Both the position numbers and the translations under genes were made by a program. 43,872 bases of DNA, from IMG/VR virus record IMGVR_UViG_3300045988_074520. One strand, 5' to 3'. Source of the stretch: a virus. Shown piece by piece: positions 1 through 43,872 of this stretch. The notes under the pieces are model-generated. The model made no database searches. It was given only the letters and a program-made list of their open reading frames with translations, and was not told the DNA's origin. Every line of letters begins with the position of its first letter. Position 1 is the stretch's first letter.

Positions 1-119
1 CAACATACCGCTTCACAAGGTCACGTTCTTCGCGGCACTCCGCGTCCTTTGACATGTCCCCAATCTCAGCGGTCAGCCCATCCAGATGCTCTTCCAGTGC
101 TGCAAGCATCTTGCGCTTG
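1..119. repeat. Terminal direct repeat, identical to 43754-43872 (circular assembly overlap or terminal redundancy)
   Basis: Read base by base; both copies are identical and lie inside the same minus-strand reading frame. Confidence 0.9.
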
Positions 120-529
120 CAGTCTTCGGATTTTCCAGAACGGTAGCTCTGTTTCTGAGTCATGTAATCATCGTAGGCATCCCGTCCATCATTGCGACTG
201 TAATGCCCTCGCACATAATGTTCCCCGCGGCGCATGTAAGATGCTCCGCGGTCATAATCCGGCATCATCCGTCCATCCGAAGCACTGTAGCGGCCCATGC
301 TATCCCGTCCGCGCCGTTCACTGTAATCACCTACACCGTCACGCATCTGATCCAGCACGGTCATATAATACTCGCCCTTTTTATCCCAGTACTCTGTGTT
401 TTTGATATCCTTATACATATCAATCAACTTAAAGGCGGTGTCCAGATTGCCAGAGGTGAGGCCTTTTTCTGCGATATTGGATATTTCATCTTCAATTCGT
501 GCGCACAGATCTTTAATATCTCTCATCAT
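1..529 (-). CDS. Hypothetical Arg/Asp/Gly/Tyr-rich protein, N-terminal 176 codons. The gene continues across the circular junction to a stop at 43701 (193 aa in total).
   Basis: AAGGAGG RBS at 533-539, then ATG at 529. My own translation has no stop down to base 1. The frame continues in the right-hand copy to TGA at 43701-43703. Not in the ORF track because it runs off the window edge. Confidence 0.65.
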   Translation of the reverse strand, partial: MMRDIKDLCARIEDEISNIAEKGLTSGNLDTAFKLIDMYKDIKNTEYWDKKGEYYMTVLDQMRDGVGDYSERRGRDSMGRYSASDGRMMPDYDRGASYMRRGEHYVRGHYSRNDGRDAYDDYMTQKQSYRSGKSEDCKRKMLAALEEHLDGLTAEIGDMSKDAECREERDLVKRYV

Positions 530-538
530 CCAACCTCC

Positions 539-961
539 TTATGCTACCCGTGTTACCACAAGATTTGCGTTTGCTACGGTTATAGCCTGCGTGCTGGTGT
601 TCTCCACTGCAATATTTGAGCAGCACCCACGCGGCACATCAATAAAGATACCTGCGGATACGTTGTTAAACGCTTCCACCACCGCAGGAGTGGATATCAT
701 CTGAGATGATAAGACCGGTTCGCCGCCGATCGCGATTGCAAGGGAAATTGCTTCTGCTGTCCCTCCGGTCGGAACGGCAATATTTGCAGAAAAGGCCACA
801 AAATAGCGGGCCTTACACTGGTTCGTCATTCCTCTGAGAGTAACTATTCCGCTGCCCTCCCGGTGCTGAACACATGCGGTCCCTTTTACCGCTGTGTTGG
901 TATATACTACATTTCCATTCGCTGCCACATCCTGAGCGGCAACAGCTACATATTCAGCCAT
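539..961 (-). CDS. BclA C-terminal-domain / C1q-TNF-like beta-sandwich protein (140 aa), no collagen-like stalk
   Basis: Internal ATG at 961 preceded by GAAAAAGGAGAAAACAAT. The sequence (AISLAIAIGGEPV...NANLVVTRVA) resembles exosporium BclA-C type domains. The longer ORF start at 1108 lacks an RBS. Confidence 0.55.
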   Translation of the reverse strand: MAEYVAVAAQDVAANGNVVYTNTAVKGTACVQHREGSGIVTLRGMTNQCKARYFVAFSANIAVPTGGTAEAISLAIAIGGEPVLSSQMISTPAVVEAFNNVSAGIFIDVPRGCCSNIAVENTSTQAITVANANLVVTRVA

Positions 962-983
962 ATTGTTTTCTCCTTTTTCATAT

Positions 984-1010
984 CGCAAAAAGGCAGGACT
1001 GAGCCTGCCG
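984..1010 (-). terminator. Intrinsic terminator/attenuator between the membrane protein gene and the BclA-C-like gene
   Basis: GGCAGG (1009-1004) and CCTGCC (997-992) form a stem with a 6-nt loop, followed on the minus strand by TTTTTG. Confidence 0.5.
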
Positions 1011-1095
1011 ATTTGCGTAATACCGGCTCTGGGCCGAACATCTGACCATATTGCCGATGTCAGGAAAATGGTCAGAAGATACAGATATGAGGTTG

Positions 1096-1866
1096 TCAGC
1101 AGTTGCATCCAGTGCTGCAGCCATAGTATACGTTCGGGTTCGGCACCTGGTAAGCCGGAATCGGTGCCGGATTGATCGCATTAATGAGCTGCTGGGTCTG
1201 TGAAGCCATTGCAGTTGTGAGAAGTGCACTCTGGCGGTCCTGAGAAGCGGCACGTCTGAGGTCATTGTTTTCAGCCTGCAGATTAGAAATCTTTTCATTG
1301 CAAAGATAATCAAGAATGGCTCTTGTTCCAGCGTTCTGGCTGTCGATAATGTCTCTGGTGTTGCTGTTCATGGTGTTCTGGAGTGCACAGGTGTTCTGCG
1401 CCATGTTGTAGTTTACACCCTGGATTGCTTCCCGGGTCTCACAGCAACACTGAGCAAGCTGCGCCTGGAGTGCGTTGGTGTTCTGCATGTTGGCTACAGT
1501 ATCGGCATTAATAGCCTGCTGGATGCCGAAGCCAGTCTGCATGACGTTTGTATTGATGCCGTTGAATCCGGTAAGCATACCGTTATTCATGGCATAGAAG
1601 CCATCACACAGGCCGCTGGACAGGCCGTCCAGTTTGCTGATAACTGCCTGGTTGTCAAAGCCACGCTGGATTGCAGAATCGGTGTATGCGCTTCCGGCTG
1701 CTCCACCTCCGCCGTTTCCCCAGCCATTGCCACCCCATCCGCAGAAGACGAAGAGGAATAAGATAATGATCCACCATGCGCCGTCCCCGCCCCACATACC
1801 GTCATTGTTCCGGTTGTTGGTTCCGGTAGCCGCCGCAATGTCGGCTAAGCTGTAAGTTCCATCCAT
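1096..1866 (-). CDS. Membrane protein: Gly/Trp-rich N-terminal TM segment, Asn/Gln-rich repeats, many Cys including a C-terminal CSTGCNC
   Basis: 256-aa ORF with AAAGGAGATATCAAT RBS. The hydrophobic stretch WWIIILFLFVFCGW is followed by GGNGWGNGGGG. No family recognised. Confidence 0.7.
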   Translation of the reverse strand: MDGTYSLADIAAATGTNNRNNDGMWGGDGAWWIIILFLFVFCGWGGNGWGNGGGGAAGSAYTDSAIQRGFDNQAVISKLDGLSSGLCDGFYAMNNGMLTGFNGINTNVMQTGFGIQQAINADTVANMQNTNALQAQLAQCCCETREAIQGVNYNMAQNTCALQNTMNSNTRDIIDSQNAGTRAILDYLCNEKISNLQAENNDLRRAASQDRQSALLTTAMASQTQQLINAINPAPIPAYQVPNPNVYYGCSTGCNC

Positions 1867-1913
1867 ATTGATATCTCCTTTGATTTATTTACATTCCCGG
1901 CCGGGATAATGTA

Positions 1914-2138
1914 TTATTTCATACCGCCCAGCATCCGTTGAAACTGCTGTGCCATCTGCTGAGCCTGATCAAGCTGCGCCTGTGATATTCTGCCAGACTG
2001 CAACATCTTTTGTACCTCGGCTTTGGGATCTCCCTTAAAGTTTTGCTTAAACTGCGCAAACTGCTGCATCATCTGCAAGGGGCCATTTCCGCCCATCGGC
2101 ATGCCACCGCCGAACATTTGGAATAATGGGTTACTCAT
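1914..2138 (-). CDS. Small Gln/Met-rich protein (74 aa)
   Basis: ATG at 2138 lies 9 nt after GGGAGGTG. It overlaps the upstream stop by 8 nt. Confidence 0.6.
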   Translation of the reverse strand: MSNPLFQMFGGGMPMGGNGPLQMMQQFAQFKQNFKGDPKAEVQKMLQSGRISQAQLDQAQQMAQQFQRMLGGMK

Positions 2139-2598
2139 CTGCTGCCGCACCTCCCTTTGATCTCCGGCTCTCCGGTTTGGCAGTAGAGCCGCCGCTTGCT
2201 GGAAACGAATTTATCTTGTCCAGAATCTCATTGTATTTGTCGAAAAGGTCCTGGTACTCTTTACGGGTAACATACATATCATTCATGGCAGCTTCCGGCT
2301 GCTTCTGCGGCATTCTGCCGTTTATTTCGTGGTACTCAAACACGCGTAAAGGTTGCGGCATGCCGGATACATCCGTTGACTTGATGTAAAACCGCTCCGC
2401 TTCGCTGTCCATCAGCAATACGCATGATCCAGGCGCAACAAGGTAAGACTTCGCCCCGGTCTCGCCCTGGACCCAGAGTATTCCCTGGTTATTTGTCGGC
2501 GCTGCCATCGGCTGCGGGACGGGCTGGTATTGGTTTATCTGCGCCATACGGTCTTGATACGGCTGGTATGGCTGATACATGTTCGGATATGCTGCCAT
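2131..2598 (-). CDS. Hypothetical protein with Pro/Gln/Tyr-rich N-terminus and a compact central domain (155 aa)
   Basis: GGAGGAAATCGAAC RBS before ATG at 2598. First gene of the minus-strand accessory operon. Confidence 0.7.
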   Translation of the reverse strand: MAAYPNMYQPYQPYQDRMAQINQYQPVPQPMAAPTNNQGILWVQGETGAKSYLVAPGSCVLLMDSEAERFYIKSTDVSGMPQPLRVFEYHEINGRMPQKQPEAAMNDMYVTRKEYQDLFDKYNEILDKINSFPASGGSTAKPESRRSKGGAAADE

Positions 2599-2767
2599 GT
2601 TCGATTTCCTCCAATTCTTCCAAAAAGATCAAAATATCGTGGCAATCGGTTTTTATAGGTATCTCTACTTCATCCTCATCAGGAAACATCTGTTTCATGC
2701 TTATATTGTCTCAGATTTTGGTAGAGGGGAACAGGCCATAAAAGTTTTAAAAAAGTTCTTGTTTTTC

Positions 2768-2796
2768 TTGACATACTTACGCAAGTATGTTAAAAT
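2768..2796 (+). promoter_or_regulatory. Consensus sigma-70-type promoter (TTGACA-17-TAAAAT) with a palindromic operator filling the spacer
   Basis: TTGACA at 2768-2773 and TAAAAT at 2791-2796. ACATACTT / AAGTATGT 8-bp inverted repeat at 2771-2790 with a 4-nt centre. Confidence 0.6.
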
Positions 2797-2827
2797 AAAG
2801 ATATCAATCAAGCAGGAGGAAACGGGA

Positions 2828-3184
2828 ATGAAATACGATTTATCAGCTATTATGAAAAAAGCATGGCAGTTAGTCAAACGATTCGGCTTCACCATTTCCT
2901 CTGCACTAAAGAAATCTTGGAGGGATGCAAAGACGAACTATATCGCGGTAAAAGAATGGTTTTTTGACAAAGAGCAGGAAAAAGCAGAAAAATATAATGT
3001 TTTTATGGATTTTGCAAGAAATGAGGATGGGACGCAAAAGATAGAGAACGGATATATTTTTGCAAAAGTCGAAGAAATCATGAAAGAATCCGAAAAAGCA
3101 ATCCAGGTAAGAGTATCTACAGGAGAAGTCGTTGGGTCTTATAAGGGCTGGATTTGCTGGATTCCAAAATCATTAATCAAATAG
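2828..3184 (+). CDS. Hypothetical phage protein (118 aa)
   Basis: AGGAGGAAACGGGA RBS before ATG at 2828. The upstream part of the tracked ORF covers the promoter and is unlikely to be coding. Confidence 0.7.
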   Translation: MKYDLSAIMKKAWQLVKRFGFTISSALKKSWRDAKTNYIAVKEWFFDKEQEKAEKYNVFMDFARNEDGTQKIENGYIFAKVEEIMKESEKAIQVRVSTGEVVGSYKGWICWIPKSLIK

Positions 3185-3195
3185 GAGGAGCATTC

Positions 3196-3381
3196 ATGGA
3201 ACGATATGAACTTACAGGAACAGGCGAGCTTACCGAAAAAGCTTTTGAGGTTTACAGCAATAGCGACATTGTTTTTTATACAGAAGACGGCGAGTTTTAC
3301 GCTGGAATGAATAAAAAGGAACAGCCTTTTCATGTTGGTAACATTGCGGATGTTATCGAGTTTCTGGAGGCTCTCGCATGA
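3196..3381 (+). CDS. Small hypothetical protein (61 aa)
   Basis: TAGGAGGAGCATTC RBS before ATG at 3196. Confidence 0.6.
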   Translation: MERYELTGTGELTEKAFEVYSNSDIVFYTEDGEFYAGMNKKEQPFHVGNIADVIEFLEALA

Positions 3382-4031
3382 TAAGCCCGGGCGATAAATT
3401 CGGTAAATGGACTGTACTGAGCGATTCTGACAAAACTGATTCTAGCAACAACAAGTACTACACTTGCAAGTGCGAGTGCGGTACTGTAAGAGATATTGCT
3501 GGCCACAAGTTAAGAACTGGCCGCACGAAATCGTGCGGCTGCAATAGAAGTATTGATATGACAGGCCAAAGAACCGGACGACTAACCTTTATTAAAAGAG
3601 TAGGCAAAGACGAGAAAGGCCGTTTTATCTGGGAGTGCAAATGTGACTGTGGAGAAACTTGCCAGCGCACTATTGGCAAAGCAAAAACAATTGGGTCATG
3701 TGGCAAACATACTGCTGAGGTTGCCAAGATTACGCTCGACGAAAACCGGAAAAAACAGCACTATATAGACGGTACATTGGCAGAAGAATTGACAGCGCAG
3801 TTGTCTAAAAACAACACATCTGGTTTTAAAGGGGTTTACTGGAACAAGGAAAAAGGTAAATGGGGAGCGCAGATTACTTTCAGACGAAAAAACTATAATC
3901 TGGGCCGGTACGATAATATTGAAGATGCAGTGGCAGCGAGGAAAGCTGCGGAAGAGCGGTTCTTCAAGCCGATACTGGAAAAAGTTAAGGAGGGAAAGAG
4001 TGGGCAAAACATCAGCGGAGGTCAAGAATAG
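3378..4031 (+). CDS. AP2/ERF-type DNA-binding domain protein with two N-terminal Cys-rich (zinc-ribbon-like) repeats
   Basis: GFKGVYWNKEKGKWGAQITFRRKNYNLGRYDNIEDAVAARKAAE matches the AP2 domain pattern. CKCECG...SCGC and CKCDCG...SCGKH repeats. ATGA overlap with the upstream gene. Confidence 0.75.
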   Translation: MISPGDKFGKWTVLSDSDKTDSSNNKYYTCKCECGTVRDIAGHKLRTGRTKSCGCNRSIDMTGQRTGRLTFIKRVGKDEKGRFIWECKCDCGETCQRTIGKAKTIGSCGKHTAEVAKITLDENRKKQHYIDGTLAEELTAQLSKNNTSGFKGVYWNKEKGKWGAQITFRRKNYNLGRYDNIEDAVAARKAAEERFFKPILEKVKEGKSGQNISGGQE

Positions 4032-4203
4032 GTACAACCAGAAAGCCTATGACCGAATTAGCCTTGTTTTAAAAAAGGGCGAAAAAGAGCGAATAAAAGA
4101 AGTAGCTGAGTCACTTGGCTATTCGTCAATAAACAGCTTTATAACAGCAGCAGTCAACGATTTTGAAAAAAGAATTGGACAAAGCAAAGAAAAGAGCCAT
4201 TGA
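4000..4203 (+). CDS. Ribbon-helix-helix (Arc/CopG-like) small DNA-binding protein, GTG start
   Basis: AGGAGGGAAAGA then GTG at 4000. YDRISLVLKKGEKERIKEVAESLGYSSINSFITAAV fits the RHH strand-helix-helix pattern. Confidence 0.55.
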   Translation: MGKTSAEVKNRYNQKAYDRISLVLKKGEKERIKEVAESLGYSSINSFITAAVNDFEKRIGQSKEKSH

Positions 4204-4220
4204 TACAGGCTCTTTTCTTT
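4186..4220. terminator. Bidirectional intrinsic terminator between convergent operons
   Basis: 13-bp perfect stem AAAGAAAAGAGCC (4186-4198) / GGCTCTTTTCTTT (4208-4220) with a 9-nt loop. A/T runs on both sides. Confidence 0.7.
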
Positions 4221-4429
4221 TAGCTTTCTCCGCATACGCGAATAATCTTTGAGTTTACCCGGCGGCTGATCCGCTTCGCGGTGGCAAGGCTGACATTCAT
4301 GTTTTCAGCGCATATCTCCATCGGAACGCCAGCGGCCCGGTACTCAAATAAAGTTCTTTCATCGGGTGTAAAATTCGCAAGCGCCCGGAACCTATTTAAT
4401 TCCGGTACTGTAAAATCATACACTTTCAA
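4220..4429 (-). CDS. Sigma-70 region-4-like HTH protein (69 aa), possible late-gene regulator; TTG start
   Basis: TPDERTLFEYRAAGVPMEICAENMNVSLATAKRISRRV resembles region 4 / LuxR-type HTH. AAGAGG lies 7 nt before the TTG. Confidence 0.5.
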   Translation of the reverse strand: MKVYDFTVPELNRFRALANFTPDERTLFEYRAAGVPMEICAENMNVSLATAKRISRRVNSKIIRVCGES

Positions 4430-4440
4430 TATCAGACCTC

Positions 4441-4773
4441 TTAATTCTTCGTTAAGGCTTCCAGCAAATCGTCCCGGGTTTTTTTTAAACCCTCCACGTT
4501 GTTTCCGGTTATCTTGTTTTCAATCAAATTAAACATGCTCCTCATAAGCAGTTGGGTATCTTCCCGGTTCTGCTTGATGTTGGAATAATCGTTGTCCAGC
4601 TTCTCCTTGATGTCCTTAATATCCGTCTCAATAGCGCCCACGCGCTTCTCTATATCTTGCTGCGGTTTCTTCGCATGGGAATAGACCGTGTAAAGCACCC
4701 CGGCGGCGGCTCCGATGGTTCCAATGCCGCTGCAAATTGATACAATAGTACGCACAAACTCTAAGTCAATCAT
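4441..4773 (-). CDS. N-terminally membrane-anchored coiled-coil protein (110 aa)
   Basis: AGAGGAGACAACAG RBS before ATG at 4773. TM segment IVSICSGIGTIGAAAGVLYTVY, then a charged heptad-like region. Confidence 0.6.
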   Translation of the reverse strand: MIDLEFVRTIVSICSGIGTIGAAAGVLYTVYSHAKKPQQDIEKRVGAIETDIKDIKEKLDNDYSNIKQNREDTQLLMRSMFNLIENKITGNNVEGLKKTRDDLLEALTKN

Positions 4774-4954
4774 CTGTTGTCTCCTCTGGTTCAAAAAATA
4801 TGCAACTTCGGCAATCATCCTCACCTATATCCCAAGTGCAAAATTCGCTGTTTGGGTTACAGCATATTTGGTTATACATATGTCTGCATCCATTAATATC
4901 TGCTATTTCTTCGCGGAGTTCTCCGTTCGGCAATTTATCTACCCATCTACTCAT
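4766..4954 (-). CDS. Small Cys-rich acidic protein (62 aa)
   Basis: ATG at 4954 overlaps the upstream stop. Six Cys in the pattern C-x7-CC-x6-C-x8-C-x2-C. Confidence 0.5.
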   Translation of the reverse strand: MSRWVDKLPNGELREEIADINGCRHMYNQICCNPNSEFCTWDIGEDDCRSCIFFEPEETTDD

Positions 4955-5354
4955 AGCTTTTCTCCCAGTAGTATACTGGGATCTCGCCGCCGCTGTCCCA
5001 GGTGTCAAATATATGGCCGTCCTGCACACATACTGCATGACCGTCTATGCACAGTATGTAAGTACCGCGCGGATGCTCCATGCAGAAATCCACTACGGTA
5101 TATATATTCTGGCCGTGATCGTCTATTAGGTGCCGCCGATACCCCAGGCTTTTGAGATACGCGCCCCAGACATAGTTCGCGGATGGCATATCACACAGGG
5201 CGCAGGCCCTTACCATTATCCCAGAAAAGACCGTTGTCCAGTCCTTTCCTGTTGCCTTGCAGATGGCCCTTATCACGCAGTCTCCTACCCGCTTCCCGGC
5301 CGGATTCGGGTTGTAATATTCCCACGCAACGTCATAATCAATCATACCAGTCAT
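4947..5354 (-). CDS. Putative papain-fold (Cys-His-Asp) peptidase-like protein
   Basis: GDCVIRAI near the N-terminus and IDGHAVCVQDGHIFDTWDS near the C-terminus fit a Cys...His...Asp order. ATGA overlap with the head-morphogenesis gene. The start could be 5345 instead. Confidence 0.5.
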   Translation of the reverse strand: MTGMIDYDVAWEYYNPNPAGKRVGDCVIRAICKATGKDWTTVFSGIMVRACALCDMPSANYVWGAYLKSLGYRRHLIDDHGQNIYTVVDFCMEHPRGTYILCIDGHAVCVQDGHIFDTWDSGGEIPVYYWEKSYE

Positions 5355-6565
5355 CCTTTCAGATTTTCATACCGCCGTGCGGCTCCTCGCGCCTTTGCCG
5401 CCTGTTCTCTGCCCCACCTTGCTATCTTAAGGCGGTCGGCTAACGGACGCAGTTCATTAGTTTTGCAATACTCGTTGTATGCCTTGTTCTGCTTCTGGAG
5501 TAGATAAGACTTCCTGTCAAGCCCGGCTTGCAGTTCGAAGCGTAGCGCATCATCCTTGCAGTTATCAACAGCAGTCTGCAACGCCATGACCTCTTGCTTT
5601 GTCTTGCGGATCCGGCGCTCCAAGGCACGCTGCCGCTGTTCCAGTTTCTCCATACGAACATTGTCGTCGGTCTCTATGTCCTTATACGGGTTATTGATTC
5701 CGTCACCGGGACCAAAGCTGTGCCGACAGTTCCAACCGCCCAGACCTTCACCAGTGCCGTATCCTGTCACGGAAAACGGAGGAAACCGCTTATCTTTTCC
5801 CGTCCGGCTGTAAAACTGCCCCTGCCACCACAGATGATTGCCCGGATTCTGCCCGCCGTCTCCAGTTCGCGCACCGATGTGTGCAGACACAAGGATAATG
5901 TCCCAATCCTGTTCCTTCATGCGCTCCATAGAGATATCACCAGATGCCTGAGATATGCCGGTGCGCACCGCCCGCGCTGTAGCTGTCTCAATCGTGTCCT
6001 TGTGTCCTGTTGGATACTGGACAGTAACTCCATTCTGCACGACATTTTCGATTGCCTGTCTGACCACCTGTGTGTACGATGTAGCGCCACTTAAAACCTT
6101 GTGGTAAGCATTATCGCATTCGCTTATAAACAGTTTCTGAGCGGAATCTGCGGTGGTCCTGGTCACGTTTGACCACTCGCCCATAGTAGCCTCGTAGTCT
6201 CTTTGCAGTATCCTTACAAGCGCCGGGGACTGTGGTAACGCCTCTGTGCTTATTCCTGCTGCCTCATAAACAGCCTTGGCATAAGCCGTAGCTTTAACCC
6301 CAGCATCCTCCATTGCCGCAGCTATCTCATCTTGCTGCAACTTTGTGTAACGGGCTATCTCCTGCGTGATATCCTGCAACATATACCCGGCATCCTGTAG
6401 TATCTGGATGCGCCATCGGTCGGATGATGTAAGTATATACTTCTCCCCGCGCCCCAATCGGATCATGATAGCTTCGATGATTCGGGCAATAATATAGCTA
6501 TGCAGCGAAGATGCTATATCCTCGCTGCCCTCTGCAACACGTTTGAGATACTCCGGTGTCAACAT
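5351..6565 (-). CDS. Head morphogenesis / minor capsid protein, SPP1 gp7 (Mu F-like) family
   Basis: Sits after the portal. GWNCRHSF motif and overall pattern are typical of gp7-like minor head proteins. Long helical C-terminal extension. Confidence 0.75.
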   Translation of the reverse strand: MLTPEYLKRVAEGSEDIASSLHSYIIARIIEAIMIRLGRGEKYILTSSDRWRIQILQDAGYMLQDITQEIARYTKLQQDEIAAAMEDAGVKATAYAKAVYEAAGISTEALPQSPALVRILQRDYEATMGEWSNVTRTTADSAQKLFISECDNAYHKVLSGATSYTQVVRQAIENVVQNGVTVQYPTGHKDTIETATARAVRTGISQASGDISMERMKEQDWDIILVSAHIGARTGDGGQNPGNHLWWQGQFYSRTGKDKRFPPFSVTGYGTGEGLGGWNCRHSFGPGDGINNPYKDIETDDNVRMEKLEQRQRALERRIRKTKQEVMALQTAVDNCKDDALRFELQAGLDRKSYLLQKQNKAYNEYCKTNELRPLADRLKIARWGREQAAKARGAARRYENLKG

Positions 6566-6573
6566 GATATCAC

Positions 6574-7389
6574 CTACTCAACATACCAGATTTCCATGCT
6601 TCCATTGTCCAGGCTGTGCCAACAAGCACCCTCCAAGACTCCCCCGGCAGTCTCATCCAGATAGTACCAGTCCCCGGTGTTCCCCTCTGGATCTACGTTG
6701 TGTCCGTCCCATCTGTGCCACCCGGTCAGCATATAGCCGTCTGCGCCAAACAGGTACCAGTGATGGTTGATAAGTTCCCAGCGGTTTTTTAAGGCTTTGC
6801 CGCCGGAGAAATACATATACTTACCGTCAGATTTGCGCCATCCGGTCAAATAGTTTCCTACGTTGGCCAGCTTTCCTTCGGTCAGATTAACCGCTACATG
6901 GTGGCCCTCCAACAGTAGGATATCACCAGGACGCAGGTAAGTATCACCGTTAAGGTACTCTTTTTCTGTGTATGTGCCGAACCCTGCCTTCACAAGCGCC
7001 GCCCGGAGGTTACCTGTGTAACAGTAGATGCTCACGCCCTGGAGCTTTTTGTCCTGCATCAGATATCCCACAGCCTTTACGATAGCGGCAACGCCGGAGC
7101 TACAGTCCGCTTCGCAGTCAATCGCAATCTTTGCCGGATCGTAACCGGATGCTTTCAGCTGCTGCCAGAAGGTGTAACGGTCTCCCTGGTCATAGCCGAT
7201 ATGGTCATTCTTCGCCGCTCTTTCCGCAAGATCAGCAATCTTTTTCCCTACCGCAGCGTTTGGGTGCCGGAGCATAACGCCCCAGGGTCGACTATACCAC
7301 GGGATAATGGCCCATTCGTTACCCTTCTGATCTCCAGCTTTCCCACCGGAATACTTGCCGCGCTCATCATGTCCACAGTTGCTTATCAT
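6574..7389 (-). CDS. Peptidoglycan hydrolase (endolysin-like): N-terminal Cys/His hydrolase domain plus C-terminal choline-binding-type cell-wall-binding repeats
   Basis: SNCGHDE...GDILLLEGHHVAVN in the N-terminal domain. C-terminal repeats of GW..DGKYMYF / WYLFGADGYMLTGW / WYYLDE type. AATAGGAGG RBS. Confidence 0.65.
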   Translation of the reverse strand: MISNCGHDERGKYSGGKAGDQKGNEWAIIPWYSRPWGVMLRHPNAAVGKKIADLAERAAKNDHIGYDQGDRYTFWQQLKASGYDPAKIAIDCEADCSSGVAAIVKAVGYLMQDKKLQGVSIYCYTGNLRAALVKAGFGTYTEKEYLNGDTYLRPGDILLLEGHHVAVNLTEGKLANVGNYLTGWRKSDGKYMYFSGGKALKNRWELINHHWYLFGADGYMLTGWHRWDGHNVDPEGNTGDWYYLDETAGGVLEGACWHSLDNGSMEIWYVE

Positions 7390-7400
7390 CGCTACGCCTC

Positions 7401-8828
7401 CTATTCTTCCGCAAACAGCCGTTTTTCATCCGGTTGTGCCTCATCTACCATTGCCTTTGCATCCTCCTCGGTCATGCCCTCAAATTTTACAAAATAAAAC
7501 CACGCCGGGACTTTGCCTTGCATTACATACTGCCACCAACGGCTACGGTCTGCCTCCCGGTCGTAAAGGATATCACCAAAGTCATAGGTAACATCATATG
7601 GTCCGACAGGTGACAGTCCGTACAGATCCGCATACACATTAAGGGCATATATCGTATAATCAAGGCATGACTCCAACTTGTCTCTCACATCTTTGACAAA
7701 CTGCACTGTGCGCTGCTGATCCGCTTCCACGCCTGTAGCCGTCTGGATGCCGGAGGACTCATTAAAAACAAAATATCCGTTTGCAAATCCAGCTTTATAG
7801 CCTATCTGGCTTAACAGGTTGTTGATGCCCTTGATTCTGGTATCGGTGTTAAGCTGTGGGTTAATCTCCTGGAAAAACTCCTTTGTATCGTTGCCGAATA
7901 CATTCTTAACATAGTGTGGAAGCCCAACCGCGTCCGCCGGGCCACGGTGTTTTATCTTCTGCCCGCTCTCACACATCAGCCTGTCGTCTGCCAGTATGAT
8001 CTTCTGGCTGTCAAATATCTCTCCCGCATTCCGGCTGTATGCTATATCCAAATCTTCCAGCTCTTTCAATGCCTCGCGGAATATCGGCAGACCAAGTGGG
8101 GACGATATATCTACGTTATTAGCCTGAGGAGTGCGGAAGATGCCAAACATCGGCTTGTCCAGCGGCTCCCCGGATGCTTTAAGAATCGGCGGCGTGTCCT
8201 CCAACATATCAGCCCATTTCGTCTTCGTCAGCGGCACCGGATCACCAAGGCTCTCAGCAGATTTAGAAACGTATGCCCGGTTACTCACATAGTAGGGGTA
8301 GAGCGTCACGCCATCCTGTACCGTCTCCATAAACCTGTGATACTCCAGACGGGTGTACCATTTCTTCCCGGACTGGTAGCTGTCCTTGAAGATGATGCCG
8401 CGCACATCCAAGTTGTCATAGTCAACAAGCAGCACGTCCGCCGGGGTGAATACATCCAGGCTTGTGCCGTTTGGCTTTAAAAACACGGTTCCGTATGCGC
8501 ATCCATACTCTACCCAGTCGCGGAGTTTTGAATAGACAAGGTCTATCTGCTGCTGCAACCACGTTGCCCGGGTGCTGCCCTCCAGATGTATTCCGATACC
8601 CAGTGTTGCCAGGCGGGCAGTTTCGGAGCAAAGAGCCTTTGCAAAGTTGATAGTCTTAATACCCTCATCATCGTCCAACCACTCCGGCTGACCGTGGTAT
8701 ATCTTTGCACACTGATCTATAGCCTTTTCCATCTCCGGAGATACTATAGATTCTACATTAAAGGCATCCTCTGCCTGGCGTTTAAATATCATGCTAAACC
8801 ACCTTTTTATCGTTGATAAGATTCCCAT
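7401..8828 (-). CDS. Portal protein (SPP1 gp6-like)
   Basis: 475 aa, immediately after TerL with a TAATG overlap. Sequence pattern typical of siphovirus portals. Confidence 0.85.
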   Translation of the reverse strand: MGILSTIKRWFSMIFKRQAEDAFNVESIVSPEMEKAIDQCAKIYHGQPEWLDDDEGIKTINFAKALCSETARLATLGIGIHLEGSTRATWLQQQIDLVYSKLRDWVEYGCAYGTVFLKPNGTSLDVFTPADVLLVDYDNLDVRGIIFKDSYQSGKKWYTRLEYHRFMETVQDGVTLYPYYVSNRAYVSKSAESLGDPVPLTKTKWADMLEDTPPILKASGEPLDKPMFGIFRTPQANNVDISSPLGLPIFREALKELEDLDIAYSRNAGEIFDSQKIILADDRLMCESGQKIKHRGPADAVGLPHYVKNVFGNDTKEFFQEINPQLNTDTRIKGINNLLSQIGYKAGFANGYFVFNESSGIQTATGVEADQQRTVQFVKDVRDKLESCLDYTIYALNVYADLYGLSPVGPYDVTYDFGDILYDREADRSRWWQYVMQGKVPAWFYFVKFEGMTEEDAKAMVDEAQPDEKRLFAEE

Positions 8829-10387
8829 TATGCACTATTCCCCCGTCTCTCCCACAGCGATTCCGTAGCGTAACGGGTCGCATCAATTAAATGATTGTCC
8901 CGGTCTGGATAGCCGCTTATGATATTGCCATCCTTATCCCGGTCGTATTCGTATTTCTTAAATTCTTTGCATGCTTCCGGTGTTCGGTTCGGGTCCATAA
9001 CCAGTTTCTTTCCCTGTAGCCACTTCATGGAGTATTCAACGCTCCCCGGGCCTTTCTTTGCCGCTCTTGCTGGCAAACCATCGTCTCTGTAATCTGTCAC
9101 AGATTTAGGCTCTGCGCTGTCGCAAGTTATAACGTAGTCATCATATCCGCGCCGCTTTATCTCCGCAGATGTCCAACTGTTTTTCTTTTTATTCTCGCGA
9201 ATTTCGTCAATAAAGAATATAGTTTCACGCGCTGAATCGTAATATATGCGCACAAACGCATACGGATCTGGATACCATCCCCAGTCAACGCCCTGATAGA
9301 TGCGGTCCATCTGGCTGATTTCTTCATCAGTGATCGTCCGTTCTTCGATAAATTCAAAGACATTGCCGCCGTTTCCGTTGGCTTCGCCCATGTACTCGTT
9401 TTCGTAGGCAGCAGGATTTACCTCTTTCAGATGCTCGGCATCATTGATGAACTGTTCACCCAGCCATTCTGCCGGGACATCCTTATATGTGCTTCGGACC
9501 ACCTTTGCAGCAGAATCCTTGAACTCTGCTTCCGTGGTGTACTCATTCGCCCAGTTGTTTTTGCTTCTTGGCGGGTTGAAAGACTTAAACCTATACGCCT
9601 TGTCACCGCCACGGATAGCTGACTGCTGTATGTTTCTGACCTCTTCCGGTCCGGCGAACTGATCCAGCTCCTCAAACCACACGATACCGATGTAGCCAAA
9701 CTCCGGCTTTATGGACTTAATCTTAAGCGGATCGTCAGCGCCGCGGAAGTATATCTTCTGCCCGGTTGGCTTGTAGGTTATCTCAAATGGAGAAGTCTTG
9801 AACCTAAATTCTTCCTCCAGCCCCATCTTCGATATAGCCCACTTAATCTGCGCATACACGGAATCCTTGATAGTGTTTCCAACCTTACGTAGCACCAGGG
9901 CGTGCATATCTGAGTGGTTTTTCAGTAGCTCTATGATAATGCACGAAATCCCGGAAGACTTCGTACTACCGCGTCCGCCGGGCAAAACATATTCTGTGTG
10001 TAGTCCGCTTCGGATGTCACGCACCATCGGGTGAAACACATCGGCTATGATATCAAGGTCAAGGTGGTACTCACCCGCCGCTCTGGCGGCTTCTGATACT
10101 GCAGTAAGTTGCTCCCACTTTTCGACAGCTAACATGTTCCCTTTTAATGCGCTCCTATATACAGAAGCTGCAACAGCTGCGTTGTTGTCAGCGTTCTCCT
10201 CATCAATTCCAAGCTGTACCAGTTTTCTTTTTACATTATCAGGAGCCGGGTTATCTGCAATCATTCTGGCAAGCTCTGAAAGCGTCTTTTTTTTTCGGCG
10301 TGCCTGTCCGGATTTTTTTCCGCCCTTGGACTGTTCATCGACAGTTAGCTTATGTGCTCCTGCGATTAAGTTTTTCTCGTTTGCCAT
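8828..10387 (-). CDS. terL: Terminase large subunit (PBSX/Terminase_3-like) with a basic N-terminal extension of about 100 aa
   Basis: Walker A-like GGRGSTKS, nuclease-half motifs, 519 aa. The N-terminus KGGKKSGQARRKKKTLSELARMI is HTH/TerS-like. Confidence 0.85.
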   Translation of the reverse strand: MANEKNLIAGAHKLTVDEQSKGGKKSGQARRKKKTLSELARMIADNPAPDNVKRKLVQLGIDEENADNNAAVAASVYRSALKGNMLAVEKWEQLTAVSEAARAAGEYHLDLDIIADVFHPMVRDIRSGLHTEYVLPGGRGSTKSSGISCIIIELLKNHSDMHALVLRKVGNTIKDSVYAQIKWAISKMGLEEEFRFKTSPFEITYKPTGQKIYFRGADDPLKIKSIKPEFGYIGIVWFEELDQFAGPEEVRNIQQSAIRGGDKAYRFKSFNPPRSKNNWANEYTTEAEFKDSAAKVVRSTYKDVPAEWLGEQFINDAEHLKEVNPAAYENEYMGEANGNGGNVFEFIEERTITDEEISQMDRIYQGVDWGWYPDPYAFVRIYYDSARETIFFIDEIRENKKKNSWTSAEIKRRGYDDYVITCDSAEPKSVTDYRDDGLPARAAKKGPGSVEYSMKWLQGKKLVMDPNRTPEACKEFKKYEYDRDKDGNIISGYPDRDNHLIDATRYATESLWERRGNSA

Positions 10388-10415
10388 GCAATCAGCTTCT
10401 CACCTTTCTTTTTCT

Positions 10416-11543
10416 TCAACGGACCAATTCTGCTTTGTTACCCGTAAACTTTTCCCACCTATCCACTATGACATCACAGTAAGCAGGATCATACTCCATT
10501 ATTCTGCATTTTCTTTCCATCTGTTCGCATGCAATCAGCGTTGATCCGGAGCCGCCGAACAAATCAAGCACGATGTCGCCGCGCTCTGTTGTGTTTCGTA
10601 TCGCAAACTCGGACAACTTAACTGGTTTTTGCGTTGGATGCACATAACTGGACGATGAATCTTTTTTGATGGTCCATACTGACCCTATTCTTTTTCCTGT
10701 TAATTCCTTACCATTGCTTGCGCAAAGTATAACTTCATAGTCTGTGCTAAAAGTGTGTTTTAAATCTCCAATTCCACCGCCGCCCTTATTCCAGATAATC
10801 ATGTTGGTTAGCTCATGATATTTTTTAAAAAGCGGCAGCCATTTATCAAGAACTTTCCACGTTGTGCATACGAATACAAAGCCATTACATACTAACTGTA
10901 TATTTGGGAAAAAGTCTAATATCTTATCATCATTTTCGATAACATCAAATTTTTTACTTTTATTTCTCGCATTGCTCTGATACTCATATCCATAAGGAGG
11001 ATCCGTGAAGCACATATCTGCTTTTTCATCTTGCATCAGTTTTTCGACATCTGTTGTGCACGTGCTATCACCGCACAAAAGAACATGCCCTCCCATTTTC
11101 CAAATATCGCCCTTTTGTGTTACTGGTTCTTTTGGTTTTACAGGCTCGTAGCCGTCCTCTTCAACTTCTTTCTCTTCTTCCAGTACCTCAAAGCCGAAGT
11201 CAGTCATGTCAATATCGAATATTTCTTCCAGTTCTTCATTGAGCAAATCTATGTCCCATTCTGCTTGTTCCGCGACCTTGTTGTCTGCCAGCCGAAATGC
11301 TTTTATCTGCTCATCCGTAAGGTCATCTGCGATAATGACCGGGACAGTATTTATACCAAGTTTTTTGGCAGCTTTATATCTGGTATGCCCCGCAACAATG
11401 ACATTGTTTTTATCAATAATTATCGGAACTTTAAACCCAAACTGTTTTATGCTTTCTGCTACATATGCTACAGCACTGTTGTTTTTGCGAGGGTTTTTCT
11501 CATATGGCCTTATGTCTTTTATGTTAATTTCTTTTACGTTCAT
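10416..11543 (-). CDS. ParB-like N-terminal domain fused to a beta-class N6A/N4C DNA methyltransferase
   Basis: The ParB/Srx pattern is IRPYEKNPRKN...VIVAGHTRYKAAKKLG. TDPPY (motif IV) precedes FGGSGST (motif I). Confidence 0.85.
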   Translation of the reverse strand: MNVKEINIKDIRPYEKNPRKNNSAVAYVAESIKQFGFKVPIIIDKNNVIVAGHTRYKAAKKLGINTVPVIIADDLTDEQIKAFRLADNKVAEQAEWDIDLLNEELEEIFDIDMTDFGFEVLEEEKEVEEDGYEPVKPKEPVTQKGDIWKMGGHVLLCGDSTCTTDVEKLMQDEKADMCFTDPPYGYEYQSNARNKSKKFDVIENDDKILDFFPNIQLVCNGFVFVCTTWKVLDKWLPLFKKYHELTNMIIWNKGGGGIGDLKHTFSTDYEVILCASNGKELTGKRIGSVWTIKKDSSSSYVHPTQKPVKLSEFAIRNTTERGDIVLDLFGGSGSTLIACEQMERKCRIMEYDPAYCDVIVDRWEKFTGNKAELVR

Positions 11544-11611
11544 AAAATCCCCCTTGCAGCTTTCTTTGTATCTGGTTAAGGTTCATACTATCACCCTATT
11601 TTCATTTTATT

Positions 11612-11656
11612 TCAATTAAAATAAAGGTGTATCACCGCTTTGTGATGATACACCTT
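11612..11656 (-). terminator. Intrinsic terminator separating the early region from the ParB-MTase/packaging operon
   Basis: 11-bp stem AAGGTGTATCA (11624-11634) / TGATACACCTT (11646-11656). On the minus strand it is followed by TATTTTAATT. Confidence 0.65.
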
Positions 11657-11725
11657 GTTGGTTACCATTATATTCTTATACGCTCTCCTCATTATTGTCC
11701 TGCCAGAAACATGCAGAATAACAGT

Positions 11726-11998
11726 TTACTTCCACGGCATTTCCTTTTTTACCTCGCCATAAACCACCTGGCCTTTGTGCTCTGCAAAGACAAACGCCTT
11801 ATTCTGACATTCACATTCAAATTTGATTTCTATCATGTACCCACCTTGTCTCGTCCCTGTTTCTTCTGGAGAAAGATCTAAAAAATGAATATGTGAATAA
11901 TAAGCCCCACATTTCGGACATTTCGCCATCTTAAATTTTCCACAAAAACCATTCAATACATCACTTATTTCTCTTCTCACGCTATCGCCTAAAATCAT
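11726..11998 (-). CDS. Small zinc-ribbon protein (90 aa)
   Basis: GAGAGGAAATAT RBS before ATG at 11998. CPKCG...CEC motifs. Confidence 0.55.
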   Translation of the reverse strand: MILGDSVRREISDVLNGFCGKFKMAKCPKCGAYYSHIHFLDLSPEETGTRQGGYMIEIKFECECQNKAFVFAEHKGQVVYGEVKKEMPWK

Positions 11999-12027
11999 AT
12001 ATTTCCTCTCAATCTTAATCCTATAGA

Positions 12028-12672
12028 TTAATCCAATGGTCCTGTCGGCTTCTCGCAACGCTCAAACTCAATTACCCAAACCCGCGGGTTCGCCGCCCAC
12101 CCATATAAGTTACGATCCGCTTTTTTAATGGTGCTATCCCACAAAATTGCAAATGGTATATCATAATGTCTTTTTAACTCATCAGAGCTTTGAATCAAAT
12201 CCATAGTAAGACCGGTAGTTCCCTCTTTTACAACCTGTTCAGCTGTTATATCCTGCAACCGTTCCACCCTCACATTCTTAACCTTTAGCCAAATTCGTGC
12301 TGCTTCTTTCGGCATGTGAATGGATGGGTGCCATATATGGCTATCATTTTCAAAGCCACTTTCAGCTATCTTATCTGCTCTAAAAACATACTGTTTTTCT
12401 GAATTTAATGAAATCGGATGTCCCCATGTTTCCCGAACATACAGGATATCTTCCAGCTGATATGGCGATCTTCTTTCCGTCTCCAACGGATAACCACATC
12501 TTGCACAGTATACATTTTCTGCCATCTTGTCGTATATGTACTCATTATGCACATACTTGCAATGTGGGCATTCTTCCCACTGTGGCTTTATTACTCGCCG
12601 TGTGCAAGTCTTTCTTCCGTCCAGGATTGCCCGCACCATGTCTCCGTTAAACAGAATCGGTCGTATTCTCAT
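12028..12672 (-). CDS. ASCH-domain-like phage protein with inserted Cys4 zinc ribbon
   Basis: N-terminus PILFNGDMVRAILDGRKTCTRRVIKP is the common phage ASCH-type signature. CPHC...CARCG insert. Confidence 0.6.
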   Translation of the reverse strand: MRIRPILFNGDMVRAILDGRKTCTRRVIKPQWEECPHCKYVHNEYIYDKMAENVYCARCGYPLETERRSPYQLEDILYVRETWGHPISLNSEKQYVFRADKIAESGFENDSHIWHPSIHMPKEAARIWLKVKNVRVERLQDITAEQVVKEGTTGLTMDLIQSSDELKRHYDIPFAILWDSTIKKADRNLYGWAANPRVWVIEFERCEKPTGPLD

Positions 12673-12829
12673 TTTTGTCACTCTCCCACACACATCTTTT
12701 CATTGCTCCCATGATTATGCTACAAATCTGGTTGTATTCATCACGGGTAAGAATACACCCGCTTGTGATATCACGAATGAGTTCCCGCAGTTTCCGGCAC
12801 TCCACTGTCGTTATTGTGTTCTCTTCCAT
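12647..12829 (-). CDS. Small hypothetical protein (60 aa)
   Basis: TTAAGGAGCAATA RBS before the ATG. Confidence 0.5.
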   Translation of the reverse strand: MEENTITTVECRKLRELIRDITSGCILTRDEYNQICSIIMGAMKRCVWESDKNENTTDSV

Positions 12830-12838
12830 TATTGCTCC

Positions 12839-13876
12839 TTAAATCTGTACCATTTCCCGGACATCTCTCAGCGTTTTTGGCGTTGATTGGGCATAATACA
12901 TGCTTGTCACCGCCGGACTGGCATGTCCAAGAATTTCCTGTATGATACCAATGTCCACTTTCCTATTCTTCAAATTCATTCCTAACGTTTTGCGCATCTT
13001 ATGTGGATACACGGCGCTTTTCACATCCGCCCGCGCTCCAACATTTTTAATGATCGTGCGGAATCCGCACACGCTCATCTGACCGTATGGCTTTCTGGAC
13101 TGGGGGAACATGAATGGGCTGGCATCCGTCCGGCTCTCAAGATACATGCCGTAGTAGTACCGTGCATCATCATCCAGATACAGCGTGCGGTATCTACCGC
13201 CTTTTTCTCCCTCGATCAGAATATCTCCGGTCTCAAGATTGACCTGTTCGGTTCTGATCTCTGAAATCTCACCTACACGCGCGCCGGTGCTTCGGAATAC
13301 TTCAATGATGGCACGCTCTCGAACGTTCTTGCACGCATCCCGCATATGGATGATCTCGGTTCGGCTGAAATAGTCTATAGGCTTAAGCGCAACCTTTTTC
13401 GGCTCTGTGGCTTCCACCGGGTTCTCATCAATGATCTTTGCTTTCCGCATCCAAGTGTAAAACGCAGACAGGAAGCGGCGCTCATTGTTGTATGTGGTGT
13501 TTTGCACTCTAGGGCCTTTTGTACCCGGCCGCTTTTCATACTGTGCAAGATACCACTCAACATCAAAGGTATCTGCCTTATCAAGCGGCTTTCCGATCAT
13601 CTCTGCGAAATGCTTTACCGTACGCACATATCCGCCCAGTGTAGCTTTCTTGAGCGCACGCTTCTTAATCTTAAAAAGCTCAATGAGATATGCGTTTCGC
13701 TGCTCTGCGTCAGTTTTCCACTCCGCCGGAAGTGAGCAAATCTCCTGTAAATTAACCTTTGTAAGCTCGCTGGATATCACGCTATCCAGAATAGCAATCG
13801 TGTCCTGATCTGAAATGTAAATCGACATGGCGACAACAATGTTGTCAATGATTTCTCTTTTGATATTCTGGCCCAT
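12839..13876 (-). CDS. Second tyrosine recombinase (XerC/XerD/integrase family)
   Basis: AGAGGGAGGATTACT RBS before ATG at 13876. The C-terminal catalytic pattern is GARVGEI...HKMRKT...ILGHASPAVTSMYY. Confidence 0.8.
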   Translation of the reverse strand: MGQNIKREIIDNIVVAMSIYISDQDTIAILDSVISSELTKVNLQEICSLPAEWKTDAEQRNAYLIELFKIKKRALKKATLGGYVRTVKHFAEMIGKPLDKADTFDVEWYLAQYEKRPGTKGPRVQNTTYNNERRFLSAFYTWMRKAKIIDENPVEATEPKKVALKPIDYFSRTEIIHMRDACKNVRERAIIEVFRSTGARVGEISEIRTEQVNLETGDILIEGEKGGRYRTLYLDDDARYYYGMYLESRTDASPFMFPQSRKPYGQMSVCGFRTIIKNVGARADVKSAVYPHKMRKTLGMNLKNRKVDIGIIQEILGHASPAVTSMYYAQSTPKTLRDVREMVQI

Positions 13877-14004
13877 AGTAATCCTCCCTCTTGCAGAATC
13901 TGCAAAGGTCTGATACAATGGGCCTAAGCAGATTAGGTAAGTGGTGGAATCATCTTGGCGGGTGTCCACCACTTGTTTTTATGTTCCATAATCCTTATAT
14001 CTCC

Positions 14005-14304
14005 TTACTTGTATTTCCACAGGCCGAAGAGTTTCAGCCTGTGATAAAACTCTGCTTTGACTTTTCTCCGATATCCGTAAAAATCATCGGTCTTGGCCGG
14101 AATGTCCCGGCCTTTTCGTAAAAGACTGTAATACCCGGCTTCTTTCGGATCCTTTGCCGTCAAGCTCTCATATATTACTATCTCCATGCCGGGAGCCTTT
14201 GATATTGCGCATCCGAAAAGGATAAGCTTTATCTCAGGATCCTGGCTGCGACAGTAAGTGTCAAGCTGGGATTCGTCCTCTTTGGGTACGTCATAATCAA
14301 TCAT
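14005..14304 (-). CDS. Hypothetical protein (99 aa)
   Basis: AAGGGAAGCAAAG RBS before ATG at 14304. Confidence 0.5.
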   Translation of the reverse strand: MIDYDVPKEDESQLDTYCRSQDPEIKLILFGCAISKAPGMEIVIYESLTAKDPKEAGYYSLLRKGRDIPAKTDDFYGYRRKVKAEFYHRLKLFGLWKYK

Positions 14305-14620
14305 CTTTGCTTCCCTTGTTCTCATCCTCTGGCTCCATTTCTGGTATGATCTTGATTCTACTCAAATCATACCGGCTGTTAAGTAACTGAGTCCTCACCT
14401 TTTCATATTCCAAAGATAACCTGCGCATTTCTTTCGCCAACGGCTTGCTGTCTACTGCCTTAAATTCATACTCGCCGTAAAGCCGTAAGCCATTCCTGGC
14501 ATATACGCCAACAGTTCCCTCTTTGCATTTAAGCATGCTTGCAATCTCTTTTGCAGTGTGTATTCCAATAAACTGCTCGTTCTTCTTAACGCTGTAAATT
14601 GTTACTGCCGTGTATCTCAC
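14297..14620 (-). CDS. Hypothetical protein, possible HTH; start uncertain (GTG at 14620 lacks an RBS)
   Basis: ORF fits the operon phase. TAKEIASMLKCKEGTVGVYARNG looks HTH-like. Confidence 0.4.
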   Translation of the reverse strand: MRYTAVTIYSVKKNEQFIGIHTAKEIASMLKCKEGTVGVYARNGLRLYGEYEFKAVDSKPLAKEMRRLSLEYEKVRTQLLNSRYDLSRIKIIPEMEPEDENKGSKDD

Positions 14621-14630
14621 CTACTAAATT

Positions 14631-14978
14631 TCAGTTTTCTTCATCACGGATATATACACCAATCTGTTCTCCAAGCCAGTCAAGTCCGTTTCTATTAAAC
14701 CAATAAGTTTTGAACTTTTCCCCGTGAGCTATATCTTCGCAACATTCCATGTATCCGGCATCAACCAATTTATCCAAATCAGTATCTTTTCCACAAAAAT
14801 AATTTCTAAATGGCTTATAATACCTCTTTCCATGACGGGTGTATAATCTCCGACCCACATGACCGGAGTTATATCCGATTGTATGCAATGCTTTCTGACG
14901 CATAGTGCAGTAGGTTACGGTTCTCCCATTTTCCTCGACTTTTACATATTCTTCTTTCGGTAGTTTCAATTCTCTCAC
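14631..14978 (-). CDS. Hypothetical protein (about 112-115 aa), non-ATG start
   Basis: The ORF fills the gap. AGAGGA lies next to GTG at 14978, with a TTG 9 nt downstream. Confidence 0.45.
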   Translation of the reverse strand: MRELKLPKEEYVKVEENGRTVTYCTMRQKALHTIGYNSGHVGRRLYTRHGKRYYKPFRNYFCGKDTDLDKLVDAGYMECCEDIAHGEKFKTYWFNRNGLDWLGEQIGVYIRDEEN

Positions 14979-14989
14979 TCCTCTAAATC

Positions 14990-15247
14990 TTAATTCACCA
15001 ATTCAAAATACCGCTCAAAAGTTTCTCTTAATACTTCAATCCACTGCGTTTTCTTAGGTGCAAACCGATCCAGTCTTACTGTTTCATCTCCTCCGCATAT
15101 TCTGTATTTGTCGTCAGTATCTTCTTGCCATTTGCTACCTTTCACTACAGCCATCATTTTCCCCGTTGATCGACCGTCCTCGTCATACTTTTCAATATAA
15201 AATGTTTCATTGCACTTATATTTTTTAATCATCATTACTCCGATCAT
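14990..15247 (-). CDS. Hypothetical protein (about 80-85 aa)
   Basis: ORF with protein-like composition. The start is probably an internal ATG after GGAG. Confidence 0.45.
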   Translation of the reverse strand: MIGVMMIKKYKCNETFYIEKYDEDGRSTGKMMAVVKGSKWQEDTDDKYRICGGDETVRLDRFAPKKTQWIEVLRETFERYFELVN

Positions 15248-15262
15248 TTAATAAATCTTAAT

Positions 15263-15397
15263 TTACTTTTTCTTCCCATCTGTCCGGCTACGCTTATGCC
15301 AGGCTCTCCGGCGCTGGATCCGCCCGTAGCGTTCCAGAAGACGGTCAATCTTTTCGGCTTTCTCTTTTTCAAGCAATATGAATTCCATAGTTCTCAT
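15263..15397 (-). CDS. Possible small basic protein (44 aa)
   Basis: My own translation gives MRTMEFILLEKEKAEKIDRLLERYGRIQRRRAWHKRSRTDGKKK. Weak RBS. Below the ORF-track cutoff. Confidence 0.3.
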   Translation of the reverse strand: MRTMEFILLEKEKAEKIDRLLERYGRIQRRRAWHKRSRTDGKKK

Positions 15398-15432
15398 CCA
15401 TCCCGGTATGGCTCCGCAGCTGCATCCGGATC

Positions 15433-15609
15433 TTAATCCGGATCATCTGAACCATCATCATCATTCCAATATTCTTCAAAGTTCTTCACTGACATCTGCA
15501 CAAATTTTTCATAAGCAGCCGCTTCCTCGTCAGTCAGTTCCTTATTAGCCACCCTTGGTGGTTCTAACATAACAATTCCATATTTGGCACGGATCTCTGA
15601 TCTGGTCAT
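15433..15609 (-). CDS. Small acidic hypothetical protein
   Basis: GGGAGGA lies 7 nt before ATG at 15609. Confidence 0.5.
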   Translation of the reverse strand: MTRSEIRAKYGIVMLEPPRVANKELTDEEAAAYEKFVQMSVKNFEEYWNDDDGSDDPD

Positions 15610-15611
15610 GT

Positions 15612-16187
15612 TCATTCCTCCCGGTACGGTTCCGGTAATGGCATCCAGGCCACCGGTTTTCCGATTGATTCACCGTTAAGCCTAATTACTGGGTCAACTT
15701 CCCATACTCCATCGACAGTCATTGCCGTTATCGCAAAATATTTCCCTCCATACCAATTCGTTAATACAAGTACGCGTTCCGAACTTTTTTCATACATTCC
15801 GACATCCCATCTGCTAGTTCCCTTTAATTTCAAAAAGCCAGAATTGAACTCTTTTGGCATTCGCTCAGATACCGGGATCCATCCCGTTTCTTTGCTTCCC
15901 ATATGCTTGATGATATCCATGACCTGGTCATACATCAGATCCAAGCCTATCTTAAACCAGCGTTCATTCTTGTATGGTTCAAGTCCGCCTAAGTCCTGAT
16001 GCGTATTCTCAACCTGACGTTTAATTTCTTGCACGCAATTTACACTTTTGCACTCACCAACGGCCTTTATGCAGTTCTGAATAGTATCATATGCTGAATC
16101 ATTCTGGCGCCTGCCATATATAGGTGCGTTCTGTAATGCGTAGTCATTCAGGCGGCTTATCAGTGCGTCTGCGTTAATCAGTCTCAT
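15612..16187 (-). CDS. DUF551-like domain phage protein
   Basis: GWIPVSERMPKE ... AWMPLPEPY pattern, characteristic of DUF551 C-terminal domains. Confidence 0.6.
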   Translation of the reverse strand: MRLINADALISRLNDYALQNAPIYGRRQNDSAYDTIQNCIKAVGECKSVNCVQEIKRQVENTHQDLGGLEPYKNERWFKIGLDLMYDQVMDIIKHMGSKETGWIPVSERMPKEFNSGFLKLKGTSRWDVGMYEKSSERVLVLTNWYGGKYFAITAMTVDGVWEVDPVIRLNGESIGKPVAWMPLPEPYREE

Positions 16188-16395
16188 TTTTTATCCCTCC
16201 AGCTTTTACGATGTTCTCCTTAACCATTATTACCTGCACCTGTTCTGCCGGAATATCCGCATACTCTCCGGTATCCAACATCACACCGTATACACCATCA
16301 TAGCTGCCGATCACGGTACCGCAGAATCTGTGATGCTTATGTTCTGCGCTCATGATTCTTACGCGGATATCAAAACCTTTTAAAAGCTTTATCAT
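16174..16395 (-). CDS. Small hypothetical protein (73 aa)
   Basis: TTGGAGGGGACGC RBS. ATGA overlap with the upstream gene. Confidence 0.5.
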   Translation of the reverse strand: MIKLLKGFDIRVRIMSAEHKHHRFCGTVIGSYDGVYGVMLDTGEYADIPAEQVQVIMVKENIVKAGGIKNETD

Positions 16396-17045
16396 GCGTC
16401 CCCTCCAATCCATTCCTTTACGCTGTTGTTTACCAGATCATCGTAGTCGGTCCCGCGGTCCTCTAAGTTGCAGAATGCGTTCTTTTTTTTCTGCTGCCCG
16501 CCCTTTTTCGCACTATTCTGCGCTCTGGAAAACCAGCTATTAAGGTGCCTGTTAATTCCGACACGAGTCTTTTTATATTTAGGGTTGGCTTTATTCCATC
16601 CAATAAGTGACCTTAACTCCTGTTTAGCATCTATGGCCGGGTAAAGCTTTTGCCACTCTGCAAGCGCGTTTTCTGTAACAGCATACTCAGTTCCGTCAAC
16701 CAAAGGTATGTATCCAGCAACAGGGCTGTTATCTTCCGGCTGTGTTTCTTTCTTTTTCTTCTTAACCACTGGTTTTTCATCTTCATTACCACTGGTTTCC
16801 GTGTATGTTTGTTTCGCCGGACGTCCGCCTTTCGCCCCATCAGCCTTACGCTTGATATTGGCATCAATTTGGGGCTGTGCCATCTCAAAAATGGACATAT
16901 ACGCCGCGTCACTGCCGTCATCCTCCGGTTCTATTCCATCCAGACCGTAATCAATGATGGCCCACAGCGCCTTAAGCTGTTCCGTTTCCGGTCTGCGCTT
17001 GATAGCTTTTGCGAAGCTTGCGTAAAAAATGAAGCTATCTCTCAT
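16392..17045 (-). CDS. Replication-module protein (DUF6291-like N-terminus plus conserved phage replication C-terminal domain)
   Basis: FIFYASFAKAIK...LKALWAIIDYGLDG N-terminus, a Lys-rich linker, and the C-terminal pattern YIPLVDGTEYAVTE...WNKANPKYKKTRVGINRHLNSWF. Confidence 0.5.
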   Translation of the reverse strand: MRDSFIFYASFAKAIKRRPETEQLKALWAIIDYGLDGIEPEDDGSDAAYMSIFEMAQPQIDANIKRKADGAKGGRPAKQTYTETSGNEDEKPVVKKKKKETQPEDNSPVAGYIPLVDGTEYAVTENALAEWQKLYPAIDAKQELRSLIGWNKANPKYKKTRVGINRHLNSWFSRAQNSAKKGGQQKKKNAFCNLEDRGTDYDDLVNNSVKEWIGGDA

Positions 17046-17370
17046 CTCTTCCGGCCTCCCACTCTCTGTAAATCTGGATCCAGTCGGTAAGCCGCATGGT
17101 TACCAACCATTCGCAGCGGTCGCGCCGATGGAATACCGCCGGAAGCAGGCCGGGAAGCGTGTCATGCACCGCCTGTGCTACTGCATCCAGAATGTTCAGT
17201 TTCTCGACTCGCTTACACTCAATGTGGATGCCAGGGAGACCGATCACGTCAGCGTTTCCCGCTGCGCCGCAATACTGCTGCCCTCTTATGGTGTCATATC
17301 CCTCCTCACGGAGTATCCCGGCAAGCTCGAGTTCTCCACGCTTGCCCTTTTCTCTTTGTGCTTTACCCAT
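17035..17370 (-). CDS. Holliday-junction resolvase-like PD-(D/E)XK nuclease (Hjc/phage type)
   Basis: GKRGELELAGILREEGY...NADVIGLPGIHIECK fits the E...D...ExK layout. GGAGG RBS. Confidence 0.6.
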   Translation of the reverse strand: MGKAQREKGKRGELELAGILREEGYDTIRGQQYCGAAGNADVIGLPGIHIECKRVEKLNILDAVAQAVHDTLPGLLPAVFHRRDRCEWLVTMRLTDWIQIYREWEAGRDER

Positions 17371-17728
17371 CGCAACCTCCAAACAACGATAACTGCCCCT
17401 CTACTTGCTGGTCACATTTTTTCATAAAAATCTTTGCGCCGCGTTCTGATTCTTTTATGCTGGCGGCACGTCTTTCTTGCGATAATATCCAACGCTCTGC
17501 CGTTTTCCGTTCCTCGCGAGTAACACTGGGAATATAATATCCTTTACCTGTAGCTCCTATAAAAACCGCATAATCTTTTCTGATGCTCTGAATCGCATCT
17601 CTTACAACTCGATCATCGAGACCCGTCATGCGGCATAAATCATGTCTTGTTGTCGCATTTTCTCTCCCAATGCCTATTGCGTTGTGCACAATGGCTATTT
17701 CTTCAGGAGATGCTTTATAGTCTCCCAT
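17363..17728 (-). CDS. Winged-helix-like hypothetical protein
   Basis: GAAAGGAGGGCT RBS. NATTRHDLCRMTGLDDRVVRDAIQSIR looks wHTH-like. Confidence 0.5.
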   Translation of the reverse strand: MGDYKASPEEIAIVHNAIGIGRENATTRHDLCRMTGLDDRVVRDAIQSIRKDYAVFIGATGKGYYIPSVTREERKTAERWILSQERRAASIKESERGAKIFMKKCDQQVEGQLSLFGGCDG

Positions 17729-17850
17729 AGCCCTCCTTTCTGCCCCGCAGGTCAGATATCAGCGTGCGGGGCAATATCAATGGCATCAATATACTGTTGT
17801 GACACATTAATCAAAGCCATGAGCTATATGTAAAGCCTTGCGGCCATACA

Positions 17851-18153
17851 TCATAAATATGATTTGCCAAACTCATTACGGAAGTCATCACGACTCCCGT
17901 AATGCTCCTCGTAGTATGTCTGGGCCATCTGTTTCAATATCCGGTCAATCTTTAAATTCTCTTCCGATCGGATGAACCTTGCCCCATTTGGGTGTAGGTC
18001 TGGCCGCAGCGGTATCACAAACCCTCTTGATTCGGATTTCTTCTTAAACCCCTGTCGGCTCTCAAAGATATGGTGCCGCTCTACCGCAGATGAGCCGGTA
18101 AAGTAGCAGTGATCCATATCGTCAGTAAAAACGCTCCAAAGTCTCTTAGCCAT
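17851..18153 (-). CDS. Small Cys/His-motif protein (possible HNH-like nuclease fold)
   Basis: CYFTGS...ERHHIF...PLRPDLH pattern. GGAGGGAAG RBS. Confidence 0.4.
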   Translation of the reverse strand: MAKRLWSVFTDDMDHCYFTGSSAVERHHIFESRQGFKKKSESRGFVIPLRPDLHPNGARFIRSEENLKIDRILKQMAQTYYEEHYGSRDDFRNEFGKSYL

Positions 18154-18718
18154 CTTCCCTCCGATTCTGATCGTAAAGCTGTTTCATCCGTTCCAGTTCT
18201 TCCGGTGTGGCTGTCTCAATGCCAAGTACCTTACACTCGTAAATCAGGCCATCCAGAAGGTGCGACATCTCAGCGGTGTCGTAGCGGCTGGACCCCATCA
18301 GAACAACGTATGTACGGTAGTTGATTCCGTCATTCCCTTCGACCACCTGTGATGTAGGCCGGAGATGAAACACCGTTCTTTCCATCACATCGTTTTCGGC
18401 TTCTTCCGTGTCCGGGATTCTTACATAGCACCTGGAACCGTCCACCAGTTCCACTTGACCGTATTCCCTCAGCATGATGTTATGCGCCCGTGGTTTTGAT
18501 ATGCGGAGGTCTTCGGCGAGTTTTGAAAGTAGTACCCAGTAGTATGCGTTGCTGTCAAGACTGCGTTTGTCTCTCCACTGCTTTGCAGTCAGCCGGAGCG
18601 TTTTATCTCGCATATCATCAATCTGGCCGGATATATCGTCTTCTGCCTCAAATGTCACCCGGAACTTGCCAGTGCTCCAGTCCCGGGTGACATCGGTTAA
18701 TGTACATTTACACTCCAA
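18146..18718 (-). CDS. NinB/Orf-family recombination mediator-like protein, TTG start
   Basis: KRSLDSNAYYWVLLSKLAEDL and GSSRYDTAEMSHLLDGLIYECKVLGIET parallel lambda NinB (RSLDQN..LW; STS.M...EF..LLE). Sits next to the annealing protein. Confidence 0.6.
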   Translation of the reverse strand: MECKCTLTDVTRDWSTGKFRVTFEAEDDISGQIDDMRDKTLRLTAKQWRDKRSLDSNAYYWVLLSKLAEDLRISKPRAHNIMLREYGQVELVDGSRCYVRIPDTEEAENDVMERTVFHLRPTSQVVEGNDGINYRTYVVLMGSSRYDTAEMSHLLDGLIYECKVLGIETATPEELERMKQLYDQNRREDG

Positions 18719-18720
18719 TG

Positions 18721-19335
18721 TTAATCATCTCCCCATTTTGCTTTAAAAGCATTGAGGATATTTCCGGCATCAGTCTCCGTCAATGTGTCCCACGTCCGGT
18801 CATTGCTGGCCAACCAGGATTCCATAGGGACTTTATGCTGTTCTGCCAGCCGTTTGATTGTTTTGATCTGCGATTCACTTGCCAATTCGCTGCTAAACGG
18901 GACGTCTGTAAACGGCCTCTGTTCTTCTTTCATCCATAAGTCAAAGCCGAGACCTGTATGGATTGCCACGCACTTTACAAATGAGCGGGTCATACTGTTC
19001 CACACCCTCTGCTGGCTCATGCTGTTGTCCTTTACCGGATTCGATCCATTCATAACAGGTGACTGCATTGTGTATTCTTTATCATCAATCACCACTTTGA
19101 TGCGGGTCTCGTAGCAACGATTTTTGACACCGTTCTTGTCCGTAAACTCCAGATCTGTGTAATAAAGGCTGCTTCCAGTTTTGGGGTTCGGAATCGGCTC
19201 AAAATAAACCGTTTCCGCTCCATAAGCATGCAAAAGCTTCACACACATTGCCCAGTTCAGATATTTGATTCCCTCGCGTTCTGCGCAATACTGTGATACA
19301 TCGATATTTCTAAGCTCACTATACGGCTTCAGCAT
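18721..19335 (-). CDS. Single-strand annealing protein, Sak/Rad52-like (DUF1071-type)
   Basis: GGAAAAGGAGGATAGAGGCG RBS before ATG at 19335. The pattern is YLNWAMCVKLLHAYGAETVYFEP...GLGFDLW. Confidence 0.6.
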   Translation of the reverse strand: MLKPYSELRNIDVSQYCAEREGIKYLNWAMCVKLLHAYGAETVYFEPIPNPKTGSSLYYTDLEFTDKNGVKNRCYETRIKVVIDDKEYTMQSPVMNGSNPVKDNSMSQQRVWNSMTRSFVKCVAIHTGLGFDLWMKEEQRPFTDVPFSSELASESQIKTIKRLAEQHKVPMESWLASNDRTWDTLTETDAGNILNAFKAKWGDD

Positions 19336-19615
19336 CGCCTCTATCCTCCTTTTCCCAGTTTCCGGAGAAGAAAAACTCGACAAAGAGCTGCTTGTCCTCC
19401 TCCGGCATATCGTCTAAATGCGCTTTAGCATATTCATACGCTTTCTGATGGGATACCGTTACGCCGCTCTTTTCCCACACACTTGAAGAGAAAAAGAATG
19501 CAACGAAAAGTTGCTTATCTCTTTCCGGCATATCATCCAGATGCTCTTTTGCGTACTCATAGGCATCTTGATCCGATACCACACGTCCAGCTTCCGGCCC
19601 TATTCCGCACCACAT
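19319..19615 (-). CDS. Hypothetical protein built from an internal tandem duplication
   Basis: AYEYAKEHLDDMPERDKQLFVAFFFSSSVWEK and AYEYAKAHLDDMPEEDKQLFVEFFFSGNWEK halves. Confidence 0.5.
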   Translation of the reverse strand: MWCGIGPEAGRVVSDQDAYEYAKEHLDDMPERDKQLFVAFFFSSSVWEKSGVTVSHQKAYEYAKAHLDDMPEEDKQLFVEFFFSGNWEKEDRGDAEAV

Positions 19616-19773
19616 GGCGCATCTCCTGTCAGAATAGCAATCATCTCCGGACATTTAACATAGTTTCCTGTTTCTGTTCTCAAAACAGCCAATGCCGCTT
19701 CAACACGCCCTGCCGTTCTCATCAACTTCGCAAAATCCTCGTACGGGATAGTAACCATATTTTTCTCACCCAT
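19600..19773 (-). CDS. Small hypothetical protein (57 aa)
   Basis: GAGGAGGTAAAGACAG RBS before ATG at 19773. My own translation; below the ORF-track cutoff. Confidence 0.5.
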   Translation of the reverse strand: MGEKNMVTIPYEDFAKLMRTAGRVEAALAVLRTETGNYVKCPEMIAILTGDAPCGAE

Positions 19774-19787
19774 CTGTCTTTACCTCC

Positions 19788-20018
19788 TCATAATCTTACT
19801 CTTAGGGTTCTCAACGTTTCGTCCCTCATATTTCTTGCTATTTTTCTCATAAACCTCGGCAACTGTTCATCTGGTATAACGATTGACACGCAAAAGCCCT
19901 TATCTTCGTCAAGCGCGTCCACTATTATTCCTGTATATTTTGCTGAAAAAAGTTCGTCCAGCTCTTTTTCATTTATGGCTATACCTCGTGCGCTCTCGCA
20001 ACATTTATAGTTTTCCAT
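19788..20018 (-). CDS. Hypothetical protein (76 aa)
   Basis: ORF with AGAAAGG RBS, in operon phase. Confidence 0.5.
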   Translation of the reverse strand: MENYKCCESARGIAINEKELDELFSAKYTGIIVDALDEDKGFCVSIVIPDEQLPRFMRKIARNMRDETLRTLRVRL

Positions 20019-20187
20019 ATTGCCTTTCTGGATTAATCCTGTTAAACTGTAACTGTAATTTATTTACCAGTTGGCCGTTCAGCTCCGTCAAGCTGACGGC
20101 CTTTTTCTTTGGCTTCGCGTACCCGGTGTAACGGCTTGCGCCCGTCAGCGCCGCCGCCCGGTTCGTTCGGCACATCATCCGACTCAT
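20005..20187 (-). CDS. Small basic hypothetical protein (60 aa)
   Basis: ATGA overlap with the upstream stop at 20184. Confidence 0.4.
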   Translation of the reverse strand: MSRMMCRTNRAAALTGASRYTGYAKPKKKAVSLTELNGQLVNKLQLQFNRINPERQYGKL

Positions 20188-20360
20188 GCCAGTACGACAA
20201 CTGCAAGGGTTGTCAGTGTCCAGCAGATCATAGCAAGCCAAAACAGCTTATCTTCGTTCTGCTGATGTTCTTCGTATGCTTCCGTTGCCCGCTCTGGGTC
20301 GCTCATGACAGCCACATAACTGAGTGCCGCCGGATATCTCCGCTCATGACATTCAATCAT
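20184..20360 (-). CDS. Small protein with C-terminal TM segment (58 aa)
   Basis: AGGAGG lies 8 nt before ATG at 20360. The TM segment is LFWLAMICWTLTTLAVVVLA. Confidence 0.45.
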   Translation of the reverse strand: MIECHERRYPAALSYVAVMSDPERATEAYEEHQQNEDKLFWLAMICWTLTTLAVVVLA

Positions 20361-20372
20361 CGTATCCACCTC

Positions 20373-20540
20373 CTAAAAAACAACCGATATCCACACTGCA
20401 TTGGTAACCAGTAGAACCACCGTTGTTATCATCCATGCAAAGAACCATCTTTTTGTACTCCTGTTCGCCTGGTTTATAACTGCCGTCGCGAAAAACTCTT
20501 CGAATTCGCCCCAGGATTCGTTTTTCTTCTGCTCCTGCAT
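20373..20540 (-). CDS. Small protein with C-terminal TM segment (55 aa)
   Basis: My own translation gives MQEQKKNESWGEFEEFF...WFFAWMITTVVLLVTNAVWISVVF. Below the ORF-track cutoff. Confidence 0.4.
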   Translation of the reverse strand: MQEQKKNESWGEFEEFFATAVINQANRSTKRWFFAWMITTVVLLVTNAVWISVVF

Positions 20541-20543
20541 ATG

Positions 20544-21482
20544 TTATTCCTCGCTTTTGTTCTGATGCGCCACCATCTCAAATGTGCCTTCTGGAGATAC
20601 CCATATTTTAACATTTGGCCAGTTTTTAAAATCTCTTGCAGTGCTTCTTCCCCACATCTTGACGACCTGTGAGCTGTCCCACATCTCGCCGACCTGTGAG
20701 CTGTCCCACATCTCGCCGACCTGTGAGCTGCCCAACATCTCGCCGACCTGTGAGATTCCCCGCATCTTTACGACCTGTGAGCTGTCCAACATCTCGCCGA
20801 CCTGTGAGATTCCCAACATCTCGCCGACCCGTGAGATTCCCCGCATCTCGCCGACCCGTGAGCTGTCCAACATCTTGACGACCTGTGAGCTGTCCCACAT
20901 CTCGCCGACCTGTGAGCTTCCCCGCATCTCGCCGACCTGTGAGCTGTCCCGCATCACTCCGACCTGTGAGCTGTCCAACATCTCGCCGACCTGTGAGATT
21001 CCCCACATCTCGCCGACCTGTGAGCTGTCCAACATCTCGCCGACCTGTGAGCTGTCCCGCATCTCGCAGACCTGTGAGCTGCCCAACAATACCTTTACAT
21101 TGTTCAGCAGCCTTTTAACCTCGCAGCGTTTTAGGCGATAGTATCCGCTTGACAGCTCTTCCAGTTTCTGATCCACCAGTACATGTTCTTTCCACCAGTC
21201 GCAGACAGCTTCCCGAAAAATCTTCTCATGCTCGCTCTCGTCAAACCACTCTGGTCTCATGTCCTGATCTACTATAAACCGCCATTTGTCCGGTTCTTCC
21301 GCTGGGTCAATCCACCACTCACCATTGACCGGAACTAGCTCGGCTCTCACAAACACATTCGTGGCGCCGAAGTAATCATCATTGATTCCCAGGCTCTCCA
21401 GTAAGTCCGAATGGCTGTCGTTCTCGCCAGGTGCCACAACTACCTTGTTTTTCAAGATAATGCCGCTCTTAAATCTGCACAT
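20544..21482 (-). CDS. Early protein: globular N-terminal domain of about 130 aa, then 16 tandem nonapeptide repeats ([DG][SI]SQVGEM[WRL]) and a short C-terminal cap
   Basis: GACGGAGGAGAAAAACG RBS. The repeats are in frame for the whole array. All other frames over the array are open only because of the periodicity. Confidence 0.75.
   Translation of the reverse strand: MCRFKSGIILKNKVVVAPGENDSHSDLLESLGINDDYFGATNVFVRAELVPVNGEWWIDPAEEPDKWRFIVDQDMRPEWFDESEHEKIFREAVCDWWKEHVLVDQKLEELSSGYYRLKRCEVKRLLNNVKVLLGSSQVCEMRDSSQVGEMLDSSQVGEMWGISQVGEMLDSSQVGVMRDSSQVGEMRGSSQVGEMWDSSQVVKMLDSSRVGEMRGISRVGEMLGISQVGEMLDSSQVVKMRGISQVGEMLGSSQVGEMWDSSQVGEMWDSSQVVKMWGRSTARDFKNWPNVKIWVSPEGTFEMVAHQNKSEE
20653..21084. 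repeat. Perfect-period 27-bp tandem repeat, 16 units, coding
   Basis: Units of the form CACATCTCGCCGACCTGTGAGCTGTCC, counted unit by unit from 20653 to 21084. Confidence 0.9.
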
Positions 21483-21591
21483 CGTTTTTCTCCTCCGTCT
21501 CTTTCTTGTCGTTGGCTCTCAGTGCTGCTACGCACATAGCCACAAAAACTACAAAACCGCCGCTTATAAATCCGGCTCCAAATAATGTCAT
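21469..21591 (-). CDS. Possible small TM peptide (40 aa)
   Basis: GGAGGTGTGGA RBS before ATG at 21591. My own translation gives MTLFGAGFISGGFVVFVAMCVAALRANDKKETEEKNDVQI. Confidence 0.4.
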   Translation of the reverse strand: MTLFGAGFISGGFVVFVAMCVAALRANDKKETEEKNDVQI

Positions 21592-21660
21592 TCCACACCT
21601 CCGTTGAGTTTTTCCGCCTTAACTCAACTCGGAATTGAGTTAAAAACGAATTAAATTGAG

Positions 21661-21894
21661 TTAAATCAACTTGGACTTCTCTTCGTCCGTTATCCCTGCG
21701 GCCTTTAGCAACGGCCACAGTTCCTTTAACCGCATCGAGCCGGGATCTTTTTTTCTCAGCCGATACGTTGCCAGATTCATACCCGCCATCTTCGCCATAC
21801 GCTGATCGTCCAAACGCTTGCGGGCTTTAATAACATCAAGGAGTATCTGGACATTCTCCCCTTTTTCGTCAGAGTATGTCTTTTTTCTCAGCAT
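21661..21894 (-). CDS. Small HTH regulator-like protein (77 aa)
   Basis: GCGGAGGTCTT RBS before ATG at 21894. DQRMAKMAGMNLATYRLRKKD looks HTH-like. Confidence 0.55.
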   Translation of the reverse strand: MLRKKTYSDEKGENVQILLDVIKARKRLDDQRMAKMAGMNLATYRLRKKDPGSMRLKELWPLLKAAGITDEEKSKLI

Positions 21895-22061
21895 AAGACC
21901 TCCGCTCTGGTAAACAAAAATCCTGTAAGCATCCAATCTTGTGCGTAAACAGCTAAGTCGTGCGTATCTCCTGTACCACGCTATTCTAATGTGTTTACCA
22001 CGTTGCGCCTACTTACGGGCCGGAGTAACCGCGTTAGCTCCGGGCAAATGGTTTTATATAT

Positions 22062-22103
22062 TTACATTTACATTATCATTTACATTAACATTTACATTTA
22101 CAT
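22062..22103. repeat. Seven tandem hexamers, consensus TTACAT
   Basis: TTACAT TTACAT TATCAT TTACAT TAACAT TTACAT TTACAT, read directly. Lies in the divergent intergenic region. Confidence 0.85.
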
Positions 22104-22120
22104 TAGGTTTTCAGATTTAA

Positions 22121-22131
22121 AACCAGTGGTT
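22121..22131. promoter_or_regulatory. Palindromic site AACCAGTGGTT (copy 1 of 3), overlapping the -35 region of a putative extended -10 promoter (TGTTATACT, 22150-22158)
   Basis: The exact 11-mer recurs at 22599-22609 and 22622-22632. Confidence 0.5.
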
Positions 22132-22180
22132 TATGTTTTTAAAAAGTAATGTTATACTCCTTATAAAAGGAGAGATATTT

Positions 22181-22543
22181 ATGTACCTGAATAAAGAACA
22201 ATTCTGCTTGTTAAAACGCATCTGCTCATGTGAAGAAATGAGTTATTCATCCTTATCAAATCAAGAAAAAATCATTTCTGAGTTTCTGTGCAATGAGCAT
22301 TTTATCAGCATTTCCCGCGAATCTTTCCCACATTTCAGCGGCGAAAAAGTTTCGTATCGGTATGGCGAACCGATTTCTGTAAAAATTACAGAACAGGGAA
22401 AATCTTACATAGCAGAAAGAAAACATGAATTTACAAAACTGCTTTTCAAGGATGTATTTATCCCTGTTGTTGTGTCCATAATCACAAACCTATTAATACT
22501 CGGATTAAAACTGTTACAACACTGGCTACCACCGCAGGGATAA
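22181..22543 (+). CDS. Moron-like protein: N-terminal wHTH-like domain plus C-terminal TM helix (120 aa)
   Basis: AAAAGGAGAGATATTT RBS before ATG at 22181. The C-terminal TM is VFIPVVVSIITNLLILGLKLL. Confidence 0.65.
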   Translation: MYLNKEQFCLLKRICSCEEMSYSSLSNQEKIISEFLCNEHFISISRESFPHFSGEKVSYRYGEPISVKITEQGKSYIAERKHEFTKLLFKDVFIPVVVSIITNLLILGLKLLQHWLPPQG

Positions 22544-22598
22544 TATACTCAAATTTAGGATGTTTTTTCGTTTTGTTTCACCCCTTTCTCACTTTTGA

Positions 22599-22632
22599 AA
22601 CCAGTGGTTATTATTCATAAAAACCAGTGGTT
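22599..22632. promoter_or_regulatory. Two further AACCAGTGGTT palindromes, 23 bp centre to centre
   Basis: 22599-22609 and 22622-22632, read directly. Confidence 0.5.
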
Positions 22633-22825
22633 ATTTAATTTGAAAGTTCAGTAAGTCATCCGCCAGATGCCCTACAGGAATCCTTTCTCCCGGCTGAACC
22701 TCAACAGCCTTTGGATACTCCAACCTATCTTTGTTCCCGGTCAGCAACGCTATGGTCAGCTGATTCACTTGATACTGCAAATGCCGGATGTAATCAAATA
22801 GATAGGTTTCGTCTTCTTTTCTCAC
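22631..22825 (-). CDS. Possible hypothetical protein (64 aa), GTG start
   Basis: Protein-like composition. AGGAGG lies 13 nt upstream, which is long. No ATG in frame. Confidence 0.35.
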   Translation of the reverse strand: MRKEDETYLFDYIRHLQYQVNQLTIALLTGNKDRLEYPKAVEVQPGERIPVGHLADDLLNFQIK

Positions 22826-22921
22826 TTCTCACCAATCACCTCCTGTTGACTTTTCCAATGATTACTCCTATTCTTTAAACACAGGCACCACCATGCCAAG
22901 TCTGGAGAAAGGAGATACACC

Positions 22922-23275
22922 ATGAATACCATTGATTTTTCAAACATTGAATTGTCTTTCGCCGAAAAAGAAACCATGCGGTTACTGCTGATTTTAAAAT
23001 CTGATCGTTTCTTCAATTCCTGCACACTTGACCATCTTTTCCGCATCGGTCTGGTTGACCGGAATCACGGCAGATACTCTGTGAACAGATTCGGGAAAAT
23101 GTACTTTCGCATCAAACGCAAAGAAAGAATGAGATTCATAATCCCAACAGCAATATCAGTTGTTGCACTATTTGCTGGATACGATGTATACAAGTTTCCA
23201 CTTCTGGGCGAAGCATTATCAACAGCAAAGCTGCTACTGGTGCATATACTGGAGTGTTTGGGAATTTTTTCATAA
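22922..23275 (+). CDS. Moron-like protein: N-terminal wHTH-like domain plus two C-terminal hydrophobic helices (117 aa)
   Basis: AAAGGAGATACACC RBS. TTGACT-17-TATTCT promoter candidate at 22844-22872. Same architecture as 22181-22543. Confidence 0.6.
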   Translation: MNTIDFSNIELSFAEKETMRLLLILKSDRFFNSCTLDHLFRIGLVDRNHGRYSVNRFGKMYFRIKRKERMRFIIPTAISVVALFAGYDVYKFPLLGEALSTAKLLLVHILECLGIFS

Positions 23276-23341
23276 ACCGCTCCAACAGTGTCTTTCGTGG
23301 TTCGAAAAAATACCAGTGAAGAAACTTCTTGATTTCTTTTC

Positions 23342-23542
23342 TCACTTCTCCTCCTCGTCCTCTAAAAGAGCTTCGATGCCGACTCCGAAGTAAGTTGCGA
23401 TCTTCTTGATTTTGTCAGCTTTCGGCGTATATCTGCCAGCTTTCCAATTGCTCAGCGTTGCGGTAGATACTCCGGTTCTTTTTGCTACTTCATAGTCAGT
23501 AACACCAGCTTTATCCCTCAATTCCGCATATTTGTTATACAT
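23342..23542 (-). CDS. Cro-like XRE-family HTH protein (66 aa)
   Basis: GAAAGGATGGTGAAA RBS before ATG at 23542. VTDYEVAKRTGVSTATLSNWKAGRYTPKADKIKKIATYFGV is a classic XRE HTH. Confidence 0.75.
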   Translation of the reverse strand: MYNKYAELRDKAGVTDYEVAKRTGVSTATLSNWKAGRYTPKADKIKKIATYFGVGIEALLEDEEEK

Positions 23543-23568
23543 TTTCACCATCCTTTCATAAATATATA

Positions 23569-23597
23569 TTGACAATAGTTAAGATTTCTAATATAAT
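23569..23597 (+). promoter_or_regulatory. Consensus promoter TTGACA-17-TATAAT, reading towards the repressor operon
   Basis: TTGACA at 23569-23574 and TATAAT at 23592-23597. Confidence 0.6.
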
Positions 23598-23675
23598 GAA
23601 GTCGTCGAACAAAGTTATAAAAGAAATCGAAGCTATTATCTTTGTCTGTAGCTTTGCTTTCAAAGCTATGCTCAG

Positions 23676-23704
23676 AGTATAGCATTGATTTCAAAGTTTG
23701 TCAA
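23676..23704 (-). promoter_or_regulatory. Near-consensus promoter TTGACA-17-TATACT, reading towards the cro-like gene
   Basis: -35 is the complement of 23699-23704 and -10 the complement of 23676-23681. The palindrome TAGCTTTG-CTTT-CAAAGCTA (23649-23668) lies between the two start points. Confidence 0.6.
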
Positions 23705-23748
23705 CAGATTTTAGCTAATTTTTCAAATTTATTTTAGAGGTGTAAACT

Positions 23749-24132
23749 ATGTATAGTAACTTTGAAAAGTTATGCTCCGAAAGAAACGTAACCCCTTACC
23801 GTGTATGCAAAGAAACGGGCATTCCAACTGCTACGATAAGCAATTGGAAAGCCGGACGATACACACCTAAACAGGATAAGTTAAAAAGGATTGCTGATTT
23901 TTTCGGCGTGTCTGTTGACTTCTTAATAACAGGGAAGGAGGAAACTGCCGTTGCACAAGAAACACATGTTGATTTAAAAGCGGAATTTAACCGCATCAAG
24001 AAACTGTTGGAAAGCGGGGAAAACGCACCGTTGTATTTTGACGGTCAGCCCGCAGATCAGGAGAGCATCAACTTGCTGCTCGATCAGATCAAGATATCCT
24101 TTGCGCTTATGGAACGTATGCGCAAAAAATAG
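23749..24132 (+). CDS. ImmR/CI-like XRE-family repressor (127 aa)
   Basis: XRE HTH VTPYRVCKETGIPTATISNWKAGRYTPKQDKLKRIADFFGV plus a C-terminal domain. Followed directly by the ImmA-type protease. Confidence 0.8.
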   Translation: MYSNFEKLCSERNVTPYRVCKETGIPTATISNWKAGRYTPKQDKLKRIADFFGVSVDFLITGKEETAVAQETHVDLKAEFNRIKKLLESGENAPLYFDGQPADQESINLLLDQIKISFALMERMRKK

Positions 24133-24144
24133 GAGAGGTAGAAC

Positions 24145-24570
24145 ATGACAGATGCAAAAAGGACAGCCGTAGAGTTATCAAAAATTTACCATACAAATGA
24201 TCCGTATGAGATTGCGGAACGACTGGGGGTATATACACAGGTTGGACCTTTAGGGAAAATATTCGGATGCTGCTTAACCATAGCGGGGCAACGCTTCATT
24301 TACATAAACAGTGATCTGGATACACCTACACAGAAGATGGTAGCGGCTCATGAACTGGGCCACGCCGTGATGCACCGGGAAGACTACTTCTTTTTTAACT
24401 GGATGAACGATACGACATACCGGAGCCGGGCAGAGATCGAAGCGCACACCTTTGCCGCAGAACTGCTTGTGCCGGACAGTGTTGTACTGGAGCATCCGGG
24501 ATTTACATTAAATCAGCTATCCGCATTAACCGGATACGCTGAGGAATTTTTAAAATTCAAAAGAGTTTAG
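24145..24570 (+). CDS. immA: ImmA/IrrE-family zinc metalloprotease (anti-repressor protease)
   Basis: HELGHAVMH motif, the right size, and position downstream of the repressor. Confidence 0.8.
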   Translation: MTDAKRTAVELSKIYHTNDPYEIAERLGVYTQVGPLGKIFGCCLTIAGQRFIYINSDLDTPTQKMVAAHELGHAVMHREDYFFFNWMNDTTYRSRAEIEAHTFAAELLVPDSVVLEHPGFTLNQLSALTGYAEEFLKFKRV

Positions 24571-24582
24571 GGGGGGATGTGC

Positions 24583-24813
24583 ATGAGCAACTACGTTACA
24601 GTGACAAGCCACAAAAAGAGACGAACAGCTCTTATCCTTTGCATATTAGGAGGTTGTTTAGGATTGCACTACTTTTATGTAGGCCGTTACGGCAAAGGCA
24701 TCCTTTTTATTTTTACTGCTGGATTATGCGGCATTGGATGGATTTCAGACATATCAAAAATATTGAAAGGGCGATTTGTCGATCAGTACGGTGCCCCGTT
24801 GATTGAGTGGTAA
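24583..24813 (+). CDS. TM2-domain membrane protein
   Basis: ALILCILGGCLGLHYFYVGRYGKGILFIFTAGLCGIGWISD matches the TM2 two-helix pattern. G-rich RBS before ATG at 24583. Confidence 0.7.
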   Translation: MSNYVTVTSHKKRRTALILCILGGCLGLHYFYVGRYGKGILFIFTAGLCGIGWISDISKILKGRFVDQYGAPLIEW

Positions 24814-24822
24814 TGCAGAAAC

Positions 24823-25509
24823 ATGAAAAAAGGTTGTTTATACTGGTTGGTACTCGGCTGGTGGCTTGAACCTATACTGTATTTGATAAAGCAAACTCGC
24901 ATCGTTGTATGGATAGCTGCTGTGGCGGTGCTTATCGGATTTTTGATAATGGCCGGAGTTTTCCTTGTTGCTATGGCGTTCATATTTGCCGTTCTGGCTG
25001 TTTTAATCATCATAGCCAGTATGATTTTCGGATTGATACAAAAAATACATTCTCGGCGTACTTGCGGCACTGATATGGAAGACCTACACGAAGAAGAGCT
25101 TGAAGAGCAAGAAGAACAACGTCAGTCAGAGCAAGCCAAAAAGCAGATTCCTACACCGACAAAGGAACTGGAAATGTCAGATGAACAGGCTTTGAGATAC
25201 GGCTCAATCTGCAACGCATTCCTGGAACACCAGGAAGAGCAAGAAGAAGCAAATGAACAATGCTGGCCGAAGCCTATAACTGTATGTTTTCCGCAATCGG
25301 AGATGGTTCCGAAAGAAACCAAGAAAGCAGAGTTGGAACCAGTAAAAAAGCCAGCACCTGCACAGGTAAAGAAGCCAGAAATGTCAGATGAACAAGCTTT
25401 AATGTATGGCTTGATCTGCAACGCATATCTTAACCATCAGGAAGAAATGGAGCAATACGAACCGCATGAAAGAAACAACGAAAAAGGCAATATACAAGAT
25501 GATCTGTGA
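24823..25509 (+). CDS. Polytopic membrane protein with acidic cytoplasmic tail containing a duplicated module
   Basis: Hydrophobic N-terminus of about 75 aa. EMSDEQALRYGSICNAFLEHQEE and EMSDEQALMYGLICNAYLNHQEE repeats. Confidence 0.6.
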   Translation: MKKGCLYWLVLGWWLEPILYLIKQTRIVVWIAAVAVLIGFLIMAGVFLVAMAFIFAVLAVLIIIASMIFGLIQKIHSRRTCGTDMEDLHEEELEEQEEQRQSEQAKKQIPTPTKELEMSDEQALRYGSICNAFLEHQEEQEEANEQCWPKPITVCFPQSEMVPKETKKAELEPVKKPAPAQVKKPEMSDEQALMYGLICNAYLNHQEEMEQYEPHERNNEKGNIQDDL

Positions 25510-25540
25510 TTCTACGGAACCGAAGACGGAATTAAGCTAT

Positions 25541-25744
25541 CTACTTACCTTTCGGTACAGATGATTCTTGATCTGCTGATTGAGAACCAGATCGTTGAGC
25601 TGGATGAGCGCCAGATTCAAAAGCTTCTCTTACAGCAGCTTTCATCTGCCGCAGAGGAGAGGGGGCATTCTCAGGAGTGACGGTGCTTTCCAGACGCTCA
25701 ACACGATTTACTAAGTTATTCCATCGTTTTTTTGATATAAACAT
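25541..25744 (-). CDS. Possible small protein (67 aa), function unknown
   Basis: ORF with AAGGA about 9 nt upstream. Convergent with the membrane protein gene. Confidence 0.35.
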   Translation of the reverse strand: MFISKKRWNNLVNRVERLESTVTPENAPSPLRQMKAAVREAFESGAHPAQRSGSQSADQESSVPKGK

Positions 25745-25961
25745 AAAATACCATCCTTTTTATTTTTATCATATCAGAAAAACCTATGGTTATATCACCA
25801 ATATAAAAAACGCCCGGCGCTACCAACACCAGACGTTTTGTGGATGTGATAAAAAATCACAAACCTACACCGATATAATATCACATCCGGCAGCAGTCAC
25901 GCAAGATAAAATATTAAAATCTGGTGGCTGTATTTTTTATACCAAAAAAAGGAGTGATACT

Positions 25962-27044
25962 ATGGCAAAAGCAAAAAAATTACCATCTGGATCATGGAGA
26001 GTCCAGGTATTTGACAGATTTGAGGATGTACGAGATAAGAACGGGAAGCCGGTTCTGGATGATAAAGGCAAGCCGAAGAAAAAGAGAATCTACAAATCAT
26101 TCACAAACGATGACCCTACACCAAAAGGGAAACGTGATGTTGAGCGGGAAGCTGCTATATGGGCCGCAAGCAAGGAAAACGAATCAAACACCCACGCGGA
26201 ATTAACATTAGGCGAAGCCACCGATCTATACATAAGCCAGCGTTCTGCTGTGCTGTCTCCTTCAACCGTTAGGGAATATAAAAATTCCAGAAATCGGGAC
26301 CTGCAAGGGATGATGAATGTAAAGCTTCAAGACATCACGCAGGACATGATACAGGCAGCTATAAATCAAGAAGCACTCTCCCACTCTCCTAAGTCTGTAA
26401 GGAATATGCATGGGCTTCTCACTGCTGTCCTTGCCGCTTACAGACCCGGCTTTGCAGTGCGCACGAAGCTGCCAGCAAAAGTTAGGCCTGATCTTTATGT
26501 CCCATCTGACGCAGACATAAAAAAGCTGTTGTCCTATGCAAAAGGGACTGATATGGAGCTGCCTATACTGCTTGCTGCGTTCGGCCCGATGCGCCGCGGT
26601 GAAATATGTGCGTTGGAATCTGACTGCATAGACGGGAATGTGGTGCACGTTGCTTATGCACTAGTACAGAATGACAAAAAAGAATGGGTGAAAAAGAGTC
26701 CAAAGAGCTACGCAGGAGACCGATACATTCCTTACCCATCATTCGTGTCGGATATGTTTAAAGAAAAGTCCGGACGCATTGTTGATATGACACCTATGCA
26801 GATCACAAAAAAGTTTTCCCGGATGTTAAAAAGGGCCGGTCTTCCACACTTCCGGTTCCACGATTTACGCCACTACTCCGCTTCCATACAGCACGCTATA
26901 GGGATCCCGGATGCTTACATCATGCAGCGCGGAGGATGGGGAAATGACGGTGTATTAAAACAGGTTTACAGGCATGCAATGATAAGTCAGGAAAGGAATA
27001 TGAACCAAAAAGCGAATGATTACTTTGAAAAGATCGCAAAATAA
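25962..27044 (+). CDS. int: Tyrosine integrase
   Basis: AAAGGAGTGATACT RBS before ATG at 25962. The pattern is RRGEI...HDLRHYSAS...GGWGNDGVLKQVYRH. Adjacent to attP. Confidence 0.85.
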   Translation: MAKAKKLPSGSWRVQVFDRFEDVRDKNGKPVLDDKGKPKKKRIYKSFTNDDPTPKGKRDVEREAAIWAASKENESNTHAELTLGEATDLYISQRSAVLSPSTVREYKNSRNRDLQGMMNVKLQDITQDMIQAAINQEALSHSPKSVRNMHGLLTAVLAAYRPGFAVRTKLPAKVRPDLYVPSDADIKKLLSYAKGTDMELPILLAAFGPMRRGEICALESDCIDGNVVHVAYALVQNDKKEWVKKSPKSYAGDRYIPYPSFVSDMFKEKSGRIVDMTPMQITKKFSRMLKRAGLPHFRFHDLRHYSASIQHAIGIPDAYIMQRGGWGNDGVLKQVYRHAMISQERNMNQKANDYFEKIAK

Positions 27045-27096
27045 TTACTATTTAACGCGGATAGATAGGGGCGAGAAATGCAGCAAAAAACAGGTG

Positions 27097-27130
27097 TTTT
27101 AAATACAATGCAACACGAAATGCAACACGA
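27097..27130 (+). repeat. 34-bp direct repeat, left copy (two ATGCAACACGA units, 12-bp period); candidate integrase arm-type sites
   Basis: TTTTAAATACAATGCAACACGAAATGCAACACGA is identical to 27302-27335. Confidence 0.8.
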
Positions 27131-27152
27131 TGAGCCAAGAATGTTTATTTTA

Positions 27153-27199
27153 AGCCACTTGTGGCCGAGAGGTCGCAGGTTCAAATCCTGTTGCCCCGA
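27153..27199 (+). other. attP core candidate: 3-prime portion of a long-variable-arm (type II, Leu/Ser-like) tRNA. Not a complete tRNA.
   Basis: Variable-arm hairpin GGCC-GAGA-GGTC, T-arm GCAGG-TTCAAAT-CCTGT, 3-prime acceptor strand TGCCCCG plus A. No matching 5-prime acceptor strand upstream. Confidence 0.65.
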
Positions 27200-27207
27200 T
27201 TAACTGG

Positions 27208-27248
27208 AAAGCCGCATAGAACCTAGAGCTTAGGTTTTATGCGGCTTT
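27208..27248 (+). terminator. Long hairpin downstream of the tRNA fragment (would terminate the reconstituted tRNA gene in a lysogen)
   Basis: AAAGCCGCATA / TATGCGGCTTT outer stem and AACCTA / TAGGTT inner stem, followed by T-rich sequence. Confidence 0.6.
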
Positions 27249-27301
27249 AGATGTTATAAGTATTTATCACTTGTTGCATAAATATATTAAAAATGATACA
27301 T

Positions 27302-27335
27302 TTTTAAATACAATGCAACACGAAATGCAACACGA
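27302..27335 (+). repeat. 34-bp direct repeat, right copy
   Basis: Identical to 27097-27130. Confidence 0.8.
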
Positions 27336-27422
27336 AATATTCTGGATGAGCGGTGTGTCCATCATCTTAAATACTCCATCTGGAGTGTGTCGGGAACCAT
27401 TGCCGACCTCAGAATATTCGCG

Positions 27423-27728
27423 TTATTTTGCACCAGGCCCGTGCTTCTGATCTTTATCTTTATTCCCCTTAGCGCTGGTTGGAGTAAATCCAGCTACAAC
27501 AGTTCCATTAACCGGATGGCCTGCACCTTTCGGAATTCCAACTCCAGGGCCGGACTACACATGTTTCGGCTCTGCATGATCTGCGGTACCGGGTGTGCTG
27601 TCCTTGCGGTACTCGTGATCCGGGCCGGTGCTTAAAACCTCATTGTGCGGTTCCGGAGTCGGTACTCCGGTTGCCGGGCCGTAAGGGATGTTCGGGGTTT
27701 CGGTTCTGTGTTTGATGCTCATACTCAT
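27423..27728 (-). pseudogene. Pro/Gly-rich small ORF interrupted by one in-frame TAG (57 codons, TAG at 27555-27557, 43 codons, TAA)
   Basis: GAAAGGACTACAT RBS before ATG at 27728. My own translation shows the same low-complexity P/G/T/H composition on both sides of the TAG. Confidence 0.4.
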
Positions 27729-27747
27729 ATGTAGTCCTTTCTGCCAT

Positions 27748-27858
27748 TTAACGGATGGCTCCGATTAAAATGTTTTCAACATCTGCTCTAAGCTTTTTCG
27801 GTACAGCATCGAGAGCAATTCTGCCCTTGCACACCAGATCTGCATACGCTCTTGCCAT
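27748..27858 (-). CDS. Small conserved-looking phage peptide (36 aa) of the type often found after tail-fibre genes in Firmicutes prophages
   Basis: GAAGGAGGTGAGTCATA RBS before ATG at 27858. The peptide is MARAYADLVCKGRIALDAVPKKLRADVENILIGAIR. Confidence 0.55.
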   Translation of the reverse strand: MARAYADLVCKGRIALDAVPKKLRADVENILIGAIR

Positions 27859-28018
27859 TATGACTCACCTCCTTCATAAAGTTCTACAATGGCCATATAA
27901 CACAAATGGTGGGAACGCTCAGATGGCCCTTAGATATTACGACCTAGCTAAGCCAACGCAAGGACTAAAAATAACACTTGGCATTTTATATTATAAAGTT
28001 TTGTAAATCCAATTATTT

Positions 28019-28255
28019 TTGCCAAATAGTAATTTAACAGATAAATTTGATAAATCCGGTGGAATTTTTTCTGGAGATATAAATCTCGCTGATCACAAAC
28101 TTAATTTTACTAAGGGTGGTACTCTTGGGTTTTATATTTACAAAGATGATTCCGGTAAGCTCGGAGTATACAACCATGATAATTTACTTTTGGCATACTT
28201 TGATTTTGGTGGAGGTCTGCACATGCGCGAAAACATTGTTAAGGATATTACTTGA
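28019..28255 (+). other. Silent alternative C-terminal cassette for the distal tail-fibre gene (opposite strand, no credible RBS or ATG of its own)
   Basis: Open frame ...NSNLTDKFDKSGGIFSGDINLADHKLNF... with a fibre-like GG..SGD.NL motif. Shares the in-frame 14-mer with the fibre gene. AT-rich compared with its surroundings. Confidence 0.55.
28026..28039. repeat. Inverted repeat, left arm: ATAGTAATTTAACA
   Basis: Exact reverse complement of 28569-28582. Confidence 0.9.
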
Positions 28256-28958
28256 TGCAATACGAAAAACTGTCAAAAATTTGCATACCTATAGAGGATT
28301 CTCCGCACCAAAAGCGTAGGCCACCGGTTGTAATCGTTTGCACTAGACTTACAGCTACGTTTGGGTTGCCCCAGGTTGATATACTATGATACAAAGCGTC
28401 CTTTGCGAGCGGTAATACGCCATTATTAAGTAATCCTACATTGTCGCATTTTTGGCTAGGCGTGAATACAAAATAAACAAAACACACCTTGCCGATTACG
28501 TGATAAGAAATGTTGCCAGATCCGTATACCGTATTAATGGCATGAGATACATCGGTAATTCCAGAAGGTGTTAAATTACTATCTAACTTATTAAGACCAC
28601 TGGATAAATCTGTCATACCGCCGGTCAGCGCAGCGGTACCGATCTTTGCCATAACCGTATTAATGACCTTGTCGGCCAGAGCATCAACAAGAGACTGCGC
28701 TGTTACAATATTTCCCTTTTCCCCACAAAGTCCCTGCGTATCCTCTGCCTGCACAGCGGATAAAGCTGTAGCATCAAAGCCTTGCGCCATTAGCTGGTAG
28801 TTGATCTTGTCATCAACCGGAGTGATCCCGGTAACTGTTTTTAAAGTGATGTATGTGCTGTTGCCATACTTGACCATCGTGAGCTGTTCATAAGTTGCGT
28901 CTGCGCTATATTCGCCACCATTGGTTATCATCCATTTACCAAGGTCTGTTTTTCCCAT
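28248..28958 (-). CDS. Distal tail fibre / receptor-binding protein (236 aa)
   Basis: Last gene of the tail module. GGAGGTATAAGAC RBS. The constant N-terminal 130 aa end at ...LDSNLT, inside the right inverted-repeat arm. Confidence 0.7.
   Translation of the reverse strand: MGKTDLGKWMITNGGEYSADATYEQLTMVKYGNSTYITLKTVTGITPVDDKINYQLMAQGFDATALSAVQAEDTQGLCGEKGNIVTAQSLVDALADKVINTVMAKIGTAALTGGMTDLSSGLNKLDSNLTPSGITDVSHAINTVYGSGNISYHVIGKVCFVYFVFTPSQKCDNVGLLNNGVLPLAKDALYHSISTWGNPNVAVSLVQTITTGGLRFWCGESSIGMQIFDSFSYCIK
28569..28582. repeat. Inverted repeat, right arm (TGTTAAATTACTAT), inside the fibre gene at codons 126-130
   Basis: Exact reverse complement of 28026-28039. Same codon phase in both reading frames. 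Confidence 0.9.
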
Positions 28959-28961
28959 GTC

Positions 28962-29729
28962 TTATACCTCCACAAACACATGATTGTTTTCCATTGATAC
29001 CGTTACGTTTTTTCCCTGATCACATTCTAAATGACCAGTTGAGATGTTTAAAGAAAACGTAGGGAAAACGATATCTGCATATGCTCCAGCCTTGTCTGCG
29101 CTTTCTTTTGCTTTTTGGCAGTAGTACATAGAGTTATCGGTTTCTTCGTTTTCTCTGGATCCAGTCCCACCGTGAGCAAAGCTTTCAGATGCCGTAAGGT
29201 ATGTTTTTGCATTCGCTGCATAACTCTGTGCATCAAGCATATACTGGCGTAAGGTTTGCATCACTGTAGGCTCCAGTTTATCAAGCGTTACTGATCCATC
29301 TCTTACTTCTGCGCTTATCTTTGTTCCATTAAGCTTCATAGCAATGGTCGCGGTATTATCCACACTATAAACAAACCGCTGGAAGCTTATCTTTTTAGTT
29401 GTTCCGTCCTGCTGCACCAACACAAGGTTGTCGTCATCATCGAGATCGATGCGTGTAGGCATCATCTCAATTGGGAAGTCATAGCTTTCCGTGCTGCCAT
29501 CTCTATGAGTAACAGTAACAATCCAGGTGTCGGTATCTATGGTCCATCCGGTTATAAATCCGGCTGCATCCGATACCTCCAACTTGTCTTGCGACAATGC
29601 GAGAATATACTGAGCGCACTGGAGTATACCGTTGTCCATGTGACGCAGATTTTTTTGACCAAGCGCCGTAGATGTTGAGGGCCAGTTAAGCCAGCCTACA
29701 ACAGCGTAAAAAAGGTCAGTCAGCTTCAT
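28962..29729 (-). CDS. Tail fibre / minor structural protein
   Basis: N-terminus WLNWPSTSTALGQKNLRHMDNGI matches the common fibre pattern W.D.PS..TPI.A.NLN.ME.GI. GGAGAGGGAGG RBS. Confidence 0.65.
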   Translation of the reverse strand: MKLTDLFYAVVGWLNWPSTSTALGQKNLRHMDNGILQCAQYILALSQDKLEVSDAAGFITGWTIDTDTWIVTVTHRDGSTESYDFPIEMMPTRIDLDDDDNLVLVQQDGTTKKISFQRFVYSVDNTATIAMKLNGTKISAEVRDGSVTLDKLEPTVMQTLRQYMLDAQSYAANAKTYLTASESFAHGGTGSRENEETDNSMYYCQKAKESADKAGAYADIVFPTFSLNISTGHLECDQGKNVTVSMENNHVFVEV

Positions 29730-29883
29730 CGTTTTCCTCCCTCTCCTTCACAACAATTCCACGATCCAGAATATCAGCCATTTGGCATATTACTTTTACA
29801 TTCTGTAATCCGGAAACATTGAGCGAATTCAAAAGCACAGCCAATGTTTTTACATCATCCTCATTGTAGCTTACCTTCGTCAT
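29716..29883 (-). CDS. Small hypothetical protein (55 aa) between tail genes
   Basis: ATGA overlap with the upstream stop. My own translation starts MTKVSYNEDDVKTLAVLLNSLNVSGLQNVKV... Below the ORF-track cutoff. Confidence 0.45.
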   Translation of the reverse strand: MTKVSYNEDDVKTLAVLLNSLNVSGLQNVKVICQMADILDRGIVVKEREENDEAD

Positions 29884-31889
29884 TTCTGCGCCACCTCGTT
29901 TTCTATGATATATTGCATTGCACAGGTCAATATAGCTATGTAGTTCTGATACGGAATGGTCAAATATCCTTTATATCGTCCGTACAATGGGAGATTAATG
30001 CCAAGTTCTTTGCAAAGATCCAATACCTCTTGCGCTATAAAACCGACTCCAGGTTCGTTTCCATTGTTCATTTTGTACGATACCGGCCTAAGCTTTTTTA
30101 CAATGTTGTAAGCAAGCTCTGGAGATATCGAATTAACATCATGCTTAAGGCGCTTATCACTCCACCATTCTCCGGCAACAGAACTGTATATTTTGCTGCA
30201 CTGAATGCTGCTGTTACAAACTATATACCCTGCCGTCAAATCGTTTATATTAGCGCTGTCTTGGACTATTAAATTGTTGCAAGTGTGGGAACTTGCTATT
30301 AGCGTGGAAAAGTATCCAGTATTGGTTGACGAAGTAGATCCAATTTGAATACTCTTCGCCACAACCTTTCCGTCGGAATCAACTGTAAACTGACCATTCC
30401 CAACATCTATAGACCCCTTAAATAATCCGGCATTGACGGTCAGCGTACCATCCGAAGTTAAAGAGGAGTTTGTTGCTGTCCAACTAAAACGGTTGCCTTT
30501 TATATCAACACCGCCACTCTCAATGGACAGTTGCGCCGATACATCACCTTTGCTTACTTTAGCCGTAATGCTTGATTCTGTCTGTGATATTCTGGATGAT
30601 AGCTTTTCTTCCGCACCAGTAGCTCGCGATATCTCTGATGATATTTCTCCCGCCATCTGGGTGAAACGAGATTCCGTATTGCTTTCAACATCTTTTAATG
30701 TATTCGAAACCTCTTCGACCGTTCTTACCAACTTTGCAGTTTTCCCTTGAAGCTGCAATATGGTGCTTTCTATGCTAAAAGATTGGGTAAGCTCCTGAGT
30801 TCCTTGACATTCGTAAGAATCCATAGCACCTTGTATTCCACTAAGAGTGCGTTTAGATATTATGGTGTTTACTGGGCCGCCCACTGTCTGAACTATAACT
30901 CGATCACCAACTTCAAGCCACGGAGCGCCATTTGTTGTTATTGATGCAGGCGTATATGACAAACCGATTATTGCTGTTCTTATGGCATTGGCTATACTGA
31001 TAAGTTCGGATGTGGTTTTTCCATATACAAGAGGATTTCCCTCAATGATATACACATTCTCGCCATCACCTACACTCGTTCCACCTATATCTCCTTCCTC
31101 TTGCCGAATCTGCACAGTATCTATGTCAGGCACCATAAATTCTTCGCTTTCAGAGCTTTGATAAACAGTTATGGTATCTGTTATATCATCTGTTTTTGGA
31201 ATACTTATAAATTGAAGCTCGCCGTTTCTTGTTATGTTTCCGAAAACTCCGTTAATTTGGCATATATACTTAAGCACATCGCGCCCATTTAAGGTGCTCG
31301 GCTGTATGGTTTTGGTTATCTCCAGATCATCATTGACAAGAGCCGCGTTTAACACCGGGACTCCTACAAAAGCGCAAAGAGATTTTGTAAAATCCGACAA
31401 TTTGATTGGAAATTCGACTGAATTATACCAGCCGGAAACATCAGCATCAAAAAGCTGCATCCGGTCATATGCTATGATTTTTCTGGTGTCCTTATCGTCC
31501 TGCTTTGGAGTTGATGAAACTGTATAAAGACCAAGTGACATGGGATAATCACCAATATCTTCCAATACCATGAATTCTCTTTTTGATATGTTTCGATCAA
31601 GCCCGGATACAGTTATCTCAAATTCTGCCGATTCGCATGCACCAAAATCCAGATCATCCGATGTACTTATGGATTCCGTGATGCTCATAGATTCCGAAGA
31701 AATCATATCATCTGTGATTTCAAAATCAATGCTGTCAGAAGACAATTCGGACGGATACAGCGTTTCGGACGGATACAGCGTTTCAGATGGGTACAGTGCC
31801 CTATAGTCTTCCTTAAAAAACACAAGGCGCAGTTTTTTTCCGCCATATGTATTGTATAAATCTTTATATTTCTGCTCGACGTCTATCAT
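29880..31889 (-). CDS. Tail-associated protein (Tal-like) with C-terminal S74-type intramolecular chaperone autoprocessing domain
   Basis: The C-terminus SDKRLKHDVNSI...GVGFIAQEV...YQNYIAILTCAMQ matches the Peptidase_S74 pattern. The N-terminus has YPSETL x3 (18-bp repeat, 31748-31797). Confidence 0.75.
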   Translation of the reverse strand: MIDVEQKYKDLYNTYGGKKLRLVFFKEDYRALYPSETLYPSETLYPSELSSDSIDFEITDDMISSESMSITESISTSDDLDFGACESAEFEITVSGLDRNISKREFMVLEDIGDYPMSLGLYTVSSTPKQDDKDTRKIIAYDRMQLFDADVSGWYNSVEFPIKLSDFTKSLCAFVGVPVLNAALVNDDLEITKTIQPSTLNGRDVLKYICQINGVFGNITRNGELQFISIPKTDDITDTITVYQSSESEEFMVPDIDTVQIRQEEGDIGGTSVGDGENVYIIEGNPLVYGKTTSELISIANAIRTAIIGLSYTPASITTNGAPWLEVGDRVIVQTVGGPVNTIISKRTLSGIQGAMDSYECQGTQELTQSFSIESTILQLQGKTAKLVRTVEEVSNTLKDVESNTESRFTQMAGEISSEISRATGAEEKLSSRISQTESSITAKVSKGDVSAQLSIESGGVDIKGNRFSWTATNSSLTSDGTLTVNAGLFKGSIDVGNGQFTVDSDGKVVAKSIQIGSTSSTNTGYFSTLIASSHTCNNLIVQDSANINDLTAGYIVCNSSIQCSKIYSSVAGEWWSDKRLKHDVNSISPELAYNIVKKLRPVSYKMNNGNEPGVGFIAQEVLDLCKELGINLPLYGRYKGYLTIPYQNYIAILTCAMQYIIENEVAQK

Positions 31890-31900
31890 ATGGCCCACCT

Positions 31901-32314
31901 CTAATACTGTATCATTTCCAGGGTAAATGCTTCATAAAACATTTCCCCTGTGTCATTATCTGCAATATGAGATATTGCAAATTCAGTATCTGGTACATAA
32001 AAATATCCTGACCCGTAAATTCCGGTATCCAAATTCCAGTATGTAACTTCGTACTTGCGCTGATCTGTATCAACAAGACCATTTGCTTTTAAAGAATTAA
32101 ATAAGTCTTTTTCTTTTTGTGACAGCGGTCTGATCTCCAGCTTTAGAGTGGTTTTAAAATTAGGAGATGTGACACGCTGCAAATCATTGTTGTTATCGCG
32201 CCACGCTTTTTTCTCTGTTCGCTGATCTGGCGTAGAAACGTACCGTGTCAGGAAAGCGTTCGGGAGCGCCATGCTCCCAAACTTAACGAGATATCCTTTA
32301 TAGTCCTGCTGCAT
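31901..32314 (-). CDS. Distal tail protein (Dit-position) candidate
   Basis: 137-aa ORF directly after the tape measure gene. GGAGGTACAT RBS. Confidence 0.5.
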   Translation of the reverse strand: MQQDYKGYLVKFGSMALPNAFLTRYVSTPDQRTEKKAWRDNNNDLQRVTSPNFKTTLKLEIRPLSQKEKDLFNSLKANGLVDTDQRKYEVTYWNLDTGIYGSGYFYVPDTEFAISHIADNDTGEMFYEAFTLEMIQY

Positions 32315-32323
32315 ATGTACCTC

Positions 32324-35300
32324 CTACACCAGCACCGGATTCTTTCCGGTTCTCTTTGTTTCCTGCCGGACAAATTTAACAGTCGAGTTCCCAAGTTCTT
32401 TTCCGTCCAGATAAATATGTCCGACTATATCTCCGCTGTTATCAGTCATTCCAACAGCCTGTAAAGCTTCTATCATGGCCTTTTTTATGGTTGACAAAGG
32501 TGACACAACTTCCGTTTCTCGCTTGTTGTCACCAAGGATTGCGGCAAATTCTCCGGCACGCGGCGGCACTACAGTTCCGGATGCCAAGTGCGGCAAAGAA
32601 ACACTTGCTACGCTCGGAACAGAAGTCTGTAAAGAATACTCTGAGATGCCTAAAGAACCGCCTGTCAGACCGTTCCATATGTTACTACCAATTCCACTTA
32701 TCTTTTTGATAACACCATTAATGGTATCCCATATTCCGTTCCATATATTCGAGGTTTTTTCCCCCAACGAATCCCATGCGTCACTGACTTTTTTCTTAAA
32801 CTCATCTACTTTTGTGCCAGAATCTTCTTTGATTTTGTCCCATTTTTCTGAGATAGTTTTCTTAATGTCATCCCACTTTTCACTAGCGTTTTCTTTAACT
32901 TCATCCCATTTTTCTGACATTTTTGTTTTAATATCGGTGATTTTTGCTATAAGATTCGGTATCATATCGGTTATCTTATTGATAAGACCATCCATCAAAT
33001 AGCCGCCCATTTCTGCCATAACAGTTGATGGGCTATGAATGCCGAACGCTAGCTTAAATCCGTCAATAAACGGTTGGAATATGTGCTCTTTAACCCATGT
33101 TTTTATATCGGCCCATGCTTTGTTAATTCCATCTCTTAATCCCTGCATGGTAAATTGACCGTCTTTAAATGCCGTTTCTTTCCACCACGTCACAGCTGCA
33201 TTCCAACCAGGCTTAAGGAGTCCAATTATAATTCCCCCTATCGCGCCAAAAACAGGACCAATGCCACGAACAAGAGATGCAAGTATTCCTCCGTAATCAA
33301 TAGAGCCTATAAACTCTGCTATTTTTGTTCCAATTTCTTGCCAATCCACCCCGGCTAGAGTTCCGACAAGCGTATCGATTAATCCTTTTACAGCACCGCC
33401 TAATGCTCCGGCCCACACATGCGGATCAATAGAATCAATAGCGCCATTGATGCCATTTCCAAGAGATATTCCAAGCTTTAAAAAGTCGAATCCAGCACTG
33501 TCTCCATTGCCATTGAAAAAGCCATCAAGCATCTCAGCAAGGATGTTGAATTTTGCAATGAATAATCGGCCAAGTTTCCACCAGTCAATCTCATCAACGA
33601 GACTGTTTGCACCTATGGCAATCTTTGCGCCAAGATTTTTCCAGTCGATGCCGTCCACGAATAAAAGCAGGGTGTTTACCAGAGTATTAAGGCCAGCACC
33701 GAGCGTTCTGCCGAGTAAATCCCAGTCGATGTTATCAACAAGGCTGTTGAATGTCTCTGTAAATGCGTTTACGAAGTATGTGATCTTCGGTCCGACATTG
33801 TCCCAGTTGATTGCATCATATATTTTTTGCAGACCTGCATTAATGCCATCTGCCATATACGCACCAAGACCGGACCAGTCCTCGCTTTTAATAAAGCCTT
33901 TAATCTTATCGGCCATCTGTTTAAACCGGCTTTCAATCTCTGCCGTTTCAAACATATCTGCTGGTGATGCTCCGCCGCCACCTCCGCCTCTTCCAGAATC
34001 TTCATCTTTCTGGACATTCAGTTTATCAAATGATGCAAGTTCGCCTTTGGCTTCTTTTGCGGCCCCTCCGGTCTTTTTCAGAGATTCCGCGTAGTTTTGC
34101 TGGACTTTGGTTGCCTTTGTAAATGTTTTCTGGCCTGTCAACGCTGCCATAAACTGCGCTATGGCGGTAACAGCTGAATTAAGAAGGCTGATAAGATAAT
34201 TCAGCGCAGGAGCTACCGCTGTCAGTATTGGAGCAAACGCAGTGGCAAAGCTGTTTTTAAGCTGCGTGAGCGAAGATATCAAGCCGGATATAACACCATT
34301 GGTGCTGCCGGAATACTGGGCTAAATTTTTGAATCCGTCCACAAGGGCGCTTCGGAGCTTGTTGAACAGCACATACAGGCTCCGGATGCCGAATAAATAC
34401 TTTAGTAACTTGCCTATACTTATGGTGCTCTTATTGGATGTTTTATGGATGCCTAGAATGCCGGATGATATTTTTTTAATACCATTAGCAATATTTGAGG
34501 CAACCATTTTTCCAAACATAGAAACAACTGAACGCGCTTTTTTTGCCAAAACGGAAAGTTTTGATATTAAGCCATCAAATATACTAGGCTTAGGCTCAGT
34601 GTTTTGAATCTTAGTCAGTTCTGATGCATATTCTTTTGCTGCTTCTTTTGCTTTTGCTAGTTTTACATAAACCTCATCATACTGTGCATCACCAAGCCCT
34701 TTTCCAGAATCCGTAAGTTTTTTCAACCGATTCTGTAAATCAACGATTTGCCCTTGCATCGTATTAAGTCCAAATGGGTTGGCATTTGGAGTCGGAGAAA
34801 CAAGCTCTTTTTTGTAATCCTTAAGAGCCTGCTTTACTTTTTGAAGGTCAAGATAGGCCTTGTCAAATTCCTCATCTCCAAAATTTCTCCCAGTGTCAAC
34901 GAGTTTTTGAAGTTTGCTTTGCAAATCCACAATCTGTCCAGACATGGTATTAAGGCCAAATGGATTTGCATTTGGGGTCGGAGATGTCAGCTCTTTTTTA
35001 TAATCCTTAAGTGCTTGACTTACTTTTTGCAATTTCAAATATATTTCGTCATATTCTTCATCTCCAAAATATAACCCGTTCCCTTCAAGCTCTTTTATTT
35101 TTTCTTTTAATCTTCCGATTTCATTTTTAAATTCATTAGTAGATTGAACTGCCTTCTCCGCGCCCTTGACATACTGGTTCACAAAGTCAACAGCTGCTTT
35201 GTCATATCCAATATTATTTGGATCTACCATTGCTGTTTTCTGCGGTATGTTCTTGCTTTCAAGGTCTTCTCCACGATCAATCTTGATATTTTCCGCTTCT

Positions 35301-35536
35301 TTCCGCAGATCTTCCGCGCTCTTCTGCGCATTCTTATAAGAATCAGAAAGGCTCCCGGCATCCACTGCGGCCTTTGCGGCTGCATTGTGAATGCCGTTGA
35401 AAGATGTGGTTATAGATGTGGACAGGATCTGTATGGATTTAGTAAGCTGTTCAATAGCAGACTTCAATTCCTTTACGCCCTGTTGCGCACCTTTTTCATC
35501 AATCTTTGTGTCAATAATGATACTGCCGTCTGCCAT
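32324..35536 (-). CDS. Tape measure protein (1070 aa)
   Basis: Size, position, helical and Gly-rich composition. Internal 61-aa (183-bp) tandem repeats at about 34620-35075. Confidence 0.9.
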   Translation of the reverse strand: MADGSIIIDTKIDEKGAQQGVKELKSAIEQLTKSIQILSTSITTSFNGIHNAAAKAAVDAGSLSDSYKNAQKSAEDLRKEAENIKIDRGEDLESKNIPQKTAMVDPNNIGYDKAAVDFVNQYVKGAEKAVQSTNEFKNEIGRLKEKIKELEGNGLYFGDEEYDEIYLKLQKVSQALKDYKKELTSPTPNANPFGLNTMSGQIVDLQSKLQKLVDTGRNFGDEEFDKAYLDLQKVKQALKDYKKELVSPTPNANPFGLNTMQGQIVDLQNRLKKLTDSGKGLGDAQYDEVYVKLAKAKEAAKEYASELTKIQNTEPKPSIFDGLISKLSVLAKKARSVVSMFGKMVASNIANGIKKISSGILGIHKTSNKSTISIGKLLKYLFGIRSLYVLFNKLRSALVDGFKNLAQYSGSTNGVISGLISSLTQLKNSFATAFAPILTAVAPALNYLISLLNSAVTAIAQFMAALTGQKTFTKATKVQQNYAESLKKTGGAAKEAKGELASFDKLNVQKDEDSGRGGGGGGASPADMFETAEIESRFKQMADKIKGFIKSEDWSGLGAYMADGINAGLQKIYDAINWDNVGPKITYFVNAFTETFNSLVDNIDWDLLGRTLGAGLNTLVNTLLLFVDGIDWKNLGAKIAIGANSLVDEIDWWKLGRLFIAKFNILAEMLDGFFNGNGDSAGFDFLKLGISLGNGINGAIDSIDPHVWAGALGGAVKGLIDTLVGTLAGVDWQEIGTKIAEFIGSIDYGGILASLVRGIGPVFGAIGGIIIGLLKPGWNAAVTWWKETAFKDGQFTMQGLRDGINKAWADIKTWVKEHIFQPFIDGFKLAFGIHSPSTVMAEMGGYLMDGLINKITDMIPNLIAKITDIKTKMSEKWDEVKENASEKWDDIKKTISEKWDKIKEDSGTKVDEFKKKVSDAWDSLGEKTSNIWNGIWDTINGVIKKISGIGSNIWNGLTGGSLGISEYSLQTSVPSVASVSLPHLASGTVVPPRAGEFAAILGDNKRETEVVSPLSTIKKAMIEALQAVGMTDNSGDIVGHIYLDGKELGNSTVKFVRQETKRTGKNPVLV

Positions 35537-35545
35537 ACGATCTCC

Positions 35546-36106
35546 TTACAGCCATTTTTCCATGTTTCTGATAGTTTCTTTTTCTTCCTCGCTCATCTTG
35601 TTTTCCAACTTGACAAGAGAGCTGTTTTCCCTTTCAAACTCCCGCTCCCATTTCTCCAGCTTTTTTCTCTTTGCCTTTTTCTGCCGGATAGAAAGAACCT
35701 GAGAAAAAAGCCCGTCCCCGATCTCCATAAAAAAAGACAGGAATGTCCACCAGTGCATATATTCAAGTGCTCTGATTTCTTTTCCTGCCACTTTATTGAC
35801 TGCCGGAACGATTATCCCAGCATCCTGTTCCCAGTCGATAAGACGCGGAGATTTCTTTTTTTCTTCTGTGGAGCCGCAGTCAATGAATTCCACGGCTTTC
35901 TCGCACGCTTCGCGATAATCACTCAGCGGAATACTCTCACCATCAATATACAGGATATTAAACATAACCTCCTGCTGCTCGTATGGTGTCAACTCCGGGT
36001 CGGCGCAGGCAATCAGAATGTCCAGAATAGTCCTGTAATCAGTCCTGATCTTATATTCTGCTCCGTTGATCTCGATGGAAGTAGGAAGATCATAACCACT
36101 ACGCAC
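35546..36106 (-). CDS. Gp15-family tail assembly protein (A118 Gp15-like), GTG start
   Basis: LPTSIEINGAEYKIRTDYRTILDIL N-terminus and position before the tape measure gene. Confidence 0.6.
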   Translation of the reverse strand: MRSGYDLPTSIEINGAEYKIRTDYRTILDILIACADPELTPYEQQEVMFNILYIDGESIPLSDYREACEKAVEFIDCGSTEEKKKSPRLIDWEQDAGIIVPAVNKVAGKEIRALEYMHWWTFLSFFMEIGDGLFSQVLSIRQKKAKRKKLEKWEREFERENSSLVKLENKMSEEEKETIRNMEKWL

Positions 36107-36515
36107 TCTTATACTTGTCCGTATATTTTTTTACCCGGCTGCTGCTCTTTTTGATTCTCGTGTTAAATTCTTTCGAAACAAAATCTACGAGTACATCAAG
36201 CACATACTGGCAGTGAAGAGTTCCGTCCGGTCGCGGAGTCAGCGGGTTGGCATTTTTGAAAAGCACATCAGATGCGCCGCTGCTGTTCAGAAGTTCATCA
36301 AAAGCAGTCTTCACCTGATCTGTGAACTCATAAAGCTTATCCAGATCTGAATCAACATCTGGAATCTGTGCAGTTTCAAAAAAGTTCAGCGTTTTTTCAC
36401 ATCTTTTTATGATGTCCAGGTCAGACGGGTTCCACCAAAAGCCACCAGTTACATTCCCGGCTGCATCGGTAACCTCGATCCATTCCCGGTCATCAATCTT
36501 AAGCTGTCTTGCCAT
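36099..36515 (-). CDS. Tail assembly chaperone candidate
   Basis: Position between the major tail and Gp15-like genes. AAAGGAGGTTATCT RBS. Confidence 0.55.
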   Translation of the reverse strand: MARQLKIDDREWIEVTDAAGNVTGGFWWNPSDLDIIKRCEKTLNFFETAQIPDVDSDLDKLYEFTDQVKTAFDELLNSSGASDVLFKNANPLTPRPDGTLHCQYVLDVLVDFVSKEFNTRIKKSSSRVKKYTDKYKSA

Positions 36516-36527
36516 AGATAACCTCCT

Positions 36528-37028
36528 TTACTCCAGACTGGAAGACGGGGTAAAAGTCTTTTTGCTTACATCCCATGTACCCTTGACTCTGTTTCCTGCT
36601 TTATAGAGAGTAAACGGAGTCTGTATGCCGGAAGTGTCACCACCTACACTGTTCGGAATCAGATACACATCTTCGCGATAAGCCCATACAGCAGTCGGCG
36701 CAGCATCATCAGATAATCCAGGCTTTAACAGCACATCAACCATAGTTGTCTTACACTTATCTCCGGTAGCTCTAGTGTTTGCCAGCTCCATGATCTTAGT
36801 AGACAGCGTGTCATCATAGTCCTCAAAATAAAACGGGTCAACATCTGCCTGTGCTTCATATCCGGAATGCTGTACAGACTGTTCGCCCAGAATGTTCTTT
36901 GTTACCTCAACATCTGGGTTAAGCTCTTCGTTGTACTCTTCCAGATTTTTGCCGAGTCTTACATAAGTCGGGGTAGAAGAACTGAAAGCCGCGTCTACAT
37001 AGTGAGCCAAAAACTTACGTTCAATCAT
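36528..37028 (-). CDS. Major tail protein
   Basis: Position and size (166 aa). The N-terminal pattern FLAHYVDA...YVRLGKNLEEY is typical of siphovirus major tail proteins. Confidence 0.7.
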   Translation of the reverse strand: MIERKFLAHYVDAAFSSSTPTYVRLGKNLEEYNEELNPDVEVTKNILGEQSVQHSGYEAQADVDPFYFEDYDDTLSTKIMELANTRATGDKCKTTMVDVLLKPGLSDDAAPTAVWAYREDVYLIPNSVGGDTSGIQTPFTLYKAGNRVKGTWDVSKKTFTPSSSLE

Positions 37029-37042
37029 GTCTTTTTTCCTTT

Positions 37043-37543
37043 CTAATCAATCGGTTTTATGTCATTGGTGTACTGCACCGTAACAGGCAGTACCCAGTCT
37101 TGCACCGCTTCCTCATTTGGCTCTAAACCGTATGAGTTATCGCGGGTAATGCGTTTTATCACTCGACCATCAGACAGGGCCGGAAAGGCCTTTAGGCGCA
37201 TCTGAGTGCCGTTTATTACAACAGGCTCCCGGCATATCCACTTGCCGAGGGTGTCAAGAAAGTCTTGTACATTCAGCTTAAGCCGTTCTTTTGTGGCTGC
37301 TGTGCGGTATACCACGTAAAACGGATACTGGCATTGCTGATGGATGCCGCCGCAGACATCTTCCGATTCTGCATACACCAGCGCCCCATTGTCAGCTGAA
37401 AAGGCTATTCCGGATTCTTTCCCAAGCTCCTCAAACTTAATGACCTCGCTATCTTCCAGGCCGGGATATTGATTTAACAGGGATTTCACCGCGCGGGTGA
37501 GGATATCAAATCCGCTTGCGTCCCGCCCTATGACCTTATCCAT
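37043..37543 (-). CDS. Minor capsid / tail-completion protein (Minor_capsid_3-like position)
   Basis: CTGGAGGTGGTAAGC RBS before ATG at 37543. Position upstream of the major tail gene. Confidence 0.55.
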   Translation of the reverse strand: MDKVIGRDASGFDILTRAVKSLLNQYPGLEDSEVIKFEELGKESGIAFSADNGALVYAESEDVCGGIHQQCQYPFYVVYRTAATKERLKLNVQDFLDTLGKWICREPVVINGTQMRLKAFPALSDGRVIKRITRDNSYGLEPNEEAVQDWVLPVTVQYTNDIKPID

Positions 37544-38033
37544 GCTTACCACCTCCAGCTATGCGCTTTACGCCTTTTATCCATGTCTTTCCGTCTGCCT
37601 GCTTCGCCGCTTCAAACCAGTGATCCTGTGCTTTTGGGTGTGCCTGGCGCGTGTAAGTGATGTTTTCTCGTGCGTTGGTCTTGCCTGTGTACTCACTCAC
37701 AAGCACCTTACGTGCTCCAAGCCGCGCCCAGGGTGATCCGGTCAGTTCATCAACCATGACCTTACCCTCATACAGATAGCGCCCTTGTGGGCCATATCCG
37801 GCATACACAAAGCCGCTTCCCTGTACCGCCGCACTGGCAGCACGGGTGGTATTGATAAAGCTGCCCGTTACCATCGGCATATACGGCACCATACTGTTCA
37901 TGACAGCGCCGTCCAGATAGTATTGTGCCTGCTGAAACTGCCGTTCAAAGCGGGACATGTCGAGTTTCAGATGAATGCTGCCAGCATTGTATGACAGATT
38001 TTTAAGATAAAAGCGCTTGCTTCTCCTTGCCAT
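37536..38033 (-). CDS. Minor capsid / head-tail joining protein (Minor_capsid_2-like)
   Basis: ATG at 38033. The pattern is FERQFQQAQYYLDGAVMNSMVPYMPMVTGSF. Confidence 0.55.
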   Translation of the reverse strand: MARRSKRFYLKNLSYNAGSIHLKLDMSRFERQFQQAQYYLDGAVMNSMVPYMPMVTGSFINTTRAASAAVQGSGFVYAGYGPQGRYLYEGKVMVDELTGSPWARLGARKVLVSEYTGKTNARENITYTRQAHPKAQDHWFEAAKQADGKTWIKGVKRIAGGGKHG

Positions 38034-38034
38034 A

Positions 38035-38427
38035 TTACCGCCCCTTAAACCTGCTCCAGATTTGCTTATCAAGCCGCCGCTGCGCCCGTTCATATGACGC
38101 ACTGGTTATTTCTCGCTTGGTAGCTTCGCCGAAACTGTTCACAAATGTCTTAGTTGTTTTAGGTTCGTCTTTTGTTCTCAGTTTTTCCCGCTCATACCGC
38201 AAATCGGTCTGTTTGTTTTTAAGCTCACGGATTTCTTGCGATATTTCGTGGTATCTTGGCGGCGCAGAATCCCATGAATTTTCCCGCAATCTTAAGACCT
38301 GCGCAGATTCATCTTGTAATTTCTGGATTTTCTTATCTATGCTTTTGATCTTATCAGACAAAGACTGCAAGCTTTCTATTCTGCTATTAGCAGCAGTCTT
38401 TTTAAAACCGCTCTCGCCTTTTGCCAT
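38035..38427 (-). CDS. Hypothetical coiled-coil protein; its N-terminus MAKGESGF is shared with the upstream gene
   Basis: AAAAGGAAGTAATC RBS. Confidence 0.6.
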   Translation of the reverse strand: MAKGESGFKKTAANSRIESLQSLSDKIKSIDKKIQKLQDESAQVLRLRENSWDSAPPRYHEISQEIRELKNKQTDLRYEREKLRTKDEPKTTKTFVNSFGEATKREITSASYERAQRRLDKQIWSRFKGR

Positions 38428-38429
38428 GA

Positions 38430-38876
38430 TTACTTCCTTTTCAACTTCTTTTTGACATATTCTTCAATAGCGGATAACTTTTTCATTTCATCCCTATAGT
38501 TTCTTACTGTAGCGGCTTCGTCAATGTTTCCTTTAGCATCAGATATTCCTTTATGCCTAGCTCTGTCTGCTACATAAACCTTGTTTCTTTCCACGCGCTT
38601 TAATATTTCTTCACCAGTAGCCTTAGAAAAGCGACTTGTGGGTGATTGTCCGTCTGATATGGAATTATAAATAGCCGTATAATGTCGATCAGATAAAGCA
38701 GAAAATTCCTCGTCCCACGGAATTTGCATGGATATAGGCATCATCGGATCATATCCCAAATCTCGTATGATTTGTCCAGCTTCGCGAGACATAGCTTGAT
38801 ATGGCGAATCTCCCGGCGCATAACCGTTATTCTGGCCTTTACCTGCTTTTGTGAATCCGCTCTCACCTTTTGCCAT
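38430..38876 (-). CDS. Hypothetical protein; its N-terminus MAKGESGF is shared with the downstream gene
   Basis: 148-aa ORF. The first 8 codons are nearly identical to those of the next gene. Confidence 0.6.
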   Translation of the reverse strand: MAKGESGFTKAGKGQNNGYAPGDSPYQAMSREAGQIIRDLGYDPMMPISMQIPWDEEFSALSDRHYTAIYNSISDGQSPTSRFSKATGEEILKRVERNKVYVADRARHKGISDAKGNIDEAATVRNYRDEMKKLSAIEEYVKKKLKRK

Positions 38877-38884
38877 AACTCTGC

Positions 38885-39346
38885 CTACTTTCCTAAGATT
38901 TCAAAATGTGGGATAACCGTATACGGTCCACCTACACTGGTTATCTTGTAAACATTGTCGCGGTTGCTGTTCATGTACTGGTAAAAACCATTGCGGTAAT
39001 CATCATCCACAACCATGCAGCCAGTCCATTCACCCTGCCAGAAAAAGTCCTCTGGCCCGAAGGTGATACTGCCCGGAAGATCATCATTGACCTGCGCCGC
39101 CCATGCTTTCGGGGGCAACCACGGCACCGCTGCACCGTCTGACCGCTGCACCATCACCTTGTCCCCGTCTGGGGTGTAAGCAATATGCAGTGCGGCATTG
39201 TCGGTACTGTCCGGGCCATACTTTTTCAGCATTGCGCCGTGATCGGTTATCAGGTCAACGCCGGACAGGATGTGCGGATACCAGTATGATAAGCCTGCGG
39301 TTTTGGAGCTGTAGAAGTTAAATACCGTTACCGTTTTGTCATACAT
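38885..39346 (-). CDS. Head-closure/connector-position protein (possibly Gp19/Gp15/Gp42-like)
   Basis: ATG at 39346 overlaps the upstream TGA. The pattern is DKTVTVFNFY...NVYKITSV...IPHFEILG. Confidence 0.45.
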   Translation of the reverse strand: MYDKTVTVFNFYSSKTAGLSYWYPHILSGVDLITDHGAMLKKYGPDSTDNAALHIAYTPDGDKVMVQRSDGAAVPWLPPKAWAAQVNDDLPGSITFGPEDFFWQGEWTGCMVVDDDYRNGFYQYMNSNRDNVYKITSVGGPYTVIPHFEILGK

Positions 39347-39990
39347 CAGCCACACACCGCCTTTTTAAACTTGTTCTGAAACGGCTTCACGCGAATGATG
39401 TTCCCTTTGCATTCGTCCGGCACCATGCCATAAAAGATGATGCAGGATGGTTCCAATCGCTTAACCATCTCGTTATAACCATCAATGAGCATCTGCTTGT
39501 TACGTTTGCTTTTCATGCAACCTACACTGCTGATAGCAACCACAGAGTTTTTCGGCTCACCGTCAAAACAGAAATCGTATGACGGCGGGTAACTCCATGT
39601 GACTGTAGGGATAACACGCACGCCATTCTCTTGCAGGTATGCGCCGATCCAGTGCTTGCGGAAGTGATTGAACACCTGCACCGCTTTCGGGAAGTCTGCA
39701 TAAGGGGAGAAATCCGGGGTGAAAACATACTGGAACCGTTTCAGCTTCTCCAGATACGCATCTGGGTTCGTCCACAGGCGGTTAAACTGGTAATCATCGA
39801 CAAAGAAATGTACCGCTTTATCTTCCGGGTGCTTTTCTTTCAGAGCATAGTTCCATCCGATGAAGTCTGATATTTCATCAATATCATACATTCCCTGTAT
39901 TTCCGGGATATTGTACTTTCCAACGCCGTCAAATATTCTTTTCTCGCAGTTTTCCCAGAATCGTGTCTGCCGGAACGGTATGTTTCCCAT
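39346..39990 (-). CDS. DUF4417-family protein (214 aa), function unknown
   Basis: HFFVDDYQFNRLW...TPDFSPYADFP...HWIGAYLQENGVRVIPTVTW...FCFDG pattern as I remember DUF4417. TAATG overlap with the holin-like gene. Confidence 0.6.
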   Translation of the reverse strand: MGNIPFRQTRFWENCEKRIFDGVGKYNIPEIQGMYDIDEISDFIGWNYALKEKHPEDKAVHFFVDDYQFNRLWTNPDAYLEKLKRFQYVFTPDFSPYADFPKAVQVFNHFRKHWIGAYLQENGVRVIPTVTWSYPPSYDFCFDGEPKNSVVAISSVGCMKSKRNKQMLIDGYNEMVKRLEPSCIIFYGMVPDECKGNIIRVKPFQNKFKKAVCG

Positions 39991-40319
39991 TACTTGCTCC
40001 AGTCTTTTCCGTTATTACTCATGCGCTTCCACAGCTCCGTGAGCTTTTCCCAGCCATACATAGCTACAAAGGCAACGATAAAGCCCGCCATGATAGCTGC
40101 CAGAATCATGTACCATAATATCTGCATCTGGATATACTGCATGTATGCCACAAAAGCGGCTACAGAAATACCGATGGAAAGAACGAACACCAGTGCATCG
40201 GTCGGAATCCTTGACAGTGCACCTACACCCTTAAAAACCTGGGTGATGACCGACACGCAGAACGCCAGAATCCCGATCACTGCCAAGATCATAGTCATGT
40301 TTGCAAATAGGGTCTCCAT
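39990..40319 (-). CDS. Holin-like small membrane protein (109 aa, 3 predicted TM segments, charged C-terminus)
   Basis: AGAGGAGGACTAAC RBS before ATG at 40319. TM1, then FKGVGALSRIPTDAL, then TM2 and TM3, then the basic/acidic tail KLTELWKRMSNNGKDWSK. Confidence 0.55.
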   Translation of the reverse strand: METLFANMTMILAVIGILAFCVSVITQVFKGVGALSRIPTDALVFVLSIGISVAAFVAYMQYIQMQILWYMILAAIMAGFIVAFVAMYGWEKLTELWKRMSNNGKDWSK

Positions 40320-40359
40320 GTTAGTCCTCCTCTGTCTCTTCGATGCGATCAACATTATA

Positions 40360-40608
40360 TTACTTCGCACACTCATGCTCGATACGGCATACGCGTGCGT
40401 CTTCCCAGCCTTTGACGAAAAAGGCAACGTCAGCCTCTCCCAGATACTTGATGGATTCGCCGAGATACCAAAGCGGCTTTGCACCAGCCGGAGCGCCCTG
40501 GAAGAATGTCTCAAGCACTTCTACCTTTGCAATAGCTTTCTCGCGTGTTGCGAGGATCTCCTCGTCTGTCTTTCCTCTCATAGGCTGAGAAATAAATAAC
40601 TTTTTCAT
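40360..40608 (-). CDS. Small protein with nucleoside 2-deoxyribosyltransferase-like / DUF4406-like end motifs (82 aa)
   Basis: MKKLFISQPMRGKTDEEI... and ...FFVKGWEDARVCRIEHECA. TAAGGAGTGAAAAAC RBS. The assignment is tentative. Confidence 0.4.
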   Translation of the reverse strand: MKKLFISQPMRGKTDEEILATREKAIAKVEVLETFFQGAPAGAKPLWYLGESIKYLGEADVAFFVKGWEDARVCRIEHECAK

Positions 40609-40835
40609 TGTTTTTCACTCCTTAACTTCTGAATAGCATTCATAAAATTAGCTGTATTTTTAGCTATTTTCTCAATATTTTCAGGCTTTTTAAGTTCTTC
40701 AATAGTTTCACGGAACGCCTGCTTTACTTCGGGATTTTCTCTGAATATCTTTTTCACATTTTCCCTTGAACATTCAAGACAAATATCGGTACTCCAATGT
40801 GGCTTGAGTTCTTTTCCGCACTGTCTACATTTCAT
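40605..40835 (-). CDS. Small zinc-ribbon protein (76 aa)
   Basis: CRQCG...CLEC motifs. ATG at 40835 follows GGGGGTG. Confidence 0.5.
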   Translation of the reverse strand: MKCRQCGKELKPHWSTDICLECSRENVKKIFRENPEVKQAFRETIEELKKPENIEKIAKNTANFMNAIQKLRSEKQ

Positions 40836-40837
40836 AC

Positions 40838-41332
40838 TCACACCCCCGCATATAAAATTGGTATCCCTTCATCCGTCCTTACTCCCATCAGAAGCGGTAA
40901 AGCTGTCTTTAAGAGTAAGTCATTCGTTTTCCGCACATCTCCGGCGGCGGCATATACCGCACTCCATTCCTTTGCACTCGCTCCAATCTGCTGCGGGGTT
41001 GCGTATGATCTGGATTCGCTGCCGGATGATACAGAGGTTACTATTCCCGTGGTCGTGCCGCCACCCGGCAAGGTGGTAGCCGTGCCAGTTGCCGCCGCTG
41101 CCGCGTTCTGCTCCGCAATATCAATCTGATACAGGATATCAGCCGCAGCGCAGACAGCTTTCTTAATGCGCTTCTGTTGCCGCTCATCCCCTGGCAGGCC
41201 GTCCACCAGTCGGTCAAAGGTCAGAGTGTCAATAAAGTCGCTCGCCCTCTCAGCCATCCGCATAAAATCAGATTCCGGCACGACATTGCCGAAAAATGAT
41301 GTCTGGTAAAACTCATAGTCTGCATATGCCAT
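40838..41332 (-). CDS. Head-tail connector/adaptor protein (gp6/gp15-like)
   Basis: TAAGGAGGGTTCCGGC RBS before ATG at 41332. YADYEFYQTSFFGN...ASDFIDTLTFDRL is typical of head-tail adaptors. Position after the capsid gene. Confidence 0.65.
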   Translation of the reverse strand: MAYADYEFYQTSFFGNVVPESDFMRMAERASDFIDTLTFDRLVDGLPGDERQQKRIKKAVCAAADILYQIDIAEQNAAAAATGTATTLPGGGTTTGIVTSVSSGSESRSYATPQQIGASAKEWSAVYAAAGDVRKTNDLLLKTALPLLMGVRTDEGIPILYAGV

Positions 41333-41345
41333 GCCGGAACCCTCC

Positions 41346-42515
41346 TTACGCATTTGCGGTTACTGTCGCATGTCCTGCGCTCAGTGCCTTATAGGTGCTG
41401 TCACACTCAACTACGGTAATGGTCTGACCTGTAGTCGCGGTGATGTCAGACTTACCATCCCATGCGCTCCAGTTCTTTACGTTCTGTCCATACTCTACAG
41501 TGGTCTCAGATGATGCCACTTTGTACTTATAGACGTTGCCAGCGTTGCCCTTTTCTGGACTAACAGTAATCTTCGTTGTTCCGCTGGATGAGCCTGCTGC
41601 AGACTGCACAGTCAGATCACCAAGAGTCTGAGATGATCCGAATGTAATGACAGAGATAGCGTCCAGGTACTCAGCAAATAGCACCATACCCATGATCGCA
41701 AACGCCTCGGATACTGCGGTGCTGTAGTTGCCCTGAGTATGGAAGCCAATCAGGTTTGTTTCACCGGACACAGTGTAAGAGAGTCCAGCACGCGCAAAGT
41801 CTGAATCACTCGGGTCAACATAGTAAAGCACAATGTTGTCCACAGGCGTAGCAATCACCTTTCCACGCGGGATTTCGCTGTCAGACAGAAGGAATACGGT
41901 ATTAAAGCCCATAAAATCCTTCAGGTACTGGAAACCGAACTGATTCTGAACAGTAATGTTCGCAGTACCAAGATACTCATAAACGTCAAGGATGTTTACG
42001 AATCCAACAACACCATTCGGAATGGAACGGTGCATGTTTTTAAACTTGTCCTCAACGCGGCCTTTTGCCATAGCGAGAGCCATCTGGAAAGTGTTCTCGG
42101 TAGAGGTAAGAGTACCAGTCTTAAGATAGGTGTAAAATTTTCCCGTCACATCCGTCTGGAGCTGGAAGAGGAACTCTTCATCCGTCATCTCCACAGCCAC
42201 ATCGTAGCCATAAGTCTTGATCGCCTCGATGGATACAGCCTTTGCATACTTCTCCACATCCATTTCAGCATACTCTTTTTCTTTTACCTCGAATTTGGAG
42301 TAAGGGATTTCGTCACCCTCTGCGACCTTACCGCTCTGTAAGGTTCCGGTGGCGTATTTAGATTTCAGAGTTGCTCCAGGTTCTTTTTTGATCATCCTCA
42401 GCACTCCGAGAATTTCCCGGAGGTGTTCCCAGTTCCGTTCGAATCTGGTAACAAAATCAATCTCTCGGGCGCGCACCTGGATGTTTTCGGTTTTGATAAG
42501 ATTTTGTTTTGCCAT
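41346..42515 (-). CDS. Major capsid protein with C-terminal Ig-like decoration domain
   Basis: Position after the scaffold gene, 389 aa. The C-terminal ~90 aa (TVQSAAGSSSGTTKITVSP...TVTANA) look Big_2/Ig-like. Confidence 0.8.
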   Translation of the reverse strand: MAKQNLIKTENIQVRAREIDFVTRFERNWEHLREILGVLRMIKKEPGATLKSKYATGTLQSGKVAEGDEIPYSKFEVKEKEYAEMDVEKYAKAVSIEAIKTYGYDVAVEMTDEEFLFQLQTDVTGKFYTYLKTGTLTSTENTFQMALAMAKGRVEDKFKNMHRSIPNGVVGFVNILDVYEYLGTANITVQNQFGFQYLKDFMGFNTVFLLSDSEIPRGKVIATPVDNIVLYYVDPSDSDFARAGLSYTVSGETNLIGFHTQGNYSTAVSEAFAIMGMVLFAEYLDAISVITFGSSQTLGDLTVQSAAGSSSGTTKITVSPEKGNAGNVYKYKVASSETTVEYGQNVKNWSAWDGKSDITATTGQTITVVECDSTYKALSAGHATVTANA

Positions 42516-42595
42516 TAAAAAATCCTTTCTACCCATAGCTTTTAAAAGGTTTGTGGGTTAGCGGTCATACTCAAATCGCATGATCGGTAAGCGAA

Positions 42596-43228
42596 TTACT
42601 CAAACAGAGCCATGTTACTTGCAATGGCCGCCTGGCGCTCGCTTGTGTCCTTGATGTCCTTGATTTCTTTCTTGGTCATCTTGCCCGGCTTGTTGTTATG
42701 TGTAATACCAGTAGTAAATCGTGCCTGGTTCTGAATTGCCGTCTGCTGGTCATCGTCAACAAACGCAGATGCATCGTCTTTCTTCATCTGCTCCAACAGG
42801 TCATTAAGGCCAAGAATCTTTCCGTCCTTAAGCTTAAGACCGGCATCCTTGATATCAGCCATAACCGCCTTTTTCGCCGATGTGGAAGAGAATTTAACAT
42901 CTTCCAGTGCGGTTTTGAGAGCATCCGCAAAATCTCTTTCATAGATCTTGTCGTTATACTCTTTCTCTGCATCTGCCGCTTTCTGTTTCCAGGTTGCAAG
43001 CTCACCATTAATGCTTTCCGGGTCAATTCCCTCAAAACTCTTAAGAGTGTTTTCTGCTGTCTCTGCACGTTCTTTCCAGGCATCACGCTCACCCTCTACC
43101 TTAGTGAGTGTTTTCGTAACCTCTCCGGCGTTTTTGTAATGCTCAGACAGTGCTTTTTTCACATCTGCCTGCTTATCCTCCGGAATCTCGATGCCAAATG
43201 ATCCAAGTGTTTCAATAAGTTTCTGCAT
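42596..43228 (-). CDS. Scaffolding protein (phage GP20-like)
   Basis: AGGAGGATAGAT RBS. Helical, charged 210-aa protein directly upstream of the capsid gene. Confidence 0.75.
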   Translation of the reverse strand: MQKLIETLGSFGIEIPEDKQADVKKALSEHYKNAGEVTKTLTKVEGERDAWKERAETAENTLKSFEGIDPESINGELATWKQKAADAEKEYNDKIYERDFADALKTALEDVKFSSTSAKKAVMADIKDAGLKLKDGKILGLNDLLEQMKKDDASAFVDDDQQTAIQNQARFTTGITHNNKPGKMTKKEIKDIKDTSERQAAIASNMALFE

Positions 43229-43306
43229 ATCTATCCTCCTGGCCGTGTTTATTGACCTGCCGCCGCAGGTAAATGGATTAAGCCCGATAGACCACGGGCG
43301 GGGTAA

Positions 43307-43379
43307 TGGACCGTCAGGGATTCGAACCCCGGACCACCCGGTTATGAGCCTGGCGCTCTCACCGCTGAGCTAACGGTCC
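43307..43379 (-). tRNA. tRNA with CAT anticodon (Met elongator or lysidine-type Ile2), 73 nt, no encoded CCA
   Basis: Manual cloverleaf: GGACCGT/ACGGTCC acceptor, GCTC/GAGC D-stem, anticodon loop CTCATAA, T-arm CGGGG-TTCGAAT-CCCTG. One A-G mismatch in the anticodon stem. Confidence 0.75.
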
Positions 43380-43380
43380 T

Positions 43381-43413
43381 AAAACACCGGTTGCAATATG
43401 TAGCCGGTGTTTT
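43381..43413. terminator. Symmetric hairpin (10-bp stem AAAACACCGG/CCGGTGTTTT) abutting the tRNA 5-prime end
   Basis: Read directly, with a 13-nt loop. A/T runs are part of the stem, so it could act in both directions. Confidence 0.55.
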
Positions 43414-43700
43414 AAGAAAGAAGTCGATGTGAAAAAGTCTTGCTGCATTGGCTAGGGGTGAACAGCAAGAACCCTCACGGCGGTCGTAAGCCGCCTTAAC
43501 AGCCTATCGGCTATGAGGGAAAAGGAGGATTTTGCCAAAAGCAAAAATCCGTGCCATTGGTATGGCAAATACGCACGCCGGGAATTTCGCCCGCTTTTAA
43601 CCTCCGGGATAACCCGTTTATATTAAGGGCGTGCGTGGGAGGTGTAAATTGGCTAGCAAAGATTAACCTCCTGTGAATCTTTGCTGCACTTATAATGTAT
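43414..43700. ncRNA. Candidate structured non-coding RNA or other structured DNA element (strand undetermined; the minus strand fits the flanking transcription)
   Basis: No ORF of 60 aa or more in any frame. At least eight Watson-Crick helices of 4-10 bp, including a three-way junction and a possible pseudoknot (coordinates in the findings). Confidence 0.45.
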
Positions 43701-43872
43701 CATTTATCCGTATGTAAGCTATCCACACGTTTATAACATATCTCTAAGTTTATCAACATACCGCTTCACAAGGTCACGTTCTTCGCGGCACTCCGCGTCC
43801 TTTGACATGTCCCCAATCTCAGCGGTCAGCCCATCCAGATGCTCTTCCAGTGCTGCAAGCATCTTGCGCTTG
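43701..43872 (-). CDS. C-terminal end of the junction-spanning gene (same gene as 1-529); stop TGA at 43701-43703
   Basis: The frame is continuous from the repeat copy: ...KRYVDKLRECYKRVDSLHTDK*. Confidence 0.6.
43754..43872. repeat. Terminal direct repeat, identical to 1-119
   Basis: Read base by base. Confidence 0.9.

Follow-up and report, generated by a model that had tools for sequence, protein, structure and literature searches.

Comparative evidence for an invertible switch of tail-fibre tips in a temperate phage of gut Lachnospiraceae

In the Mu G/Gin, P1 C/Cin, e14 P/Pin and p15B Min systems, a DNA segment inverts so that one fibre N-terminus acquires different C-termini, and host range changes with it; these systems have an adjacent serine invertase, 26-bp crossover sites, a Fis-bound enhancer and cassette-linked assembly chaperone genes. 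In the R64/IncI shufflon, the tyrosine recombinase Rci inverts segments between short asymmetric sfx sites, of which only one side and the spacer are conserved, and swaps the C-termini of the pilV adhesin. Intragenic invertons were reportedly described in bacterial genomes by Chanin and colleagues in 2024. Of the known systems, the locus described here comes closest to the Rin shufflon of Bifidobacterium prophages, a tyrosine-invertase system that has 11-bp rix sites and an XerD-like invertase (Mavrich et al. 2018, PMC6109161) and has been reported in Eggerthella lenta prophages too (PMC8778435). A second inversion, at an 8-bp repeat, was seen in one genome pair, the tRNA-Met-integrated bifidophages 689b-1 and Bb423phi2; no recombinase flanks it, and a trans-acting invertase was therefore proposed (PMC6109161). 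A survey of gene-altering programmed inversions found tail-fibre genes to be enriched targets; it scanned only bacterial species, and the family treated here is not described in it (Milman et al. 2023, PMC9881135). On gut viral MAGs, a 2026 paper lists only 16 putative invertons and terms this the first such report. The host range of gut phages is mostly unknown; point mutation, diversity-generating retroelements (DGRs) or slow modular exchange are the usual explanations for it.

The window analysed here, a stretch of 43,872 nucleotides, is a temperate siphovirus of ~44 kb with a gut Lachnospiraceae host (Ventrimonas-like) and integration at tRNA-Pro. The host assignment comes from a gene flanking the integrated copy of the phage, and the site was identified as tRNA-Pro(GGG) by comparing an integrated copy (L126) with an excised one (L127). 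The attP region (27097-27335) holds a tRNA-Pro 3' fragment and a hairpin (I2) between 34-nt direct repeats (D1), and these repeats are likely the arm sites of the integrase. Searches with the fibre N-terminus returned no relative in species-representative genomes, and the GenBank phage collection yielded no DNA match and a single protein match, 40% identical.

The last tail gene of the window is the distal fibre gene, a 236-aa ORF on the minus strand (28248-28958) with a weak PHROG tail-fibre match. One arm of an inverted repeat lies inside it: ATAGTAATTTAACA occurs at 28026-28039 on the plus strand and its exact reverse complement at 28569-28582, with 529 nt between the arms (pair I5), as the initial annotation had reported. 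The expressed-side arm (28569-28582, minus strand; extended 18-bp site 28570-28587) forms codons D126-S127-N128-L129-T130 of the fibre, directly after the part of the gene that encodes the constant aa 1-125 (28583-28958, minus strand). The silent-side arm (28026-28039, plus strand; extended site 28021-28038) opens a frame at 28019-28255 on the plus strand, where it reads N-S-N-L-T after six open codons. This orphan frame was described as having neither an ATG nor a credible ribosome-binding site, and indeed its sole start is a TTG, with no Shine-Dalgarno-like sequence before it. Between the arms, the 529-bp segment 28040-28568 consists of two tail-to-tail cassettes. Cassette A (28248-28568, minus strand) is the expressed C-terminal tip of 106 aa (PSGITD...YCIK and a stop codon), and cassette B (28040-28255, plus strand) is a silent alternative tip of 71 aa (DKFDKSGG...KDIT and a stop codon). 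They meet stop to stop, as first described, with an overlap of 8 nt. The two arms share one codon phase (xAT AGT AAT TTA ACA), and the prediction that a flip would join the 130-aa N-terminus to the 71-aa tip held on in-silico inversion of 28040-28568, which leaves the frame open and produces a 201-aa ORF.

About 75 proteins are 92-99% identical to the fibre over aa 1-129/130 and carry more than 40 unrelated C-termini, some of them with H-type lectin domains. In an AlphaFold2 (AF2) model, residues 11-60 form a beta-domain and a helical stalk runs as far as residue 129; the junction falls at the end of predicted helix H108-129. Confidence is highest for the N-terminal domain (pLDDT 76-91), falls to ~50-71 in the stalk and is below 50 in the cassette, and a PDB sequence search with the fibre gave no significant match. 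Because the cassette part of the model is of low confidence, the proposal that the tips bind the receptor and would determine host range is drawn from their position and from analogy.

By itself, the 14-mer repeat is no more than suggestive: 12% of Markov-shuffled windows contain a perfect inverted repeat of at least 14 nt within 1 kb (mean 0.13), and the window holds two, the other one at 23439/23839. The 18-bp family site GTTAAATAGTAATTTAAC, at up to three mismatches, matches only the two arms in the window, against an expected count of 0.05, and at least two copies were found in none of 100 shuffles. Across 274 kb of the window and related loci the motif is confined to the arms and a third site, and in a background of 2 x 504 kb it occurs 13 times and is paired in none. 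The core is built of rare codons (AGT makes up 11% of Ser codons and TTA 15% of Leu codons), and the codons neighbouring it vary synonymously. A promoter and terminator scan around the segment gave no match above chance. The window contains two cassettes, two full sites and one partial third site, the latter at 27043-27058 on the minus strand (reverse complement GCGTTAAATAGTAATT), where it overlaps the stop codon of the integrase gene int1. This third site was checked in eleven further loci and is conserved in every one that has an int1 of at least ~95% identity and extends as far as its stop codon. A second invertible segment, bounded by the third site and the silent arm and holding attP, was considered and rejected: a single orientation is present in 13 of 13 loci, and variation in the arms is not mirrored in the third site.

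The same layout is found in ~25 loci from several phage lineages. An inverted partner is present in 13 of 15 viral relatives, at the fibre stop or up to ~410 bp past it; of the 13 partners, 12 lie 209-408 bp beyond it, and the degenerate partner in L019 abuts the stop. Twelve of the 13 open an in-phase, start-less ORF of 76-111 aa, mostly ending between -8 and +48 nt from the fibre stop (one at +139). All loci studied after these first 15 relatives have both the inverted partner and an in-phase start-less cassette. Degeneration is seen in L019, which has no silent cassette, and in L013, which has no partner arm; at the other extreme, L229 and L151 have three pairs and six sites. As to the possibility raised at the outset that the 14-mer is a general fibre junction with no inverted partner, the junction, L-N/Y-S-N/D-L, is family-wide, but the partner accompanies it in 13 of 15 relatives and in all later loci. 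Arms homologous to the expressed-side arm occupy the identical codon position in all relatives. Partner arms have an identical 10-nt core, ATAG[T/C]NNTTT, in 24 of 25 pairs, the single exception being L125 (G versus A). The core co-varies between partners: variants ATAGTAATTT, ATAGTGATTT and ATAGTTCTTT, as well as ATAGCAATTT, which carries a synonymous AGT to AGC change, are each common to both arms of a genome. Comparative evidence of this kind indicates that the two arms undergo concerted evolution. In addition, the window's segment is 98% identical to that of an unrelated phage, L002, with the identity beginning exactly at the core.

Some cassette pairs occur in both orientations. We found three independent pairs (A/C, D/E and the window's own A/B, the last in another lineage), so that the suggested comparison of related phages did recover both forms; in each case the flanks are collinear and the breakpoints fall inside the core. 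For A/C, a 663-bp segment is inverted in L021 relative to L007 and L008 at 96.5-98.8% identity and ends on the repeats. Identity over the collinear flanks is 96.4% (L008) to 99.7% (L007) on the left, and 96.6% (L008) and 74% (L007) on the right; L126-L129 are exact isomers of L008. The D/E isomers are L023 and L024 versus L020. For A/B, L002 and L026 are isomers of L025, and here flank-specific bases stay put and cassette-specific bases move. Cassette A occupies the silent slot in L007, L008, L025 and L125; in L002, L021 and L126-L131 it is the expressed tip. Samples SRR19487428, ERZ28663750 (SAMN25290083) and SRR31801835 contain the window's exact fibre, and L025, with B expressed, is from SRR26499393. 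The window's own fibre protein is present on 13 contigs, and every locus read or listed is A-expressed; the two that reach the silent cassette (L130 and L131) have the window's A/B arrangement, and ten more places are listed as similar. The exact fusion of the 130-aa N-terminus to B is absent from the best matches of a search of 5.8 billion proteins, and the exact flipped junction of the window's lineage was not found in viral or metagenome contigs.

Taken together, the layout, the isomers and the arm identity strongly support the original proposal of an inverton that exchanges two fibre C-termini, and we consider it likely that the segment is an invertible switch swapping tips A and B by site-specific recombination at the core. 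In the fibre, an N-terminal anchor with a helical stalk (aa 1-130) would stay constant, and the C-terminal tip would be exchanged. The segment would be bounded by inverted short sites, with core ATAGTAATTTA and wider form GTTAAATAGTAATTTAAC, which in the protein read N-S-N-L, the motif at the end of the stalk. Strand exchange inside the core, by a conservative site-specific recombinase supplied in trans, would invert the segment, after which the N-terminus would be fused to the 71-aa tip B instead of the 106-aa tip A, and A would turn silent. Receptor specificity would then most likely change, as in the Mu G, P1 C and Rin systems. That flipping still goes on in the window's own phage is probable, with less assurance than the switch itself.

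Is the silent cassette still in use? It could be a leftover at a locked locus, the N-S-N-L box being a hotspot at which co-infecting phages exchange tips horizontally by homologous or illegitimate recombination, with no programmed inversion today. The missing flipped form in the window's lineage, the loss of the silent cassette in L019 and of the partner arm in L013, and the clear exchange of the repeat-bounded unit between unrelated phages all fit such a history. So does the distribution of B-like cassettes, which form 13 clusters of short silent-slot ORFs versus one fused protein; since B is nearly always silent, the switch may be rare or biased towards A. Against this, the silent B cassettes of the window and L009 differ with a dN/dS of 0.14 at a dS of 0.65, and the stops or frameshifts in close relatives that would count against the frame were found in no lineage. 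Comparative evidence thus points to purifying selection on the silent cassettes. The partner arm keeps its phase, core identity extends to synonymous covariation, and three pairs occur in both orientations on collinear backbones that are 96-99.7% identical, which makes a locus without present-day inversion improbable. Silent cassettes are also expressed tips elsewhere: those of L007, L014 and L020 correspond to P0007, P0037 and P0001, and the window's B matches the expressed C-terminus of P0082 in L025 at 100% identity. This last fusion, in frame and exactly at the core, likewise speaks against reading 28019-28255 as a small opposite-strand gene of its own, for instance for a fibre-assembly factor, whose N-S-N-L start is a coincidence of shared ancestry. 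Several B-like ORFs do have an ATG or GTG one to three codons before N-S-N-L (MQNSNL, MYVNSNL), the window has its TTG at 28019, and B is nearly always unfused. Yet the leaders are heterogeneous, with at least eight unrelated flank types of 2 to ~45 aa, other silent cassettes have 4-15 open codons upstream and no start, the TTG lacks a Shine-Dalgarno-like sequence, and promoter-like matches around it are no more frequent than chance predicts; a separate gene is accordingly the most improbable of the readings considered here.

Inversion might also proceed with no dedicated recombinase, through a Sak-type annealing protein, host RecA or replication template switching at short repeats. The window does encode a Sak-type single-strand annealing protein (18721-19383, minus strand), which bears only on this kind of non-site-specific recombination, no invertase gene adjoins the segment, and the L002-type lineage flips with no recombinase in 80% of its genome. 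But the arms have just 10-16 bp in common, less than RecA- or SSAP-mediated exchange usually requires. Moreover, the crossovers fall in one core across unrelated backbones, this core is conserved at synonymous positions and in rare codons, and the motif does not recur elsewhere in the loci read. Short arms, a fixed crossover core, core conservation and motif rarity argue for sequence-specific recognition, and we regard inversion with no dedicated recombinase as quite improbable. A broader reading starts from the site-specific switch and treats the N-S-N-L site as the currency of a community-wide tip exchange, in which double site-specific recombination would carry cassette pairs from one Lachnospiraceae phage to another, unrelated one (a natural recombinase-mediated cassette exchange), with spares kept as orphan pairs elsewhere in phage genomes and a shared, possibly host-encoded, trans-acting recombinase. 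Such a system would account for the presence of over 40 tips on a single N-terminus (97% identical) and for identical pairs on unrelated N-termini; we put it forward as a speculative extension.

Which enzyme would act on the site-specific switch? The window encodes two recombinases, both of the tyrosine type, and no serine invertase, in agreement with the initial annotation. Searches by tblastn with Hin and gamma-delta resolvase gave no match in the window or the related loci, and Pfam scans of 40 window ORFs detected no Resolvase domain; a serine invertase was rejected as the flipping enzyme on these grounds. An enzyme of the tyrosine class is plausible. The product of int1 (25962-27044, plus strand), encoded ~1 kb from the silent arm, is the lysogeny integrase. 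As a dedicated invertase it was discarded, given that L126 versus L127 identifies it as a tRNA-Pro integrase with arm-type repeats; a second role as invertase is possible, and on balance we think it unlikely that int1 does the flipping. The int2 gene (12839-13972, minus strand), 14 kb from the segment, encodes an Xer-like tyrosine recombinase with Phage_integrase and SAM-like domains and an intact R, H-x-x-R, H, Y signature. It resembles XerA and XerD, was aligned to XerA (PDB 4a8e) and has weak matches to FimB/E-type invertases; by this analogy int2 may well be the invertase and is the best candidate. Relatives of int2 lie on 106 stretches, and the best 80 of the 106 include the module-bearing contig of L005 (49% identical) and do not include three complete module-bearing contigs. 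In L002-type phages, no recombinase is encoded in the 8 kb to the left or right of the module, and the L002/L025 lineage flips, yet has none in 40 of its 50.5 kb (all but the first 10 kb). A host-encoded invertase, or an enzyme as yet unseen, is also a plausible, if tentative, choice.

The locus and Rin both have a constant receptor-binding-protein N-terminus and exchangeable C-terminal cassettes of ~70-130 aa, with a short repeat, seldom found elsewhere, in front of each cassette (11 bp in Rin); in both, inversions between relatives map to the repeats, some cassettes contain H-type lectin domains, and an XerD-like tyrosine recombinase, not a serine invertase, is the proposed enzyme. They differ in the site (ATAGTAATTTA here, TTCCCTAACCC in Rin), in the host phylum (Lachnospiraceae here, Actinobacteria for Rin) and in cassette number, the window having a two-cassette flip-flop versus four to five cassettes in Rin. 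In addition, an arm-less XerD-like invertase gene flanks the Rin array, whereas here the int1 integrase gene is 1 kb and int2 14 kb away. The inversion in 689b-1 and Bb423phi2 resembles the present one in that a ~500-bp segment, comprising a small gene and the 3' end of a neighbouring structural gene, is inverted between relatives, but its site (CAGGGTTA), genes and host are different, and it is known from one pair versus ~25 loci, three isomer pairs, arm covariation and dN/dS here. The Gin, Cin, Pin and Min systems likewise exchange alternative C-termini on a constant fibre N-terminus by inversion; unlike them, the window has no such invertase gene adjoining the segment, and no assembly chaperone gene was found among the window ORFs scanned. 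The R64 shufflon also swaps adhesin C-termini on a constant N-terminus, in this case of a plasmid pilus gene, with rci adjoining the array and 19-bp sfx sites that are unrelated in sequence. With intragenic invertons, the locus shares repeats inside coding sequence and an inversion that would yield an alternative in-frame protein.

Such a switch is compact and can be recognised from sequence: a site of 10-18 bp that encodes N-S-N-L precedes a silent cassette in tail-to-tail arrangement. It appears to be widespread among the temperate phages that infect Lachnospiraceae, a gut family that is dominant yet hard to work with. Each of these phages would have at least two receptor specificities, and short 'hypothetical' ORFs downstream of such fibre genes could be annotated as silent tips. 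With more than 40 interchangeable, putatively receptor-binding tips and a defined splice point, the family could serve phage engineering against gut Clostridia. Finally, two contigs (L005 and L001) break inside or at the segment, an indirect hint of mixed orientations that the switch may explain.

The exact inverted repeat reported by the initial annotation is present in the window, with ATAGTAATTTAACA at 28026-28039 (+), its exact reverse complement at 28569-28582 and 529 nt between the arms. The right arm corresponds to codons D126-S127-N128-L129-T130 of the 236-aa fibre ORF (28248-28958, -), and the left arm reads N-S-N-L-T in a plus-strand frame that lacks an ATG, ends at a stop codon at 28253-28255 and is open for only six codons upstream of the arm, with TTG as its sole start; both readings agree with those proposed earlier. 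In-silico inversion of 28040-28568 gives an intact 201-aa ORF in which the constant 130-aa N-terminus is joined to the 71-aa C-terminus DKFDKSGG...KDIT of the silent cassette B (28040-28255, +), replacing the 106-aa tip of the expressed cassette A (28248-28568, -), so that the predicted in-frame swap holds. The 14-nt repeat is not compelling by itself; 12% of Markov-shuffled windows contain a perfect inverted repeat of at least 14 nt within 1 kb. Within the window, only the two arms match the 18-bp family site GTTAAATAGTAATTTAAC when up to 3 mismatches are tolerated (expected count 0.05). A second perfect 14-nt inverted repeat, GCTTTCCAATTGCT (23439-23452 and 23839-23852), has its second arm inside the CI-like repressor gene (23749-24132) and its first in the upstream gap; the two may form an operator pair or match by chance.

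Comparison of relatives for either orientation, an approach suggested by the initial annotation, showed three cassette pairs in both: A/C, D/E and A/B, where C, D and E are other tip cassettes. For A/C, A is the expressed and C the silent cassette in locus L021, and the roles are exchanged in L007 (the same as L003) and L008. To the left of the segment, L021 is collinear over 3.4 kb with L008 (96.4% identity) and L007 (99.7%); to the right it is again collinear with both, at 96.6% and 74%, respectively. The 663-bp segment between these flanks is inverted at 96.5-98.8% identity and ends on the repeats. Loci L126-L129 are exact isomers of L008, with the ATAGTGATTTA arm variant in common. The D/E pair differs in the same way between L023 and L024 on the one hand and L020 on the other (611-bp segment inverted, 98.4% identity). 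The window's own pair, A/B, is found at 98% DNA identity in an unrelated phage, where L002/L026 have A expressed and B silent and L025 has B expressed, as fibre protein P0082 (B 100% identical), and A silent. Between these A/B isomers, the bases 5' of ATAGTAATTTA keep to the flank while the 3' bases (ACA or GCA) travel with the cassette, placing the crossover inside the 11-bp core. Since the repeats, at 10-16 bp, fall below the usual k-mer lengths of assemblers, every assembled junction would presumably require real reads across it.

A search of 5.8 billion proteins with the predicted flipped fibre protein as query returned ~75 proteins sharing residues 1-129/130 at 92-99% identity. Attached to this near-identical N-terminus are over 40 unrelated C-termini, 69-131 aa long, every one of which begins directly after L-(N/Y)-S-(N/D)-(L/I/F), and a few of these tips contain H-type lectin domains. 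Such a family-wide junction might be read as a plain recombination hotspot, and a conserved junction without an inverted partner in relatives is what the initial annotation had named as evidence against inversion; the inverted junction core is, however, also present in 13 of the 15 IMG/VR loci with the N-terminus, at or no more than ~410 bp past the fibre stop (209-408 bp beyond it in 12 loci, abutting it in L019). Of these partners, 12 of 13 open an in-phase ORF of 76-111 aa without a start codon and with 4-15 open codons upstream, and most such ORFs reach back to between -8 and +48 nt of the fibre stop. Two relatives are degenerate, L019 having lost its silent cassette and L013 its partner arm, and the layout recurs at L118, where the N-terminus of the fibre protein (P0112) is only 57% identical. 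Tips expressed on the same N-terminus in some genomes are silent cassettes in others. Judged by their substitution patterns, the silent cassettes are evidently kept as coding sequence: silent B has a dN of 0.09 and a dS of 0.65 between the window and L009 (dN/dS 0.14), cassette A has a dN/dS of 0.06 at a dS of 1.6, and the stops or frameshifts that would have spoken against a functional silent frame are absent from the silent cassettes of all examined loci.

The site itself is constrained in a manner that fits an inverton. The 10-nt core ATAG[T/C]NNTTT matches between arms in 24 of 25 true pairs, and the core variants ATAGTAATTT, ATAGTGATTT, ATAGTTCTTT and the synonymous ATAGCAATTT are each common to both arms of a genome. 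Rare codons make up the core in the window phage (AGT 11% of Ser, TTA 15% of Leu), and the codons next to it differ synonymously among lineages. In 274 kb of window and related loci the motif occurs at the arms and a third site only; 13 occurrences, none of them paired, turn up in 2 x 504 kb of DNA from unrelated phages. The sole pair with mismatched cores, L125 1875-2530 (junction ATAGTGATTTAAC, silent ATAGTAATTTAAC), has a C cassette that begins with ACT (Thr) and not GCT (Ala); its arm appears chimeric, which hints at an exchange or heteroduplex zone of ~7 bp (R-ATTTA-R).

Cassette pairs also appear to move between phages. On the junction side, identity between the window and the unrelated L002 and L005 begins exactly at the core, as it does on the silent side for L002. 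Orphan tail-to-tail pairs with the same site, joined to no fibre N-terminus, are present in phages of the L002/L004 type (L229 12235-12931 and 20697-21263; L231 12234-13138, equivalent to L002 2309-3213 and L025 3108-4012). L229/L151 carry three pairs with six sites over 9 kb, and some of their orphan tips match C-termini expressed on the window-type N-terminus (P0004, P0015). These sequence matches suggest that pairs bounded by inverted repeats may be exchanged by the same recombination, much like recombinase-mediated cassette exchange. Several contigs of metagenome 3300014533 are broken at the segment or within it (L001 4475-5036 and 8342-8407; L005 1-78). In L001 an A/B pair is flanked on neither side by a fibre N-terminus, and the contig end repeats the arm and the start of B; this is either an assembly tangle from mixed orientations or another orphan pair. 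L231, L149 and L263 together cover 10153-50536 of IMGVR_UViG_3300045988_137105, a lineage with an unusual gene order in which TerL, a sigma-like gene, an orphan pair, distal tail, fibre and lysis genes precede portal, capsid and tape measure; an ORF judged by eye to be possibly TIR-like lies at L263 14722-15462.

Which enzyme inverts the segment? As the initial annotation had noted, no serine recombinase is seen in the window; none was detected in any locus either, and the window encodes two tyrosine recombinases, int1 and int2; the enzyme is presumably of the tyrosine class. In all close relatives, ~1 kb separates int1 (25962-27044) from the silent arm, and comparative sequence identifies int1 as the lysogeny integrase: integrated L126 is identical to excised L127 as far as a tRNA-Pro(GGG) gene (L126 11605-11680) of a Ventrimonas-like Lachnospiraceae contig. 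Within the attP region (27097-27335), 34-nt direct repeats at 27097-27130 and 27302-27335 enclose a 3' tRNA-Pro fragment and a hairpin (27208-27248); each repeat contains a tandem ATGCAACACGA, and the two probably serve as arm-type sites for int1. The third site (27043-27058) is a partial copy, GCGTTAAATAGTAATT in reverse complement, that overlaps with the stop codon of int1. It is kept at every locus that extends to this stop and has an int1 of at least ~95% identity, and it has the outer flank TATCCCCG in common with silent arms; it does not covary with the arms. The attP-containing segment that it brackets was considered as a second inverton and rejected, as it is never inverted in the loci compared. 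int2 (12839-13972, -), between the replication block and the ParB-methylase/TerL genes, has Xer-like domains and family matches, and alignment to XerA (PDB 4a8e) shows R, H-x-x-R, H and Y all in place. Members of the int2 family are common among IMG/VR phage contigs (106 stretches, ~48-99% identity, judged from the best 80 of 106), and a 49%-identical homologue is present on another module-bearing contig (L005); the native role of int2 could be dimer resolution, cyclisation or inversion. The L002/L025 lineage flips with no recombinase visible in 40 of its 50.5 kb, which argues for an enzyme acting in trans, and the inverting enzyme may be host-encoded. Weighing these candidates jointly, we tentatively place int2 first at somewhat under even chances, regard a host or unseen enzyme as a substantial possibility and consider int1 unlikely.

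In the window's lineage the switch is seen in one state. The exact fibre protein is on 13 contigs, of which L130 and L131 reach the silent cassette, both with the window's A/B arrangement; ten further contig places are listed as similar to the window, and L132 stops at the fibre gene. The exact fusion of the N-terminus to B is absent from the top matches in the 5.8 billion proteins, and neither viral nor metagenome contigs yielded the window's flipped junction. All 13 clusters of B-like proteins are short silent-slot ORFs with heterogeneous leaders (at least 8 flank types), and P0082 is the only fused B-like protein, suggesting that the A-expressed state dominates for this pair; A/B flipping may be rare, or the B state selected against in sampled hosts. 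Overall, an inverton is a highly probable reading for the family and a likely one for the window phage itself, and a switch of tips would be expected to affect host range.

Among described systems, the Rin shufflon of Bifidobacterium prophages comes closest; it combines a constant RBP N-terminus with variable cassettes of 95-100 aa and has 11-bp rix sites and an arm-less, XerD-like invertase (PMC6109161) that int2 resembles in type. Rin is also reported from Eggerthella prophages, with H-lectin cassettes (PMC8778435). Unlike Rin, the window switch is a two-cassette flip-flop with no adjacent invertase; the nearest architectural match is a simpler ~500-bp inversion with an 8-bp repeat and no flanking recombinase (PMC6109161). 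Site sequence and host phylum differ from both bifidophage cases, and the sharing of pairs between unrelated phages and the orphan pairs set the family apart from known cases. Mu G, P1 C and Min follow the same logic, but their adjacent serine invertase is missing here. A survey of programmed inversions covered bacterial genomes only (PMC9881135), and a 2026 paper presents its 16 putative invertons from viral MAGs of the gut as the first to be reported (PMC13501310); we found no published description of the present family.

The window has the appearance of a complete temperate siphovirus of ~44 kb. Besides the two tyrosine recombinases, the phage codes for TerL, a CI-like repressor, an M78 peptidase and a Sak annealing protein. 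The fibre gene ends the tail module, downstream of genes for a 1070-aa tape-measure-like protein, a DUF6711 protein, a 672-aa tail protein with a Peptidase_S74 chaperone domain and a 255-aa protein. Its N-terminus has weak PHROG tail-fibre matches, and an AlphaFold2 model has a confident beta-domain (residues 11-60) and helices at 87-105 and 108-129, so that the modelled stalk ends exactly at the junction; the cassette part is modelled with low confidence. The host gene beside the integrated copy is 98% identical to genes of Ventrimonas faecis and 'Lacrimispora indolis SR3' and 97% to Clostridium sp. AF27-2AA, pointing to a Lachnospiraceae host. The window also has a tRNA-Met(CAT) gene (43307-43379, -). 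Downstream of the switch, an in-frame TAG codon (27555-27557) interrupts a small His/Pro/Gly-rich ORF (27390-27728, -), of which L003 has an intact homologue of 117 aa (6403-6756); at the position of this ORF, L130 and L131 have a called gene of 55-57 aa.
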